Assembly: GCA_963804995.1 (NCBI GenBank)
Contig: CAWDSK010000006.1
Span: 1,600,001-1,664,000 of the forward strand
From: an uncultured Acidobacteriota bacterium
GTDB lineage: Bacteria; Acidobacteriota; Terriglobia; UBA7540
Length of the DNA stretch: 64,000 bases
Reading direction: 5' to 3'
Numbering within the stretch: position 1 is the stretch's first letter; every line of letters starts with the position of its first letter. Below are positions 1 to 64,000 of this stretch, in pieces. The position numbers were made by a program, and so were the translations under genes. The notes below the pieces were generated by a model. It saw only the letters and a program-made list of their open reading frames with translations. It made no database searches and was not told the DNA's origin.

Positions 1-678
1 CTTGAAGATGAAGGGAGCCTTGAAGTCAGTCAGCGCTCCGCGCGCCAGGCTGGACTGAATAATTTCCATCATGGTCTCCGGCCGCACCCCGGCTTTGGTA
101 GCCAGCACAAAGCCTTCGCAGAAGACCTCGAGCACCGTGGCCTGGATGGTGTTTTGCGCGAGCTTGGCAGACAGACCAAGCCCATGCGATCCGCAATAGA
201 TGTGCTTCTTGCCGAGCACCTGGAGGGTGGGCAGAGCGCGGTCGAAAGCCTCGCGGTCGCCGCCGATCATGAACGTCAGTTCCCCTTTTTCCGCGCCGTG
301 CTTGGAGCCGGTCACCGGCGCGTCTAGCCAGGTGGCGCCTTTGCCCGCCACCAGGCAAGCCATCTTGCGGCTGACGACGGGGCTGATGGTGCTGGAATCG
401 ATCACCAGCGTGCCGGGCCTGACCGATTCCAGAATCCCTCCCGTGCCGGTCACCACCGCTTCCACCGCCGGAGGGTCGCTGACAATCATCATGACGACTT
501 CGGCATCGCGCGCGGCATCGGCGGGCGAAGTGGCCACGCGCGCGCCCGCTGCCTCGAGCGCCGCGGTCTTCCCCGCCGTACGGTTATAGACCGCAAGCTT
601 GTGACCCGCCTTAATTAAGTTCAGCGCCATGGGCTGCCCCATGATTCCGAGTCCAATGAATCCGATCGATTGCGCCAT
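1..678 (-). CDS. NAD(P)-dependent beta-hydroxyacid dehydrogenase (3-hydroxyisobutyrate/tartronate-semialdehyde reductase family); runs off the window start
   Basis: Manual translation: MAQSIGFIGLGIMGQPMALNL (Rossmann motif), LDAPVTGS, AKLAQN; RBS AGGAGG upstream. Confidence 0.9.
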   Translation of the reverse strand, partial: MAQSIGFIGLGIMGQPMALNLIKAGHKLAVYNRTAGKTAALEAAGARVATSPADAARDAEVVMMIVSDPPAVEAVVTGTGGILESVRPGTLVIDSSTISPVVSRKMACLVAGKGATWLDAPVTGSKHGAEKGELTFMIGGDREAFDRALPTLQVLGKKHIYCGSHGLGLSAKLAQNTIQATVLEVFCEGFVLATKAGVRPETMMEIIQSSLARGALTDFKAPFIFK

Positions 679-713
679 GTGTTTCCTCCTGGAGTTTGTA
701 AGGGCGGGGCTTA

Positions 714-943
714 TGGTTTTGAATTCCTAGAATTCTCAAACGCCCCGCGCGGGGAAGTAACCCCTCATCCGTCCTCCTACGTCGGCCACCTTCTCCCCCT
801 AGGAGAAGGCTGGGATTCACGATGCCTAGCCCTCTCCGAGGGGAGAGGGTGGACCGCCGCCGGCGTTTTCATCAGCCGGGGCGGGACGGGTGAGGGGTCA
901 CTTGGGCCTTTGAGAATTCTACAAGTTAGGAATTCAAAAACCA
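714..943. mobile_element. MITE-like element with TIRs TGGTTTT(T)GAATTCCTA and a TA duplication, carrying REP hairpins
   Basis: Inverted ends at 714-740 and 909-943; removal restores the palindrome GGCGGGGCTTAAGCCCCGCC; a degenerate left end recurs near 1945-1980 in a different flank. Confidence 0.6.
828..897 (-). repeat. Dispersed ~70 bp REP-like repeat (CCCCTCACCCGTCCCGCCCCGGCT...CCACCCTCTCCC..GGAGAGGGC), copy 1 of 6
   Basis: Near-identical copies at 1985-2054, 19490-19623, 47689-47821, 50636-50705 and 63156-63225, all intergenic. Confidence 0.9.
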
Positions 944-1006
944 TAAGCCCCGCCAGTACAAGCCCTCCCTGATTATTCCCACGCCCCGCGGCCAGCTAAG
1001 TCTCAA

Positions 1007-1072
1007 GCTGAAACCTGATAGCTGATCGCTGACCGCTTATAGCTGAGGGCTGATAGCTGAAAGCTGATAGCT
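1007..1072. repeat. Degenerate heptamer tandem repeat (GCTGANN)n
   Basis: gctgaaa cctgata gctgatc gctgacc ... gctgata gctgaaa gctgata. Confidence 0.75.
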
Positions 1073-1804
1073 TTACGTCATATACCACCCGCCATCCACG
1101 TTGATCGTCTGCCCGGTGATGTAACCGTTGCCCGCCAGCAGCACGGCCACGTCCGCGACTTCCTCGACTTTGCCGAATCGCCCCACGGGGACAAGGTCCT
1201 GACGCGCGCGCGGATTCGCCGCCACCATCTGGGTGTAGACAAGCGCCGGCGCGATGGCATTCACGGTAATGCCCTCACCCGCCAGGAGCCCGGCATAGGA
1301 ATGTGTCAACCCCAGCATGCCAGCCTTGGACGCGGCGTAGTGCGGTCCCACCACTCCGCCCGTATGTGCCGCCACCGAGGAGATATTGATAATGCGGCCC
1401 CAGCGGCGCGCCCGCATTCCCGGCACTACTCGCTGCGTGACCAGGAAGGCGGACTTAAGATTCACCGCCAGGAGTTCGTCCCAGTCTTCTTCACGAATCT
1501 CTTCGAGCGCCTGGGGTCGCGTAATCCCGGCATTATTGACCAGGATTTCGATGGGCCCTAATCCCTGTTCGACGGCGTTCACCAGGCGCGCCACCTCCAC
1601 GGATTTCGAAACATCACCCTGCACAGCCAACGCCCGCCGTCCCGTGTACCGGAGGAGATCGCAGACGTCCTCGGCCTCCGTCTGATGCCGAAAGTAATTG
1701 ACGGCCACGTCCACGCCGGCTTTGCCCAGGGCTGCGGCAATGGCCCGGCCGATCCCCAGACTCGCGCCGGTCACCAGAGCAACTTTGCCTGTAAGGTCAT
1801 CCAT
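1073..1804 (-). CDS. SDR family oxidoreductase (3-oxoacyl-ACP reductase-like)
   Basis: TGASLGIG, NNAG, YAASK motifs. Confidence 0.9.
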   Translation of the reverse strand: MDDLTGKVALVTGASLGIGRAIAAALGKAGVDVAVNYFRHQTEAEDVCDLLRYTGRRALAVQGDVSKSVEVARLVNAVEQGLGPIEILVNNAGITRPQALEEIREEDWDELLAVNLKSAFLVTQRVVPGMRARRWGRIINISSVAAHTGGVVGPHYAASKAGMLGLTHSYAGLLAGEGITVNAIAPALVYTQMVAANPRARQDLVPVGRFGKVEEVADVAVLLAGNGYITGQTINVDGGWYMT

Positions 1805-1984
1805 GATGGTGGCGGGACCAACGTCCCGAAGTAGCGCCTGCTCAAATCACGGTGCAGATAATTGATTTTGTAACGCTGACCGGAACCTGTCCCGACCTCG
1901 GTCGGGAGGTCGGCACTGCATGACATGGCGATCATGCCGACCTAAAGGTTCTTGAATCCCTGGAATCCTCAAACGCCCACGTAA

Positions 1985-2054
1985 CCCCTCACCCGTCCCG
2001 CCCCGGCTGATGAGAACGCCGGTTGCGGTCCACCCTCTCCCCCCGGAGAGGGCT
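1985..2054 (+). repeat. REP-like ~70 bp repeat, copy 2
   Basis: Matches 828-897 in reverse orientation. Confidence 0.9.
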
Positions 2055-2102
2055 GTTAATCAAGGTGGGTGCTCATTCGGCATACGAAGAGCAAGTGTAG
2101 CG

Positions 2103-4015
2103 GTTGCGGTAGGGATACCGGTTACCCGGTACCCCCCGCACGGATCCGTACGTGCGCTGGTTAGCGCATACGGCTCTTATCTCGGATGTGTGGCGGCGAA
2201 CCGTTGGGATGGCCAAGGATGCACAACGTGCGGAGCAGGCAACCAGCAGGCCGCAAGCTTCCCCAGTCGGTCCCAGTTGAGGCGGTGGCGTTGACTGCGT
2301 TGACGCAGTTGTGTTCGCCACAGTCGGGTCAACCGTTCCCGAAAGATTCGCAGGCGGTTGAGGTTTCCCGGTACCGCGTGATAGTTGAAGTAGCCTTGCA
2401 CGACCGACCGGAGCCATTTACCCGTATCCGCGATGGGATCGTGCCGACGCTGCCGGAGTTGTTGCTTGAGTTCCTGCAACTTCCCCCGCAGGCGCTTGCT
2501 GATCGTCTTCCGCTTCACGGTAAATTGCCCCCTCCGGTTCTTCCCGCTGATATGCGTGAAGCCCAGAAAGTCGAACGTCTCCGGCTTACCTTCTCCTCTC
2601 CGTTTCCGGTAAAGTTCGGCAAACGGCCCGAACTCGATCCGGCGCGTTTTGTCAGGATGCAGTTCCAATCCAAACTTCCCCACCCGCTCCCGGAAATCCT
2701 CCAGAAAGCGGTCGGCTTCCGTCTGCGATTGGAATCCAAGGACCGTATCGTCGGCATACCGCACCACGACCACGTCTCCCCGGGCGTGCTTCTTGCGCCA
2801 CGCCTGCACCCACAGGTCAAAGACGTAGTGCAGATAGATATTCGCCAGCAGGGGCGAGACCACCGCCCCTTGTGGCGTACCCATCTCCGTCTCCGACCAT
2901 TCGCCTTCCTCCCTCACCCCGGCTTTCAGCCATTTCTGGATGAGCCGGAGAATCCGGGGGTCGGCGACGCGATGCTGCACGAACTTGAGCATCCATTCGT
3001 GGGATATCGAATCGAAAAATCCACGAATGTCCGCGTCAAGAACGTAGTTCACGTGCTTCACCGTGAGCGCGTACGAGAGCGCGTCCAGCGCTTGATGCTG
3101 GCTGCATCCCGGTCGAAAGCCATACGAGAAGCCCAGAAAGTCTTCCTCGTAAATCGCATTGAGGATGGTGACCACGGCCTGTTGGACGATCTTGTCCTCC
3201 AGTGCCGCAACCCCCAACGGACGTTGCCGCCCGTCGCCTTTCGGGATATACGCCCTTCGCGAGGGCTTCGCTCGGAATGCTCCGCGGTGGACCCGGCTGT
3301 GCAGATCGACGAGTCGACCTTCCAGCCCGCTTTCATACTCCTGCCACGTCATGCCGTCTACTCCCGGTGCAGCTTTTCGCTTCAAGGCGTAAAAGCTTTC
3401 CCGCAGCAGATCGACCGTTAAGTGGTGGAGCAAGGCCGTGAACTTCATCTCCCTGTGTTCCTTCGCGGCTTTCCGCACACCCGCGAGTCCCTGGGACACG
3501 CGTGCCCCGCTCTGTGTCGGGTGCGTGTTAGGCCAACGGGTGTTCTCCTTGATCAGCGGCCTTCCCTCCTCATTCTCCGCCAACGGCTTCCCGTCTTTGT
3601 TCAAATGATTCATCGGTACTGTTCCGCTGTCCGACTCCTCGAGAGCGTGCAGGCGGGCTGTACGGCCATCGCCTTTTCCCGCCGTCCGGCCACGATCTAC
3701 GGCGGCCGGCGCCTCCGAGGTCTCCCGGTTCTCGTGCAGAAAGTGTCTAGGCGTGTCTGGGGTCTACGACTACGCAGGACTGTGCCGGAACTCGCGTTGG
3801 CGTCCCGGCCTCATGTTGCCTTCCGTTTAGTCTGAAAACGTCGGCGTCCTGATTGGACATTTTCGAAGCTCAATACCCAGCCCACCTATTCCCCTGTTTA
3901 CGCTTCACCGTGCGCCTCACGACGCCCAGCGCAAAACTCGGGGCCGAGTGGATCGCTGCTCCTTCCTCGTGAGAAATTTTCATTCTCTGCTTTCTGCCGG
4001 TTTATCCCGGCGCAC
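2103..4015 (-). mobile_element. Group II intron, full length, ~1.9 kb
   Basis: 5' end GTGCGCCGGGATAAACC at 4015; domain V/VI GAGCCGTATGCG...GCACGTACGGATCCGTGCGGGG and terminal ...CCGCAAC at 2103; encodes an RT/maturase. Confidence 0.93.
2177..3613 (-). CDS. ltrA: Group II intron reverse transcriptase/maturase without an endonuclease domain
   Basis: IPKGDGRQRPLG, SYGFRP, GTPQGAVVSPLLANIYL, YADD, FDFLGF, maturase X domain (GYFNYH). Confidence 0.95.
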   Translation of the reverse strand: MNHLNKDGKPLAENEEGRPLIKENTRWPNTHPTQSGARVSQGLAGVRKAAKEHREMKFTALLHHLTVDLLRESFYALKRKAAPGVDGMTWQEYESGLEGRLVDLHSRVHRGAFRAKPSRRAYIPKGDGRQRPLGVAALEDKIVQQAVVTILNAIYEEDFLGFSYGFRPGCSQHQALDALSYALTVKHVNYVLDADIRGFFDSISHEWMLKFVQHRVADPRILRLIQKWLKAGVREEGEWSETEMGTPQGAVVSPLLANIYLHYVFDLWVQAWRKKHARGDVVVVRYADDTVLGFQSQTEADRFLEDFRERVGKFGLELHPDKTRRIEFGPFAELYRKRRGEGKPETFDFLGFTHISGKNRRGQFTVKRKTISKRLRGKLQELKQQLRQRRHDPIADTGKWLRSVVQGYFNYHAVPGNLNRLRIFRERLTRLWRTQLRQRSQRHRLNWDRLGKLAACWLPAPHVVHPWPSQRFAATHPR

Positions 4016-4140
4016 CAGACCTCCGCTTTTGAGGTCTGCAGTTCTTCATTAGACTCGCGCCACTGAATCCGAGGCCAGCTCCGCACGTTGAGATTTCGCG
4101 TGAAGAGCCGCGGACCTCAACAGCGGAGGTCCACGCTACA
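4016..4140. repeat. Inverted doublet of a GTAG-type REP (TGAAGA.C.GC.GACC...GGTC..CGCTACA); the left unit is split by the intron
   Basis: Intact units at 4101-4140, 19746-19784 and 49913-49951; the left unit rejoins as 4048-4016 plus 2102-2096. Confidence 0.8.
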
Positions 4141-4156
4141 AGTCCTCTACAAATTC

Positions 4157-5506
4157 TCAAGCCCCGAAGTTGAGCCACAACCGCACGTCGCGAACATTGT
4201 TATCCGTGAATCCGGTATCCAGCGTGTCGCCCAAGGTGCGGAAAAACGAATAGGAATCGCTTGCGGCATGGTAGGCGGCAGCGTCGAGACCCAGAGCCTG
4301 CGCGCGCGAGGTGGTGTTGCCGTCGGCCACCGCGCCGCTGGTGGGACTGTTGCCGTCGCGCCCGTCGGTGCCAGCGCTCAGGACGACGCGATGCTGTCCC
4401 GCAATTCTTTGCGCAGCGTAAAGCACAAAAGCCTGGTTGCGCCCCCCCACCCCCAGGCCCGTCACCGGGCAGGTAACCTCTCCGCCGATCACCAGGCACA
4501 CGGGCTGGCCCCGTTGCGCCTTGGAAAGCGTGTCAAGTGCGGCCAGGTTTGAGTGCACCACCTGCTGGTAGTCGGCGTCCCAAATACCTCGGTCGAGCTC
4601 CGCGGTAAACCCGAGCTTTTCCGCAGCCGTCAGGGCGGCGCCCACCGCATCGTGGTTCGATAGCAGGCAGAAGTATTGCGAGTTCTCAAAGCGCGCCTCG
4701 CCGGGCTTGGGAGTCTCCAGCAGTTCCCGGCGCTCAAAGAATTTGCGAACGCTTGTGGGGAATTGCCGCACCAGGTTGTTGTCAACTGCCAATTCGTACG
4801 TCTCTTCCGCCGTGGATTCATCGGGCATAGTGGGGCCGGAAGCGACCATCGACGGCAGGTCGTCGGGGACGTTGGAAATATAGATGGTGAGTTGCTGCGC
4901 CGGATGCGCCCGCGCGCCCAGCCTTCCGCCCTTGACCGCCGATAGGTGCTTGCGCAGCACATTGATCTTCTCGATGGGGAGGTGCGAGGTCACCAGCACG
5001 CGGTTGAATTCGATAAGGTCGGCAAGCGTGATGCTGGCGTCAATGGGTTGCGCAAAAAGCGCGGAGCCTCCACCAGAGACGAGGAAGATGACCGCATCGT
5101 CGCGGGTCAGATTGGTGACCAGATCGAGCGCCGCCTGCGCGCCATCCAGGCTGCTGTGGGTGGGATAGGGATGGCCGCCCACGAAATAATGGAAGCTATC
5201 GAGCTTCGTCGCTTTTTCCGCCGGCCCTACTGCCACGCCCGCCTGGATGCGTCCGTCCAGAATTTCGTCCAGCACGGCAGCCATGCGGTTGGCGGCCTTG
5301 CCAAACGCCACCACGCGCGGAGGCCGCGGCAGGGGAAGCGAAATTCCATTGGCCAGCAGCGTGTTGCCCTCGAACTTCAGCTTCGCCAGCATGGCGTTGC
5401 GCACGTCGATGGTCGCCATGGTCTCATGGAAAATCTGGCGCGCCAGTTGCTTCCCCTGGGCATAGGGAAGCTTCATGAGGGCTGCGGATTGGGCGGGGTT
5501 GGTCAT
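4157..5506 (-). CDS. Glycerate kinase type 2 (MOFRL/DUF4147, TtuD-like)
   Basis: FGKAA, SGGGSAL, RKHLSAVKGGRL, GGRNQ, GTDGRDG, TDNNVRD. Confidence 0.9.
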   Translation of the reverse strand: MTNPAQSAALMKLPYAQGKQLARQIFHETMATIDVRNAMLAKLKFEGNTLLANGISLPLPRPPRVVAFGKAANRMAAVLDEILDGRIQAGVAVGPAEKATKLDSFHYFVGGHPYPTHSSLDGAQAALDLVTNLTRDDAVIFLVSGGGSALFAQPIDASITLADLIEFNRVLVTSHLPIEKINVLRKHLSAVKGGRLGARAHPAQQLTIYISNVPDDLPSMVASGPTMPDESTAEETYELAVDNNLVRQFPTSVRKFFERRELLETPKPGEARFENSQYFCLLSNHDAVGAALTAAEKLGFTAELDRGIWDADYQQVVHSNLAALDTLSKAQRGQPVCLVIGGEVTCPVTGLGVGGRNQAFVLYAAQRIAGQHRVVLSAGTDGRDGNSPTSGAVADGNTTSRAQALGLDAAAYHAASDSYSFFRTLGDTLDTGFTDNNVRDVRLWLNFGA

Positions 5507-5937
5507 CAGGACATCCTCTGCAGCGCGTCTACACCAGCTTGCGCCACCAGAACGTCTTCATCCTCAGTGCCGGCGCTGACTCCGATGCCACCCACGCATT
5601 GGCCGTCCACAACGAGCGGCAATCCACCGCGAATGCAGGTCAGCTTGCCGTCGGTGGCTAGCGCCAGGCCCAGTGAGAGCATCACGCTGGGTTCACCTTT
5701 GGCGGGCGAAGGACCCGTGGCCGCGCGGCGCAGCGCCGCAGCCCGAGCCTTGGTAAGCGCCACCTCGGAAGAGGAAAGCTTGGCGCCGTCCATGCGGGCA
5801 AAGGCCAGCAGGTAGGCTCCCTCATCCACAATGGCAATGTTTTGCGGGACTTTGATTTCGCGCGCCTTCGCCTCCGCCGCGGCAAGGATGGCGCGCGCGC
5901 CTTCAAGCGTCAGACGAATGTTGTTCCGGGTCAGCAT
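5506..5937 (-). CDS. GlcG/HbpS family heme-binding protein
   Basis: IAIVDEGAYLLAFARMDGA, GGLPLVVDGQCVGGIGVS. Confidence 0.88.
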   Translation of the reverse strand: MLTRNNIRLTLEGARAILAAAEAKAREIKVPQNIAIVDEGAYLLAFARMDGAKLSSSEVALTKARAAALRRAATGPSPAKGEPSVMLSLGLALATDGKLTCIRGGLPLVVDGQCVGGIGVSAGTEDEDVLVAQAGVDALQRMS

Positions 5938-6067
5938 GCCTCCATTATTGGGAACCCGGCGGGGAAACGCAAGGGAGTTCGGGTAGTGGTGCAGTTTGAT
6001 GTTGTAGCGGCGAGTTTACCTCGCCATAGGGCGGCGGAGCCGCAACCAAAACGTGACACGGGCGGGA

Positions 6068-6215
6068 GAAGCTGTGAAATAATTCAGGAAAGAGCAAAAT
6101 CATTTCACGCAAAGGCGCAAAGTCGATGAGGCGCAAAGAAAACAAAGCAGTTGTTCATTCACAGTCTTTGCGTCTTGGCGCCTTTGCGTGAAATTGTTTA
6201 TTTTTTCACAGCTTC
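6068..6215. mobile_element. MITE-like element A1 (TIR GAAGCTGTGAAA, 3-bp TSD GGA) in a REP loop
   Basis: GAAGCTGTGAAA...TTTCACAGCTTC; removal restores the hairpin CACGGGCGGGACGCCCGTG. Confidence 0.75.
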
Positions 6216-6277
6216 GGACGCCCGTGGCACAACGTAGGGCCCAGCGGCGAAAGAATCGAGTCCAGATCATGGTGTTC

Positions 6278-6384
6278 TCAGCTTTCAGCTATCAGGTCTT
6301 AGCTATCAGCTCTCAGCTATCAGCGATCAGCCACGGCCTCCTGGCCCACCGGGTCTTTAGCTGGGAGCTGAGAGCTGATCGCTT
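6278..6384. repeat. Heptamer tandem repeats (TCAGCNN / GCTGANN)
   Basis: tcagctt tcagcta tcaggtc ttagcta tcagctc tcagcta tcagcga; same family as 1007-1072. Confidence 0.7.
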
Positions 6385-6469
6385 CATTCATACCTCAGCG
6401 CCATCATGGGATCGACCTTCGCGGGTGGCGCATACGTGCCGCCTTTTGGCATGTATGCGATCACAACAT

Positions 6470-6610
6470 TCAGTCCATAGAGAGCATGGAGTCATCCTTC
6501 AGAAAATAAAATCTCCAACGGGACCACGGCCAGTCGCCGGGTTTCTCAACCAATTTGCGGGTAACCAGAGGCAGGTGATTGAGACCGTAGAAATGTTTCT
6601 GCCGGGGCAC
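6470..6610 (-). pseudogene. Internally deleted REP-associated tyrosine transposase (RAYT) flanked by REP hairpins
   Basis: Manual translation MPRQKHFYGLNHL fused to VTRKLVEKPGDWPWSRWRFY (RAYT-like N and C termini, HUH core missing); hairpins at 6422-6459 and 6637-6677. Confidence 0.7.
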
Positions 6611-6750
6611 CCGGTCATCTTACTACCTTTGAAGGCCGCATACGAACGCAAAGAACGCGTACGTCTGCGCTACCGCTACGCATACGGGCCGACCGCTGGG
6701 GCCCTGAGAGTTCACGCGGGAGTGGGAAGGACGCACCCAGCGCCGCTTGA

Positions 6751-6906
6751 CGCCCGGACCTCACCTCGCGCCCTTTGCGCTTCATTCTGGTACGTGAATA
6801 CTTGATTGCCTACGCGCCCGAGGAAAAACCTTTGTGGGTTGTCGCCGTCATGCACGGACGGCGCAGCCCGCGCATCATGGCCGCAATTCTCAGAGGCAGA
6901 GATTAA
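6751..6906 (+). pseudogene. 3' remnant of a ParE/RelE toxin gene
   Basis: Reads RPDLTSRPLRFILVREYLIAYAPEEKPLWVVAVMHGRRSPRIMAAILRGRD*; no 5' half. Confidence 0.65.
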
Positions 6907-6928
6907 CTCCCACCCCCCTGTGTTTTTC

Positions 6929-6973
6929 TTGACAGAAGAATTCTGCTTGTATAGTGTAACGATACGCCATACA
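6929..6973 (+). promoter_or_regulatory. Putative sigma70 promoter and operator of higBA
   Basis: TTGACA at 6929, TAGTGT 17 bp downstream, imperfect palindrome GTGTA..TACAC. Confidence 0.5.
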
Positions 6974-6989
6974 CTTGAAAGGACGGAGC

Positions 6990-7268
6990 GTGATCGAGAG
7001 CATAAAACACAAAGGTCTTAAACGGCTCTATGAGAAAAACGACCGCAGCGGCATCCGGCCCGATCTGGTGGACAAGGTGCAGAAAATTCTCTCCGCTTTG
7101 GAAGCGGCGGAAGGCCCCGGCGATATGGTCCTGCCCCTGTTCCGGTTTCATCCGCTAACAGGAAACCGGCGCGGCACGTACTCAGTCACGGTTAAGGCCA
7201 ATTGGCGCGTTACGTTCAGCTTTCGGCAAGGAGCCGCTTGCGACGTGGATTTAGAGGATTATCACTAA
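6990..7268 (+). CDS. higB: HigB-family (RelE/ParE superfamily) toxin
   Basis: IESIKHKGLKRLY...FHPLTGNRRGTYSVTVKANWRVTF...DLEDYH. Confidence 0.9.
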   Translation: MIESIKHKGLKRLYEKNDRSGIRPDLVDKVQKILSALEAAEGPGDMVLPLFRFHPLTGNRRGTYSVTVKANWRVTFSFRQGAACDVDLEDYH

Positions 7269-7281
7269 CGGAGGACAGAAC

Positions 7282-7581
7282 ATGCCGATGAAAAAACCCA
7301 ACCATCCCGGCGATCTTATCCGGGATTGTCTTGATGAGCTGAAGATCAATGTTACGGACGGTGCCAAGGCGCTCGGCGTGACGCGTGCGACGCTTTCCCG
7401 CATTCTGAATGGCAAGGCCAGCGTATCCCCGGAAATGGCCGTGCGTCTCGAAAAGGCACTCGGGAGTTCGGCGGGCTTTTGGCTTCGGCTCCAACTCAAC
7501 TACGATCTGGCGCAGATACAGGCGCGAAGCGCAAAAATTCAGGTGCGCCGCCTTGCTGCGCCGTTGCAAGTGGCGCTTTGA
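7282..7581 (+). CDS. higA: HigA-family HTH antitoxin
   Basis: HPGDLI, ALGVTRATLSRILNG, SPEMAVRL, FWLRLQLNYDL. Confidence 0.92.
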   Translation: MPMKKPNHPGDLIRDCLDELKINVTDGAKALGVTRATLSRILNGKASVSPEMAVRLEKALGSSAGFWLRLQLNYDLAQIQARSAKIQVRRLAAPLQVAL

Positions 7582-7678
7582 CCGTTTTAGAGAGAGTGAA
7601 CTCTGCCCCCGCCGTGTTTCTAGCCCCGGAAGAAAAGTCTCTGTGGGTTGTCGCAGTCAGAGGGGTAAAATAGTTGCT

Positions 7679-7772
7679 GACCTCACCTCGCGCCCGTTGC
7701 GCTTCATTCTGGTACGTGAATACTTGATTGCCTACGCGCCCGATGGCCGCAATTCTCAGAGGCAGAGAGTAA
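7679..7772 (+). pseudogene. Second, internally deleted copy of the ParE 3' remnant
   Basis: Direct repeat of 6757-6906 lacking the middle segment; a third fragment lies at ~7623-7657. Confidence 0.7.
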
Positions 7773-7886
7773 CCCCGCTCCTTCATTTCGCGTGTTTCGC
7801 AAACACTCCTTTGCGCAACGCAGGCTGTGGATTGTTGAAGGGGAAACGGTGTCGGGAAACGGGGGTGGCCCTGGAAACGGTACCTG

Positions 7887-8035
7887 GAAGCTGTGAAAAA
7901 ATTGACAATCTCGCGCAGAGACGCAGAGGCGCAGAGATACGAAATAAATAACTACTTTATTTTCTTTGTCGCCTCTGCGCCTCCGCGTCTCTGCGCGAGA
8001 TGCTTTTGCTCGTTCCGGAATTTCTTCACACGTTC
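7887..8035. mobile_element. MITE-like element A2 (3-bp TSD CTG) in a REP loop
   Basis: GAAGCTGTGAAAAAA...TTCACACGTTC; removal restores GGAAACGGTACCTGACACCGTTTCC. Confidence 0.75.
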
Positions 8036-8101
8036 CTGACACCGTTTCCCCCACCGTTTCCCCCTTAGGATTGAGGAATGAAGGCCCCGGCTGGACGACG
8101 T

Positions 8102-9171
8102 TTAAGGCTTCCGCGTCGGTATAACCTTTCTCTCTCCAAAGTATACTGCGGAAACTTCCGAACGGCGGATGAACAGTGCCTCGCGATCACCCAAGGAGGA
8201 CAGGATCACGTAATACCCCTCTCCAGTCTGATCCAGAACCTTGACATTAACGACTGTCGAGTCGGTCCACTGAGGCTGCTTATCCAGATAGAGTACGGCG
8301 GGCATTGGGGCACCACCACCGAATTTCTGCTGCATCTCGCCGTAAATAAAAAACGTGTAGTACGAAATCAGAAGAACCGTAACGAGCCAGTTTCCCCAAT
8401 GCAATGCTTTGCGGACGGGGTCCCTGGCCCGGGTCACGATTGACGCCACAACCCCCGCTGCAAAGTACCACAGGGCTAGGTGCTTCGTCTGCCATGAGGC
8501 CTCGCTCGTGTCAAGCAGCATCGCGAAGAAAAGAAGTGCCCAGCTTGAAATGATAAGCAATACACAACCTCCTGGCCTCCTATCGATGTAACGAATGATT
8601 GGCACAAACGACGCGTAATACAACATGAGCGCCGCCGCCTGCAGAAGCTCCACCCACTCAGGCATGTCACCCCCGATCGCCGCTGGGCTTATGAGCAGAA
8701 ATCGCGAAATAAATCCCGTAACTATCGTGGTGAGTATGAATGCAGACAAGCGGGCCAGTTTTGGGCAAATGCCACCTCAGGGCTTCGAGGCACCGCCCAG
8801 GTAGGAAGTTCCACGAACCGCGTGAACCCAAAATGGAAAGCGGCTGCGGGTAGGGTGCTCAGGATAGCGAACATGAAGCCCGTGAAGAAGAGTCTCCCGC
8901 GAATCGGGTTGAACTCCATGAAACCGAACTGCGCCTCGTACGCAGATACGATTATGAACCCCACTCCGTACGTCAAGGCCAGGGCCGTGGCCGTCGCACG
9001 GGAGATGGCCTCGATTCCCCACTTTGGAGCGGGGGCCTGAGCATCGAGATTGTCACTATTTTCGGCCACGCATTTAGATTGCGCCGGTGCGGCTAACGCC
9101 GGGCGGAAGCATCCTCGATCTTGACAGTACCATGAAGCGGGGCACGTTGCTATTGCCGGTAGCGTAGACAT
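8102..9171 (-). pseudogene. Multi-pass membrane protein of unknown function, split into two frames (8722-9171 and 8102-8749)
   Basis: Consecutive hydrophobic ORFs overlapping out of frame. Confidence 0.55.
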
Positions 9172-9270
9172 CGCCCCTTATGTGCGCGCGCTTTGCGCTC
9201 CTCTGCGACCAACGTGGCCGCAAACAATCAAATCCATTTGGCCGTAAAACGGCCGAACCGTGCTTCTGGA

Positions 9271-9323
9271 GCGGGTAGCGCATCAGAGTCTCTGAGAGGC
9301 GAGACTCTGATGGCGCTACCTGC
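9271..9323. repeat. GGTAG-type REP palindrome related to the deleted-RAYT REPs
   Basis: GCGGGTAGCGCATCAGAGTCTC...GAGACTCTGATGGCGCTACCTGC. Confidence 0.65.
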
Positions 9324-9394
9324 TTAAGATCCAGCAAGGAGGTATCTAGCAATCGTGCCGCGAGGTCGTAGTCTAATTGTCTGCTGCTGCGAAC

Positions 9395-9797
9395 TTAATC
9401 GGACATGTCAATTTCTTCTTGCAGCTGCTCATGGAGCCGACTTTCCGGCATCTTTAAATCTTCCGATTCCGGATCTTTCTGTCTCTCAATTTCACGTACT
9501 GTTTCACTGAGCTTCTGGAAATTGCTCCACACGGTGCCGGTCTCGGTCTGTTTTGAACCGATGTAGTGCTTCCCGGCTATCCAATAGAGATTTATCCAAT
9601 GGAAAAATACGCTGTATGCAAGCTCATCACTCAATGCGTCGAGCTTCACGGAGAGTCCTACCGTATCGAAGAAATCAAATACGTCCTCTGCCTCCTCTTC
9701 GTACGTCCTAGAAAGGAGTGCCTTTGCAGCATTCGACCGAGTGGCCCTGAAATTTGGCTCGTTGAAGCGCGCATCGAACTTAAGCACGATGTCAACT
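9395..9797 (-). pseudogene. 5'-truncated hypothetical protein (DUF4760-like)
   Basis: VDIVLKFDARFN...VFDFFDTVGL...YW; no N-terminal segment or RBS visible. Confidence 0.5.
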
Positions 9798-10538
9798 TCC
9801 CCAAATGGCTTTTGCTATGTCGCGAAGATCGTGGGACCTGTTCAATGGCGCGAGATTGCTGGCGACCATTACTACTGCAGATCGGTAAAGTGGGTGGGGA
9901 AACGGCTGAAAACGGACCTTTCAGAGACTCTTCAGAAGAAGATTGGCACAAGGCAAACATTTCGGGAGATCGAGGACGAGGGATGCAAGAAAGAGATTGC
10001 AAAGCTTGTTGGAATGGTGGACGAGGGCACTGGCGAACCGCCAGATCATGGCCAGGGCAAACGTAATTCTCGAAAACCTGCCGACCTTAGGGGGCAGCTC
10101 AGCAGCTATGAGTACGTGATTAAGGGTGGCAAGCGCAAAGCCTTTCGCCCCCACAAAGATTTCCAACTTCGTTTGGAGCGCTATTTGGTCAAAGTCGGCG
10201 TTTCTGATTTTACGGCGGAACTAAACTACGTCGACGTGTCCTTCTCACGTGGAGGACAACCGTTTATCGGGGAAGTGAAGGTTACAAATGGATATATCAA
10301 CTCGCGGCAGGCCTTTCGAGCAGCATTAGGCCAGGTCCTAGAGTACCGCTTCACTCGAGATTGGAAAGCCGCACCACACATGATCATCTTTTTGGATCAG
10401 GAAGTTGACGCCGCGAGATTGGCGCTCGCTGCACAACTGAAAATTTCAGTCGTCGTGGAAGCAGAGAATGGAGCATTCCAGCTTGCCAATTCTTATCAGA
10501 GCAATGTGATAAATTCAATTTTTCCACCGCTACCTTAG
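9789..10538 (+). CDS. PD-(D/E)XK restriction-endonuclease-like protein, probably 5'-truncated
   Basis: YVDVSF...GEVK, AFRAALGQVLEY; appears AT-richer than the backbone. Confidence 0.6.
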   Translation: MSTSPNGFCYVAKIVGPVQWREIAGDHYYCRSVKWVGKRLKTDLSETLQKKIGTRQTFREIEDEGCKKEIAKLVGMVDEGTGEPPDHGQGKRNSRKPADLRGQLSSYEYVIKGGKRKAFRPHKDFQLRLERYLVKVGVSDFTAELNYVDVSFSRGGQPFIGEVKVTNGYINSRQAFRAALGQVLEYRFTRDWKAAPHMIIFLDQEVDAARLALAAQLKISVVVEAENGAFQLANSYQSNVINSIFPPLP

Positions 10539-10564
10539 CAAAGCGCCGCGGGAAACGGTGTCAG

Positions 10565-10682
10565 GAACGTGTGAAAAAATGCCAGGCCACGGATTAGCAC
10601 GGATTCGCTCGGATGAAAAGAGAGGACTTATCCGTGCTGATCTGTGTTAATCCGTGGCTCCGACCGATTTTTTCACAGCTTC
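10565..10682. mobile_element. MITE-like element A3 (3-bp TSD CAG) in a REP loop
   Basis: GAACGTGTGAAAAAA...TTTTTCACAGCTTC; removal restores GGAAACGGTGTCAGGTACCCTTTCC. Confidence 0.75.
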
Positions 10683-10779
10683 CAGGTACCCTTTCCTCTT
10701 GGTCGCGTGTGTCGTGGGGCACCCATTGGCTTTTCAGATCTCCCCAAGACTTTTTTTAGGGCCACGTGCTCTTCCCTCA

Positions 10780-10936
10780 GCGGGGTAGCGCATCAGAGGA
10801 AGCCGCAGTTTGGCCTCCTCTGCGGTTCTTAACATGGAAACAGCAACCATGATATTAACATCCAAACATGAAATCCCATCGACGGACGAAGAGCCGCAGA
10901 CGAACGCAAGGAACGCGTACGTCTGCGCTACCCCGC
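10780..10936. repeat. REP doublet (GCGGGGTAGCGCA...TGCGCTACCCCGC)
   Basis: Right unit nearly identical to 6637-6677. Confidence 0.7.
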
Positions 10937-10964
10937 TCAACCTGCTTGTCGGCGCGCGGCGCCG

Positions 10965-11183
10965 GTCCGAAGGCCGCCGCCCCGTTCTCAAAGAACTGTT
11001 TGAGCCAGCGATAGAAAACTGGAGTTGATGTTCCAAAGTGGAAACCGGAACCCGATCAAGCAAGTGCCGACGCAGAATGGTAACCTTTTCCTCGGGGGTG
11101 TGATGCTTACGTTCGTTGCTCATGAGTCCTCTCCGTTGTAGCTATCTTAACGGGAGAACTCTCCATTTTCACCTGACCCTCAG
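10965..11183 (-). pseudogene. IS3-family remnant (left end plus degraded orfA)
   Basis: MSNERKHHTPEEKVTILRRHLLDRVPVS then disrupted; IR-like TGAGGGTCAGGTGAAAATGG upstream. Confidence 0.6.
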
Positions 11184-11735
11184 TTCATCCCCCGTAATAA
11201 TAAAGCTTGACACTAAGCGTTACTGATTGGTATAATCCGGCTGCGCCGACTGTCGGAAGGACTGGGCGTGGAACGCACCGTGGGGAGGCCCCGCAGTGAA
11301 GCGTAAATATGAGACCGAAAACGCACCGTCTGAGCTGTTCATTCTTAGTCGACAATGTGTCGCTGGATGCCCAAAACGCCCAAAGCTGAGAACATATTGA
11401 AAACAAAGCGCGTCAATTCGCGATTTCTGTTTGCCAAAGCTGAGAGGTTATTGAAAACAAATACGGTTAGCAACGATATGAAAAATGGTAAAACAGGATG
11501 ACAATGTGTCCAGTTGGTAAGGGCCGAAAAGCCCAGAACAGCCGCTTCGCGACGAAGGAGAATTCGGAAGACGGTGGCTGGCAATTGGAATGAAGAGAAT
11601 GCCAGTCGGGAGCCAACTACCCCAAGTCCGGGCAGCGGATCCCGGCGCCCCTCCCCGGCCCGAAGAAGACCCCGCAAATCAAACTGCCCCAATGTTCCAA
11701 CCAGCGCGCCGATGCTACCCGGGAGTCGTTACTGC

Positions 11736-12719
11736 CTACTCGCCCTGGCTCAACACTTGGGGATTGACCAGGTTCGGGGGGCGGTGGCCATCAAAAAAGG
11801 CGAGCAGGTTGTCGGCGGCCAGGGAGGCCATGGCGAAACGAGTTTGCGAAGTGGCCGTGCCCATATGCGGCGTCAGGACAACGTTGGAGAGAGTCGGGAG
11901 CGTGGCGTGAAGTTGCGGCTCGCGCTCGTAGACATCGAGCCCCGCGCCTGCGATCTGCTTCGATTCAAGCGCCGCGACCAAGGCGGCTTCATCCACAACT
12001 TTACCGCGTGAGGTGTTGATGAGGAAGGCGGTGGGTTTCATCATCGTCAATTCACGCGCGCCGATCAAGTGCATCGTCTCAGGAGAAAGTGGAACGTGCA
12101 GGGTCAGGAAATCCGCTTCGCGGAGCAGGGTCTCAGGATCCACGAACTGCGCGCCGAACTCCTTTTCCTGCGCCTCCGTAAGGCGATCGATCGCATAGTA
12201 GAGGATGCGCATGGAGAATCCGCGGGCGCGACGGGCGACGGCTTGGCCGATGCGTCCAAATCCGTAGAGGCCCAAGGTCTTGCCGTAGAGATCGGTGCCC
12301 CACATCAAACCCCATTGCCAGCGGCGCCAATGGCCCTCGCGAACGAAGCGGTCGGCCTCCACCAGCCGGCGCGCCACGCCCATGAGCAGTGCGAAAGCCA
12401 GGTCGGCCGTCGCTTCCGTAACCACGCCGGGCGTGTTCGTGACCACAATGTGGCGGCGTGTGCAGGCCTCTACATCAATGTTGTCGTAACCTACCCCCAC
12501 GGTTGAGATGACTTGCAAGCGTAAAGCCTGCGCCAGCAGTTCTTCGCTGACTCGCCCGCCGGACAGCAGCAGACCTTCGGCCTGGCGGCAACCCTCGGCG
12601 AGTTGGGCGGGCGGGAGCGGCTCATCCTCCGGATGCATGGTCAAGTCACATCGCGCCGCGACGCGTTCGACAACTGGAGCGGGCAGCGGGCGGGTCATAA
12701 ACACTTTGGGTCGGCTCAA
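11736..12719 (-). CDS. D-2-hydroxyacid dehydrogenase (glyoxylate reductase / D-glycerate dehydrogenase)
   Basis: GVGYDNID, GFGRIG, INTSRG, AGLDVYEREP, TPHMG. Confidence 0.92.
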   Translation of the reverse strand: MSRPKVFMTRPLPAPVVERVAARCDLTMHPEDEPLPPAQLAEGCRQAEGLLLSGGRVSEELLAQALRLQVISTVGVGYDNIDVEACTRRHIVVTNTPGVVTEATADLAFALLMGVARRLVEADRFVREGHWRRWQWGLMWGTDLYGKTLGLYGFGRIGQAVARRARGFSMRILYYAIDRLTEAQEKEFGAQFVDPETLLREADFLTLHVPLSPETMHLIGARELTMMKPTAFLINTSRGKVVDEAALVAALESKQIAGAGLDVYEREPQLHATLPTLSNVVLTPHMGTATSQTRFAMASLAADNLLAFFDGHRPPNLVNPQVLSQGE

Positions 12720-12885
12720 GAGATTCCTCCCTGTGAGAATTGAAGCCCGGTTGATATCACAAGGCCGGAAGGAACGTCAATGAGGGAAGAATAGAACCCA
12801 GCGCGGAGAAGGCATCGGCCGGTTAGTTCGTTGCCCGAAGGGGCGCGAGGGAATTAGCCCGTCAGTATCCGCTGCTCGCCTGACG

Positions 12886-13842
12886 TCATTCGCCCTTGCG
12901 GCGGGGAACCCCGGCCAGGAATTCTTCCACCGCAGCAGCAGTGGGCGCGGAATCAGCTCCACCCATGCCGAGCGTGGAAAGCGCTCCGGCGGCGTTGGCG
13001 TAACGAGCGGCCTCCGTAAGGCTGCGGTCGCGGCAGAGCGCGGCTAGAAAGGCGGCGGCGAAGCAATCACCAGCGCCGGTCGTATCCACCGGATGCACGG
13101 CGAAACCTGGAGAGGTGAAGGCACCCTGTGGGGACTCCACATAGCAACCCGCAGCCCCCAATTTAACGATGACGGTTTTTACGCCCAGGCTCCGCAAGCG
13201 ACGGGCGATGGCCATGGGCTCGGATTCCCCCGTCAATTGTTGACCCTCTTCCCGGTTCGGAAAAATCAAGTCGGTGTGCCGAAGAGCGGGTTCAATAAGC
13301 GGCAGCCAGCGCCCTTGCACGTCCCAACAGACATTCAAGGAAGTAATGCAACCCATTTTATGAGCGCGCTGAATTGTGCGTTCGAGCGGCGAACCATCGA
13401 AGGCCGGCAGCGCGAAGGCGCTCGCGTAATGAAAAATCCTGGCCCCCACAGCGAGCCTCCAATCGAGCATCTGCTCCGTGAAGAACGCGCTCACGCCCCG
13501 CAGGTGCAGAAAGTGGCGCTCCCCGTTTCCCCGCACCAGCACGATGGAAGTAGAGGTCTTCGCGCCTGCGAGCGTGACCAGACCGGAATCGTTGATGCCC
13601 TCGGCAAGCACTCGCTCGCGAATGAAAGTGCCGAAGCGGTCCTCACCAATTGCAGCCGCGATATGAACTTTTACGCCTAGCCGAGCAAGTGCGATCCCGG
13701 TGTTGATGGTATTGCCGCCGGCAGCAAGAACGACATCTTCCAGCCGCTGACTTGTTCCTGGGGGCGCGAGATGATCGACCGGCCGAGCCAGGACATCAGC
13801 GACCGCATTGCCGGCGCAATAAATTTCACACTGACCCTTCAT
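12886..13842 (-). CDS. PfkB family carbohydrate kinase
   Basis: GGNTIN, VKLGAAG, DTTGAGDCF. Confidence 0.92.
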   Translation of the reverse strand: MKGQCEIYCAGNAVADVLARPVDHLAPPGTSQRLEDVVLAAGGNTINTGIALARLGVKVHIAAAIGEDRFGTFIRERVLAEGINDSGLVTLAGAKTSTSIVLVRGNGERHFLHLRGVSAFFTEQMLDWRLAVGARIFHYASAFALPAFDGSPLERTIQRAHKMGCITSLNVCWDVQGRWLPLIEPALRHTDLIFPNREEGQQLTGESEPMAIARRLRSLGVKTVIVKLGAAGCYVESPQGAFTSPGFAVHPVDTTGAGDCFAAAFLAALCRDRSLTEAARYANAAGALSTLGMGGADSAPTAAAVEEFLAGVPRRKGE

Positions 13843-14262
13843 ATCAGCAAATCTCGTGGGACAGGGGTCGCTACGGGCCCCGTGGCGTCACATCTGGGAC
13901 AAGACCGACCCGGGCCGGGGGGTGATTATAAGGGTTAGTCAAGGAATGACAAGGTTGATTTTTCCGGGCAATAGGGCACAAAATTGCTTTAGGATTCCGG
14001 TTAGACCCAATTTGGCGAGTGGGACGCAGACCAGAATCGAAAGTGGGACAATTTTTCGACTGGTTAGACTAGAAGTCGCTCATCCTATGAGTCTTTACTG
14101 GGTCTTTTCTTGACGCCCTTTTTTGAGGCGTGATATTATGCCGCACTTTCTTAGAATATCCGTAAGCCCTCCTAATGGAAGTTCTCCCGGTGACTGATTT
14201 TTGGAGAAGCCAGCCAGGCCCAACTTGGGAGTGCGAAGAGAAAGTTCGGTCGGAGGAATATC

Positions 14263-16819
14263 AATGCTCGTTTCCGCTATTTTTGCCCTCAGTGTGTTCA
14301 CACTGATATCGGTTCTTTCCCTTTCCAGTTTCTGGAAATGGGTCGCGAGTCTTTGGGGGCCGCGCTGCCGGGCTGCCAAAATGGTAGCTTGGGGTGCAGG
14401 CCTGATGTTGGCCGCGACCGCCACAGGTTTCGCCGCCGTTCCCAATGAGGCGGCCGGCGAAGCCAATCTGAAGGTTCCGGACCTGTCGCAAGTTCAATTT
14501 CTGGGTATCGATGGTCACAAGCTGTTGATGATCGGTATCCTCTTTTGTATTCTGGGGCTGATTTTCGGCCTGGTCATTTACACCCATCTGAAGAATCTGC
14601 CTGTCCATCGCGCCATGGCGGAGATCTCCCAGTTGATTTGGGAAACCTGCAAAACCTACCTCGTGACGCAGGGCAAATTCCTGGCGATGCTCTGGGTGTT
14701 CATTGCCGCCGTCATTCTGCTGTACTTTGCCGTGCTGCTGAAGTATGAGGCGGTACGCGTGATGATGATCCTGTTCTTCAGCGTCGTGGGAATCGCCGGC
14801 AGTTACGGAGTGGCGTGGTTCGGGATTCGCGTGAACACTTTTGCGAACTCGCGCACGGCCTTTGCCAGTCTGCGCGGTAAGGCCTTCCCCGTCTTCCAGA
14901 TTCCTCTTCAGGCGGGCATGAGCATCGGCATGATGCTGATCAGCGTGGAACTCCTGATGATGCTGATCATCCTCCTCTTTATTCCGGGCGATTATGCCGG
15001 CCCCTGCTTTATCGGATTCGCCATCGGCGAGTCGCTAGGGGCAGCCGTGTTGCGTATTGCGGGGGGCATTTTCACCAAGATTGCTGACATCGGTTCCGAC
15101 CTCATGAAGATCGTCTTCAAGATCAAGGAAGACGACGCGCGCAACCCGGGCGTGATTGCGGACTGCACGGGCGACAACGCGGGCGATTCCGTGGGGCCGA
15201 CGGCAGACGGTTTCGAAACTTACGGCGTAACGGGCGTAGCGCTGATCACCTTCATCCTGCTGGGCGTCAAGGACCCGCAGGTACAGGTGCAATTGCTGGT
15301 CTGGATCTTCGTGATGCGCGTCATCATGCTGGTGGCAAGCGCTCTGGCCTATTTCATCAACGGAGCGATTGCCAAGGCCCGGTTTGCCAATGCCGACAAG
15401 ATGGACTTTGAAGCGCCGCTGACCTCTCTAGTCTGGATCACTTCCATCGTTTCGATTTCTCTTACCTACGTGGTTTCAGCGCTCATCATTCCCACCCTGG
15501 GCGGCGACTCCTCGCAATGGTGGAAGCTGGCGACCATCATCTCTTGTGGAACCCTGGCCGGCGCCCTCATTCCGGAGCTCGTCAAGGTATTCACCTCCAC
15601 CAATTCCCGGCACGTCCGGGAGGTGGTGACCTCGGCCAAGGAAGGCGGGGCATCGCTTGGAATTCTCTCCGGCTTCGTGGCCGGCAATTTCTCGGCCTAC
15701 TACTTAGGCCTGGCCATGGTGCTGTTGATGTCCATCGGCTCGCTGGTCAGCAATATGGGGCTGGCGAACCTCATGGTGGCGGCGCCGGTATTTGCTTTCG
15801 GCCTGGTCGCCTTCGGCTTCCTGGGGATGGGTCCGGTAACCATCGCTGTCGATTCCTACGGCCCGGTGACGGACAATGCCCAATCGATTTATGAGCTCTC
15901 GTTGATTGAGCAGGTTCCCAACGTCCGGCAGGAAATCAAAAAGGACTTTAACTTCGACGTGAATTTCGACCGCGCCAAGGACATGCTGGAAGAGGGCGAC
16001 GGCGCGGGCAACACCTTCAAGGCCACGGCCAAGCCGGTGCTGATCGGCACGGCCGTCGTGGGCGCCACCACCATGATCTTTTCGATCATCATGGCGCTTA
16101 CCAACGGCATCACGGAGAACGTGGACAAGCTCTCCCTGCTGCACGCGCCCTTTGTGCTGGGCTTGATTACCGGCGGAGCCATGATCTACTGGTTCGCCGG
16201 CGCCTCCACCCAGGCGGTGAGCACGGGCGCCTACCGCGCGGTCGAGTTCATCAAGGCGAACATCAAGTTGGAAGGGTCGGAGAAGGCGTCCGTCAGTGAC
16301 AGCAAAAAAGTGGTGGCCATCTGCACCCAGTACGCGCAGAAGGGCATGTTGAACATCTTCATTGCGGTGTTCTTCGCCACGCTCGCCTTCGCGTTTGTGG
16401 AGCCCTTCTTCTTTATCGGCTACCTGATTTCGATTGCGACCTTTGGCCTCTATGAAGCCATCTTCATGGCGAACGCGGGCGCGGCCTGGGACAACGCGAA
16501 GAAGATTGTGGAAGTCGAATTGAAGCAGAAAGGCACGGCTCTCCACGACGCTACCGTCATTTGCGACACGGTGGGCGATCCCTTCAAGGACACTTCTTCG
16601 GTGGCGCTGAACCCGGTCATCAAATTCACCACGCTGTTTGGTTTGCTGGCGGTGGAGCTGGCGGTTAAGTTGACCTCGACCAGCGGCTCCATCTTGACGC
16701 ACATCCTGGCCTTGGGGTTCTTCGCCGTGTCCATGTTCTTCGTGCACCGGTCGTTCTACGGAATGCGCATTCGCGTCAATGAGACGGCGCAGGTGGAAAC
16801 GACCAGCAAGGCAGCTTAA
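14263..16819 (+). CDS. hppA: Membrane-integral pyrophosphatase (H+/Na+-PPase family); start uncertain (14201 or 14263)
   Basis: GGIFTKIADIGSDL, EDDARNPGVIADCTGDNAGD, DSYGPVTDNA, GNTFKATAK, DTVGDPFKD. Confidence 0.93.
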
Positions 16820-16946
16820 GCATTTCGCGGGCCGCCTGTTTCGAGGCGTGCTCGCACAACCCAAGACGGTTTGGATGTTCACAAGGGCCGCTAAGAAAGC
16901 GGGAAGCCACAAAGCTTCCCGTTCTCAAAGCGGCCCTGTTTTTTCT

Positions 16947-17082
16947 TGGAGTGCGGCGACTCGTCGCCGCTTTCTCACGCCGCGACTGGTCGTGGCGTTC
17001 CCCTGCCACGACTTGTCGTGGCATAACACCAACCGCTGACGAGTCAGCGGTAGAAAGAGCGGGAGCGAGCTCCCGCACTCCG
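16947..17082. repeat. REP doublet (REPIN) upstream of the RAYT
   Basis: TGGAGTGCGGCGACTCGTCGCCGC ... GCGGGAGCGAGCTCCCGCACTCC. Confidence 0.85.
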
Positions 17083-17093
17083 AAAGGTCCAAA

Positions 17094-17645
17094 ATGAGAG
17101 ATTGGCCACACAGTCCGGCGCATCGTTTTACGCCCGGGGGAACCTGCATGGTGACGGCGGGAACGTACCTCAAAGCGCCTTTCTTCCGAGGCGCGGACCG
17201 ATTGGAATACCTTAGCGGGATGCTCCTGGATCTTGCCGAAAAATACTTATGGCAGCTACAGGCCTGGGCGGTCTTTCCCAACCATTATCACTTCGTCGCC
17301 GTATCCCCGCCGCAGGGCGCGTCGCTCGTACAACTTACCCGGCATCTTCACGGACTTACCGCGATCGAAACCAATCGCCGGGACAACGCGGTGGGGCGTC
17401 ACGTTTGGTATCAATATTGGGATAAGGAATTGACCTTTCAGCGGTCCTACCTTGCACGCCTGAGTTACGTGCATAAGAACGCGGTTCATCACGGCCTGGT
17501 GCGGGAACCGTCTCTCTATCCCTGGTGCTCGGCGGGTTGGTTCCAGCGCGAGGCGGCAACGTCCTTTTACAAAACCGTGGTGGGGATGAAGACTGATCAA
17601 GTTCAGGTGACGGATGATTACACGGTCGACATCTCAGATATCTGA
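17094..17645 (+). CDS. REP-associated tyrosine transposase (RAYT, Y1/HUH)
   Basis: HUH motif NHYHF, VWYQYWD, catalytic YVHKN, YPWCSA; flanked by REP doublets. Confidence 0.9.
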   Translation: MRDWPHSPAHRFTPGGTCMVTAGTYLKAPFFRGADRLEYLSGMLLDLAEKYLWQLQAWAVFPNHYHFVAVSPPQGASLVQLTRHLHGLTAIETNRRDNAVGRHVWYQYWDKELTFQRSYLARLSYVHKNAVHHGLVREPSLYPWCSAGWFQREAATSFYKTVVGMKTDQVQVTDDYTVDISDI

Positions 17646-17659
17646 GTTTTGAGCAATTT

Positions 17660-17797
17660 TGGAGTGCGGCGACTCGTCGCCGCTTTCTCACGTCGCGACT
17701 CGTCGCGACGTTCCAACCCCGCGAGCTTGCTCGCAGCGTAACACCGACCGCTGACCAGTCAGCGGTAGAAGAAGCGGGAGCGAGCTCCCGCACTCCA
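17660..17797. repeat. REP doublet (REPIN) downstream of the RAYT
   Basis: Direct repeat of 16947-17082. Confidence 0.85.
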
Positions 17798-17945
17798 AAA
17801 CTGCTTTCGGCGATTTGCAGGCTGCTGCGCCTAACTCCGCGCTACCTCGCTGCTTCTTTCAGTGCTAAATTCTAACCTCCACGGCGGGAGGTTCGTCGAA
17901 CGACGGGCAAAGTGAGACTCTCCCTACCGCTTACAGGAAGGTAGA

Positions 17946-19407
17946 ATGAAGAACCAGCCATTCAACCGACGGAGATTCTTGAAGACAGCAGGGGCAAGTG
18001 CGCTGCTGGCTGGGTCCGGCGCAGTATCCGCTTTATCCGCGCCGTCGGAATCTGGCGCGCCACCAGCGCGAGGAATGGAGTCTATGGGAGATCCTGCCAT
18101 CGCCAAACTTATTATCCTGGATCCTGCGCACTTTCACGGGGCCGTCCTGCAAGAACAAATGACACCGGGAATTGACAAGCGTGTTGCCATTTACGCTCCG
18201 CTCGGCCCCGGCCTGCTGATTCACTTGCAGATCCTCGAACAATACAATCGCCGAGCGGATAATCCCACGAGCTGGGAATTGGATATTCACTGCAGCCCCC
18301 GGTCGCTCGAGGAAATGATCGCCACACGTCCGGGCAACGTCGTGGTGCTGGCGGGCCATAACGGCGCCAAGATCGGAAAAATCAAGTCCTCTCTGGAGGC
18401 AGGATTGAATGTGTTTGTGGACAAGCCTTGGATTATTCGCGCTGAGGACTTTCCTGCCCTGGAGTCAGCGCTGGCCCTGGCTGACCAGAAGCGCTTGATC
18501 GCCTACGACATGATGACGGAGCGGCACGAGATCACCCGAATCATCCAAAGAGAACTGGTCAATGACCCCGAGGTTTTTGGCAAGGTGGTTCCTGCTGACC
18601 CGGAGCACCCGGCGGTGTTCATGGAGAACGTCCACACCATCCTAAATACTGTCAACGGCGTTCCCAACCCGCGCCCGCCATTCTTCTTCGATATCCATGA
18701 CCAGGGGGTAGGGCTCACCGATGTCGGCACACATCTGGTGGACTTGGTGCAGTGGACGCTGTTTCCCAACCAGGCGATCAGTTATCGGGACAACATCCAG
18801 GTCCAGCGGGGCAAGCGCTGGTCGACACCGATCACGGCAGCGCAGTTCCGGCAGGTTACCGGGGCGGCCGCTTTCCCCCCCGAGCTTGCCCCCTACGTCG
18901 AAGGTGACCGGTTCAACTATTACTGCAACAATGAGGTGGATTACACGATTCGTGGCGTGCAGGTGCGATTGAAGACTGTGTGGGTTTGGGAACCGCGGGC
19001 CGGTGATGATTCTCCTGGCGCCATCTTCCGAGGCACTAACTCGAAGCGTCGAGCTGCGTCAGACCGCCAAAGCGAATTACCGGCCGGAGGTGTTCGTGGT
19101 CCCGAACCGCCCAGCGGACTTCCCCGCCCTCACCCAGGCTGTACGCCGCCGCATCGCGAGCCTAAAGGGAACCTATCCGGGAATCGAAGCTGAGGCCACA
19201 GGAAGCAAGGTGCACATCTCGGTTCCGGCTCTCACCCGCCAGGGCCTCGGAGCGCACTTATCCCAAGTGGCGGCAGAGTTTCTCACTTACATGAAGTCGC
19301 CCGAATCGATGCCCGCCTGGGAGCGGCCGAATATGCTGGCGAAATACTTCGTTACGACAACGGGCGTCCAAATGAGTCAGCCCGCGGGTCGTGAAGCCTT
19401 CGCCTAA
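17946..19407 (+). CDS. Tat-exported Gfo/Idh/MocA-like oxidoreductase (Oxidoreduct_C type), apparent frameshift at ~19044
   Basis: NRRRFLK signal, LDPAHFH, VDKP, DVGTHLVD; continues in the 19003-19407 frame to PAWERPNMLAKYFVT. Confidence 0.8.
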
Positions 19408-19489
19408 ACACTGGCCGGGAGAGTATCGCTGCGGAACATTGACCCCCAAGAACCGGGGGCGCGTCACTCGGCGACCATAATGAATCCAT

Positions 19490-19623
19490 AGCCCTCTCCC
19501 GTGGGGGGAGGGTGGACCGCTGCCGGCGCCTTAACCAGCCGGAGCGGGACGGGCCTACGCCCACCGAAGGGCCACCTGGGAGCTGTAAACGACTTCGGCT
19601 TCGGCCCGCAGGCGGGTGAGGGG
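19490..19623 (-). repeat. REP-like repeat copy 3, with a nested 59-bp insert (19554-19612)
   Basis: Insert CCTACGCC...CCCGCAGG flanked by a CGGG duplication. Confidence 0.85.
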
Positions 19624-19876
19624 TTTCCTCGTAGCCGATGTATTATGCGCCACCAGGTGGAAGCACCAGGGTTTCCCGAATGTATCGGCGCAAAGAAGGA
19701 GTCGTGACGCAGCCGCCCGTGTGGGAGATTTGGGCATTTACCACATGAAGAACCGCGGACCCCAAAAACGGGGGACCGCGCTACAACGTATTTGCACGCT
19801 GGTCAGCCTGCTGATTTTTTGGGGGTGGGGTTGCGACGCCACGCAGGCGATCACAGCCTAATCCGTCGACAACGGG

Positions 19877-20290
19877 TCAGTACCCCTTGGCCTCTTCCTT
19901 GATCTTCTTTGCCAGCTTCTCAATCTTCTCAGCTCGGTGAATGACGTCGACGGAAAGGATATTGATGTTCGTCTTGTTGAGTTCATCGCGCAGCCCGGTG
20001 GCCATGTCGGCAAGCTCCGAGGCATCGTCTTTCGTTTTCTCGAAGTTGGTCTTCATCATGGCGGCCTTCTGCTTGGCGGTCAGCGGTGTCCCCGCGTTCT
20101 TATCCGACGGGTTGACATCCGGCGCCTGGGAACGCCCTCCGTGGCGCCCAGTTCCAGAATCCTGGGGTACTGCCAGGCCAGAGCCAAGCTGGGAGGGCCC
20201 AGCGCCGAGAGCGATCACGAGGGCCGCAACCAGCCAAGCCAGGCGGACGAGGGATCCACGGAACCAATGAAACCGATGGGTTCGAGCCAT
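19877..20290 (-). CDS. Hypothetical exported helical protein
   Basis: Signal-like N terminus, coiled-coil C terminus (AEKIEKLAKKIK). Confidence 0.7.
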   Translation of the reverse strand: MARTHRFHWFRGSLVRLAWLVAALVIALGAGPSQLGSGLAVPQDSGTGRHGGRSQAPDVNPSDKNAGTPLTAKQKAAMMKTNFEKTKDDASELADMATGLRDELNKTNINILSVDVIHRAEKIEKLAKKIKEEAKGY

Positions 20291-20607
20291 GCTGATATCC
20301 TTTACTGAGCCCCACGAAGCTCCTGCGGAGTCAAAGCTTACGCTTTTTGATTCTAACCTTGTGCCCTCTGGACTGCAATTGCCGGCCGGCCAAGGTCAGT
20401 CTGCCGAAGAGAGGCGGGGACCAGGCCCGAATCGGTCGCACGCCAGCGAGCGAGGTAAACTCGCTGCTTCGCCACAAAACTGACCTGATTTTCTCTCGAG
20501 ACTTAAACCACTACCATAGAACTGCCGTAAGGGCGGGGCTAATAAGCTTGCGGAGGAACCCGTTGGCGCTGCCATTATCAACACCACCGCTTTATGCCCT
20601 TTTCAGC

Positions 20608-20718
20608 ACCACCCCGGCGCCCGGCGCGCCACCCCTCCTGATTCAGGAGGGGTGGCGCGCCAAGCCCCCATAGCGCGTTCTTTCCAAATTGATCATCGGG
20701 GCCAGGCGCCGGGGTGGT
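20608..20718. repeat. REP-like inverted repeat (ACCACCCCGGCGCC / CCCCTCCT..AGGAGGGG)
   Basis: Nested palindromes in an intergenic space. Confidence 0.6.
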
Positions 20719-20787
20719 TATTGTGCAATCAACAACTGCTTCCCACCTATCCCGACCCTGTCAGGACTCGCAAAAGGCGTTCGTTGC

Positions 20788-21822
20788 CTACTGCCCCAGC
20801 GTGAAGTTCACACTGATTTCCGTCAGCACATCCACCGGCTCGCCATTCAGCAGCGTGGGTTGGTAGCGCCAGGTCTTGACAGCATCCGTCGCCGCCTGGA
20901 CCAGTAGCGGGTGGCCACTCATGACCTTCAGGTCCTGCACCGACCCATCTTTGCCGATGATCGCTTGCAGCACGACGATTCCTTGGATGCGCGCCATGAG
21001 AGCCAATTGGGGATAGGGCGGCTTCGGCTGAAACAGCGCCTGGGCCTGCATGACGGTGCCGCCCCGGCGGATCATCTGCTGTTTGGGAGCAACATGAGTG
21101 GGCGGTGGAGCAGGCGTCTCCCTGCCCCACGGCACGCTGCCGATGACCGCCGTCAACGTTCCGTCAGGTATTCCGCCCGAAGGTGCGCCAGGCACCCACT
21201 GTCCCGTGTCCGCACCCACTTCAGGCGGTGCCGGGTTCTCCACTATAAGCACCACATGTTCAGGCATAACGATGCGTGAGTGCAGCAAGTCCACGGTGTG
21301 ATGGGGAGTTCCCTTGATGGGTTGCGCCACGGGCGCGGCAGGCCGGCCCCGCGGAGGCGCGATGTGCCACTCGGTGATCAACATCTGCCTCGGCAATGCC
21401 TGAGTGTAGATGAGTGGCGCGAGGACCAGAACGCCCACCAGCAGCGCTTCGGCGACATAGGCGAGAGAGACCGCCGCGCGCTTCCAATCACCACTCTTCG
21501 CCGCGGCGTAAACCAGGTAGCCGAGAAAACCCAGGAGATTGAGCAGCAAGGTTGCGGTGAGCCACGGCCAGGTGGGCAAGTGCTGCTGCTTGGAATCCGC
21601 CCAAACATAGCAGAGCAGCAGCGTGTAGGCTGCGGCGACATTTCCCACCATCGCCGCCGTGATAAAAAGCGCCCGCATTTCCACCAACACCAGCACCGCC
21701 GGAAGCAGGTACAAGCCTTGAACGAAAACCAGCGTGCCAACCAGGGCCGATAGCAGGTAGTGAATGCGGCGCAAAACGGGCATCCGCCCGGGAGCAGATT
21801 CAAGTAGCGCATCCTCGAACAT
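20788..21822 (-). CDS. tonB: TonB-family energy transducer with an extended multi-TM N terminus
   Basis: C-terminal PPYPQLA..ARIQGIVVLQAIIGKDG...AVKTWRYQPTLLNGEPV; Pro-rich linker. Confidence 0.85.
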   Translation of the reverse strand: MFEDALLESAPGRMPVLRRIHYLLSALVGTLVFVQGLYLLPAVLVLVEMRALFITAAMVGNVAAAYTLLLCYVWADSKQQHLPTWPWLTATLLLNLLGFLGYLVYAAAKSGDWKRAAVSLAYVAEALLVGVLVLAPLIYTQALPRQMLITEWHIAPPRGRPAAPVAQPIKGTPHHTVDLLHSRIVMPEHVVLIVENPAPPEVGADTGQWVPGAPSGGIPDGTLTAVIGSVPWGRETPAPPPTHVAPKQQMIRRGGTVMQAQALFQPKPPYPQLALMARIQGIVVLQAIIGKDGSVQDLKVMSGHPLLVQAATDAVKTWRYQPTLLNGEPVDVLTEISVNFTLGQ

Positions 21823-21973
21823 GGCTGTGCCTCCTCGATTGACGATTCCGTCTCGTCTTCCAGGTGACAGCCGCGGAGCGCTCCATCGACTGCTTGCCTT
21901 CTCTTTCCACCCTATTCGACACCGCACCAACTCCGGAAGTTCCGCTATTTTGGGATTGGTTAACACGTGCAGA

Positions 21974-22816
21974 CTAGAAGGGTGGCCACTTCTCCGCTTC
22001 GGCGCGTGTTACGTTACGCGAGCCACCCAGGTCCGCCGCCCTGACCACACCCGATTCATCGCAGGCAAAAGTGCGGCGCGCATAGGGCACGGAGGGTAGC
22101 AGGGCCCGCACCAGGGAAATGGGAATGGGGGGTCTCCCGTAATGCACGGGAACGGCGTAGGCAAAATACTGCTTCTCATCCCGGGCGGCGTCGCCGCTCA
22201 GGACCACCTCGTAACGATAGACGGGCCGGTGGAGTCGCTCCCAGAGCATGTCATCCAATAATCCCGCCTTGTGCAGTTGCTCCAAACTGCCGTATTCGCC
22301 CAAGCCGTTCTTGTTCACATCCAGCGTGGCGTTGCTCTGAAATTGCTGCTCGGCGACGTGGATGGTCCGCAAATTCGCAAAAGCGGCGTGCTCAACCAAG
22401 GAACCTTGGAAGGGATAGTTCAGAGACGCCATATAATTCGCCACTCCGAAAAGCGCGAACAGAATGACGACACCCCCCCAAGCTAGGCGCTTTTTTCCTT
22501 GGCCACGCGCTATCGCCTGAACGCCGCGTCTTATTCCGTAACCAAGAATGATCAGGAGCGGAATCATCGCGATCTCTGTGCCACCCATAGTCAGAAGCGT
22601 GCAAAGAGCCAGCAGCAGGCCCGTCAGCAAGCGCCACTTGCGTTGCTGCTGCGTCACCTGAGCCCCGGCCAACCGGTACCCCAGTATCGCGACGGGGAAG
22701 ATCAAAATCAGTGTGAGGAGACCGTCAGGTTGTGGCGGGTTGTTGGCATAAGCCGGAATTGCGCCCGCGACCATGCACCAGAAGAGCCAGAGAAGCACCT
22801 GATATCGCGATTTCAA
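21974..22816 (-). CDS. Hypothetical membrane protein with a pilin-like C-terminal domain
   Basis: Several TM helices, then AFANLRTIHVAEQQF...GEYGSL...RRTFACDESGVVR. Confidence 0.65.
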   Translation of the reverse strand: MKSRYQVLLWLFWCMVAGAIPAYANNPPQPDGLLTLILIFPVAILGYRLAGAQVTQQQRKWRLLTGLLLALCTLLTMGGTEIAMIPLLIILGYGIRRGVQAIARGQGKKRLAWGGVVILFALFGVANYMASLNYPFQGSLVEHAAFANLRTIHVAEQQFQSNATLDVNKNGLGEYGSLEQLHKAGLLDDMLWERLHRPVYRYEVVLSGDAARDEKQYFAYAVPVHYGRPPIPISLVRALLPSVPYARRTFACDESGVVRAADLGGSRNVTRAEAEKWPPF

Positions 22817-23481
22817 GGAACACCTCCTAGGCGGCGGGCGGAAGCCGATTGCCCCTCCTGCCAGGAGAATCTCCAGTCCTGGTCAGGAAAGAAGTCGGTC
22901 TTTGAAAACGTAAAAGCGCTCGACCGGCCTGCGCCCGGGATTTCGACTACGGGGTAGTTCGAAGAGTCCAGATGATAATCTGCGGGCAACTGCAACCGGA
23001 AAGACGCGTGTGTAATCGGGCGTCCCCAGGCGCGCGTCGTAGTTAGCAGGTAACGCCCTTCGTGGCTTCGGGTGGCTTGCCAGTAATCGAGTTGAATCCA
23101 CTTGGCCGCGCGCGGGAGGAAGAGCAGGCGAACGGTTGGCGCCGCATGCGACCCGCGCAGGTCCAATTCCTTCACGACGCGCCGGGCTTCGTCCACCTCG
23201 ACAAGCGTAAAGGTTTCCGGCACGGGATGATCCTGGTCCACAGGAAAGGGAGTGGCCAAGGTCAGCAAGGCCGGCAAGTGAGAAGCGTTCTGGTAATGGT
23301 AAAGACCCTGGACGTGAATCAACCCCTCCGCCACTTCAACGTCAATGCTTTCGCGGTCGAATCGGACTGTCGTGAATCGGCCGCTTAGGAAATAGAAGGC
23401 CAATGCCGAGAGCAGGCAGGCGCCTGCCACATCACTCCAGCCCGCCCAAAGAATCTTACCGGCCTTTAGCCATCGCCTCAT
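22813..23481 (-). CDS. Hypothetical membrane-anchored protein (DUF4424-like)
   Basis: N-terminal TM; RYLLTTTRAWGRPI; 4-bp overlap with the next gene. Confidence 0.6.
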   Translation of the reverse strand: MRRWLKAGKILWAGWSDVAGACLLSALAFYFLSGRFTTVRFDRESIDVEVAEGLIHVQGLYHYQNASHLPALLTLATPFPVDQDHPVPETFTLVEVDEARRVVKELDLRGSHAAPTVRLLFLPRAAKWIQLDYWQATRSHEGRYLLTTTRAWGRPITHASFRLQLPADYHLDSSNYPVVEIPGAGRSSAFTFSKTDFFPDQDWRFSWQEGQSASARRLGGVP

Positions 23482-23653
23482 CTAACGGTCCACCCGGGCA
23501 GGATTGTAAACCAGGAATGGAGTTCCTGCTCCTTTTCGAGACGCACTTCTCCAGGCGACCTTTTAGTCTCGGGGGCCGCTGGCGGTCCAGGCTGCGGCAG
23601 AGGCGCGCGGACAACGCTCAACAACACCATTCTGGCAATTGGCAGAAGAGATC

Positions 23654-24187
23654 TTAGGCGGCTTGGGGTTGCGCACTTGCGAACGGGGACAGATCGAGCT
23701 TCATCTCAACTTCATCTCCGCAACTGCTGAGAGTGCAGAAGCCTAATTTGCGGAACAATCGCAGAGCGCGGAAGTTGGAGAGTTCAGTGGTAAGGTAGGC
23801 TTGGGAGTAACCCATGCACAGCGCCCAACTGAGCGTCAGGCGGCTAAGCGCAGTGCCCAATCCTTCCTCGCGATAATCTTGATGCACGAAAATGGTGAAT
23901 TCCACCGAACCCGCCGGCATCGGGCAGAGGATCGTATGGCCAACGACCCGATCGCCGTCCACGGCCAGCAACGCTTGCGACTTTTGTTGCAATTGGTCGA
24001 GCCAGTGGGCGATACGAGGAACGTCAGGAGGTGGCAGGCCCTGGGCTACCCTTTTGGGCTCGAAGACCTTATACATTTGAACGAGGGCGCCAAAGTCCCC
24101 GGGTCCATAGGCGCGGACTTCGAGTTTTCGACCCTTGCGGGTTTCGATCACTGACGAATTGAACTCAACTTCCGAAACGTCCGTCAT
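23654..24187 (-). CDS. GNAT family N-acetyltransferase
   Basis: VHQDYREEGLGT, NFRALRLFRKLGF; RBS GAGGAGG. Confidence 0.85.
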   Translation of the reverse strand: MTDVSEVEFNSSVIETRKGRKLEVRAYGPGDFGALVQMYKVFEPKRVAQGLPPPDVPRIAHWLDQLQQKSQALLAVDGDRVVGHTILCPMPAGSVEFTIFVHQDYREEGLGTALSRLTLSWALCMGYSQAYLTTELSNFRALRLFRKLGFCTLSSCGDEVEMKLDLSPFASAQPQAA

Positions 24188-24583
24188 CACCCTCCTCAGA
24201 GCAAACGGAGTACCAGTCTTCCCTTCCCCACAGACCGACCCATCCGGCGACCAACTCCAAGACACCCTGTCACGGAACGACGGCCACAAAGGTCCTCCCG
24301 GGTTGAACCACCGGTAAACCGGAGGGTGCAATCGTTTCGGCGCCTAGGCCATATGTCGTATTGCCGTTCGAGCGATGATGTGTGGCAGACTGCTACGCGC
24401 GGTGTCGCAAACCTCAACAACACTTCTACTGATCCCCTGAAACGCCCTTTTGGTCACTGCCGCCTCGTGGCGCTTCCCCCCCCCACGGTTGAGTCAAAAT
24501 CCACACACGGGTTCGGGTCAAACCCGGCGGATTGCTGCGCGACCTCCCCCCTGAGTTCATGAAGCCACACACCTTGAGACCCA

Positions 24584-26707
24584 ATGCACAAGGGTGCTAA
24601 GCTCAATCGGATGGCTGGCCCTGCCCCTCTCGAACCCACGAACCTCGCGGCAGTCGAGCGTTACCGCGCCCTGCTTGAGATTTCTGAATCCATTGCTTCG
24701 CATCGCGACCTGGCGGAGCTTTTCCGTTCGCTTGCAGCATTGCTGCATCGCCTGGTGACGTTCGATTTCATCTGCCTCACGCTTCCTGACTTGGCGCGCG
24801 GCATCGTGCGGCTGCACGTTCTGGAGAGTTCACTGCCGACCCGTATCCAGCCCGGACTGGAAATCCCCATGGCGGAAAACGTGCGCCAGTTGGTTTGGGA
24901 GAACCAGCAGCCGTTGGTCATTTCCCATCTCGAGCGCGACGCGCGTTTTCCGATTGTTAGCGACCTGCTGCGCCAGGATGGTGTGCAGTCACTCTGCGTG
25001 CTGCCGCTTACCACAGCCCAACGACGAGTAGGCGCCATGGCCCTTGGTTCAGTCGAAGCGAGCGCTTACGACGCCGCCGATCTCGAATTCCTCCAGCAGG
25101 TGGCGGCGCAAGTGGCCGTGGCCGTCGACAATGCCCTGAACTTCCAGAACGCCCAGATCTACCAACAGGAACTCGCCCGTGAGCGCGATCGCCTGCGCTT
25201 GCTGCTGGAAGTAAACAATGCCCTCGTTTCCACGCTCGATCTTCGTCAGTTGCTTGCCGCCATTTCTGCCTGTTTGCGGCGCGTGATGAATCACGACTAC
25301 GCCAGCCTGGCGCTTTATGAACCCACCGCCCAGCAACTCCGCCTGCAAGCGCTAGATTTCCCGCGGGGCAAGGGGCTGCTCCAGGAAGAAATGGTGATCC
25401 CCCTTGAGGGCACGCCTTCCGGTGAGGTCATCGCCACGCGCAAACCCGTGATCATTTCCGGCGCCAACCTCAATCACTTCGAGCCGGGCATCAGCCGCCT
25501 CTTCATCGCGGAAGGTCTCCACTCCGGTTGCCTGGTGCCGCTGATCACCGCCAACCGCATCCTCGGCACGCTCAGCCTCGCCAGCCTCCGCCCCAGCGCT
25601 TTCACCCAAGAGGACGTTGATTTGCTGATGCGAGTGGCGACCCAGGTGGCCATCGCGATTGAAAACGCCCTTGCCTATCGCGAGATTGCCGAGCTTAAAA
25701 ACAAGCTTGCCGACGAAAAACTCTACCTGGAAGAGGAAATCCGCACCGAATACACCTTCGAAGAAATTGTGGGCGAAAGTCCCGCCCTGAAGCGCGTGTT
25801 GAGCCAGGTGGAAACCGTGGCCGCGACGGATTCCAGCGTGCTCATTCTCGGCGAGACCGGCACCGGCAAAGAAGTGATTGCACGCGCCATCCACAATTTA
25901 AGCTTGCGGGCCGAGCGCACGTTTGTAAAAGTCAATTGCGCCGCCATCCCCACGGGTTTGCTGGAAAGTGAGCTCTTTGGCCACGAGAAGGGTGCCTTTA
26001 CCGGGGCCATCGCGCAGAAGGTTGGGCGCTTCGAGCTCGCGCATCATGGCACGCTCTTCCTCGACGAGGTCGGCGACATTCCGCTGGAGCTTCAGCCCAA
26101 ACTGTTGCGCGTCCTTCAGGAAAAGGAATTTGAGCGCCTCGGCGGTACCCGCACGCTGCACGTCGATGTGCGGGTGGTTGCCGCCACCAACCGCGACTTG
26201 ACCCAGATGGTGGAAGACCGCCTCTTCCGCAGCGACCTTTACTATCGCTTGAATGTATTCCCCATCGTTGTGCCTCCTTTGCGCGAGCGCGCCGAAGACA
26301 TTCCGAGGCTGGTCCGCTATTTCACGCAGAAGTACGCCCGGCGCATGGATCGCCGCATCGAGACCATTCCGGCGGAAGAGATGGAAGCGCTTACCCGCTA
26401 TCATTGGCCCGGCAACGTACGCGAACTCGAGAACCTCATTGAACGCGCCGTCATCCTGTCGCGCGGCCCCGCCTTGCACGTGCCCTTGCCGGAGGACCGC
26501 CTTTCGGGCGACGCGCCTTCCCTTTCTCCCGTGACCCTGGCCGCCGCGGAACGCGATCACATCCTGCGCGCTTTGGAAGAAACGGATTGGGTCATCGCCG
26601 GACCGCACGGCGCCGCGGCACGCCTGGGAATGAAACGCACGACCCTCCAGTCGCGCATGGCAAAGCTGGGTATATCCCGTCCTGGCCGCTCCCGCAACGG
26701 GCACTGA
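24584..26707 (+). CDS. FhlA-like sigma54-dependent activator (2 GAF + AAA+ + Fis HTH)
   Basis: [52 protein letters not shown]. Confidence 0.92.
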
Positions 26708-26821
26708 AGGTCTCACGGCAGGACGACATTCCATAGGGCGGTGCGCTGCAACTTGACCGCGTTCGGGTCATTCGCCATAATGCCATCCTCTTCTATAAGC
26801 CACGTCGGTGGGGGGCCAAGC

Positions 26822-29236
26822 ATGCGTGACATCCGCAAAGTGGCCGTGCTGGGCGCGGGGACGATGGGGGCTCGTATTGCGGCCCATTTGGCCAATGCCT
26901 CCGTTCCGTGCCTGCTGCTCGACATAGTTCCTAAAGAGTTAACACGGCAGGAACAAGCCAAGGGGCTGACGCTGGCCGCCCCCCAAGTGCGGAATCGCTT
27001 CGCGCAGGGGGGCCTGGATGCAGCGCTGAAATCACGACCCGCGGCCTTCTTCGTTCCGGAAGCGGCTCGGATGATCACGGTCGGGAATTTGGAAGACCAT
27101 CTCAGCGAGCTTGAAGATTGCGATTGGATCATCGAGGCGGTAACGGAAGATCGCGTCTTGAAGCGGGCATTGCTGGAAAGGGTCCAGGCGGTTCGTGCTA
27201 TCCATGCGATCGTAAGCTCAAACACTTCCGGCATTGCCATTTCATCCTTGGGGGAGGGTTTCAGCCTGGACTTCCGGCAGCACTTCCTGGGCACACACCT
27301 TTTCAATCCCCCGCGCTACCTGCGACTGCTGGAGATCACCCCTACTCCCGAAACACTCCCGGAAGTCGTCCGGGCGATCTCGCGTTTTGGCGATGTTGTG
27401 CTCGGTAAAGGCGTGGTGGTCGCCAAGGACACCCCGAATTTCATTGCCAATCGCATTGGAACTTTCACGACACTGAATGTTCTCCGCCTCATGCAGAAGG
27501 ACGGTTATACGATCGAGGAGATTGACCTGCTGACGGGTCCCGCGCTGGGCATGCCCAAGTCCGCCACCTTCCGCACCCTCGACATCGTCGGTCTGGATGT
27601 GCTGGCCCATGTAGTAAAGAACCTGCGCGAGTCGTTGCCGCAGGATGAGCGGCGTGACCTTTTCGAAATCCCGGACTTTGTGGAGCAAATGCTCCAGCGT
27701 AACCTGCTGGGCGATAAGACCGCGCAGGGGTTTTACAAGAAGGTCAAGGGTCAGGACGAAGAATCGAGTGAGATCCTGACGCTCAACCTCCGCACCTTCG
27801 AATACCGGGCGAGAAAACATCCGGGTTTCCCAACCCTGGAGCTGGCACGCAACGTCGAGGACTTGCGTGAGCGCCTGAAGATCCTTTTCCAAGCGACGGA
27901 TCGATCCGGCCAGTTCTATCGCACCATCCTTTCCGACACTTTTCACTATGCGGCCATGCGAGTGCCGGAAATCTCCGATGACATCAACTCCATCGATAAT
28001 GCGATGAAGTGGGGGTTCAATTGGGATTGCGGCATTTTTGAGATGTGGGATGCGATAGGTGTCGGACGCATTGTGGAAGATTGGGTCAAGGAAAAACGTA
28101 CTCTGCCGCCGTTGGTGGAGAGCCTTCAGTCGGCGGGAGGCAAATCCTTCTACACGGAGACCCAGGGAGTCACCCGGTACTTTGATCTAGCTTCGGCAAG
28201 CTATCACACGCTCGAGGATACGCCTGGAATCATCCTGCTTCCCGCGCTCAAGGCCCGCCAGAAGGAAATTAGAAAGAACGCTGGGGCAAGCCTGATCGAC
28301 CTGGGCGACGGCGTGTTGTGCCTGGAGTTCCATTCAAAGATGAACACGGTCGGCGCAGACACTGTGCAAATGGTGCATGCCGGGCTGAAAGCCCTCAACG
28401 AGGGATTTGAAGCCATGATCATTGGCAACCAGGCGCCAAACTTTTGCGTGGGCGCGAATCTGATGCTCGTCCTGATGGCCATTCAAGAAGGTGAGTGGGA
28501 AGAGATTCACCAGGCCGTCCGCGCCTTTCAGAATGCCAACCTGGCTTTGAAGTACGCCGCCAAACCCGTGGTGGCAGCGCCTTTTGGCATGACGCTGGGT
28601 GGAGGAACAGAAATGTGCCTGCACGCCGCGCGAGTGCGCGCGGCGGCGGAGACTTACATGGGCTTGGTCGAAGCCGGCGTAGGACTGATTCCTGCCGGCG
28701 GCGGTACCAAGGAGATGCTTTTGCGGGCCCTCGACGCGGTGCCACCTGATCCTGAAGCAGACCCCTTCACCTATGTGAAGGAGGTATTCCTAAACATTGG
28801 CATGGCCAAGGTTTCCACCAGCGCGGCGGAGGCACGCCGGCTGCGGTACCTCTCACCGCAGGATTCGATCAGCATGAACCACGACCGGCAGATCGCGGAC
28901 GCAAAGCAACTGGCGCTCGACCTGGTTCGACTTGGATATCGCCCCGGGAAACCGAGGGGTGATATTCGCGCCCTAGGCCAACCCGCTTTCACGAAGATGA
29001 AGTTGGGCCTTCACCTGATGCGCCGTGCTGAATACATATCGGACTACGATGTAGTCGTGGCGACCGCGCTCGCCAAGGTGCTCTCCGGCGGCGGTGAATT
29101 CACGTCACCGCAATCGGTCTCAGAACAATACCTGCTGGACCTGGAACGTGAAGCCTTTGTCAGCCTTTGCGGGCAGAAGAAGACTGTCGAGCGCATCCAG
29201 CACACGCTTAAAAAGGGTAAACCGCTGAGGAATTAA
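26822..29236 (+). CDS. fadN: 3-hydroxyacyl-CoA dehydrogenase/enoyl-CoA hydratase (FadN type)
   Basis: GAGTMG, SSNTSG, HLFNPPRYL, GLVEAGVGLIPAGGG, KGKPLRN. Confidence 0.9.
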   Translation: MRDIRKVAVLGAGTMGARIAAHLANASVPCLLLDIVPKELTRQEQAKGLTLAAPQVRNRFAQGGLDAALKSRPAAFFVPEAARMITVGNLEDHLSELEDCDWIIEAVTEDRVLKRALLERVQAVRAIHAIVSSNTSGIAISSLGEGFSLDFRQHFLGTHLFNPPRYLRLLEITPTPETLPEVVRAISRFGDVVLGKGVVVAKDTPNFIANRIGTFTTLNVLRLMQKDGYTIEEIDLLTGPALGMPKSATFRTLDIVGLDVLAHVVKNLRESLPQDERRDLFEIPDFVEQMLQRNLLGDKTAQGFYKKVKGQDEESSEILTLNLRTFEYRARKHPGFPTLELARNVEDLRERLKILFQATDRSGQFYRTILSDTFHYAAMRVPEISDDINSIDNAMKWGFNWDCGIFEMWDAIGVGRIVEDWVKEKRTLPPLVESLQSAGGKSFYTETQGVTRYFDLASASYHTLEDTPGIILLPALKARQKEIRKNAGASLIDLGDGVLCLEFHSKMNTVGADTVQMVHAGLKALNEGFEAMIIGNQAPNFCVGANLMLVLMAIQEGEWEEIHQAVRAFQNANLALKYAAKPVVAAPFGMTLGGGTEMCLHAARVRAAAETYMGLVEAGVGLIPAGGGTKEMLLRALDAVPPDPEADPFTYVKEVFLNIGMAKVSTSAAEARRLRYLSPQDSISMNHDRQIADAKQLALDLVRLGYRPGKPRGDIRALGQPAFTKMKLGLHLMRRAEYISDYDVVVATALAKVLSGGGEFTSPQSVSEQYLLDLEREAFVSLCGQKKTVERIQHTLKKGKPLRN

Positions 29237-29338
29237 GCCGCCCCCAGGACCCAAGGGTGCATGCCTTGGGTCGGCGTCGAGGGAAAGTACCATCGCATCA
29301 TATCTATAGGGGTTGTGGGAGCAAGGCAGGAGGAAGGT

Positions 29339-30580
29339 ATGAAAGAAGCAGTAATCGTTTCCATTGCGCGCACGGCGGTGGGCAAAGCGCCGCGCGGCAC
29401 GTTGCGTTCCACCCGGCCGGATGACATGGCGGCGGTGGTGATCCAGGAGGCCCTGCGGCGCGCGGCGGGGCTCGACGTGGCCGAAGTGGAGGACGTGATC
29501 CTGGGGTGCGCCATGCCGGAGGCCGAGCAAGGAAGTAACGTAGCCCGGGTGGCAATGCTGCGCGCCGGCCTTCCCGTAACGTGCTCAGCCATGACCATCA
29601 ACCGTTTTTGCTCGTCAGGACTGCAGGCCATTGCAATCGCGTCCGAGCGGATCCTGGCGGGTTTCGCAGAGGTCGTGGTGGCGGGCGGCACAGAGACGAT
29701 GAGTATGATCCCCAGAGGTGGATACCATTTCTCTCCGAACCCTTACCTGATGGAGCATTATCCGGACGCCTATCTGAGCATGGGGCTTACCGCTGAGAAC
29801 CTGGCAGTGAAGTATCACATCACGAGGGAAGAACAGGACCGGTTTGCATTGCGCAGCAACCAACGGGCGATTGCGGCCATCGAGCAAGGCAAATTCAAGG
29901 AAGAGATCGCGCCCCTAGAAGTCGTGGAGGTGAGTCTCAACGGGGGGAACAAGCCGCAGACGCGGAAGCTGATTTTCGATACGGACGAAGGGCCGCGGCG
30001 CGACACCTCCCGGGAGGCGCTCGAGAAACTCAAACCAGCGTTCCACGCGCACGGGACCGTGACGGCAGGGAACGCGTCGCAGATGAGCGACGGTGCGGCT
30101 GCCGCGGTGGTGATGTCAAGCGAGAAGGCGCAGGCTCTGGGCCTGAGGCCGCTTGCACGCTTCGTGAGTTATGCCACGGCTGGATGTCCTCCGGAGGAAA
30201 TGGGCTTAGGCCCGGTTTACGCCATCCCCAAAGCCTTGAAGCTTGCTGGACTGACCTTGGCGGAGATGGAAGTCATCGAACTGAACGAGGCCTTCGCGGC
30301 GCAAGCACTTTCGGTCATCAAGCTGGCAGACCTCGATTTGAAAAAGACTAACGTGAACGGCGGAGCGATTGCGCTGGGGCATCCGCTGGGGTGCACGGGC
30401 GCGAAGTTGACAGCGAGCTTGTTAGCCGAACTGGCACGCCGGAAAGCGCGCTACGGCATGGTAACCATGTGCGTGGGCGGGGGTATGGGCGCGGCGGGGA
30501 TTTTTGAGAACTTGCAGGAGCCCGGTAACGGAGCTGAGCTTAGCGCCCCCAGGCGCGGAGGAGTCTCGTGGAGAGAGTAA
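29339..30580 (+). CDS. fadA: Acetyl-CoA C-acyltransferase (thiolase)
   Basis: [27 protein letters not shown]. Confidence 0.92.
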
Positions 30581-30954
30581 CGGGATTCGGCGGATTGTTT
30601 TTCAAGGCGGAGGATCCAGAGGCATTGTACGCGTGGTACGAAAAACATCTTGGCCTGAAGCGGGGCCCGGAGGGTGGGGTCACTATCAGATGGCATCCAC
30701 CCGGTGAAGAAGGTAAAGAGGGCGTGACGGTGTGGGGAATCTTTCCGAAGACCACGTCTTACTTCAACCCCAGCCGGGCGAGTTTCATGATGAACTTCCG
30801 CGTGGCGGACCTGGACACACTCCTCGAAGTCCTCAAAGAAGAAGGCGTGGAGATTGACCCACGCCGCGAAGATTACGACTACGGACGCTTTGCCTGGATC
30901 ATGGACCCCGAGGGGAACCGAATCGAGTTCTGGGAACCGCGCGCGGGAATTTGA
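30568..30954 (+). CDS. VOC/glyoxalase family protein
   Basis: [36 protein letters not shown]. Confidence 0.9.
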   Translation: MERVTGFGGLFFKAEDPEALYAWYEKHLGLKRGPEGGVTIRWHPPGEEGKEGVTVWGIFPKTTSYFNPSRASFMMNFRVADLDTLLEVLKEEGVEIDPRREDYDYGRFAWIMDPEGNRIEFWEPRAGI

Positions 30955-31022
30955 GGGCTGCACTTGCGAGCTGTTCAGCCGACGGGTGGAAAAAGGCGGA
31001 GCCGGAAAACGCCGGGGAAACA

Positions 31023-32826
31023 ATGGAAAATACTTCTCTGAATAACGCCAAGCGAATTAAAGGCGGCAGCTTTCTTATTGAATCGCGAGCGCCCGCGGAG
31101 ATCTTCACGCCAGAGGACATCACAGATGAGCACCGGCTGATTGCTGAGACGGCGGAGGAATTCGTCAATCGGGAAATTGTGCCGCGTGCCAAGGACATCG
31201 AGGAGAAGAAACCGGGACTGCTGCGCGAGCTTTTGAAAAAGGCGGCGGAAGTGGGCCTGTGCGCTACGGATGTGCCGCAAAAGTTCGGCGGTCTTGAGCT
31301 TGACAAGATTTCGTCCATTCTGGTGGCCGAGAAAATGGCGCGCAATGGATCCTGGGCGGCAACGGCAGGCGCACAATCGGGAATCGGAACGCTGCCCATA
31401 GCCTTTTTTGGCACAGAAGATCAGAAAGCGAGATACGTGCCCAAGCTGGCAAGCGCGGAGTGGGTGGGCTCCTATTGCCTGAGTGAGGCGTCTTCGGCTT
31501 CCGACGCGCTTCATTGCAAGTCCCATGCTGCGCTCAGTTCCGATGGAAAATACTACACCCTGAATGGGACCAAAATGTGGGTCACGAGCGGGGGCATCGC
31601 AGATGTTTACGTGGTCTTCGCCAAAGTGGACGGAGAGAAATTCACGGCCTTTATAGTGGAGCGCAATTTCCCCGGAGTCTCCCCCGGCGCCGAGGAGCAC
31701 AAGATGGGTATCCGCGGCTCCTCCACCACGCCCCTGAACCTTCGAGAACGTCCCCGTGCCCGTAGAGAACGTCTTGGGAGAGATCGGGAAGGGGCATTTG
31801 ATCGCCTTCAACATTTTGAACGTGGGCCGGTTCAAGTTGGGTGCAGGGTGCGTAGGAGGATGTAAATACCTGCTGAGTGACGCCTTGAGATGGGCCAAGG
31901 AGCGGGAGGCGTTTGGCCGCAAGATCGCGGACTTCGGGCTGATCAAGGAGAAACTCGGGGAGATTGTAGGACGAACCTATGCGATCGAAAGCATCTCCTA
32001 CCGCACGGCTGGGATGATTGATGCGATGCTGGAGGGAATTGACCAGGCGACGCCCACCGCACCGAAGCAGATCATGGAGGTTTTGCAGGAATACGCGGTG
32101 GAATGCTCGATCTTGAAAGTCCTGGGCACCGAAACCCTGCACTTTGTTGCTGACGAGGCGGTGCAAATATTCGGGGGCTACGGATTCTCCAGCGACTATG
32201 AAGTTGAGCGCGGCTATCGTGACCAACGCGTGAATCGAATTTTTGAGGGCACGAACGAGATTAATCGTCTGCTGATTACCGACATGCTGATGAAGCGTTC
32301 CATGAAGGGGCAACTGGCTTTGATCCCTGCCGCGCAAAAACTTACAGACGAAGTCCTGGGGATGGCGCCAGCCGAGGAGGCACTTGACGACCACCCGCTG
32401 GCCGAAGAGGCGCGGCTGGTGGAGGGAGCGAAGAAGGTAGTGTTGTTGGTAGCAGGAAGCGCCGTGCAGCGATTTATGCTGGCGCTGGAGCAGGAGCAGG
32501 AGGTGATCGGCGTGATCAGTAACCTCGTCATGGCGGTCTATGCCATGGAAAGCGTCCTGCTCCGCACCAGGAAAAAGTTGGAGCGACTATCGCCTGAAAA
32601 CTGCGAATCGGAAATCGCAGTGACGCGCGCCTACCTGCATGAAGCTGCTGATGAGGCTGAAATTCAAGCGCGGAGGGCTCTCACCCGCATTGCAGAAGGC
32701 GACACTCTGCGCGCACAGTTGTCACTTCTGCGTCGCTTCCTGAAACGGACTCCGCCGGATACGATTGGCTTGAAACGCAAGCTAGCAGACCGCGCGCTGG
32801 AATTGACCCGCTATCCTTTCTCTTAA
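31023..32826 (+). CDS. fadE: Acyl-CoA dehydrogenase (FadE type), apparent frameshift at ~31741
   Basis: YCLSE, LNGTKMW, EHKMGIRGSST | ENVLGEIGKG, QIFGGYG, RIFEGTNEI. Confidence 0.88.
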
Positions 32827-32875
32827 CGCACGAGCAGAGGCGGACTTTCCCCGATAGCTATAGCCATGGTCCGCA

Positions 32876-33271
32876 TTAAAGGCCGCGTAGCGCCTTGGCA
32901 GCTCCGGCCAAATCCGAAACCGACAACACAAGGTCTGCTTTCTTGCCCCCTGTCGCGACACTGGCGTAAGCGTACTCGATGTTGATATTCGCAGCCCCCA
33001 GACGAGCCCCCACCGTGCCCAGCACTCCAGGCTTGTCAGGCAGGGTGACGCGCAGGACTTCTTCCTCCGTAACTCGCACTCCGAGGTCCTGAAGGACCTT
33101 CTTCGCTTTGGCGGGACTGCTGACCTGAAAACGCAGAGGGCTCTCGCCGCCGGTGTCCCAGCAGGTAAAAGCCGAAATATTAATTTTCGCTTTGCCCAGA
33201 CCCTCGGCAATTCGTCCAAGGTCGCTGGGTTTGTTTTCAACCCAGGCTGTGATCTGTTTTACTTTAGCCAT
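32876..33271 (-). CDS. ACT domain protein (two ACT repeats)
   Basis: ENKPSDLG, PDKPGVLG, NINIEYAY. Confidence 0.85.
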   Translation of the reverse strand: MAKVKQITAWVENKPSDLGRIAEGLGKAKINISAFTCWDTGGESPLRFQVSSPAKAKKVLQDLGVRVTEEEVLRVTLPDKPGVLGTVGARLGAANINIEYAYASVATGGKKADLVLSVSDLAGAAKALRGL

Positions 33272-33412
33272 GATTTGTTCCTCCCAGAAAATACCATATA
33301 CTTCCAGGAATTGTCCGACCATGAAAGGAATCGAGGGGGAAATAGTCTCCAGGGCTGCACAAGCGTGGTAAGGAAAATGCCTTCTCAGAGGATTGAGCCC
33401 GCCCCTGGGACG

Positions 33413-34871
33413 TTACTGGCGGGGCCGCAGGATGACATTGCCAAGCCAGCCTTGATTCTCGCCGTCGGCGTCACGCAAGCTCACGCTGACGCGGAAGGCA
33501 TTGGCGGGGGCGGGGATGGATTTCTCCAGTCTGACCACTTCGCGCGGGTCGACGGCTTGCAATGCTTCGTGGCCCAGTTCCTCACCCACTACTGTGTAGA
33601 AATCAGCCTGCAATGTCCCCGGAACAAAGACTCCGAAAGTACCCTTCAGAGTAACGCTCGCCCCTTGGAGTTTTCCCGTGAGCGGCTCACTGACGACCCC
33701 GGCCCAAAGAGCTTCTCGAATTGGATTAGTCACCCGCGTAGGGGACCAATAAATCGGGAAAGCGTACTCCTCACCGGGGTTGAGCGTCGCATATGGGCTC
33801 AGGACTTCGGATTCTAGGAAGTAAGGGGTTTTCGCCGGATCATTTTCGAGGGTCTGATCGAAGGGGCCGCGCGAGAAAGTTCCAGGCCCATCGTTCCAGG
33901 ATTCAACGGAGGCGCCATCAGGATAATCCTGCTCCGGAAAATACTTGAAATTCTCCACTAGTCCGGTGTTCTTTTGACCGTTCACGACGGCGTACCATCC
34001 CGCGTTAGAGTCTGCTGCGACCTTCCCCACGCGGTAGAGATAATGAATGCGCAGCATCTGCCCGCCCGGTAATACCTCGTAACTGGGGTGCCGTGCTTCA
34101 CCATAAGGGTTATAGTACCCGTCGGGGTACTTGCTGCGCGGATGGAGCGGGAGGTACATGTAGAGATCGGGATTGGGCTTGGAAGGATCGTGCGCGTCAG
34201 AGGCGTCATTCTGAATCAAGTGCCAAACGCCCCAGCGAATTTGTCGCCGGCTGATGTTTCGCATCACCTGGTCGACGCGGATGCGCGTGGTACCGGCGTA
34301 AACATGATAGGTTCGCACGAACTGGACGCCGCTGCGGGGATCCTCCGGGCTGGTCACACGGACCGCCACCTCCGCGGGGGTTTCGACAAGAACTTCTGCC
34401 TTGAAATGGCTACCGTCCAGGATGTAGTAGGGTATGCTGGGCCAATCTTTATCGCTCATCCACCCTTCCGGGCCCGGCCACACCTTGTCTCCACCATAGT
34501 TCGCCCAGCCCGCCTTCACGTTGTTCTCAGACTCAGGCAGCACTTTGCCCTCGAGAATTCTTGTTCACGAAAAAGTAGTCGTGGCCCGCAAGCTGGAGCT
34601 GGATGGCGCGCCCGCCGATGTCCGGCGCAACAATTAATGTCGCCAAATCATTACTTAGTTTATAAACGTTCCATCCCTTGTATTGAGTTCGCTCGAGCTT
34701 CGCTGCATAGGTTGGATTTGGGGCTGCCATGGCTGACCTCAAGGAGAAGGGGGATATTAAGGATTCGAGAGCGCCGGCATTGGAAGAACTGCGCGGCGGT
34801 CGGTGTAAAGACAAACTCACAAGGAGGAGAATGAAGCTGAATACAGCGAACAAAGGCATCGGTTGTCTCAT
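33413..34871 (-). CDS. DUF4380-like exported protein, apparent frameshift at ~34556
   Basis: APDIGGRAIQ in 34533-34925 joined to WANYGGDKVWPGP in 33413-34543. Confidence 0.7.
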
Positions 34872-34900
34872 AGCGTAGACCTCAACCGGTGGATCTTCAC

Positions 34901-35974
34901 TCAAAAACCCGTTGGAATAATCCAATAGGTCGCCTGAAATGTCTTGCCGGGATCGAGCAAAATCATACCCTTGAATTTACCTTCATGCTCCAGATTAAAA
35001 GCGTTGGGCGGCCCGGTTTGTGGCTCAATACAGATCACCGTCTCGTCTAGCGGCGCGTAAACGATGGCATAATCAAATTCTTTTCCGTACACAACTTCTA
35101 TCCTCTCCGTTTTCCCCTTCGTCCAGTTGTGACCCAGGCCTTGGGTGTCGCGGCGGAATTCGGAGAACACACTGTCAATGAACTGTTTACCGAGCGTGAG
35201 CGTCTTTGTTGCTCCAGGCAGGTAGTTATCCGTCGGTTCCGTATCTCCGGTGGGGATAAGCCTTTCATTTGTGGGCCAGTGCTTTTGGGCGCCAATTCCC
35301 AGCGTCCATTCTTCGCGAGGCCCATCCGGACGAAAGTAAGGGTGGTAACCGAAGTGTACGGGCATTACGGACTTGCCCACATTCGAAACCTTCGTGGTGC
35401 ACTCCAACTTTCCGTCCTTGAGCCGATAGGTCACTTCATAGACGTGCGCAAAGGGAAACTGCGCCATGAGGGCAGGATACCTATAGAACTCCAAACGACA
35501 GGTGATAAAGGCGCCTTCCACCTCACTGCCGCCGGTCTTCATCACCTCCCAATGGGGCTCAAAGACGAGCAACCCATGCAAAACAAAGTTGCCGTTAGGT
35601 GTTCGAAGTAGATTACCCAAGTCATCATTCAGAAGGTATTTCTTGCCTTGGAAATAATAATTATCGTGGTCAATGCGACTTGAGAAGGGAGCAAGAAACG
35701 GAATGCCCCACCCAAACCAGTGCTTGTCGACGTAAGCCTGCAGCGAATCCGGAGTAACCAGAACATCCTTGCCGTTCACTTTGAATTCGTAGGCGAAGTT
35801 GCCGATATCGGGAACAATCCCCAAATCCATTTTGCGATGTGTATCCAGCAGGTGGTAGGTTGTGTGACCCTCCACAACCTTTCGCGATACGGAGTAATTT
35901 TCAGTGGCCGCACCCCTGGCCGTGAGCAGCAGGAGCACGACGACCAGGCCACAAATGGATGTCAGGGTCCTCAT
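34901..35974 (-). CDS. Aldose 1-epimerase family protein with signal peptide
   Basis: LHGL, GYHPYF, ICIEPQT. Confidence 0.88.
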   Translation of the reverse strand: MRTLTSICGLVVVLLLLTARGAATENYSVSRKVVEGHTTYHLLDTHRKMDLGIVPDIGNFAYEFKVNGKDVLVTPDSLQAYVDKHWFGWGIPFLAPFSSRIDHDNYYFQGKKYLLNDDLGNLLRTPNGNFVLHGLLVFEPHWEVMKTGGSEVEGAFITCRLEFYRYPALMAQFPFAHVYEVTYRLKDGKLECTTKVSNVGKSVMPVHFGYHPYFRPDGPREEWTLGIGAQKHWPTNERLIPTGDTEPTDNYLPGATKTLTLGKQFIDSVFSEFRRDTQGLGHNWTKGKTERIEVVYGKEFDYAIVYAPLDETVICIEPQTGPPNAFNLEHEGKFKGMILLDPGKTFQATYWIIPTGF

Positions 35975-36033
35975 TCTGAATTCCTCCCCAGGTAAGAACG
36001 AAAAATCGGAGCAGGCTGGTTCCCTACCCCGCG

Positions 36034-37576
36034 TCAAGACTCGCCGCCTCCCAACCTTGCGAGCGTGTGGGAAAACTCTTTCACCGCGGGGTAGAGGTTC
36101 CGATAAACGTGATAGTAGCGCTCGTAAACTGCGGCACGACCCGGTTTCGGCGCCATCCGCTCCTTCACTTGGATGGCCTCCTCCGCGGATTCTTCGACGG
36201 AAGTGTAAATCCTGGCCCCGACCCCGGCCAGCAGGGCAGCACCCAGCGCCGACCCCTCAGAGGTGCGAAGCGTGACTAGTTCCTTGCCGTAGATGTCCGC
36301 CTGGATTTCCCGCCACAAGAAACTGCGCGAGCCGCCGCCCGAGGCGCGAATCTGCTCAACGGGAATGTCCAATTCTTTGAAGATCTCCAGGGAATCCCGC
36401 AGGCTGAAGGCCACGCCTTCCAGGATGGACCGGATCAGATGCGCGCGGGTGTGCGACGCCGTCAAGCCAAACCACAGGCCGCGCGCCTGAGGATCCAAGT
36501 GAGGAGTCCGCTCGCCCATGAGATAAGGCAGCCACAAAAGACCCTCACTGCCCGGAGGCGCCTTTTCCGCCTCACGAATGATCAACTCGTAGGGGTCCAC
36601 CTCAGTGTGCCGCGCATACCAGGACTCTGCCGCGCCGAATTGATCGCGAAACCAGCGCAGTGAAAGACCCGCGCCCTGGGTGACGCCCATGACGTGCCAC
36701 TTGCCTGGAACGGCGTGGCAGAACGTGTGGATGCGCCCTTGGGGGTTCGAGCTTCGGCACGGCCGTATAAGAAAAGATAACGCCTGAAGTGCCGAGCGTG
36801 GCGGAGGTGAGCCCCGGCAAAACGATACCATTGCCGACAGCGCTCGCCGCCTGGTCACCGCCACCGGCCACAACCGGCGTTCCGGCGCTGAGGCCCGTTA
36901 AGACCGCCGCTTCGCGTGTGATCTCGCCGGTAACCTGGGGCGATTCGTAGGCTTGGGGCAGAATGTGCGGATCGATCTCCAAGGCCTCGAGCATCTCTCG
37001 CGACCAGCGCCGATGGGCGACATCGAAGAGCAGAGTCCCGGAAGCGTCCGAAACATCGGTGGCAAACTCCCCTGTCAACCGGAAGCGCACGAAATCCTTG
37101 GGCAGCAGGAAGTGGGCCGCACGCTCATAAATGTTTGGCTCATTATCGCGAACCCACAGGATTTTGGGGGCACTGAAACCTGTCAGTGCGGGGTTGGAAA
37201 CATATTGGATAAGCCGCTCGGCCCCGACCTTGGACGTAATCCAATCGCATTGGGCCTGGCTGCGCTGGTCACACCAAATCAGAGAAGGTCGAAGGGTCGC
37301 GAAGGCCCGGTTGAGGAGAACAACCCCATGCATCTGCCCGGAGAAGCCCACGGCAGCAATGTCGGACCCTTTCAAGCTCGCCTGCTCAAGAGCCGCGCGG
37401 ATCGCCACCAAAGCCGCTTGCCACCAATCTTCGGGGTCCTGCTCCGCCCAGCCGGGCTTGGGCATCCGCATCGGTTGGTGGTCACCGGTTGCGGCGCCTG
37501 CCACATGGCCATCCGGGCGAACAATCACGGCTCGCGTGCCCGTGGTTCCAACATCGATTCCCATCATGTAAGGCAT
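36034..37576 (-). CDS. xylB: Xylulokinase (FGGY kinase), apparent frameshift at ~36746
   Basis: GIDVGTTG, SGQMHG, TDVSDASGT, GGGDQ | PYLMGERTPH, ILEGVAF. Confidence 0.85.
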
Positions 37577-37763
37577 GGAAAGATCCTGACCAGTTGATGA
37601 GAAGCTTGCACCCAGAGAAGCAGGGGCAGCCCTTTGTAGTTCCAAGGCCAGTCCGGTTGAGGCAGGCGCGGCAATCCCCTCACAGCAGGACCGCCGCACT
37701 TTGCTCAATACTCAACTTCGAGCGCCATCACGCTCGTGGAACCGTGCCCGGCCTGCGCGACTA

Positions 37764-38921
37764 CTAGTGGCCCGGCTTTTCCCAGCGGCCCGATTTGGCG
37801 GAGCGTTCGACCGCGTTGAGCACCGCTTGATTCCTGACGCCATGGCGGAAGTTCGGTTCCGGCAGGCGATCCTTTTCGATGCAGGTAAGGAAATCGTGGA
37901 TGGCATGAACGAAGGTGTGTTCGTAGCCAATGATGTGTCCGGGCGGCCACCAGGCCCCGGTATAGGGATGGTTGGCTTCCGTCACCAGGATGGTTTTGAA
38001 GGCCTGCAATTCATTGGGTTCGGTGCGATCAAAGAATTCCAGTTCGTTCATGCGCTCCTGGTTATAGGCGATGCTTCCCTTGCTGCCGTAAATCTGGAAG
38101 GTGTTAAAGTTCCGCCGGCCGCCGGCAAATCGGGAAGATTCGAAAACGCCTACGCTGCCATTCTTGAAGCGCGCCAGGAAATTGGCATCGTCATCCACCG
38201 TGACTTTACCTTTGCCCTTTTGACCCTTGGCTCCCCAGGCGCCTTCGCCTTCTGTGGCAAAGGGCCTCTCCTTGATGAAGGTGGTCAGATGTCCGGTCAA
38301 GGACTGAATCTCGCTGTTCAAATATTCCGCAAGGTCCGTGGCGTGCGCACCGATATCTCCCAGCGCACCACTGCCCGCGTATTTCTTTTCGAGACGCCAA
38401 ACGAGAGGAAATTCCGGGTCCATGATCCAGTCCTGCAAGTAAGCGCCGTGATAACGGTAGACGTCACCGATCCGCCCATCCTCAATCAATTTCTTCGCGT
38501 AGCTGACGGCCGGCACACGTCGATAGTTGAAATTGACCATGTGGATGACCCCGGCCTTCTCGACGGCCTTCAACATTTCCTTGGCCTCGGCCAGCGTGTT
38601 CGCCAGGGGTTTTTCGCAGAAGATATGTTTACCCGCCTGCGCCGCCGCGATAACCATGGGATGATGCAGATAACCAGGGGTCGAAACATCGATCACGTCG
38701 ATGTCCTTGCGTTCGACCACACGCTCCCATTCGCAATCGAATTCCTCCCACCCAAACTGGCGCGCGGTCGCATCCAACTCCTCGTTGCAAGCCTTGCCGC
38801 AGAGAACTTTCATCCTCGGCATCAATCCTCCCGGGAAAAAGCTCCGCACTTGGCGATAGGCATTCGAATGCGCTTTGCCCATGAAGCGGTGACCTATTAG
38901 TGCAACATTAATTTCTGGCAT
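37764..38921 (-). CDS. Gfo/Idh/MocA family oxidoreductase
   Basis: FCEKPLA, GALGDIGAH, WWPPGHIIGYEH. Confidence 0.92.
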   Translation of the reverse strand: MPEINVALIGHRFMGKAHSNAYRQVRSFFPGGLMPRMKVLCGKACNEELDATARQFGWEEFDCEWERVVERKDIDVIDVSTPGYLHHPMVIAAAQAGKHIFCEKPLANTLAEAKEMLKAVEKAGVIHMVNFNYRRVPAVSYAKKLIEDGRIGDVYRYHGAYLQDWIMDPEFPLVWRLEKKYAGSGALGDIGAHATDLAEYLNSEIQSLTGHLTTFIKERPFATEGEGAWGAKGQKGKGKVTVDDDANFLARFKNGSVGVFESSRFAGGRRNFNTFQIYGSKGSIAYNQERMNELEFFDRTEPNELQAFKTILVTEANHPYTGAWWPPGHIIGYEHTFVHAIHDFLTCIEKDRLPEPNFRHGVRNQAVLNAVERSAKSGRWEKPGH

Positions 38922-38996
38922 TTATGAATCTCCTCCGGCTCGAAACGTTTGGAACAGACGGTAAACGGAATACAACGTCTACTGTCTACTTCCCCT

Positions 38997-39956
38997 TCAC
39001 GCCCACCACATTTCCTTGAGTCTTTCCTTGATCACGATTTGGTTGAGGAAGGCTGCAGCCTTGCTCAGACCCTCATCCACAGACATCAGGCTGTCCTCGT
39101 GCTCAATGGAGAGCACATCATCGTAACCCACCATTTGCAAGGTTGATACGAAATCGCACCAAAAATCCGCGTCATGCCCGTAACCAACGGTACGGAAAAT
39201 CCAGGCGCGGTTTTTCTCGTCGCTGTAAGGCTTGGTATCGAGGACGCCGTTGACCTTGATGTTCGCGTCATACAGGCGTGTGTCCTTGGCGTGGACGTGA
39301 AACACCGCTTCTCCCAATCTCCGCACCGCCAGGCAGGGATCGATCCCCTGCCAGAACATGTGGCTGGGGTCGAAGTTGCACCCGATGGCCGGCCCCGCCG
39401 CCTCGCGCAATCGCAACATGGTTTCAGGGTTGTAGACGACGAAGCCCGGGTGCATTTCGATAGCGACGCGCACGCCGTGGTCTTCCGCAAACTTGGCGCG
39501 CTTCGTCCAATAGGGGATGACCTTCTTCTCCCATTGCCATTTCAAGATCTCGAGGTAATCAGGAGGCCAGGGCGTGGGTGACCAGTTGGGAAAATGGGAA
39601 TCATCGGAATCTCCTGGACAGCCCGAGAAATCGATGACGCGAGTGACCCCCAACTTCTCCGCCAGCAGAATGGTCTTTCGACTGGTTTCCGCGAAGGATT
39701 CAGCAAGTTTCTGGTTGGGGTGCAGTGGGTTGCCATGGCAGCTCAAGGCGCTGATATTGATCCCCTGGTCCTCCAGTTTGCGCTTAAACTCCTTGATCTT
39801 CGAAGGCTGGGCCAGCAGGTCAAGCTTGATGTGCGGGTCGCCAGGATAATTCCCTGTCCCCAACTCCACGGTTCGGATGCCCAGAGGCTTTATCTTTTGG
39901 ATAACCTCATCCAGACTCAGCCTGGGCAATAGAGCTGTCAGTAGTCCCACTTTCAT
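38997..39956 (-). CDS. Sugar phosphate isomerase/epimerase (xylose-isomerase-like TIM barrel)
   Basis: EMHPG, NFDPSH, HVHAKD, SIEHED. Confidence 0.9.
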   Translation of the reverse strand: MKVGLLTALLPRLSLDEVIQKIKPLGIRTVELGTGNYPGDPHIKLDLLAQPSKIKEFKRKLEDQGINISALSCHGNPLHPNQKLAESFAETSRKTILLAEKLGVTRVIDFSGCPGDSDDSHFPNWSPTPWPPDYLEILKWQWEKKVIPYWTKRAKFAEDHGVRVAIEMHPGFVVYNPETMLRLREAAGPAIGCNFDPSHMFWQGIDPCLAVRRLGEAVFHVHAKDTRLYDANIKVNGVLDTKPYSDEKNRAWIFRTVGYGHDADFWCDFVSTLQMVGYDDVLSIEHEDSLMSVDEGLSKAAAFLNQIVIKERLKEMWWA

Positions 39957-40158
39957 CGTCTCCCTCCCTCCCGGCGCCTGGGGCTACAGGGGTCGAATGC
40001 CTGCACCCACCCCAAGCCCGCTTGGCGGCCTTTCAATCATCGAGATCCACCTGGAAAAACGCTAAATCTATAGTCCGGCCGCGCCTGCGTCAACTGGAAA
40101 TTTAGCGGGTGGCCAATCCGCCCAGGCCGCGACTTCCGGCCTTCCCCCTGGATCAAAA

Positions 40159-42162
40159 CTACTTCAAATGCTGGTCATACCACTCCAGGGTGCGCCGCAT
40201 GATGTCACGGCGGTGGTCGGGATCTAGGATCGCGTGGCCCTCGTTGGGGTAGACCACGAAGCGGTTTTCGATGCCCAGTGTCTGGAGGGCGTGCCAAAAC
40301 TCGAATGATTGTGGGGTCGGGCATTCTCCGTCGCGGTCCCCCACCAGGATGAGCGTTGGCGTTTTCACGTTCTTGATGAAGTTAATGGGCGAACTCTTCC
40401 GATAAACCGCGGGGTCATCGTAGACGGACGCACCAAAGAATGGGATCAACCACAAGTCGATATCGTTCTCGCCGTAGTAGCTCTCCCAGTTCGCAATCCC
40501 CGCCCCAGCCACGGCGGCATGAAAGCGGTGCGTCTGGGTCACCGTCCACATGGTCATAAACCCGCCGTAACTCCAGCCGCCAATTCCAACCCGATCCTTA
40601 TCCACAGGGTAATTTTTGACGACAAAGTCCACACCCGCGAGGATATCGCGCAAATCCCCATGGCCGAAATCCCGCACGTTGGCGCGCGTGAAGGCCTCGC
40701 CCTGACCAAAGCTGCCACGAGGATTCGGGCGCAACACAAAATATCCCTCGGGGGAAAAAACCGTAAAGTCGAATAGTGTACCTGGCCAAGTGGGACGGGC
40801 CATGGAACCCGGCCCTCCGTGAACTTCCACAACCAAGGGATAGCGCCGCGTGGGATCGTAGTCGTGGGGATAAGTAAGCCAACCCTGGATGTTGAAGCCC
40901 TCGTTCGACCAGTGAACGCTCTCGACTTTCCCCCAGCTAGCGCGAGCGGCGCGGTTGGAATTTGTCACTTTCTGCCACGCCCCGATGGGTCCAGCCCAAA
41001 CCTCCGGGGGCGTCGCGAAAGACTCACGAACCATCGCGCTTATCTGGCCGTCACGCGCCAGGGAAAGGGCAGCATCATGCCAACCCAGGGAAAGCGTCTC
41101 CGGCCCGCTCCAAAGCGGGGTAGTCTGGCCATTCGCAACACGCAGCGTCGCGATTCCACTGGCGCCGTCCAAATCCTCCAGCAGCAGGATTTCATCACCT
41201 CCAGGCCGCCAAGCCAGCCAGTTTGCGGAAGCCTTGAGGCCTGGGGTGAGATTGCGTGCCTTGCCACCTGCGGCGGGAAGAAGAAAAACATCGCCACCGA
41301 TCGAGCCTTCGTCGCTCATCAACCCACCGATGAAGGCGATGCTGTTTCCGTCTGGAGACCAGCGCGGAACAGCAATCTGTTGCGGAGGCGTGTAGAGGGA
41401 TTCCGTCTCGCCGAAGGCAGCATCGATGGAATAGATTTCCGCGACGTACCAGTTGGCATCACCCGCCCCGTGCGCCGCTGTCGCCACGAACTTCCTTCCG
41501 TCGGGGGACCAATCGTATTCATAAACGTACAGGTCGGTGGGCGAGAGCTGGCGAACCCCTCCGGTGGACACTTCGACGGTGGTCAAGCGCTGTTCGTAGA
41601 TTTTCCCGCCGATGACACCGGCGGGAGGAGTCATGGGTTCGAGGGGGCCCGGCGCGCGCGGAGCGTTTTCTGTAAATAGCAGCGCCAGGGTCTTGCCGTC
41701 AGGTGACCAGCCCGGCATGTCCAGTGATCCCGTCAGGTTCGTGAGCTTTCGGGGCTTGCCGCCCGCGGGGTTCACAACGTACACCTGCAACTGGTCCGGG
41801 GTTTCCGCATTGGATAGAAAGGCGAGTGTGTGGCTATCCGGCGACCAGGCAATTTCGTGTTCCTCTAACGCTTCCCCGCTACTCCCGGCCGTAATTCTCC
41901 GAGGCGCGGCTCCCGGGGTTGACATTGTTGTGACATAGATGGCGGAGTTGATAGAGGGGGCGCCGTTGGCCTCGTGCAGAGCCTCGACCCATGCAACCCG
42001 TTGGCCGTCGGGGGAAATCGCGACTTGGCGGAAACTGTTTAAGGCGAAGAGAGAATCGAGGACTGCATCGAGCGAAGACTTTTCCGCAGCGGCGGGGCAG
42101 ACGAGAATCGAGGAGAGGATGACTCCTACTATTATGAGCATTCGTATTGCTCGCCTCACCAT
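40159..42162 (-). CDS. S9 family peptidase with beta-propeller
   Basis: WSPDG repeats, VHGGP, GWSYGG, D..C, NEGH. Confidence 0.92.
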   Translation of the reverse strand: MVRRAIRMLIIVGVILSSILVCPAAAEKSSLDAVLDSLFALNSFRQVAISPDGQRVAWVEALHEANGAPSINSAIYVTTMSTPGAAPRRITAGSSGEALEEHEIAWSPDSHTLAFLSNAETPDQLQVYVVNPAGGKPRKLTNLTGSLDMPGWSPDGKTLALLFTENAPRAPGPLEPMTPPAGVIGGKIYEQRLTTVEVSTGGVRQLSPTDLYVYEYDWSPDGRKFVATAAHGAGDANWYVAEIYSIDAAFGETESLYTPPQQIAVPRWSPDGNSIAFIGGLMSDEGSIGGDVFLLPAAGGKARNLTPGLKASANWLAWRPGGDEILLLEDLDGASGIATLRVANGQTTPLWSGPETLSLGWHDAALSLARDGQISAMVRESFATPPEVWAGPIGAWQKVTNSNRAARASWGKVESVHWSNEGFNIQGWLTYPHDYDPTRRYPLVVEVHGGPGSMARPTWPGTLFDFTVFSPEGYFVLRPNPRGSFGQGEAFTRANVRDFGHGDLRDILAGVDFVVKNYPVDKDRVGIGGWSYGGFMTMWTVTQTHRFHAAVAGAGIANWESYYGENDIDLWLIPFFGASVYDDPAVYRKSSPINFIKNVKTPTLILVGDRDGECPTPQSFEFWHALQTLGIENRFVVYPNEGHAILDPDHRRDIMRRTLEWYDQHLK

Positions 42163-42361
42163 AATGCAACTCCTGGCGGACAAGGACCGAGACGCGTGCT
42201 TCGGAACGTCGGCGGCCACAGCCCGGCAAATAAATCCAGAGGCGCCATCCTAACGGAACCGGCGACTAACAGCAAGGGAAGCGGCAGCGGTGACTAATTA
42301 CATGTCAGGGAATGCTAGCCCGTGGGCTCATAAATCTAGTAGACTACACTTCCTGAAACTT

Positions 42362-43159
42362 ATGTCTAAAAAACACAGAGAAGCCGTCCAGAAGCAATTC
42401 ACCAAGACCGCGGAAGCCTTTACGACATTTGCAATCCGGGATACGCCGGAGATCCTGGCAGAGAAAGTCGAGTTCGCGAAGGCCCAGGCCACCGACTTGG
42501 TGCTTGATGTGGCCTGCGGACCCGGCGCTTTTGCGCTGGCGCTTGCGCCGCGCGTAGGCTTTGTGCGAGGCGTAGACCTGACGCCCGAAATGCTGCGCAG
42601 GGCGCGCGCCCTCCAGGCCGAGAAGCAGATTTTGAATGCCGCCTTCGTGCGCGGAGACGCTGAGCAACTTCCCTTCCCCGACGGCGCGTTTGATCTGGTC
42701 TCATGCCAGTGCTCTTTCCACCACATGCCCAAACCCCAACTCGTGCTGCAGGAAATGGTCCGGGTGGCAAAGCTAGGCGGCCGTCTGTTGATCATCGACC
42801 CGCTGGCGCCCGAGAGCGACTCAAAATACGAGTTATACAATCGCATTGAACAAATTCGTGACCCTTCCCACGCGCTCAGCCTGCGGTTAACGACTTTCCT
42901 CAGTTTGTTCGACGAAGCAGGGCTGGAAGTGTTGCGGCAATCGCTCCGCCGCCGCCAACGCTCGTTCAATCAGTGGATGCTGCGGGCCGGCCAAAAGCCA
43001 GGAACCAAGCGTTATGAGGAAACCCGCAGGCTGCTGGAGGATTCCATAGCGGGCGACCGCGCCGGCTTCTCCGCCCAGCCCCAGGGAGATGACATTCAGA
43101 TTGTTCATAATGAGGGAAGCTTCTTGGTGAGGCGAAAGACGGTAGACGATATCGAGTAG
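42362..43159 (+). CDS. Class I SAM-dependent methyltransferase
   Basis: VLDVACGPG, GDAEQLPFPDGAFD, RDPSH. Confidence 0.88.
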   Translation: MSKKHREAVQKQFTKTAEAFTTFAIRDTPEILAEKVEFAKAQATDLVLDVACGPGAFALALAPRVGFVRGVDLTPEMLRRARALQAEKQILNAAFVRGDAEQLPFPDGAFDLVSCQCSFHHMPKPQLVLQEMVRVAKLGGRLLIIDPLAPESDSKYELYNRIEQIRDPSHALSLRLTTFLSLFDEAGLEVLRQSLRRRQRSFNQWMLRAGQKPGTKRYEETRRLLEDSIAGDRAGFSAQPQGDDIQIVHNEGSFLVRRKTVDDIE

Positions 43160-43193
43160 ACGGCGTCCTAACAACAGGTATGGCAATTTCTGT

Positions 43194-44546
43194 TTAGTGT
43201 TCTTGAAACGGCCACTCTCTACGTACGCGAGCGCGTGCCATGTAAGCAACCGTACCTACCGCAAACACTCCGAAAGCAAACAGCAGGGAATTCCTGGCAG
43301 CGGTTCCCAGCACGTAAACCCATCCACATAGAGAAATGATTCCGGGCAGCGGATAGAGCCACATGCGGAAGGGACGTGGCAGACCCGGTGCGCGGAATCG
43401 CAACAGGAAAAACCCGATGGTCTGGGGAAGGTATTGGATGAGCACGCGCGTGGCGATGAGGCTGCCGATGACTTCGCTCAAGCGGCCCAGGCTGAAGATG
43501 GCTGCAATCAATCCGAGCGTGATAAGGGAAACGTAGGGAAATCCGCCCTTCGGGTGCAGGCGTGCGAAGGCCGGAAAGAAATTCCCATCGACGGCTGCAG
43601 CGTAAGGAACGCGCGAGTACCCCAGCAGCAACGAAAAGACTGAAGAGAATGCGATCCAGAGCAGCAGCACGGTCATGACCTTACCCGCCGCGGACCCAAA
43701 CAGAGTTTCAACGTAGACCGAAGCAATAAAGCGGCTCTGGATGGCCTCGCGCCAGGGGATGACACTGAGGAACGAAGCGGTCATCATGATGTAAAGCACC
43801 GCTACAGTCAGGATTGAAAACATGATGGCGCGCGGAATGACCCGGCCGGGGTTGCGAATCTCCCCTGCCAAATAGCAGACGTTATAGTAACCAAAGTAAT
43901 CGTAGAGGGCATAAAGCGTGGCGTGCCCCAGCCCCGCCCAAAAAATCCAGTTGAGGTGAAATGCTCCAGGAGGGAAATCGAAGAGGCGCGAGGCGCTGAG
44001 GTGCGGCAGGCCAGAGAGGGCAATCCACAGGCACCCAATGAGCACACCCGTAACCAGCACCACGGAAAGATTCCCGATAGCTCCGATGCGGCGGTAGAGC
44101 AGCCCCACGAGGAGCAATGGAAAAACCGCCGCCACCACTCGCACTTCTCCGGACGTAAGCTGCGGCACGAGGTACTGCAAGTAGTTCGCGAACCCAATAC
44201 TGCCGCTGGCGATGGAGAGGGGGGCAGAAAAAATGATCTGCCACACCATCAGAAATGAAAGCCAGCGGCCCATACGCTGGGGACCATACGCTTCGCGCAG
44301 ATAATTGTAGCTACCGCCTGCCTGGGGCAGCGCGGCGCCAAGTTCCGCCCACACCAGCCCATCGCAAAAGGCCAGAACCGCACCCACCAGCCAGCCGAGC
44401 ATCGCTTGGGGGCCGCCCATGGTGGCAAGGAAAAGTGGGATCGTAATGTAGGGGCCGATTCCCACCATGTCAGTAATGGCGAGGGCCGTGGCCTGAATCA
44501 GACCCAATTCCCGCCGCAGACCCGGATTGGTTGTGGTGTTAGCCAA
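43194..44546 (-). CDS. APC family amino acid permease
   Basis: MVGIGP, AELGAALPQAGGSY, multiple TM segments. Confidence 0.9.
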   Translation of the reverse strand: MANTTTNPGLRRELGLIQATALAITDMVGIGPYITIPLFLATMGGPQAMLGWLVGAVLAFCDGLVWAELGAALPQAGGSYNYLREAYGPQRMGRWLSFLMVWQIIFSAPLSIASGSIGFANYLQYLVPQLTSGEVRVVAAVFPLLLVGLLYRRIGAIGNLSVVLVTGVLIGCLWIALSGLPHLSASRLFDFPPGAFHLNWIFWAGLGHATLYALYDYFGYYNVCYLAGEIRNPGRVIPRAIMFSILTVAVLYIMMTASFLSVIPWREAIQSRFIASVYVETLFGSAAGKVMTVLLLWIAFSSVFSLLLGYSRVPYAAAVDGNFFPAFARLHPKGGFPYVSLITLGLIAAIFSLGRLSEVIGSLIATRVLIQYLPQTIGFFLLRFRAPGLPRPFRMWLYPLPGIISLCGWVYVLGTAARNSLLFAFGVFAVGTVAYMARARVRREWPFQEH

Positions 44547-44733
44547 TTGTCGCCTGCTGAGCGTCGCGTGGCGCTTTCACCCGGTCCGCAATATGCGGAA
44601 GGCTCGCAGAATCACTCAGTTTAATGCTGACCGCTTATTTCACAATGGCAGGATGAAGTCAAGACTGGCGACCATGACTCTATTGCACCCTTACACCCAA
44701 GAAAGGGCAATCGTAACCCCTGCGCAAGGTGGC

Positions 44734-44961
44734 CTATTTCTTTTGAAACGCGTGGAGCAGCTCCGCTTTGACACGCGGAGCGGGACGAACAGGTTTGCAT
44801 GTGAGGCCCAGAATATATACGGTTTCCACCGCTTCGCGTATTCGTGTGAGGCAATGCGGGCACTCGCGCGCCAGGTGCTCGCGGAGCTCGACCGCGCCCT
44901 GGTCAGAGAGCGCGCCAAGCAAAAACAGCTCGTAGAGATCTTCTAAAGGTTGGCAGCCCAT
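44734..44961 (-). CDS. Short zinc-finger anti-sigma factor domain protein
   Basis: LFLLGAL...HLARECPHC; overlaps the end of the sigma gene. Confidence 0.7.
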   Translation of the reverse strand: MGCQPLEDLYELFLLGALSDQGAVELREHLARECPHCLTRIREAVETVYILGLTCKPVRPAPRVKAELLHAFQKK

Positions 44962-45677
44962 GTTCCCAATATGGCCCGGCGTCGGTGCTTTACAAAGGTA
45001 ACCGCAGCCCGCAGGCCCGACCGGACTTTACCCAAAGGCTCACCCAGCTCCGCAGCGATTTCGGCTTCTCCCAGGCCTCGGAACACCGCGAATTCCAAAG
45101 CTTGGCGCTGGGATTGCGGCAATTGATTCACAACCTTATGGAGAAGCTCCAAGCGGTCATCAATCACCGCAATCTCCGCCGGTCGTGGCAACCAGGCAGG
45201 AAGGATTTGGATCGTAGCCGCGGCTTTTGTGGGAGGAGCAGCGTTGGTTTTCCCCGGCGGGGTGCGGGGATCAGATAACTTTGACGTGGCCTTTCCGGAG
45301 ATCGCAGCAGAAGCAGAGGTCTTTGCGCCGCGAGGAATCCTCTCAACTCCTTTTCCCGCGCCTGTACTTGCGCTTGGGGCGGCGGCGTGCAACTTGCCAT
45401 GGCGCTGGGAGCGGAGCCTTTCCAGAGCCGCCTGGCGCGAGGTGACCACCAGCCAAGCAGCCACACTGCCACCCGTCCCGGCGAGGTTTCGGCCATCAGT
45501 CCACAGGCGCTCGAACACTTCCCGGAGGATCTCCTCCGCTTCATCCCGAGAAGGAAGAATATGGGTCAGCAGGCCAAAGACTCGCGGCGCGAACCGGTCA
45601 TAGAGCTCGCCGAGCGCGGCCGGGTCGTTCCTGCTAAGGCGTTCCATCAACTCTGCATCGGAAGTTTCTTCAATCAT
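44943..45677 (-). CDS. ECF sigma factor (SigK-like) with a long low-complexity linker
   Basis: Region 2 LYDRFAPRVF...AEEILREVF; region 4 LPQSQRQAL...EIAAELGEPLGKVRSGLR. Confidence 0.85.
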   Translation of the reverse strand: MIEETSDAELMERLSRNDPAALGELYDRFAPRVFGLLTHILPSRDEAEEILREVFERLWTDGRNLAGTGGSVAAWLVVTSRQAALERLRSQRHGKLHAAAPSASTGAGKGVERIPRGAKTSASAAISGKATSKLSDPRTPPGKTNAAPPTKAAATIQILPAWLPRPAEIAVIDDRLELLHKVVNQLPQSQRQALEFAVFRGLGEAEIAAELGEPLGKVRSGLRAAVTFVKHRRRAILGTWAANL

Positions 45678-46031
45678 TAGACCATTCAGGCGCGGACAAC
45701 TTCCCCGGACCCCGGCATTAATCCCTTGTACTCATTCCCCATCGGCAACACCTGCGACGAGCAGTTGTCCTCGCCACATGAAGCAGAAGGCCGCAGCTTG
45801 CTCACTAATTGTATCGCAACGTGATTTATCAGGCCGTGAGAATCTCGGAGACGCCTTCCCGTCCGATTCCCTGATAGTACCCATAAACATAATCGATTGG
45901 ACTTCCGGGCGCCCTGGGCCTAGAAATATAAGCTGTCCCGCTGGAGTATTGGGTCCGCGTCGAGTAGACCTTGCCCCCAGGGCTTCGCGACGCGGGCCAG
46001 TGCGGGACGTTTTCCTCCTCTATCTACCTTT

Positions 46032-46070
46032 AAGGCCCTCAACGGCGCACTGCCGAGGGCCTTTTCTTTT
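46032..46070 (+). terminator. Rho-independent terminator on the + strand
   Basis: AAGGCCCTC-loop-GAGGGCCTT followed by TTCTTTT. Confidence 0.7.
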
Positions 46071-46148
46071 GAGGAGGGTGATCCGTTCGAACCTCAAGGC
46101 AATTTCCGCCATCTATAGACCTACCGCATCATCGAAAACCCCGGGAAA

Positions 46149-47501
46149 CTAAACGCGAACGCTTTTGGAGGCTCCATCCCACACGGCGATGTTCTTCTTG
46201 AAGTACGAGGCGTTGGCCATGTGGCAGGCGATGGCCGTGCTGTTTCCGAAGACGGCATCCTCGACGACGGGCTTGCGCGTCCGCACCGCGTCAAAAAAGT
46301 TCCGCAGATGTGGCTTGCCGTCGTCGTAACCCGCGGTAGAGCGATAAGTGACCGTTTCGTCACTGAGCTTGGCCAGTCTTGCGTCGTTCTCAATGTGCCA
46401 TTGCTTTTCGTACTCTTCCCGGAGGGTTTTCGGGAAGCTGCGGACGTTCCAACCCGGGGAATGAGCGGTTCCATCTTGCGACGTGAAGGTCAGTTCCGTA
46501 CTCCGAACCTCCAGGGCCCCGTGGGTCCCCAAAAATCGGGTGACCTCCGGCGTGTCGCAAGCAAGAGTAAGCCGGATGAGGACGGGAAACTTCGGATAGT
46601 CGTACAGCACGCAATGCACGTCCGGAACGTCGCGCCCATCTCGAAAATGGAACAATCCACCGGTCGCCAGGGCCCGCTGGGGAGGCTGATTGATTTCGCC
46701 GGCAAAGTGGATGCCGCTCAGCAGGTGAACCATCAGATCCCCCGCCACGCCTGACCCGTAGGCTTGCCAGCAACGCCAACGCACATAATGCAGGGGATTG
46801 AACGGGACCTTGGGGGCGGTGCCGAGCCAGGTGTCCCAATCCAACGTCTGCGGCGAGAGGTCCTGCGGGTAGGGATACACCCAGGCGCCGCCCGGTTCAT
46901 TGCGGCCCATCATGGATTCCACCGTATAGACCTCGCCGATCGCCCCGCTGTCAATCAGTTCCTTGGCCTTCCCGAAGATGACGGAACTGACGCGCTGGCT
47001 TCCCACTTGAACGATGCGGCCGTTTTTTTGCGCGGCCGCGATGATGTCGAAGCCCTCGCCCGGGGTGTGGGTCATGGGCTTTTCACAATAGACGTCCTTG
47101 CCGGCGTTGCAGCAATCCACCACGATCTGCCGGTGCCAATGGTCAGGAGTGGCATTGATGATGGCATCGATTTCCTTGTTATCCAACAAGTCCTGGTAGC
47201 GGCGCGTGGTGGGAATCGGTTTGCCGACGATTTCCTTGGCCACGTCGTGCCGGCCGTCATAGAGGTCGCAAGCCGCTACGCACTCAACGCCGGGCAGGGA
47301 TATCGCGTTGCGCAGCAGACCTGAACCCTGCATACCGATGCCGATGATGCCGAAGCGCACGGTGTCGCTGGGTGGAACAGGCGCATCCGCAGCGTAGGAT
47401 GTGCCAGGATCGAGCAGGATGGTTCTGGCCGCGAGCGTGGCTCCCGCTGCGCCGGCCGATCGCCGCATGAAATCACGGCGTGAGAATTTTTCGCGGGTCA
47501 T
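46149..47501 (-). CDS. Tat-exported Gfo/Idh/MocA oxidoreductase
   Basis: SRRDFM, ATPDHWH, VYCEKPM. Confidence 0.92.
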   Translation of the reverse strand: MTREKFSRRDFMRRSAGAAGATLAARTILLDPGTSYAADAPVPPSDTVRFGIIGIGMQGSGLLRNAISLPGVECVAACDLYDGRHDVAKEIVGKPIPTTRRYQDLLDNKEIDAIINATPDHWHRQIVVDCCNAGKDVYCEKPMTHTPGEGFDIIAAAQKNGRIVQVGSQRVSSVIFGKAKELIDSGAIGEVYTVESMMGRNEPGGAWVYPYPQDLSPQTLDWDTWLGTAPKVPFNPLHYVRWRCWQAYGSGVAGDLMVHLLSGIHFAGEINQPPQRALATGGLFHFRDGRDVPDVHCVLYDYPKFPVLIRLTLACDTPEVTRFLGTHGALEVRSTELTFTSQDGTAHSPGWNVRSFPKTLREEYEKQWHIENDARLAKLSDETVTYRSTAGYDDGKPHLRNFFDAVRTRKPVVEDAVFGNSTAIACHMANASYFKKNIAVWDGASKSVRV

Positions 47502-47688
47502 AAGTAATGCCTCCAAAAAAGAGAGAATGAGGACGGACGGCAATCCTAATCCTCAAGGGCAGGAAGAGCAAGGGAGAAGCGGGGAGTGGATCCGGGTTCT
47601 ACGCCGTCCGTGGGCGACTTTGCGCTTTGACTTTCCTTTGCGGCCCCGACGGGATGCACTACGTGCTCATCAATTTGCTCCAGACAGA

Positions 47689-47821
47689 CCCCTCACCCGC
47701 CTGCGGGCCGAAGCTGAAGTCGTTTACTGCTCCCAGGTGCCCCTCCGGTGGGCGTAGGCCCGTCCCGCCCCGGCTGGTGAAAACGCCGGCGGCGGTCCAC
47801 CCTCTCCCCTCGGAGAGGGCC
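47689..47821 (+). repeat. REP-like repeat copy 4, with the same 59-bp nested insert (47700-47758)
   Basis: CCCG duplication; matches 19490-19623. Confidence 0.85.
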
Positions 47822-47888
47822 ATGAATTCAAGCTCCCCTCTCATTCGAATAAATACAAAGAACCGATGGAACGATGCACCAGCAGGTT

Positions 47889-49256
47889 CTAGGCCCCCTG
47901 AATCCTGTGCGCGCCCTCATTCCACACGGCGATGGTCTTGTTGAAGTAAGAGTAATTCGCCATGTGGCAAGCGATGGCTGTGTGGTTGCCGAACACTGCA
48001 TCTTCCACGGGCAGCCGCCGCGAGCGCACCGATTCCATAAAATTGTTCAGATGATCGACGTGGTAATTGTAGCTGTGCGGGGCCTGGAAGAACTCAGCGG
48101 ATTCGGTTACCGTAGACATCCCCGGCAACGCCGCAGGGTGATCCTTGCGCCATTGTTCCAGATATTCTCTCCGCAGGTTGAGCGGCCACCCCAGAATCGA
48201 ATAGCCTTCGGGCGTCGGTTCGGTGTTCTGCGGCGTAAAGGAGAGCACGTCGTCTTTGATCTCCAACGTCCCTTTGGTGCCACAGAAGCGGGTCACGGCA
48301 GGCGATTCATTATTCAGGTTGCAGCGCAGCGACAGACGAAAGCTGGGATAGTCGAAAAGCGTCCAGATCAGGTCCGGGACGTCCCGGTTCTCAGTCCAGC
48401 GGAAGATGCCCCCGGTGCTGGCGGCGCGCAGCGGAGGCGCATTGGTCCCGGTGATGAAGTGCACACCCGTCAGCATGTGAACGAAAAGGTCCCCGGGCAA
48501 TCCCTCACCGTAATCCCGGAAGCAGCGCCAGCGGAAGAAACGGATGGGATCGTAAGGCCGCTTGGGGGCATCCCCCAGGAACCTGTCCCAATCGATGGTT
48601 TTCTCGCTGGCGTCGGGTGGAATGGGGTAGACCCACGCCCCGCTGGCATCATTGCGGTCGATACAAGCTTCAACCGCGGTCACCTGCCCCAGCGCGCCGC
48701 TCTCATATATCTGTTTGGCCTTGGCAAAGACGATCGAACTGCAATACTGGCTGCCCACCATAACCATGCGATGGGTCTTCTGCATGGCCTCCACCATCGC
48801 GAAGCCATTCTCCACGGTGTGCGACATGGGCTTTTCGCAGTAAACGTCCTTCCCCGCGGCACACGCATCCTGAGTAATCTTGGCATGCCAGTGGTCGGGC
48901 GTGGCCACCATAACGGCATCCACGTCATTGCGATCCAGAATGGCGCGGTAATCCTTGGTAGTGAAGATCTCTTTCTTCGCATACTCCTGGGCGGCGGTCA
49001 GGCGGCCATCGTACAGGTCGCACGCCGCCACCACCTCCGTATTGGGGCAGGCGAGCGCGGCCTGCATCACGGTGCAACCCTCCACGCCCGTGCCGATGGA
49101 CGCGAAGCGCACACGGTCACTGGCCGCAGCCGGGCGCGGCGCAGCTTGGAGCGCGAGCCCGGGAGTCAACAGATTGACTTTCCCCACAGCACCCATACCG
49201 GCGATTCCGGCAGTCGTACGCATAAAATCTCAACGGGTTAAATTATCGTCACGCAT
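47889..49256 (-). CDS. Gfo/Idh/MocA oxidoreductase; Tat motif interrupted by an in-frame TGA (MRDDNLTR*DFM)
   Basis: Paralog of 46149-47501; RBS GGAGG before the ATG at 49256; TGA at 49232-49230 replaces the expected CGA. Confidence 0.85.
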
Positions 49257-49504
49257 AACAGGATGACCTCCTTTAAAGGACCTGCACAGTCTGCCAGAAA
49301 TACCGGCGCGGTGAAAGGATTACCTGTGGGCATGAGACCAGAGGCCGTTGGAGAGAGTTCTCTCAACCGTGCGTCGCGACAGATGATATTGCAATATGGC
49401 TGTTCGCCAGGTTTTTCTGGGGGGAGAGGCTTCAATTCGTAAAAGCAACAGTTTTCAGGACGGCGGGCATCAAAGTAATAGACGGGCGCTTCAATCTAAC
49501 GCAA

Positions 49505-49744
49505 GTGTGGAGGGAACGAGTGGTGCTGTTTCAGCTAGTAAGGTGTTGTCCGAAGTGCCAAAGCAAGGAGGTACGCAGATCACACCGGAGGGGGGTTCTT
49601 GAACATGCCCTTCTTCCTATTCTCCTGTTGCGCCCCTTCCGTTGCGAAGTATGTGATTTTCGATACATCGGGCCGTTCTTTGCCAGGCGGGCGAAGGCAG
49701 AGGAATCTCCGCAGGGCTTTCCCGGCAATCTAGTTCAACTCTGA
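49505..49744 (+). CDS. Small putative zinc-ribbon protein
   Basis: CPKC...RRS...RPFRCEVC. Confidence 0.6.
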   Translation: MWRERVVLFQLVRCCPKCQSKEVRRSHRRGVLEHALLPILLLRPFRCEVCDFRYIGPFFARRAKAEESPQGFPGNLVQL

Positions 49745-49947
49745 CAGCCCCGACAGGAGTTGTGGGAGTAGCGCCGAATGGCATTCGGCGCGGCAAGTGT
49801 AGCGCCCCGAGGCATCGGGGTGGTTCTACCTGTGCCATTTGAGCGAACGTACCGTCGTGAAGAAGCAGGCGTGGCACGGCCACCCGAATTTGAGGTTTGT
49901 GGTTTTTCCAAATGAAGAGCCGCGGACCCCAAAAACGGGGGTCCGCG

Positions 49948-50430
49948 CTACGGTCGCTGTTCCGCAAGTTTACGGAGGGCATCGCCCGCCACCCGCATGG
50001 TGAGCCACTCCTTCATCACTTTCGCACCCAGCGATTCGTAAAACTCAATGGCTGGCGTGTTCCAGTCGAGCACCTGCCACTGATAGCGCCCGCAACCTTT
50101 CTCGGCCGCCAGCCTCGCCAGGTGTACAAGCAGCGCCTTGCCAATCCCTTTCTTCCGATACTGCGGCCGCACGAACAGGTCTTCCAGATAGAGTCCCGCC
50201 TTCCCCTGCCACGTGGAATAGTTGAAGAACCACAACGCAAAGCCCGCCGGCTGGCCGTCCCACTCAGCAATCTCCACGTAAAAGCGTGGCTCTCCGGAAA
50301 ACCCATCGCGCCTTAGATCCGCCGGTGTCGCCACGGCTGCTTCGGGCGCGCGCTCGTACTCGGCCAGCTCGCGGATAAATTCCAGGATCAGGGGAATATC
50401 GTCAGGGGTTGCTTTGCGGATGTTCAGCAT
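49948..50430 (-). CDS. GNAT N-acetyltransferase (SSAT-like)
   Basis: RELAEYE, YSTWQG, YLEDLFV, VLDWNTPAIEFY. Confidence 0.9.
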   Translation of the reverse strand: MLNIRKATPDDIPLILEFIRELAEYERAPEAAVATPADLRRDGFSGEPRFYVEIAEWDGQPAGFALWFFNYSTWQGKAGLYLEDLFVRPQYRKKGIGKALLVHLARLAAEKGCGRYQWQVLDWNTPAIEFYESLGAKVMKEWLTMRVAGDALRKLAEQRP

Positions 50431-50635
50431 GCCGCCATTGTAACCTAGCACGCGTAGACCTGTTCAGGAGGTCTGCGGTTGTGGCACAGCCACTCCTGGC
50501 TGTGTCGGTTGGCTCGAACCTCACGCCGCATTCACAGGCAGGAGTGCCTGTGCTACCGAGGGGGGCGCACACGTATCGCATTTTGGCATGTATGCGAGCA
50601 CAACATTCGGTCCATACGCATCGGTTGGGAAGAAA

Positions 50636-50705
50636 CCCCTCACCCGGCCCGCCCCGGCTGATGAGAACGCCGGCTGCGGTCCACCCTCTCCCCCCGGAGA
50701 GGGCT
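50636..50705 (+). repeat. REP-like repeat copy 5, within a mixed REP cluster (50453-50705)
   Basis: Matches 1985-2054; adjacent hairpins of other families. Confidence 0.85.
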
Positions 50706-50742
50706 ATGGATTCAAATCAGCGTTCCTATCTCATCGGTGGGC

Positions 50743-52110
50743 TTAATCCACTGGGGCAAGCTTCAAGACAAATGCCTCGGAGGTTTGCATCTCCTGGCTG
50801 GTCAGGACAGGCAATTCGATGTGCAGCCTTCCGCCCTCGCTGCGCCACTTGAGCGGCGTATCGGCGCCCAGCAACGTAATCATGGTCCGGGGAGTGGTTT
50901 TAGGCGCGGTGAGGACCAGTTCGTGCCCCGGCCACGACTTGGCAAGTGCGTAGACCACGCCGCCTTTCGTCGTATAGCGCACGTCGCCGTCCGTGGTCTC
51001 ACGCCAGGGGTGAGTGCCGTAGATGGCTTCGCCATTCACCTTAAGCCACGCGCCCAGGGCCAGCAGCCGTTGCTGCATGATGACCGGGACCAGTCCATCC
51101 GCCGTGGGACCGATATCCAGCAGCAGGTTGCCGCCGCTTGCCACGGTATCAATCAAGAGATCAACCAGCGTCTTCGGAGTCTTGTAGTCGTCGGCTGTTT
51201 CAACGCGGTTGTAGCCGAAGGATTTCCCAATGCCCTGGCATTCCTCCCACTTGTGCTGAGGTCCCAGCGTGACCCCCTTCTTCACAAAGGAGGCATATTC
51301 GGAAGTGAAGTATCCGCCGTCGGTTGAGCGCGTCTCCTCGCCCCAGCGGTCGTTTACAGCGATTGTATCCTTCACGGATGATTCGTTGTAGAGCCATGCC
51401 AGGAATTCCGTGGAGTGCCAGAAGGAACTGGGATGATCCCACTCACCGTCAGTCCACAGGAGCGAGGGCTTGTAGCGCTCCACCAAATCTTTCATCTGCG
51501 GAATCATGTGTTCAGTTACATAGCGCTCAGACTGGTTATGGTAGTCTGGGTTATACCATTCATAGAGTGAGTAGTAGAATCCCATCTTGAGCCCGCGCGC
51601 GACCCCCGCTTTCACAAGGTCTCCCGCCAGATCGCGGTGCGGACCTACATCCACAGAGTTCCAGTTCCAGCTTGCCGGACACGGCCAAAGGCAGAACCCC
51701 TCATGGTGCTTGGAGGTCAAGACCACGTAACGCGCCCCCGCGCGCTCAAAAAGTTCCACCCATTGGTCAGGGTCATAAAGCTGCGCTTTGAAGTCGGGGG
51801 CAAAGTCCTGATATTGGAAATTCGCGCCATAGTTGCGGAGGTGAAAGGCCCAGGTGGGACTCTGCTTGTCCTCCAGGTGTTGCCAGTACCACTCGGCGTA
51901 AGCCTGGCCTCCGTTGGAATGCGGGTCGGCATAGGCCGGCACGGAGTACACACCCCAATGGATAAAGATTCCGAACTTGGCTTCGTCAAACCAGGAGGGA
52001 GTGGCTCGCTGGTTGAGTGATTCCCAGGTGGGTTGGTAATGCGTCGTCTGTGCCCATACCCCAAGCGGCGCCAGAAGGAGGAGTGCAAGAAAAATTGTTC
52101 GTCGTTTCAT
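50743..52110 (-). CDS. Alpha-L-fucosidase (GH29)
   Basis: KFGIFIHWG, AEWY, TSKHHEGF, LWTDG, VNDRWG. Confidence 0.93.
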   Translation of the reverse strand: MKRRTIFLALLLLAPLGVWAQTTHYQPTWESLNQRATPSWFDEAKFGIFIHWGVYSVPAYADPHSNGGQAYAEWYWQHLEDKQSPTWAFHLRNYGANFQYQDFAPDFKAQLYDPDQWVELFERAGARYVVLTSKHHEGFCLWPCPASWNWNSVDVGPHRDLAGDLVKAGVARGLKMGFYYSLYEWYNPDYHNQSERYVTEHMIPQMKDLVERYKPSLLWTDGEWDHPSSFWHSTEFLAWLYNESSVKDTIAVNDRWGEETRSTDGGYFTSEYASFVKKGVTLGPQHKWEECQGIGKSFGYNRVETADDYKTPKTLVDLLIDTVASGGNLLLDIGPTADGLVPVIMQQRLLALGAWLKVNGEAIYGTHPWRETTDGDVRYTTKGGVVYALAKSWPGHELVLTAPKTTPRTMITLLGADTPLKWRSEGGRLHIELPVLTSQEMQTSEAFVLKLAPVD

Positions 52111-52233
52111 GCAGCGGATTGTAGCACCGGTGCAGGCGCTCGGGCAGAGAGATTCAACTCACACGCCGCCGACAATCCATTGACATCTCGAACCCATTGC
52201 GCTTAAATGGCGCCGCAACTGAGGAGGCTACAC

Positions 52234-53103
52234 ATGCTGACACGAAGGGATTTCGTGGGAAAGATTTTAGGAGGAACTGCGGCAGGCGTCGCGGCGGCGC
52301 ATTTGTCGGCGGCGGAGCGACCCGCCTGGACGGGGCCCATTGGCCTGGAACTCTACACGGTCCGTCATCTGTTTGCCAAGGACCCGGCCGGAACCCTGAA
52401 GCAAGTCGCCGCTGCGGGTTACAAGGAAATCGAAACCGGGCCGGGATTGAAGGCGGAGGAGTTGGTCAAGGACCTGCGCGCCGCCGGGCTCACCGCTCCC
52501 AGTGGCTACTTTGATTCGCCCAAAACCGTTGACGAGTGGAAGAAGACTCTCAACCTGGCCCACGCCTATGGCATGCACTTCGTGGTCGTGGGAGATAATC
52601 CCAAGCTGGATGCCGAGGCCTGGGAGCGCCGGACCGACCTGTACAATCAATGCGGAAAGCTGGCCCAGGACGCGGGGATGCAGTTCTGCTATCACGCGCA
52701 TTTTCGTGAGTTCGCGCGCACTGACAATACCTGCGGCTATGACCTGATGCTCACGCGTTGCGAGGCGCGGCTGCTGAAGATGGAAATGGACGTTTTCTGG
52801 GGCGTCTACGCGGGCATCGATCCGGTGTCGTACTTCGAGCGCTATCCCGGGCGCTTCCCGCTGCTCCATATCAAGGACCTGAAGAAAGGCTTTAAGGGCA
52901 GCACCACGGACTCGCCTTCCGACGCCGGCCCCAACCCGTTCTTCCCCGTCGGCCAGGGCAGCATCGATTGGAAGAAAATCTTTGCCCACGCGGGGCAAGC
53001 GGGCACGCAGCATATCTTCGTCGAACAGGACCGCTGCGACGTGCCGCCCCTCGAGGCTATAAAGATCAGCTATGATTTCCTGAAGAACTTGCGCTTGAGT
53101 TGA
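52234..53103 (+). CDS. Tat-exported sugar phosphate isomerase/epimerase family protein
   Basis: TRRDF, LYTVR, EMDVFW, LHIKD, FVEQD. Confidence 0.88.
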   Translation: MLTRRDFVGKILGGTAAGVAAAHLSAAERPAWTGPIGLELYTVRHLFAKDPAGTLKQVAAAGYKEIETGPGLKAEELVKDLRAAGLTAPSGYFDSPKTVDEWKKTLNLAHAYGMHFVVVGDNPKLDAEAWERRTDLYNQCGKLAQDAGMQFCYHAHFREFARTDNTCGYDLMLTRCEARLLKMEMDVFWGVYAGIDPVSYFERYPGRFPLLHIKDLKKGFKGSTTDSPSDAGPNPFFPVGQGSIDWKKIFAHAGQAGTQHIFVEQDRCDVPPLEAIKISYDFLKNLRLS

Positions 53104-53550
53104 GCCGACGCGAGGGGCCTCCCCACGCCGGCGTCGTTTCGCGCCTTGCCCAACTACGGTCAAGCCATCGCCATTTCCCTCGGATTGGTGCGCGCCACTT
53201 TAATCGCCCTCAATCCCCCAGCCAGGAGCGACGAGGGCCCACAGGGACAAGTTGCCCGAATTTATCCTTGCAAATTGCCGCTTCGGGAGCGACCATAGGG
53301 CTTTCCTCGAAAAAATTTCTAAGGGGGGCGCCCCTTGTGGCTCAAGTCGGAGGGTCGCCAAACGACGTGAGAATGTGTCCCACTTGTACACGCACGCGGG
53401 GCGTAGCGGGCCTTGTCCCACATATAATGAAGGCTCTGGGACATTTTCAGGCAACTAAAATGGGACGACTCGACGGTCAAATGACGGAAGATTCTGACGG
53501 GATTGTGGAGAAGAAGATCCTGGATCTGACCGGAGGAGGTTGGAGATTAT

Positions 53551-64000: not shown

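What the first reader, a model, noticed from the sequence alone, without database searches (positions are those of the whole stretch)
2096..4140. Group II intron inserted into a GTAG-type REP hairpin
Seen: removing the intron (2103-4015) gives TGAAGAACTGCAGACCTCAAAAGCGGAGGTCTG|CGCTACA on the minus strand. This is a member of the REP family also at 4101-4140, 19746-19784 and 49913-49951, and the insertion is at the 3' base of the stem. Established: group IIC introns use DNA stem-loops (terminators, attC) as targets, and En-minus introns retrohome via ssDNA. Inference: this En-minus intron may use a multicopy REP as a harmless, renewable target. One copy cannot establish specificity.
Basis: partly seen in the sequence, partly recalled or inferred. 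Interest (0 to 1): 0.7.

Follow-up and report, generated by a model that had tools for sequence, protein, structure and literature searches.

The report
Group II intron homing into REPs
A mobile self-splicing intron sits in about forty near-identical copies in this soil acidobacterium, always at the same spot of a small hairpin repeat (REP) that its guide sequences match, and it likely spreads there during DNA replication because the repeat is an abundant and probably harmless landing site.

Summary
The intron is window 4015..2103 (minus strand, 1913 nt). Its ends are unambiguous, and removing it restores a GTAG-type REP.

It holds 40 copies at 99.6% identity or more. All 38 readable 5' junctions follow [A/G]GTC[C/T]G of a REP hairpin, and all 39 3' junctions start with CGC.

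It is not a IIC intron. Its protein is 57% identical to the class E intron S.me.I4, against 35% for RmInt1. Across 51 relatives the guide sequences covary with the target: EBS1 (6 nt) with the 3' arm of the stem, a 3-nt EBS2 with the loop, and EBS3 with +1.

Insertion is strand- and match-dependent:
- 30 of 31 copies lie on the G-rich strand, inferred to be the lagging-strand template.
- About half of the perfectly matched, correctly oriented sites on that strand are filled.
- Reverse-oriented REPs (0 of 66) and non-REP matches (0 of 463) are empty.

A sister genome carries the same intron with EBS1 changed to match its own REP variant.

Verdict: ordinary base-pairing retrohoming aimed at a new kind of target, so a new variant of a known kind. 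Whether the hairpin itself plays a role is unresolved. Earlier notes of this scan reported the same burst from other pieces of this genome.

The parts
2103..4015 (-). Group II intron, 1913 nt (5' GTGCG ... CCGCAAC 3')
   Evidence: Read. Rfam RF02005 at 170 bits. Boundaries fixed by comparison with empty REP sites and 39 other copies.
2177..3613 (-). Intron-encoded protein, 478 aa: reverse transcriptase plus maturase region, YADD present, no endonuclease domain found
   Evidence: ORF. Pfam RVT_1 only, residues 123-353. TIGR04416 at 343 bits. RYADDTV read. 57% identical to the class E IEP on pRmeGR4b.
3829..3834 (-). EBS1 (CAGACU, intron positions 182-187), pairs with exon -1..-6 (GGTCTG)
   Evidence: Covariation in 51 introns: 94-100% paired with 4-6 pair types per position.
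3857..3859 (-). Short EBS2 (UGU, intron 157-159), predicted to pair with exon -11..-9 (GCG here), in the REP loop
   Evidence: 32 of 38 distinct intron/site pairs are complementary in one of three adjacent registers. Shuffles gave a mean of 13 and a maximum of 22 in 2000. The register is uncertain by 1 nt.
3767..3767 (-). EBS3 (G249), pairs with the first 3' exon base (C)
   Evidence: 96% paired with 5 pair types. Examples: U with A, C with G, A with U.
2143..2176 (-). Domain V (34 nt), starting right after the IEP stop codon. The middle base of the catalytic triad forms G.A here and A.G in relatives.
   Evidence: Alignment and fold.
2103..2140 (-). Domain VI with bulged A at 2110, 7 nt before the 3' end
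   Evidence: Fold and compensatory changes among relatives.
4016..4047 (-). 5' part of the split target REP: 5' arm 4040-4031, loop 4030-4024 (holds IBS2 4026-4024), 3' arm with IBS1 4021-4016
   Evidence: Family census.
2097..2102 (-). 3' part of the split REP: CG closes the stem, and CGCTAC is the complement of the GTAGCG head
   Evidence: 39 of 39 3' flanks start with CGC.
4101..4140 (-). Partner REP in inverted orientation (GTAGCGTGGACCTCCGCTGTTGAGGTCCGCGG...). Together with the split REP it gives a REPIN-like doublet about 60 nt apart.
49913..49951 (+). Empty REP of the same family, GGTCCG variant, target orientation on the + strand (C-rich strand of this contig)
   Evidence: Skew direction.
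19746..19784 (+). Empty, degenerate REP of the same family (3' arm GGGGGACCG)

Best explanation
This is a 1913-nt bacterial class E (IIB-like) group II intron encoding an endonuclease-less reverse transcriptase, present in 40 near-identical copies that all lie between GGTCTG and CGC on one strand of GTAG-type REP hairpins, and it likely retrohomes there by EBS1/EBS2/EBS3 base pairing with the strand that serves as lagging-strand template.

Shown:
- The copies, their exact junctions and the two REP families used.
- Covariation of EBS1 and EBS3 with the exons across relatives, and more weakly of EBS2.
- The strand bias, and the dependence of occupancy on a perfect IBS1.

Inferred:
- The intron RNA-protein particle reverse-splices into the REP strand that reads ...CGCAGACCYC-loop-GRGGTCTG|CGCYA while that strand is exposed at a replication fork.
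- A nascent lagging strand primes cDNA synthesis, as described for RmInt1.
- Further contacts in the loop (A-15, A-14, C-10) and/or at +3..+5, probably made by the protein, set the orientation.
- The REP is used because it is a high-copy, intergenic and probably harmless sequence, not because it folds. IBS1 lies inside the stem, so a folded hairpin would have to be opened. The loop-located IBS2 could serve as the entry point.
- Each insertion separates the GTAG head from the hairpin, so it probably disables that REP for its RAYT transposase.
For: COPIES
- blastn finds 40 copies at 99.6% identity or more. 38 are full length and 2 are cut by contig ends.
- 37 of 38 full copies keep the 478-aa ORF. 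The median pairwise difference is 3 nt.

JUNCTIONS
- All 38 readable 5' junctions follow [A/G]GTC[C/T]G: GGTCTG 33, GGTCCG 4, AGTCTG 1.
- 39 of 39 3' flanks start with CGC.
- 36 of 38 pass a strict hairpin test. The other two are degenerate family-2 hairpins.

GUIDE PAIRINGS (51 introns)
- EBS1 positions 182-187 pair with exon -1..-6 in 94-100% of sequences, with 4-6 pair types.
- EBS3 G249 pairs with +1 in 96%, with 5 pair types.
- EBS2 pairs in 32 of 38 distinct cases, against a shuffled mean of 13 and maximum of 22.

CLASS
- On pRmeGR4b a disrupted IEP is 57% identical and a 419-aa ltrA is 35% identical.
- PMC5894124 (passages read) places a disrupted class E intron S.me.I4 and one RmInt1 (class D) on that plasmid.

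STRAND
- In the six contigs with one-directional GC skew, 30 of 31 copies have their sense strand on the G-rich strand.
- By the target census, occupied sites split 27 to 1 and empty sites 78 to 116, Fisher p 6.7e-9.
- The 16S gene orientation and a weak gene-strand bias point the same way.

MATCH DEPENDENCE (permissive strand)
- GGTCTG: 22 occupied, 23 empty.
- GGTCCG: 4 occupied, 45 empty, p 1.7e-5.
- GGTCTG on the other strand: 1 occupied, 66 empty.

RETARGETING
- The closest relatives (92-93% protein identity) carry EBS1 CGGACU.
- In their genome 6 of 6 such copies sit behind CGGACCCC...GGGG(T)CCG REP hairpins.

TARGET IDENTITY
- The two REP families used each flank a Y1 (RAYT-like) transposase gene. 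An intron copy lies in the REP next to each of these genes.
Against: - No call shows splicing or movement. Metagenome contigs laid on the locus were too fragmented to show an empty site or ligated exons.
- The ten base pairs are not sufficient. On the permissive strand, 463 non-hairpin GGTCTG|C sites and 66 reverse-oriented REP hairpins with the same stem are all empty. Further determinants exist that I could not identify, and a contribution of the folded hairpin is not excluded.
- EBS2 is only 3 nt. In family 1 it needs two G.U pairs. Its effect on occupancy is not significant (19 of 34 against 3 of 11, p 0.17).
- Four copies sit at sites with an A.C mismatch to EBS1.
- In the sister genome 4 of the 6 copies show imperfect IBS1 (GGGCCG or GGCCCG). 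These may be assembly errors.
- Differences among copies fall on a few shared positions in mixed combinations. This could be gene conversion or repeat mixing by the assembler.
- Taking the G-rich strand as the leading strand rests on general knowledge of GC skew, not on a mapped origin.
- Class E is assigned by similarity to one labelled member, not by a tree with the reference set.
Confidence: 0.85

Rival explanations
1. Structure-guided targeting as in IIC introns. The intron particle would recognise the folded REP hairpin in single-stranded DNA, and base pairing would only fine-tune the cut position.
For: - Every occupied site is a hairpin. 36 of 38 pass the strict test and 2 are degenerate.
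- 0 of 463 non-hairpin GGTCTG|C sites on the permissive strand are occupied.
- The single-stranded hairpin is stable, about -12 kcal/mol, z -3.5 to -5.4.
- Class E fragments beside attC-like hairpins have been reported, with a speculated role for structure (PMC7923331, passages read).
Against: - REP hairpins with the same stem, IBS1 and IBS3 in reverse orientation are never used: 0 of 66 on the permissive strand.
- IBS1 lies inside the stem, so folding hides it. In IIC introns the stem lies upstream of a 3-4 nt IBS1 (PMC7923331 background).
- EBS1 is 6 nt and an EBS2 covaries.
- The protein is class E, not class C.
- Targets of relatives at 73-78% identity show no consistent hairpin, z +0.6 to -4.3.
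Confidence: 0.1
2. Passive spread. The intron entered one REP once, and the copies then multiplied as passengers of REP/REPIN mobilisation by the RAYT, or of segmental duplications.
For: - Intron copies lie in the REPs next to both RAYT-like genes.
- Some copies share longer flanks or stand in tandem: C6:2170486 with C6:2172663, and C7:1 with C7:1974.
Against: - Flanks beyond the repeat unit differ among most copies on both sides.
- Two different REP families carry the intron at the same position.
- The insertion separates the GTAG head from the hairpin, which should hinder RAYT action on that REP (inference).
- Passive copying would not produce the 30 of 31 strand bias or the dependence on a perfect IBS1.
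Confidence: 0.03
3. Assembly artefact. A few real intron copies were placed at many REPs by the assembler.
For: - Four contig ends stop inside or at an intron copy: C2 start, C7 start, C6 end and C9 end.
- Polymorphisms among copies are mixed in a net-like way.
Against: - 38 copies are complete and bracketed by differing flanks on both sides.
- The same arrangement is seen in an independent genome.
- An assembler would not create a strand bias.
Confidence: 0.02

Closest known systems
[quoted passage not shown] S.me.I4 of Sinorhizobium meliloti (named in PMC5894124)
   Same: - The IEP is 57-58% identical over its whole length, including the C-terminal part.
- A complete S. meliloti relative has almost the same length (1908 nt), a GTGCG start and a ...CCCTACCGCGAA end.
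- No endonuclease domain was found, and the exon recognition is IIB-like.
   Different: The S. meliloti relative sits at a non-REP site. I found no report of a class E intron that homes into REPs.
RmInt1 and RmInt2 of S. meliloti (class D, IIB3)
   Same: - Endonuclease-less.
- They home by EBS/IBS pairing into a multicopy, dispensable sequence (ISRm2011-2 and the ISRm17 ends).
- They prefer the lagging-strand template (PMC5894124 passages; PMC8914252 abstract in the listing).
   Different: - Different class: 35% protein identity.
- The target here is a 35-40-nt REP hairpin present in hundreds of copies, not an insertion sequence gene or its ends.
Class C (IIC) introns after terminators, and IIC-attC introns
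   Same: - Endonuclease-less.
- Found at DNA hairpins in intergenic DNA, so many sites are available per genome.
   Different: - IIC introns have a 3-4 nt IBS1 after the stem and no EBS2 (PMC7923331 and PMC4424553 passages).
- Here IBS1 is 6 nt inside the stem, EBS2 covaries, and only one orientation is used.
Insertion sequences that target REPs (IS1397, ISPpu9, ISPpu10, ISPa11; Tobes and Pareja 2006, PMC1525189)
   Same: A mobile element uses REPs as its preferred landing site, with 100% association for several of these elements (table read).
   Different: - Those are DNA transposons guided by proteins.
- Here an RNA guide reads the REP.
- In the same table the P. putida KT2440 group II intron is REP-associated in only 2 of 9 copies.
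Class E intron fragments H.ha.F1 and H.ha.F2 beside attC-like hairpins (PMC7923331)
   Same: A class E or IIB intron next to a DNA hairpin, which raises the question of a role for structure.
   Different: Those are two broken fragments with no shown EBS match or copy series, and they were reported on the leading strand (passages). Here there are 40 intact copies with covarying guides.

Membership tests
Group II intron | Conserved ends (5' GUGYG, 3' AY), domain V, and domain VI with a bulged A | tested here: met
   GTGCG...AAC read. Domains V and VI fold, with compensatory changes among relatives. Rfam RF02005 at 170 bits against a cut-off of 49.
Group II intron | Intron-encoded reverse transcriptase/maturase in domain IV | tested here: met
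   TIGR04416 at 343 bits against a cut-off of 300. RVT_1. YADD present. PDB relatives are group II intron RTs.
Bacterial class E (IIB-like) | The IEP groups with class E reference proteins | tested here: met
   Tested by proxy only. 57% identity to the disrupted IEP on pRmeGR4b, against 35% to the 419-aa ltrA on the same plasmid. Labels come from PMC5894124. No tree with the reference set was built.
Bacterial class E (IIB-like) | No DNA-binding/endonuclease domain | tested here: met
   Only RVT_1 at E below 0.001. 125 residues remain after it.
Bacterial class E (IIB-like) | IIB-type exon recognition (EBS1, EBS2, and EBS3 pairing with +1) | tested here: met
   EBS2 is unusually short (3 nt).
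Class C (IIC) introns | Hairpin directly upstream of a 3-4 nt IBS1, and no EBS2 | tested here: not met
   IBS1 is 6 nt and lies within the 3' arm. EBS2 covaries. Reverse-oriented hairpins are unused: 0 of 66.
Class C (IIC) introns | Class C IEP | tested here: inconclusive
   The best solved relative is T.el4h (E 7.7e-41). The IIC RTs follow closely (about 1e-39). The class E proxy argues against class C.
GTAG-type REP / REPIN (the target) | GTAG head next to a G+C-rich palindrome, many dispersed intergenic copies, inverted doublets | tested here: met
   GTAGCG-CAGACCTC-loop7-GAGGTCTG-CGG. 263 target-oriented sites were counted under the census pattern. A doublet lies in the window.
GTAG-type REP / REPIN (the target) | A cognate RAYT (Y1 transposase) gene flanked by the REPs | tested here: met
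   14 Y1_Tnp matches. C5:58461 is flanked by family 1 REPs and C6:722534 by a family 2 REP. These two matches are weak (31 and 36 bits).
Replication-coupled retrohoming of endonuclease-less introns (RmInt1-like mechanism) | Target strand is the lagging-strand template | tested here: met
   30 of 31 copies on the G-rich strand. Fisher p 6.7e-9 against empty sites. The origin was not mapped.
Replication-coupled retrohoming of endonuclease-less introns (RmInt1-like mechanism) | Reverse splicing into DNA and priming by nascent DNA | not testable with these tools
   Needs a mobility assay.

The most novel reading that the evidence does not exclude
A lineage of class E introns in Terriglobia has become a dedicated parasite of REP-RAYT systems. 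It would track the sequence of each host's REP by changing its EBS1 loop (CAGAC, CGGAC and, in a side lineage, CAGAGC). It uses the loop of the hairpin as a toehold to open the stem at the replication fork. It inactivates each REP it enters by cutting the GTAG head from the hairpin. The intron and the REPIN population would then co-evolve as hyperparasite and host inside one genome.
Probability: 0.3. Interest if true: 0.75.

Novelty: new variant of a known kind. Interest (0 to 1): 0.6.

Why it matters
A 2015 review lists three target specificities for bacterial group II introns: homing sites, terminator motifs and attC sites (PMC4424553). REPs are known as landing sites for insertion sequences, but a group II intron was only loosely linked to them (2 of 9 copies in P. 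putida; PMC1525189).

Here an RNA-guided retroelement is tuned to a REP and has filled about half of the perfectly matched, permissive sites. That has three consequences:
- It gives a natural case of how an intron can reach a high copy number with probably little harm to genes.
- It allows a clean genomic readout of the rules of endonuclease-less retrohoming: strand, single mismatches and orientation.
- It adds a third player to REPIN-RAYT population dynamics.

It also offers a compact class E intron whose guides could be studied for retargeting.

Tried and rejected
- **Sequencing runs.** Contigs from three DNA metagenome runs and one RNA run were laid on window 1700-4400. They were short and came from mixed relatives. 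No contig bridged an empty site or ligated exons. Nothing can be said about splicing, polymorphism or habitat.
- **Small gene under the homologs' target.** I tested whether the target of more distant homologs is the start of a small conserved gene. No consistent ORF was found, so the idea was dropped.
- **Hairpin in the homologs' targets.** The structures were inconsistent, so I do not regard this as a class-wide feature.
- **IBS2 strength and occupancy.** There is a trend only, p 0.17.
- **The C1:441116 element.** I checked whether it is a multi-copy REP-homing intron. Only one truncated copy was found, interrupted by another repeat, and it was not pursued.
- **Toro et al. 2002 on class E** is not held.
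- **No formal class phylogeny was built.** The only labelled references came from one plasmid.
- One search printed long stretches of genome because of an indexing bug, and repeats it correctly. One Fisher test used mistyped counts, and one search gives the correct ones. The minus-strand site coordinates printed are in reverse-complement coordinates and are not used as positions here.
Full report
**1. What is in the window**

On the minus strand the sequence reads ...TGAAGAACTGCAGACCTCAAAAGCGGAGGTCTG | GTGCGCCGGG ... CCCTACCGCAAC | CGCTACA.

- The inserted piece is 4015..2103, 1913 nt.
- Rfam's group-II-D1D4-6 model matches 3980-3760(-) at 170 bits.
- The ORF 3613..2177(-) encodes 478 aa. It hits Pfam RVT_1 only and NCBIfam TIGR04416 (group II intron RT/maturase) at 343 bits. 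No endonuclease domain was found.
- YADD is present.
- Domain V starts right after the stop codon. Domain VI has a bulged A 7 nt from the 3' end. Both show compensatory changes among relatives.
- The intron lies between two co-oriented genes: a DUF4147/MOFRL protein upstream and a short-chain dehydrogenase downstream.
- It sits inside the outer REP of an inverted REP doublet. The partner REP is at 4101-4140.

**2. The genome resolves the "one copy" problem**

The window is C6:1600001-1664000 of a 7.55-Mb, 9-contig genome.

- blastn finds 40 copies at 99.6% identity or more. 38 are complete and 2 are cut by contig ends.
- 37 of 38 complete copies keep the 478-aa ORF. One has a 1-nt insertion. 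The median pairwise difference is 3 nt.
- All copies carry the same EBS1, EBS2 and EBS3 motifs (one copy has a single change just upstream of the EBS2 triplet).
- Of 39 copies with a 5' end, one has only 3 nt of flank. The other 38 all follow [A/G]GTC[C/T]G: GGTCTG 33, GGTCCG 4, AGTCTG 1.
- All 39 3' flanks start with CGC: CGCTAC 24, CGCCAG 13, CGCCAT 1, CGCCAA 1.

Two REP families are used:
- Family 1: GAAGAACCGCAGACCTC-N7-GGAGGTCTG|CGCTAC.
- Family 2: ATCGCAGACCCC-N7-GGGGTCTG|CGCCAGCC.

36 of 38 sites pass a strict hairpin test. The two failures (C6:834341 and C6:1170276) are degenerate family-2 hairpins.

On the other strand family 1 reads GTAGCG-CAGACCTC..., a GTAG-type REP. The intron therefore separates the GTAG head from the hairpin. 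It enters 2 bp inside the base of the 10-bp stem.

Empty sites read GGTCTGCGCTAC, so the ends are unambiguous.

**3. What kind of intron**

Plasmid pRmeGR4b of S. meliloti GR4 holds two intron proteins:
- a disrupted one, 57% identical to ours;
- a 419-aa ltrA, 35% identical.

PMC5894124 (passages read) says this plasmid carries a disrupted class E intron (S.me.I4) and one RmInt1 (class D). A complete S. meliloti relative is 58% identical over residues 5-478. It belongs to a 1908-nt intron with like ends and sits at a non-REP site.

I therefore file the element under class E. This rests on similarity to one labelled member, not on a reference tree. Earlier notes of this scan disagreed on the closest known intron (class E, class D or IIC), and my test favours E.

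**4. How the site is read**

Of 565 relatives found in public genomes, 79 loci were kept. Nearly all are Acidobacteriota or Terriglobia. I assigned ends in all of them.

I used 51 introns (50 loci plus the window) that had normal length, both ends well aligned and at least 40 nt of 5' flank. 29 loci were dropped: cut by contig ends, nested or tandem copies, or variant 5' ends.

- Intron positions 182-187 (CAGACU, in a hairpin loop) pair with exon -1..-6 in 94-100% of sequences, with 4-6 pair types per position. This is EBS1.
- G249 pairs with +1 in 96%, with 5 pair types. This is EBS3.
- A 3-nt EBS2 (UGU 157-159) matches -11..-9. Other lineages show GAU/AUC, CAU/AUG, CGU/ACG and CAC/GUG. 32 of 38 distinct cases pair in one of three registers, against a shuffled mean of 13 and maximum of 22 in 2000 shuffles.

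The sequences are related, so these shuffles overstate significance. The number of pair types is the stronger argument.

In the REP:
- IBS1 is the 3' arm of the stem.
- IBS3 is the next stem base.
- IBS2 (GCG in family 1, mostly ACA or ACG in family 2) lies in the loop.

**5. Rules seen in the genome**

Six contigs (C3, C4, C5, C6, C8, C9) have one-directional GC skew. The 16S gene orientation and a weak gene-strand bias agree with that direction.

- 30 of 31 copies there have their sense strand on the G-rich strand.
- In the target census, occupied sites split 27 to 1 and empty sites 78 to 116 (Fisher p 6.7e-9).
[quoted passage not shown] This is the bias described for RmInt1 (PMC8914252, abstract in the listing; PMC5894124 passages).

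Occupancy of REP target sites:

| Strand | IBS1 | Occupied | Empty |
|---|---|---|---|
| Permissive | GGTCTG | 22 | 23 |
| Permissive | GGTCCG (A.C mismatch) | 4 | 45 |
| Permissive | AGTCTG | 1 | 10 |
| Other | GGTCTG | 1 | 66 |

GGTCTG against GGTCCG on the permissive strand gives p 1.7e-5.

Pairing is necessary but not sufficient. On the permissive strand, 66 hairpins with the same stem in reverse or other orientation, and 463 non-hairpin GGTCTG|C sites, are all empty.

Positions shared by the two used families and absent from the reverse orientation are A-15, A-14, C-10 and +3..+5. Which of these matter is unknown.

**6. Does the hairpin matter**

The single-stranded REP is a stable hairpin of about -12 kcal/mol.

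- IBS1 is buried in the stem.
- Reverse-oriented hairpins are not used.
- Targets of relatives at 73-78% identity are a different, dispersed ~35-nt intergenic motif. It has 6 and 11 empty copies in two genomes against 0 in the controls, and it shows no consistent hairpin.

I conclude that the REP is most likely used as a sequence. A role for the fold, for example the loop acting as a toehold for EBS2, is possible but untested.

**7. Relatives that also use REPs**

- The closest relatives (L009 and L010, 92-93% protein identity) have EBS1 CGGACU and EBS2 CGU. They sit behind CGGACCCC-loop-GGGGGTCCG|CGCTAC.
- In their genome 6 of 6 copies of this intron are behind such hairpins. 4 of the 6 show an imperfect IBS1 there.
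- An 83% relative (L002) follows GCAGACTTT...AAAGTCTG and is followed by CGCTAC.
- Side lineages with EBS1 CAGAGC lie next to CTGGCG-CAGAGC...GCTCTG REPs. These are L119 in the sister genome and a truncated single copy at C1:441116 here.

**8. The target is a true REP system**

The genome has 14 Y1_Tnp matches.

- The one at C5:58461 is followed by four family-1 REPs and preceded by an intron copy.
- The one at C6:722534 has a family-2 REP on one side and an intron copy on the other.
- Other RAYT-like genes are flanked by other REP families that the intron does not use.

**9. Comparison and novelty**

A 2015 review names three specificities: homing sites, terminators and attC (PMC4424553). REPs are known targets of insertion sequences, and the P. 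putida intron was REP-linked in only 2 of 9 copies (PMC1525189). Class E fragments near attC-like hairpins were reported with speculation about structure (PMC7923331).

Full-text searches for group II intron together with REP terms found no description of a REP-homing intron. The library lacks most subscription journals.

I rate this as a new variant of a known kind. The mechanism is known (base-pairing, replication-coupled retrohoming into multicopy dispensable DNA). The target is a new kind, and the within-genome readout is unusually clear.

Earlier notes of this scan describe the same burst from other pieces of this genome.

**10. Limits**

- Nothing here shows splicing or movement directly.
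- The origin of replication is not mapped.
- The polymorphisms among copies are mixed in a way that may reflect gene conversion or the assembler.
- Four contig ends stop at intron copies, so the true copy number may be higher.

Noticed in passing
window 61063-62601 (-): Complete bacterial 16S rRNA gene (1552 bits). Its orientation matches the G-rich strand of this contig.
   Followed up: partly
window 17199-17453 (+): Weak Y1_Tnp (RAYT or IS200-like) match at 23.7 bits. I found no family 1 or 2 REP beside it.
   Followed up: partly
window about 1985-2063: Another palindromic repeat (CCCTCTCCGGGGGGAGAGGG... followed by a G-rich tail), just downstream of the intron. It occurs elsewhere in the genome and has very high contig depth in peat and sediment metagenomes.
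   Followed up: no
window 2143-2176 (-) and relatives: In domain V the middle base of the catalytic triad faces a purine. It is G.A in this lineage and A.G in most relatives, a reciprocal swap and not the usual G.U.
   Followed up: partly
G000 C6:2170486 and C6:2172663; C7:1 and C7:1974; L051 and L004 in other genomes: Intron copies in tandem, 70 nt to 2.2 kb apart with the same flanks or directly abutting. This suggests REP arrays filled one after another, or local duplication.
   Followed up: no
G000 contig ends: C2 start, C7 start, C6 end, C9 end: Four contig ends stop in or at an intron copy. The intron breaks the assembly, and the copy number may exceed 40.
   Followed up: no
all 37 copies of 1913 nt: Differences among copies fall on a few shared positions (58, 373, 732, 858, 910, 1657, 1704) in mixed combinations. 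This looks like gene conversion between copies or repeat mixing in assembly.
   Followed up: no
G000 C1:441116 (-); L119 in a sister genome; L001, L012, L014, L019, L051, L111-L116: Related introns whose first bases read GAGCG, AAGCG or TAGCG instead of GTGCG. Some have EBS1 CAGAGC or CAGACU and lie behind other REP-like hairpins. The copy in this genome is a truncated single copy.
   Followed up: partly
L091-L102 (two Terriglobia genomes): The target of the more distant relatives is a dispersed ~35-nt intergenic motif (...CAGTTGACGATAAATCGCCAATGCA|CTCATTGAC). It has 6 and 11 uninterrupted copies against 0 for the control pattern. Its nature is unknown.
   Followed up: partly
G000 C2:304854, C2:467514, C3:777593, C6:1198811: At least three further REP families, each beside its own Y1 transposase gene: GTAGCGCAGAGTGTG..., CTGGCGCAGAGCGAGC... 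and GTAGCGGCGGGTTTACCCCGCC. This full-length intron uses none of them.
   Followed up: partly

What the first reader, a model, noticed from the sequence alone, without database searches (positions are those of the whole stretch)
6068..10682. Mini-transposon family with fixed ends, different repeat cargo, and insertion into REP hairpin loops
Seen: three 118-149 bp elements (6068-6215, 7887-8035, 10565-10682) share ends GAAGCTGTGAAA/GAACGTGTGAAA. Each has a 3-bp duplication (GGA, CTG, CAG), and removing it restores a REP hairpin, from two different REP families. Each interior is a different inverted-repeat doublet (CACGCAAAGGCGCAAAG; CGCAGAGACGCAGAG; CCACGGATTAGCACGGATT). Inference: a non-autonomous element mobilised in trans that recognises hairpin structure rather than sequence, and that captures or is invaded by other repeat families. 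I do not recognise this arrangement as a described system.
Basis: partly seen in the sequence, partly recalled or inferred. Interest (0 to 1): 0.75.

Follow-up and report, generated by a model that had tools for sequence, protein, structure and literature searches.

The report
Mini-transposons aimed at palindromic repeats
The three short gene-less transposons belong to a family of about 90 copies in this genome that sit mostly at the centre of small palindromic repeats, and they are likely moved by two related IS1182 enzymes, each of which appears to choose its own repeat sequence rather than any hairpin.

Summary
The three elements are MITEs: 88 paired copies (99-291 bp), 70 with a 3-bp duplication. 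An intact 1769-bp IS1182 (IS-A, 5 near-identical copies) has the same ends. So does a sister IS1182 (IS-A2), a deleted remnant here but intact in relatives.

Insertion falls at the centre of dispersed palindromes, but sequence matters. One family holds 58 copies (31 empty); a same-shape family holds 1 (11 empty); another 0 (195 empty). IS-A targets (elements 2, 3) pair no better than shuffled half-sites. In relatives the MITEs mostly follow the resident transposase's target family, whatever their interior.

Elements 1 and 2 are one scaffold (73% identical), not separate cargos. Some interiors resemble arms beside GxxExxY genes or free REP-type doublets; capture is inferred. No strain-level empty allele was found.

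REP-targeting ISs, hairpin-targeting IS1182 members and MITEs are known. The combination in IS1182 was not found in my searches. The scan earlier noted a similar IS1182 remnant, and GxxExxY arms, on other DNA.

The parts
6068..6215 (.). MITE 1 (148 bp), 149-bp scaffold, CGCAAAG-arm variant; ~16-bp terminal inverted repeats
6057..6067 (.). Left half of the target palindrome (8-bp stem arm) plus first GGA copy (6065-6067)
6216..6226 (.). Second GGA copy (6216-6218) plus right stem arm; target family used by IS-A2 in G017, G002 and G006
6097..6199 (.). Interior inverted arms of MITE 1 (6097-6125 / 6171-6199) around an A/T-rich centre
7887..8035 (.). MITE 2 (149 bp), CGCAGAG-arm variant, member of a 16-copy cluster; outer end GAAGCT-type, inner end GAACGT-type
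7873..7886 (.). Left half of the imperfect target palindrome plus CTG (7884-7886)
8036..8049 (.). CTG (8036-8038) plus right half of the target; family used by IS-A
7908..8001 (.). Interior inverted arms of MITE 2 (7908-7936 / 7973-8001); same arm word flanks a GxxExxY gene at C1:265699
10565..10682 (.). MITE 3 (118 bp), CACGGAT-arm type; single paired copy here, same type in five relatives
10551..10564 (.). Left half of target plus CAG (10562-10564); same family as MITE 2's target, opposite orientation
10683..10696 (.). CAG (10683-10685) plus right half of target
10586..10658 (.). Interior inverted arms of MITE 3 (10586-10614 / 10630-10658)

Best explanation
These are IS1182-family MITEs: one pool of gene-less elements with shared ~16-bp ends, likely mobilised in trans by two sister DDE transposases (IS-A and IS-A2), each predicted to recognise its own degenerate palindromic target sequence and to cut 3 bp apart at its centre. 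SHOWN: shared ends; 3-bp duplications centred on palindromes; an intact IS-A whose copies sit in the C[AT]G-centred family that holds elements 2 and 3; an IS-A2 (remnant here, intact in relatives) whose copies sit in 8-bp-stem, 3-nt-loop families such as the one holding element 1; strongly unequal use of palindrome families; one interior type found in different targets in different genomes. INFERRED: that these enzymes moved the MITEs; that element 1 was placed by IS-A2 before its deletion, and elements 2 and 3 by IS-A; that specificity lies in the protein; that new MITE types arose when the ends enclosed a pre-existing repeat doublet (GxxExxY-type arms or REP dimer) and then amplified as a unit.
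For: Cognate IS: 5 copies of 1769 bp, 0-2 nt apart, same end at both sides, 5 of 5 with duplication; NF033551 374.7 bits against cut-off 270. IS-A2 remnant at C6:1712980 has a GAAGCT-type end in a GGA-family half-site and is 90% identical to an intact 526-aa enzyme in G006, 45-47% to IS-A. Occupancy in G000, filled of 88 / empty: CACGGSCR 58/31, CCCAGGSC (same geometry) 1/11 (p=2e-4), 7-nt-loop family 5/160, CCCTCTCC 0/195, CAG family 11/11. IS-A clade in other Acidobacteriota: 51 of 72 with duplication; 48 scored targets pair 4.94 of 12 against 5.40+-0.29 for shuffled half-sites. G017 IS-A2: 8 of 9 copies in CACGGSCR, 1 degenerate; its MITEs 10 of 10 there. G018 IS-A2: 10 of 11 in CCCAGGSC, 1 in CCCACGGC; its MITEs 8 of 9 read in CCCACGGC, none in CACGGSCR. 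Both genomes hold both families empty (157/37 and 16/35). The 99-bp interior type sits in the GGA family in G017 (9 of 9) and mostly in CAG-type sites elsewhere.
Against: No transposition was observed, and no strain-level empty allele was found: 14 relatives have unrelated DNA at element 1's position, no run holds the strain, and none of the three window sites has an uninterrupted paralogue in the BLAST test. Non-CAG targets pair more than shuffled half-sites (7.84 vs 6.8; the 19 non-dominant ones 6.05 vs 4.16, p=4e-4), so symmetry or a hairpin may be needed besides sequence. Taken singly, the G017 and G018 filled/empty tests are borderline (p=0.048, 0.051), and copies are not independent. G018's MITEs and its IS favour different, though related, families. 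The link between end variant and target seen in G000 fails in G002, where 6 of 6 MITEs with one GAACGT end sit in the GGA family. 18 of 88 short copies lack a duplication.
Confidence: 0.78

Rival explanations
1. Structure-first targeting: the transposase recognises an extruded hairpin and duplicates its loop; family bias only reflects loop size, extrusion ease or protection by other proteins.
For: Minor targets from at least five unrelated families are all hit at or next to the symmetry axis, with pairing above half-site shuffles. IS-A2 variants all use 8-bp stems with 3-nt loops of different loop sequence. IS1272/TnSha1 of this family target hairpins without a primary consensus (PMC5678879, PMC4923244, passages; loop-only duplication is drawn there as model pathway c).
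Against: Same-geometry families are used 58/31 versus 1/11 in G000, and oppositely in G017 and G018. IS-A targets are not hairpins near the cut, which covers two of the three window elements.
Confidence: 0.12
2. Co-mobility: MITE and target palindrome spread together as one composite moved by the repeat's own enzyme (RAYT or GxxExxY), so apparent targeting is inherited from few insertions.
For: Many GGA-family copies share long composite flanks. The sister IS in G020/G003 always has nearly the same ~25-bp flanks, with 0-2 empty exact-pattern sites per genome.
Against: Identical MITEs sit in several unrelated target families, with duplications that vary with the local loop (GGA, AGA, CGA, TCA, ACC). 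Different interiors and full-length ISs use the same point. Only 1 of 16 RAYT-like genes has a target half-site within 600 bp.
Confidence: 0.05
3. On the interiors only: repeat doublets invaded a ready-made MITE chassis, rather than being enclosed by ends.
For: A 99-bp arm-less type exists. All types share an A/T-rich central motif (information content 13.3 vs about 7 shuffled; rows not independent). The ~290-bp cluster shows a second doublet nested in an older MITE.
Against: Sub-terminal spacers differ between types (by eye). Free REP doublets outside MITEs already carry similar A/T-rich linkers. No matched chassis with and without arms was seen.
Confidence: 0.3

Closest known systems
REP-targeting insertion sequences: ISPsy8 and IS1397/ISKpn1 (IS3), ISRm22 (IS4), IS621/ISPpu9/ISPpu10 (IS110) (Tobes and Pareja 2006, PMC1525189; passages read)
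   Same: Insertion at the symmetry axis of dispersed palindromes. ISPsy8 makes a 3-bp duplication. The transposase is held responsible for the choice (IS1397/ISKpn1, as cited there). Hybrid copies with unmatched duplications arise by recombination (ISRm22), as here.
   Different: That paper lists IS3, IS110, IS4, IS256 and IS5, not IS1182 by name. Here two sister enzymes share ends, and most insertions are gene-less MITEs.
IS1182 family, IS1272/TnSha1 (PMC5678879, PMC4923244; passages read; both cite Siguier et al. 2015, not seen, for palindrome-targeting members)
   Same: Same transposase family (NF033551); palindromic targets.
   Different: IS1272 deletes the hairpin, makes no duplication and shows no sequence consensus. 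These elements duplicate 3 bp, keep the target, and prefer particular families.
Bacterial MITEs (Correia/NEMIS, RUP, Nezha; PMC3733652 and PMC3184786, passages read)
   Same: 70-300 bp, 15-30-bp terminal repeats, non-coding, strongly folding, moved in trans. Correia elements carry an internal IHF site.
   Different: At least seven interior types between the same ends, several of them other repeat families; targets are palindromic repeats.
ssr9 module of ISPpu9 (PMC12288879; abstract and outline only)
   Same: Gene-less selfish unit propagated by the transposase of a REP-targeting IS.
   Different: IS110 chemistry through circles; no terminal inverted repeats or DDE-type duplication (family knowledge).
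REP dimers inside long palindromes (A. variabilis GTAG-15, H. neapolitanus CGTC-1; PMC3733652, passage)
   Same: REP dimer enclosed by a constant inverted frame that does not occur empty.
   Different: No IS, duplication or target was assigned there.

Membership tests
IS1182 family (autonomous partner IS-A) | Single-ORF DDE transposase matching the family model | tested here: met
   NF033551 374.7 bits, cut-off 270; PF05598, PF01609, PF13751; 506 aa
IS1182 family (autonomous partner IS-A) | Terminal inverted repeats and target duplication | tested here: met
   16-bp ends; 5 of 5 with 3-bp duplication
IS1182 family (IS-A2) | Transposase of the same family | tested here: inconclusive
   The remnant has PF13751 and a partial NF033551 match below cut-off. 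Intact relatives are 45-47% identical to IS-A over ~490 aa but were not scanned against the model.
IS1182 family | Catalytic activity on these ends | not testable with these tools
   Acidic motifs align by eye; no solved homologue
MITE | 70-300 bp, 15-30-bp terminal repeats, no coding capacity (PMC3733652) | tested here: met
   99-291 bp, ~16-bp ends; too short for a transposase; the interiors were not scanned for small ORFs
MITE | Multi-copy with target duplication | tested here: met
   88 paired copies, 70 with 3-bp duplication
MITE | Cognate autonomous IS with the same ends | tested here: met
   IS-A in G000; IS-A2 in five relatives
MITE | Filled and empty orthologous alleles | tested here: inconclusive
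   Relatives too distant, no same-strain run. Paralogous empty sites for 57 of 75 rebuilt sites, 14 with at least 30 bp each side at 85% or more.
REP (for the targets) | Short, dispersed, multi-copy, mostly intergenic palindromes | tested here: met
   31 and 11 empty exact-pattern copies; 2 of 75 insertions lie inside an ORF of 200 aa or more
REP (for the targets) | Flanking a cognate RAYT gene | tested here: not met
   1 of 16 RAYT-like matches has a target half-site within 600 bp, and that one is a weak match. I call them REP-like by form only.
IS1272-type structure-dependent stem-loop replacement | Target hairpin deleted, no duplication | tested here: not met
   Target kept, 3-bp duplication in 75 of 93
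IS1272-type structure-dependent stem-loop replacement | No primary-sequence preference | tested here: not met
REPIN (for the element itself) | REPs form the element's ends (family knowledge) | tested here: not met
   Ends are IS1182 terminal repeats; repeat arms are internal

The most novel reading that the evidence does not exclude
A clade of IS1182 transposases has kept its ends while re-tuning target specificity to different palindrome families. One shared MITE pool is therefore redirected by whichever enzyme is resident. The pool repeatedly captures other selfish repeats (GxxExxY arm doublets, REP dimers) whose foldback or bendable centre helps two ends 100-150 bp apart to pair, so these repeats spread by hitch-hiking on a DDE transposase.
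Probability: 0.35. Interest if true: 0.62.

Novelty: new variant of a known kind. Interest (0 to 1): 0.42.

Why it matters
It offers a natural panel for asking how a DDE transposase picks its target: enzymes 72-84% identical with the same ends but different palindrome preferences, each with many mapped insertions. IS1182 has no solved structure in my search. It adds IS1182 to the families seen aiming at REP-like repeats. It also shows three layers of selfish DNA nested (repeat doublet in MITE in palindrome), which can explain repeat pile-ups and some rearrangements in these genomes. It is confined mostly to one genus and built from known parts, so the general surprise is moderate.

Tried and rejected
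Empty orthologous allele for element 1: the upstream gene is conserved in relatives, but the DNA after it is unrelated in 14 of 14 loci read. Elements 2 and 3 were not tested this way for their unique flanks.

Sequencing runs: three runs held only 5-7% of the words. No listed joint skips an element (19 joints not shown). A loose end at 7886 reads on as the empty target, but comes from other organisms' copies.

End variant as target determinant: strong in G000 (10/0 versus 11/112 ends) but contradicted in G002 and by GAAGCT-ended IS-A relatives that use CAG sites; rejected.

IHF-site reading of the central motif (consensus recalled, not from a call): good for the 99-bp type (7 of 14 exact to the looser consensus) and partly for two other types. 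It is no better than shuffles for element 1's arm type, and weak for element 3's (that type bin also held mis-sorted longer elements). Kept as a lead only. Three HU/IHF-family genes exist.

dif-like reading (recalled): no convincing chromosomal dif was found for comparison; dropped.

RAYT link of targets: not found. PDB sequence search: no homologue.

Rows dropped: 7 of 100 paired rows (364-1902 bp, not 1769 bp); 7 of 79 loci without an end pair; 3 of 51 targets (two nested in another IS end, one with a short flank); 8 of 40 loci without an end pair.

Three papers were not held, so the Siguier reviews and the Wilde papers were seen only as citations. No supplements were read; ISfinder/TnPedia were not available and may already list such elements.
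Full report
OBSERVATION. The three elements are present exactly as described, fold strongly and carry internal inverted arms. The window is C6:1600001-1664000 of a 7.55-Mb genome. Relatives of its transposase lie in records titled Acidobacteriota, with one exception. A relaxed end search gave 395 ends and 100 paired rows. Of these, 88 are 99-291 bp, five are 1769 bp, and seven of other lengths were dropped. A 3-bp duplication flanks 70 of 88 short and 5 of 5 long elements. Several of the 18 without one have mirror-image flanks (for example TCC|GGA), and some are hybrids of two interior types. This is what recombination between copies gives, as described for ISRm22 (PMC1525189, passage).

THE MOBILISERS. 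The 1769-bp element (IS-A) encodes a 506-aa IS1182 transposase. Its five copies differ by 0-2 nt, so it moved recently (inference). All five sit in C[AT]G- or TGG-centred sites of the kind that holds elements 2 and 3. A second element with a GAAGCT-type end, at C6:1712980, has a small AbrB/MazE-like ORF (below Pfam cut-off) and an internally deleted transposase. It sits in a half-site of the family that holds element 1. Intact versions (IS-A2, 2043-2052 bp, 526 aa) occur in G002, G006, G008, G017 and G018. They are 72-84% identical to each other, 45-47% to IS-A, and the remnant is 90% identical to G006's. So two sister enzymes share nearly the same ends. That they move the MITEs is inferred from the shared ends, duplication size and targets.

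STRUCTURE OR SEQUENCE. Rebuilt empty sites put the duplication at or next to a palindrome's centre in most cases: GGA 46, CAG 12, AGA 9, others 8, of 75. Three tests speak against structure alone.

(a) Occupancy in G000, filled of 88 / empty: 58/31 for CACGGSCR, 1/11 for CCCAGGSC with the same 8-bp stem and 3-nt loop (p=2e-4), 5/160 and 0/195 for two longer-loop families, and 11/11 for the CAG family. The longer-loop comparisons are confounded by geometry, and empty counts use strict patterns.

(b) IS-A relatives: 51 of 72 have duplications. Across 48 targets, pairing is 4.94 of 12 positions against 5.40 for shuffled half-sites; the 13 G000 CAG-type sites give 6.38 against 6.82. These targets are a degenerate palindromic consensus, not a hairpin at the cut.

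(c) Genome contrast: G017's IS-A2 is in CACGGSCR 8 of 9 times and its MITEs 10 of 10. G018's IS-A2 is in CCCAGGSC 10 of 11 times, and 8 of 9 MITEs read (of 13 pattern matches) are in the related CCCACGGC family, none in CACGGSCR. Both genomes hold both families empty (157/37 and 16/35). The 99-bp interior type goes to the GGA family in G017 (9 of 9) and mostly to CAG-type sites in G000, G003, G005 and G020.

Against my reading: non-CAG targets pair more than shuffled halves (7.84 vs 6.8; 6.05 vs 4.16 for 19 non-dominant sites), and several unrelated families are hit on axis. Symmetry or a hairpin may therefore be a co-requirement for IS-A2. The single-genome tests are borderline (p about 0.05), copies are not independent, and I chose which loci to fetch from the listings. 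End variants track targets in G000 but not in G002.

THE INTERIORS. G000's 88 copies fall into clusters of 39, 16, 13, 6, 2 and 2, plus 10 singletons. With 71 elements read from relatives (47 with duplication) I see, by eye, at least seven types: 128-bp and 149-bp octamer-arm scaffolds, a 118-bp CACGGAT type, two GTAG-REP-dimer types, and arm-less 99-bp and 96-bp types. Elements 1 and 2 are one scaffold (73%), and G019 has one arm of each kind. Element 3's type recurs in G002, G006, G013, G023 and G042.

The CGCAGAG-like word has 151 of 260 matches inside MITEs and 109 outside, some of them decayed MITEs. Element 1's word has 3 of 3 inside. All 6 GxxExxY (PF13366/TIGR04256) genes of G000 have tandem 8-9-mer arrays beside them, 5 of 6 on both sides, one with element 2's exact arm (by eye). 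Free GTAG doublets matching another interior are common (26 of 28 matches outside). So several interiors are other repeat families. Whether ends enclosed them or they invaded a chassis is not settled; I favour enclosure because spacers differ by type. A shared A/T-rich central motif exists, but its IHF likeness (consensus recalled) holds only for some types. The idea that foldback or a bend helps ends 100-150 bp apart to pair is inference; the 99-bp type folds poorly (z -0.2 to -2.2) and still amplified.

DISTRIBUTION AND EMPTY SITES. An exact end-to-end pattern matches 19 of 28 other genomes of the genus and 1 of 300 across the phylum. Family-level empty sites are plentiful (57 of 75). The targets are REP-like by form; a RAYT link was not found.

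COMPARISON WITH PRINT. Seen as passages: PMC1525189, PMC5678879, PMC4923244, PMC3184786, PMC3733652. Seen as abstract and outline: PMC12288879. REP-targeting ISs with on-axis 3-bp duplication, transposase-determined choice, palindrome-targeting IS1182 members, MITEs and a gene-less passenger of a REP-targeting IS are all known. Searches for IS1182 + stem-loop + target, IS1182 + MITE, IS1182 + palindromic + REP, MITE + REP + Acidobacteria and GxxExxY listed nothing describing this family, judged from titles and abstract starts. The scan's own unchecked notes report a similar IS1182 remnant in a REP loop, and GxxExxY arms, in other genomes.

VERDICT. Real, and well explained as IS1182 MITEs aimed at palindromic repeats: a new variant of a known kind. 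The distinctive points are a MITE pool shared by sister transposases of different target preference, and interiors drawn from other repeat families. Interest 0.42.

Noticed in passing
window 7873-10696: MITEs 2 and 3 lie in two oppositely oriented copies of one palindrome family that bracket about 2.5 kb of unassigned ORFs (8102-8749, 9395-9787 DUF4760, 9741-10538). Both have GAAGCT ends outside and GAACGT ends inside, so they could act as a composite; the outer flanks (CTG, CAG) are not a direct duplication.
   Followed up: partly
G000:C3:366588-367838 and four or five more copies (L091): A third IS1182 (different ends) sits in the centre of a CCTTCTCCC-type perfect hairpin with CAG/CTG duplicated; flanks are near-identical among copies.
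   Followed up: partly
G000 C1:265699, C2:6015, C6:1355485, C6:1573614, C8:117526, C9:66339 (L005-L010): All six GxxExxY genes have tandem 8-9-mer arrays beside them, each with its own word.
   Followed up: partly
L138-L163; L090:366-575: IS-A2 and its G020 sister carry a ~69-aa AbrB/MazE-like ORF upstream of the transposase (below Pfam cut-off); possible regulator.
   Followed up: partly
L171-L176 (G020, G003): A sister IS (1963-1964 bp) always sits in one GGA-loop hairpin with nearly constant flanks, and almost no empty copies remain; the target may be the end of another mobile element.
   Followed up: no
G000 C5:1160558, C8:44, C4:106129; G054:C215:642-739: Arm-less 98-99-bp MITEs with a central A/T-rich site; the distant genome G054 has two with the same ends.
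   Followed up: partly
G000 C1:80241-80305, C1:216279, C1:567661 and others: An 11-mer of the MITE centre occurs 89 times (reversed control 2), also in other dispersed repeats unrelated to the MITE ends.
   Followed up: no
window 6975-7581: HigB/HigA toxin-antitoxin pair between MITEs 1 and 2, flanked by duplicated 65-bp and 42-bp stretches (D11 and D20).
   Followed up: no
window 2177-3613; 17094-17645: Reverse-transcriptase-like ORF (called a group II intron in scan notes) and a RAYT-like gene just under the NCBIfam cut-off with flanking repeats.
   Followed up: no
window 6278-6391, 1006-1073: Arrays of a 7-mer (AGCTATC-like) tandem repeat, another dispersed family.
   Followed up: no
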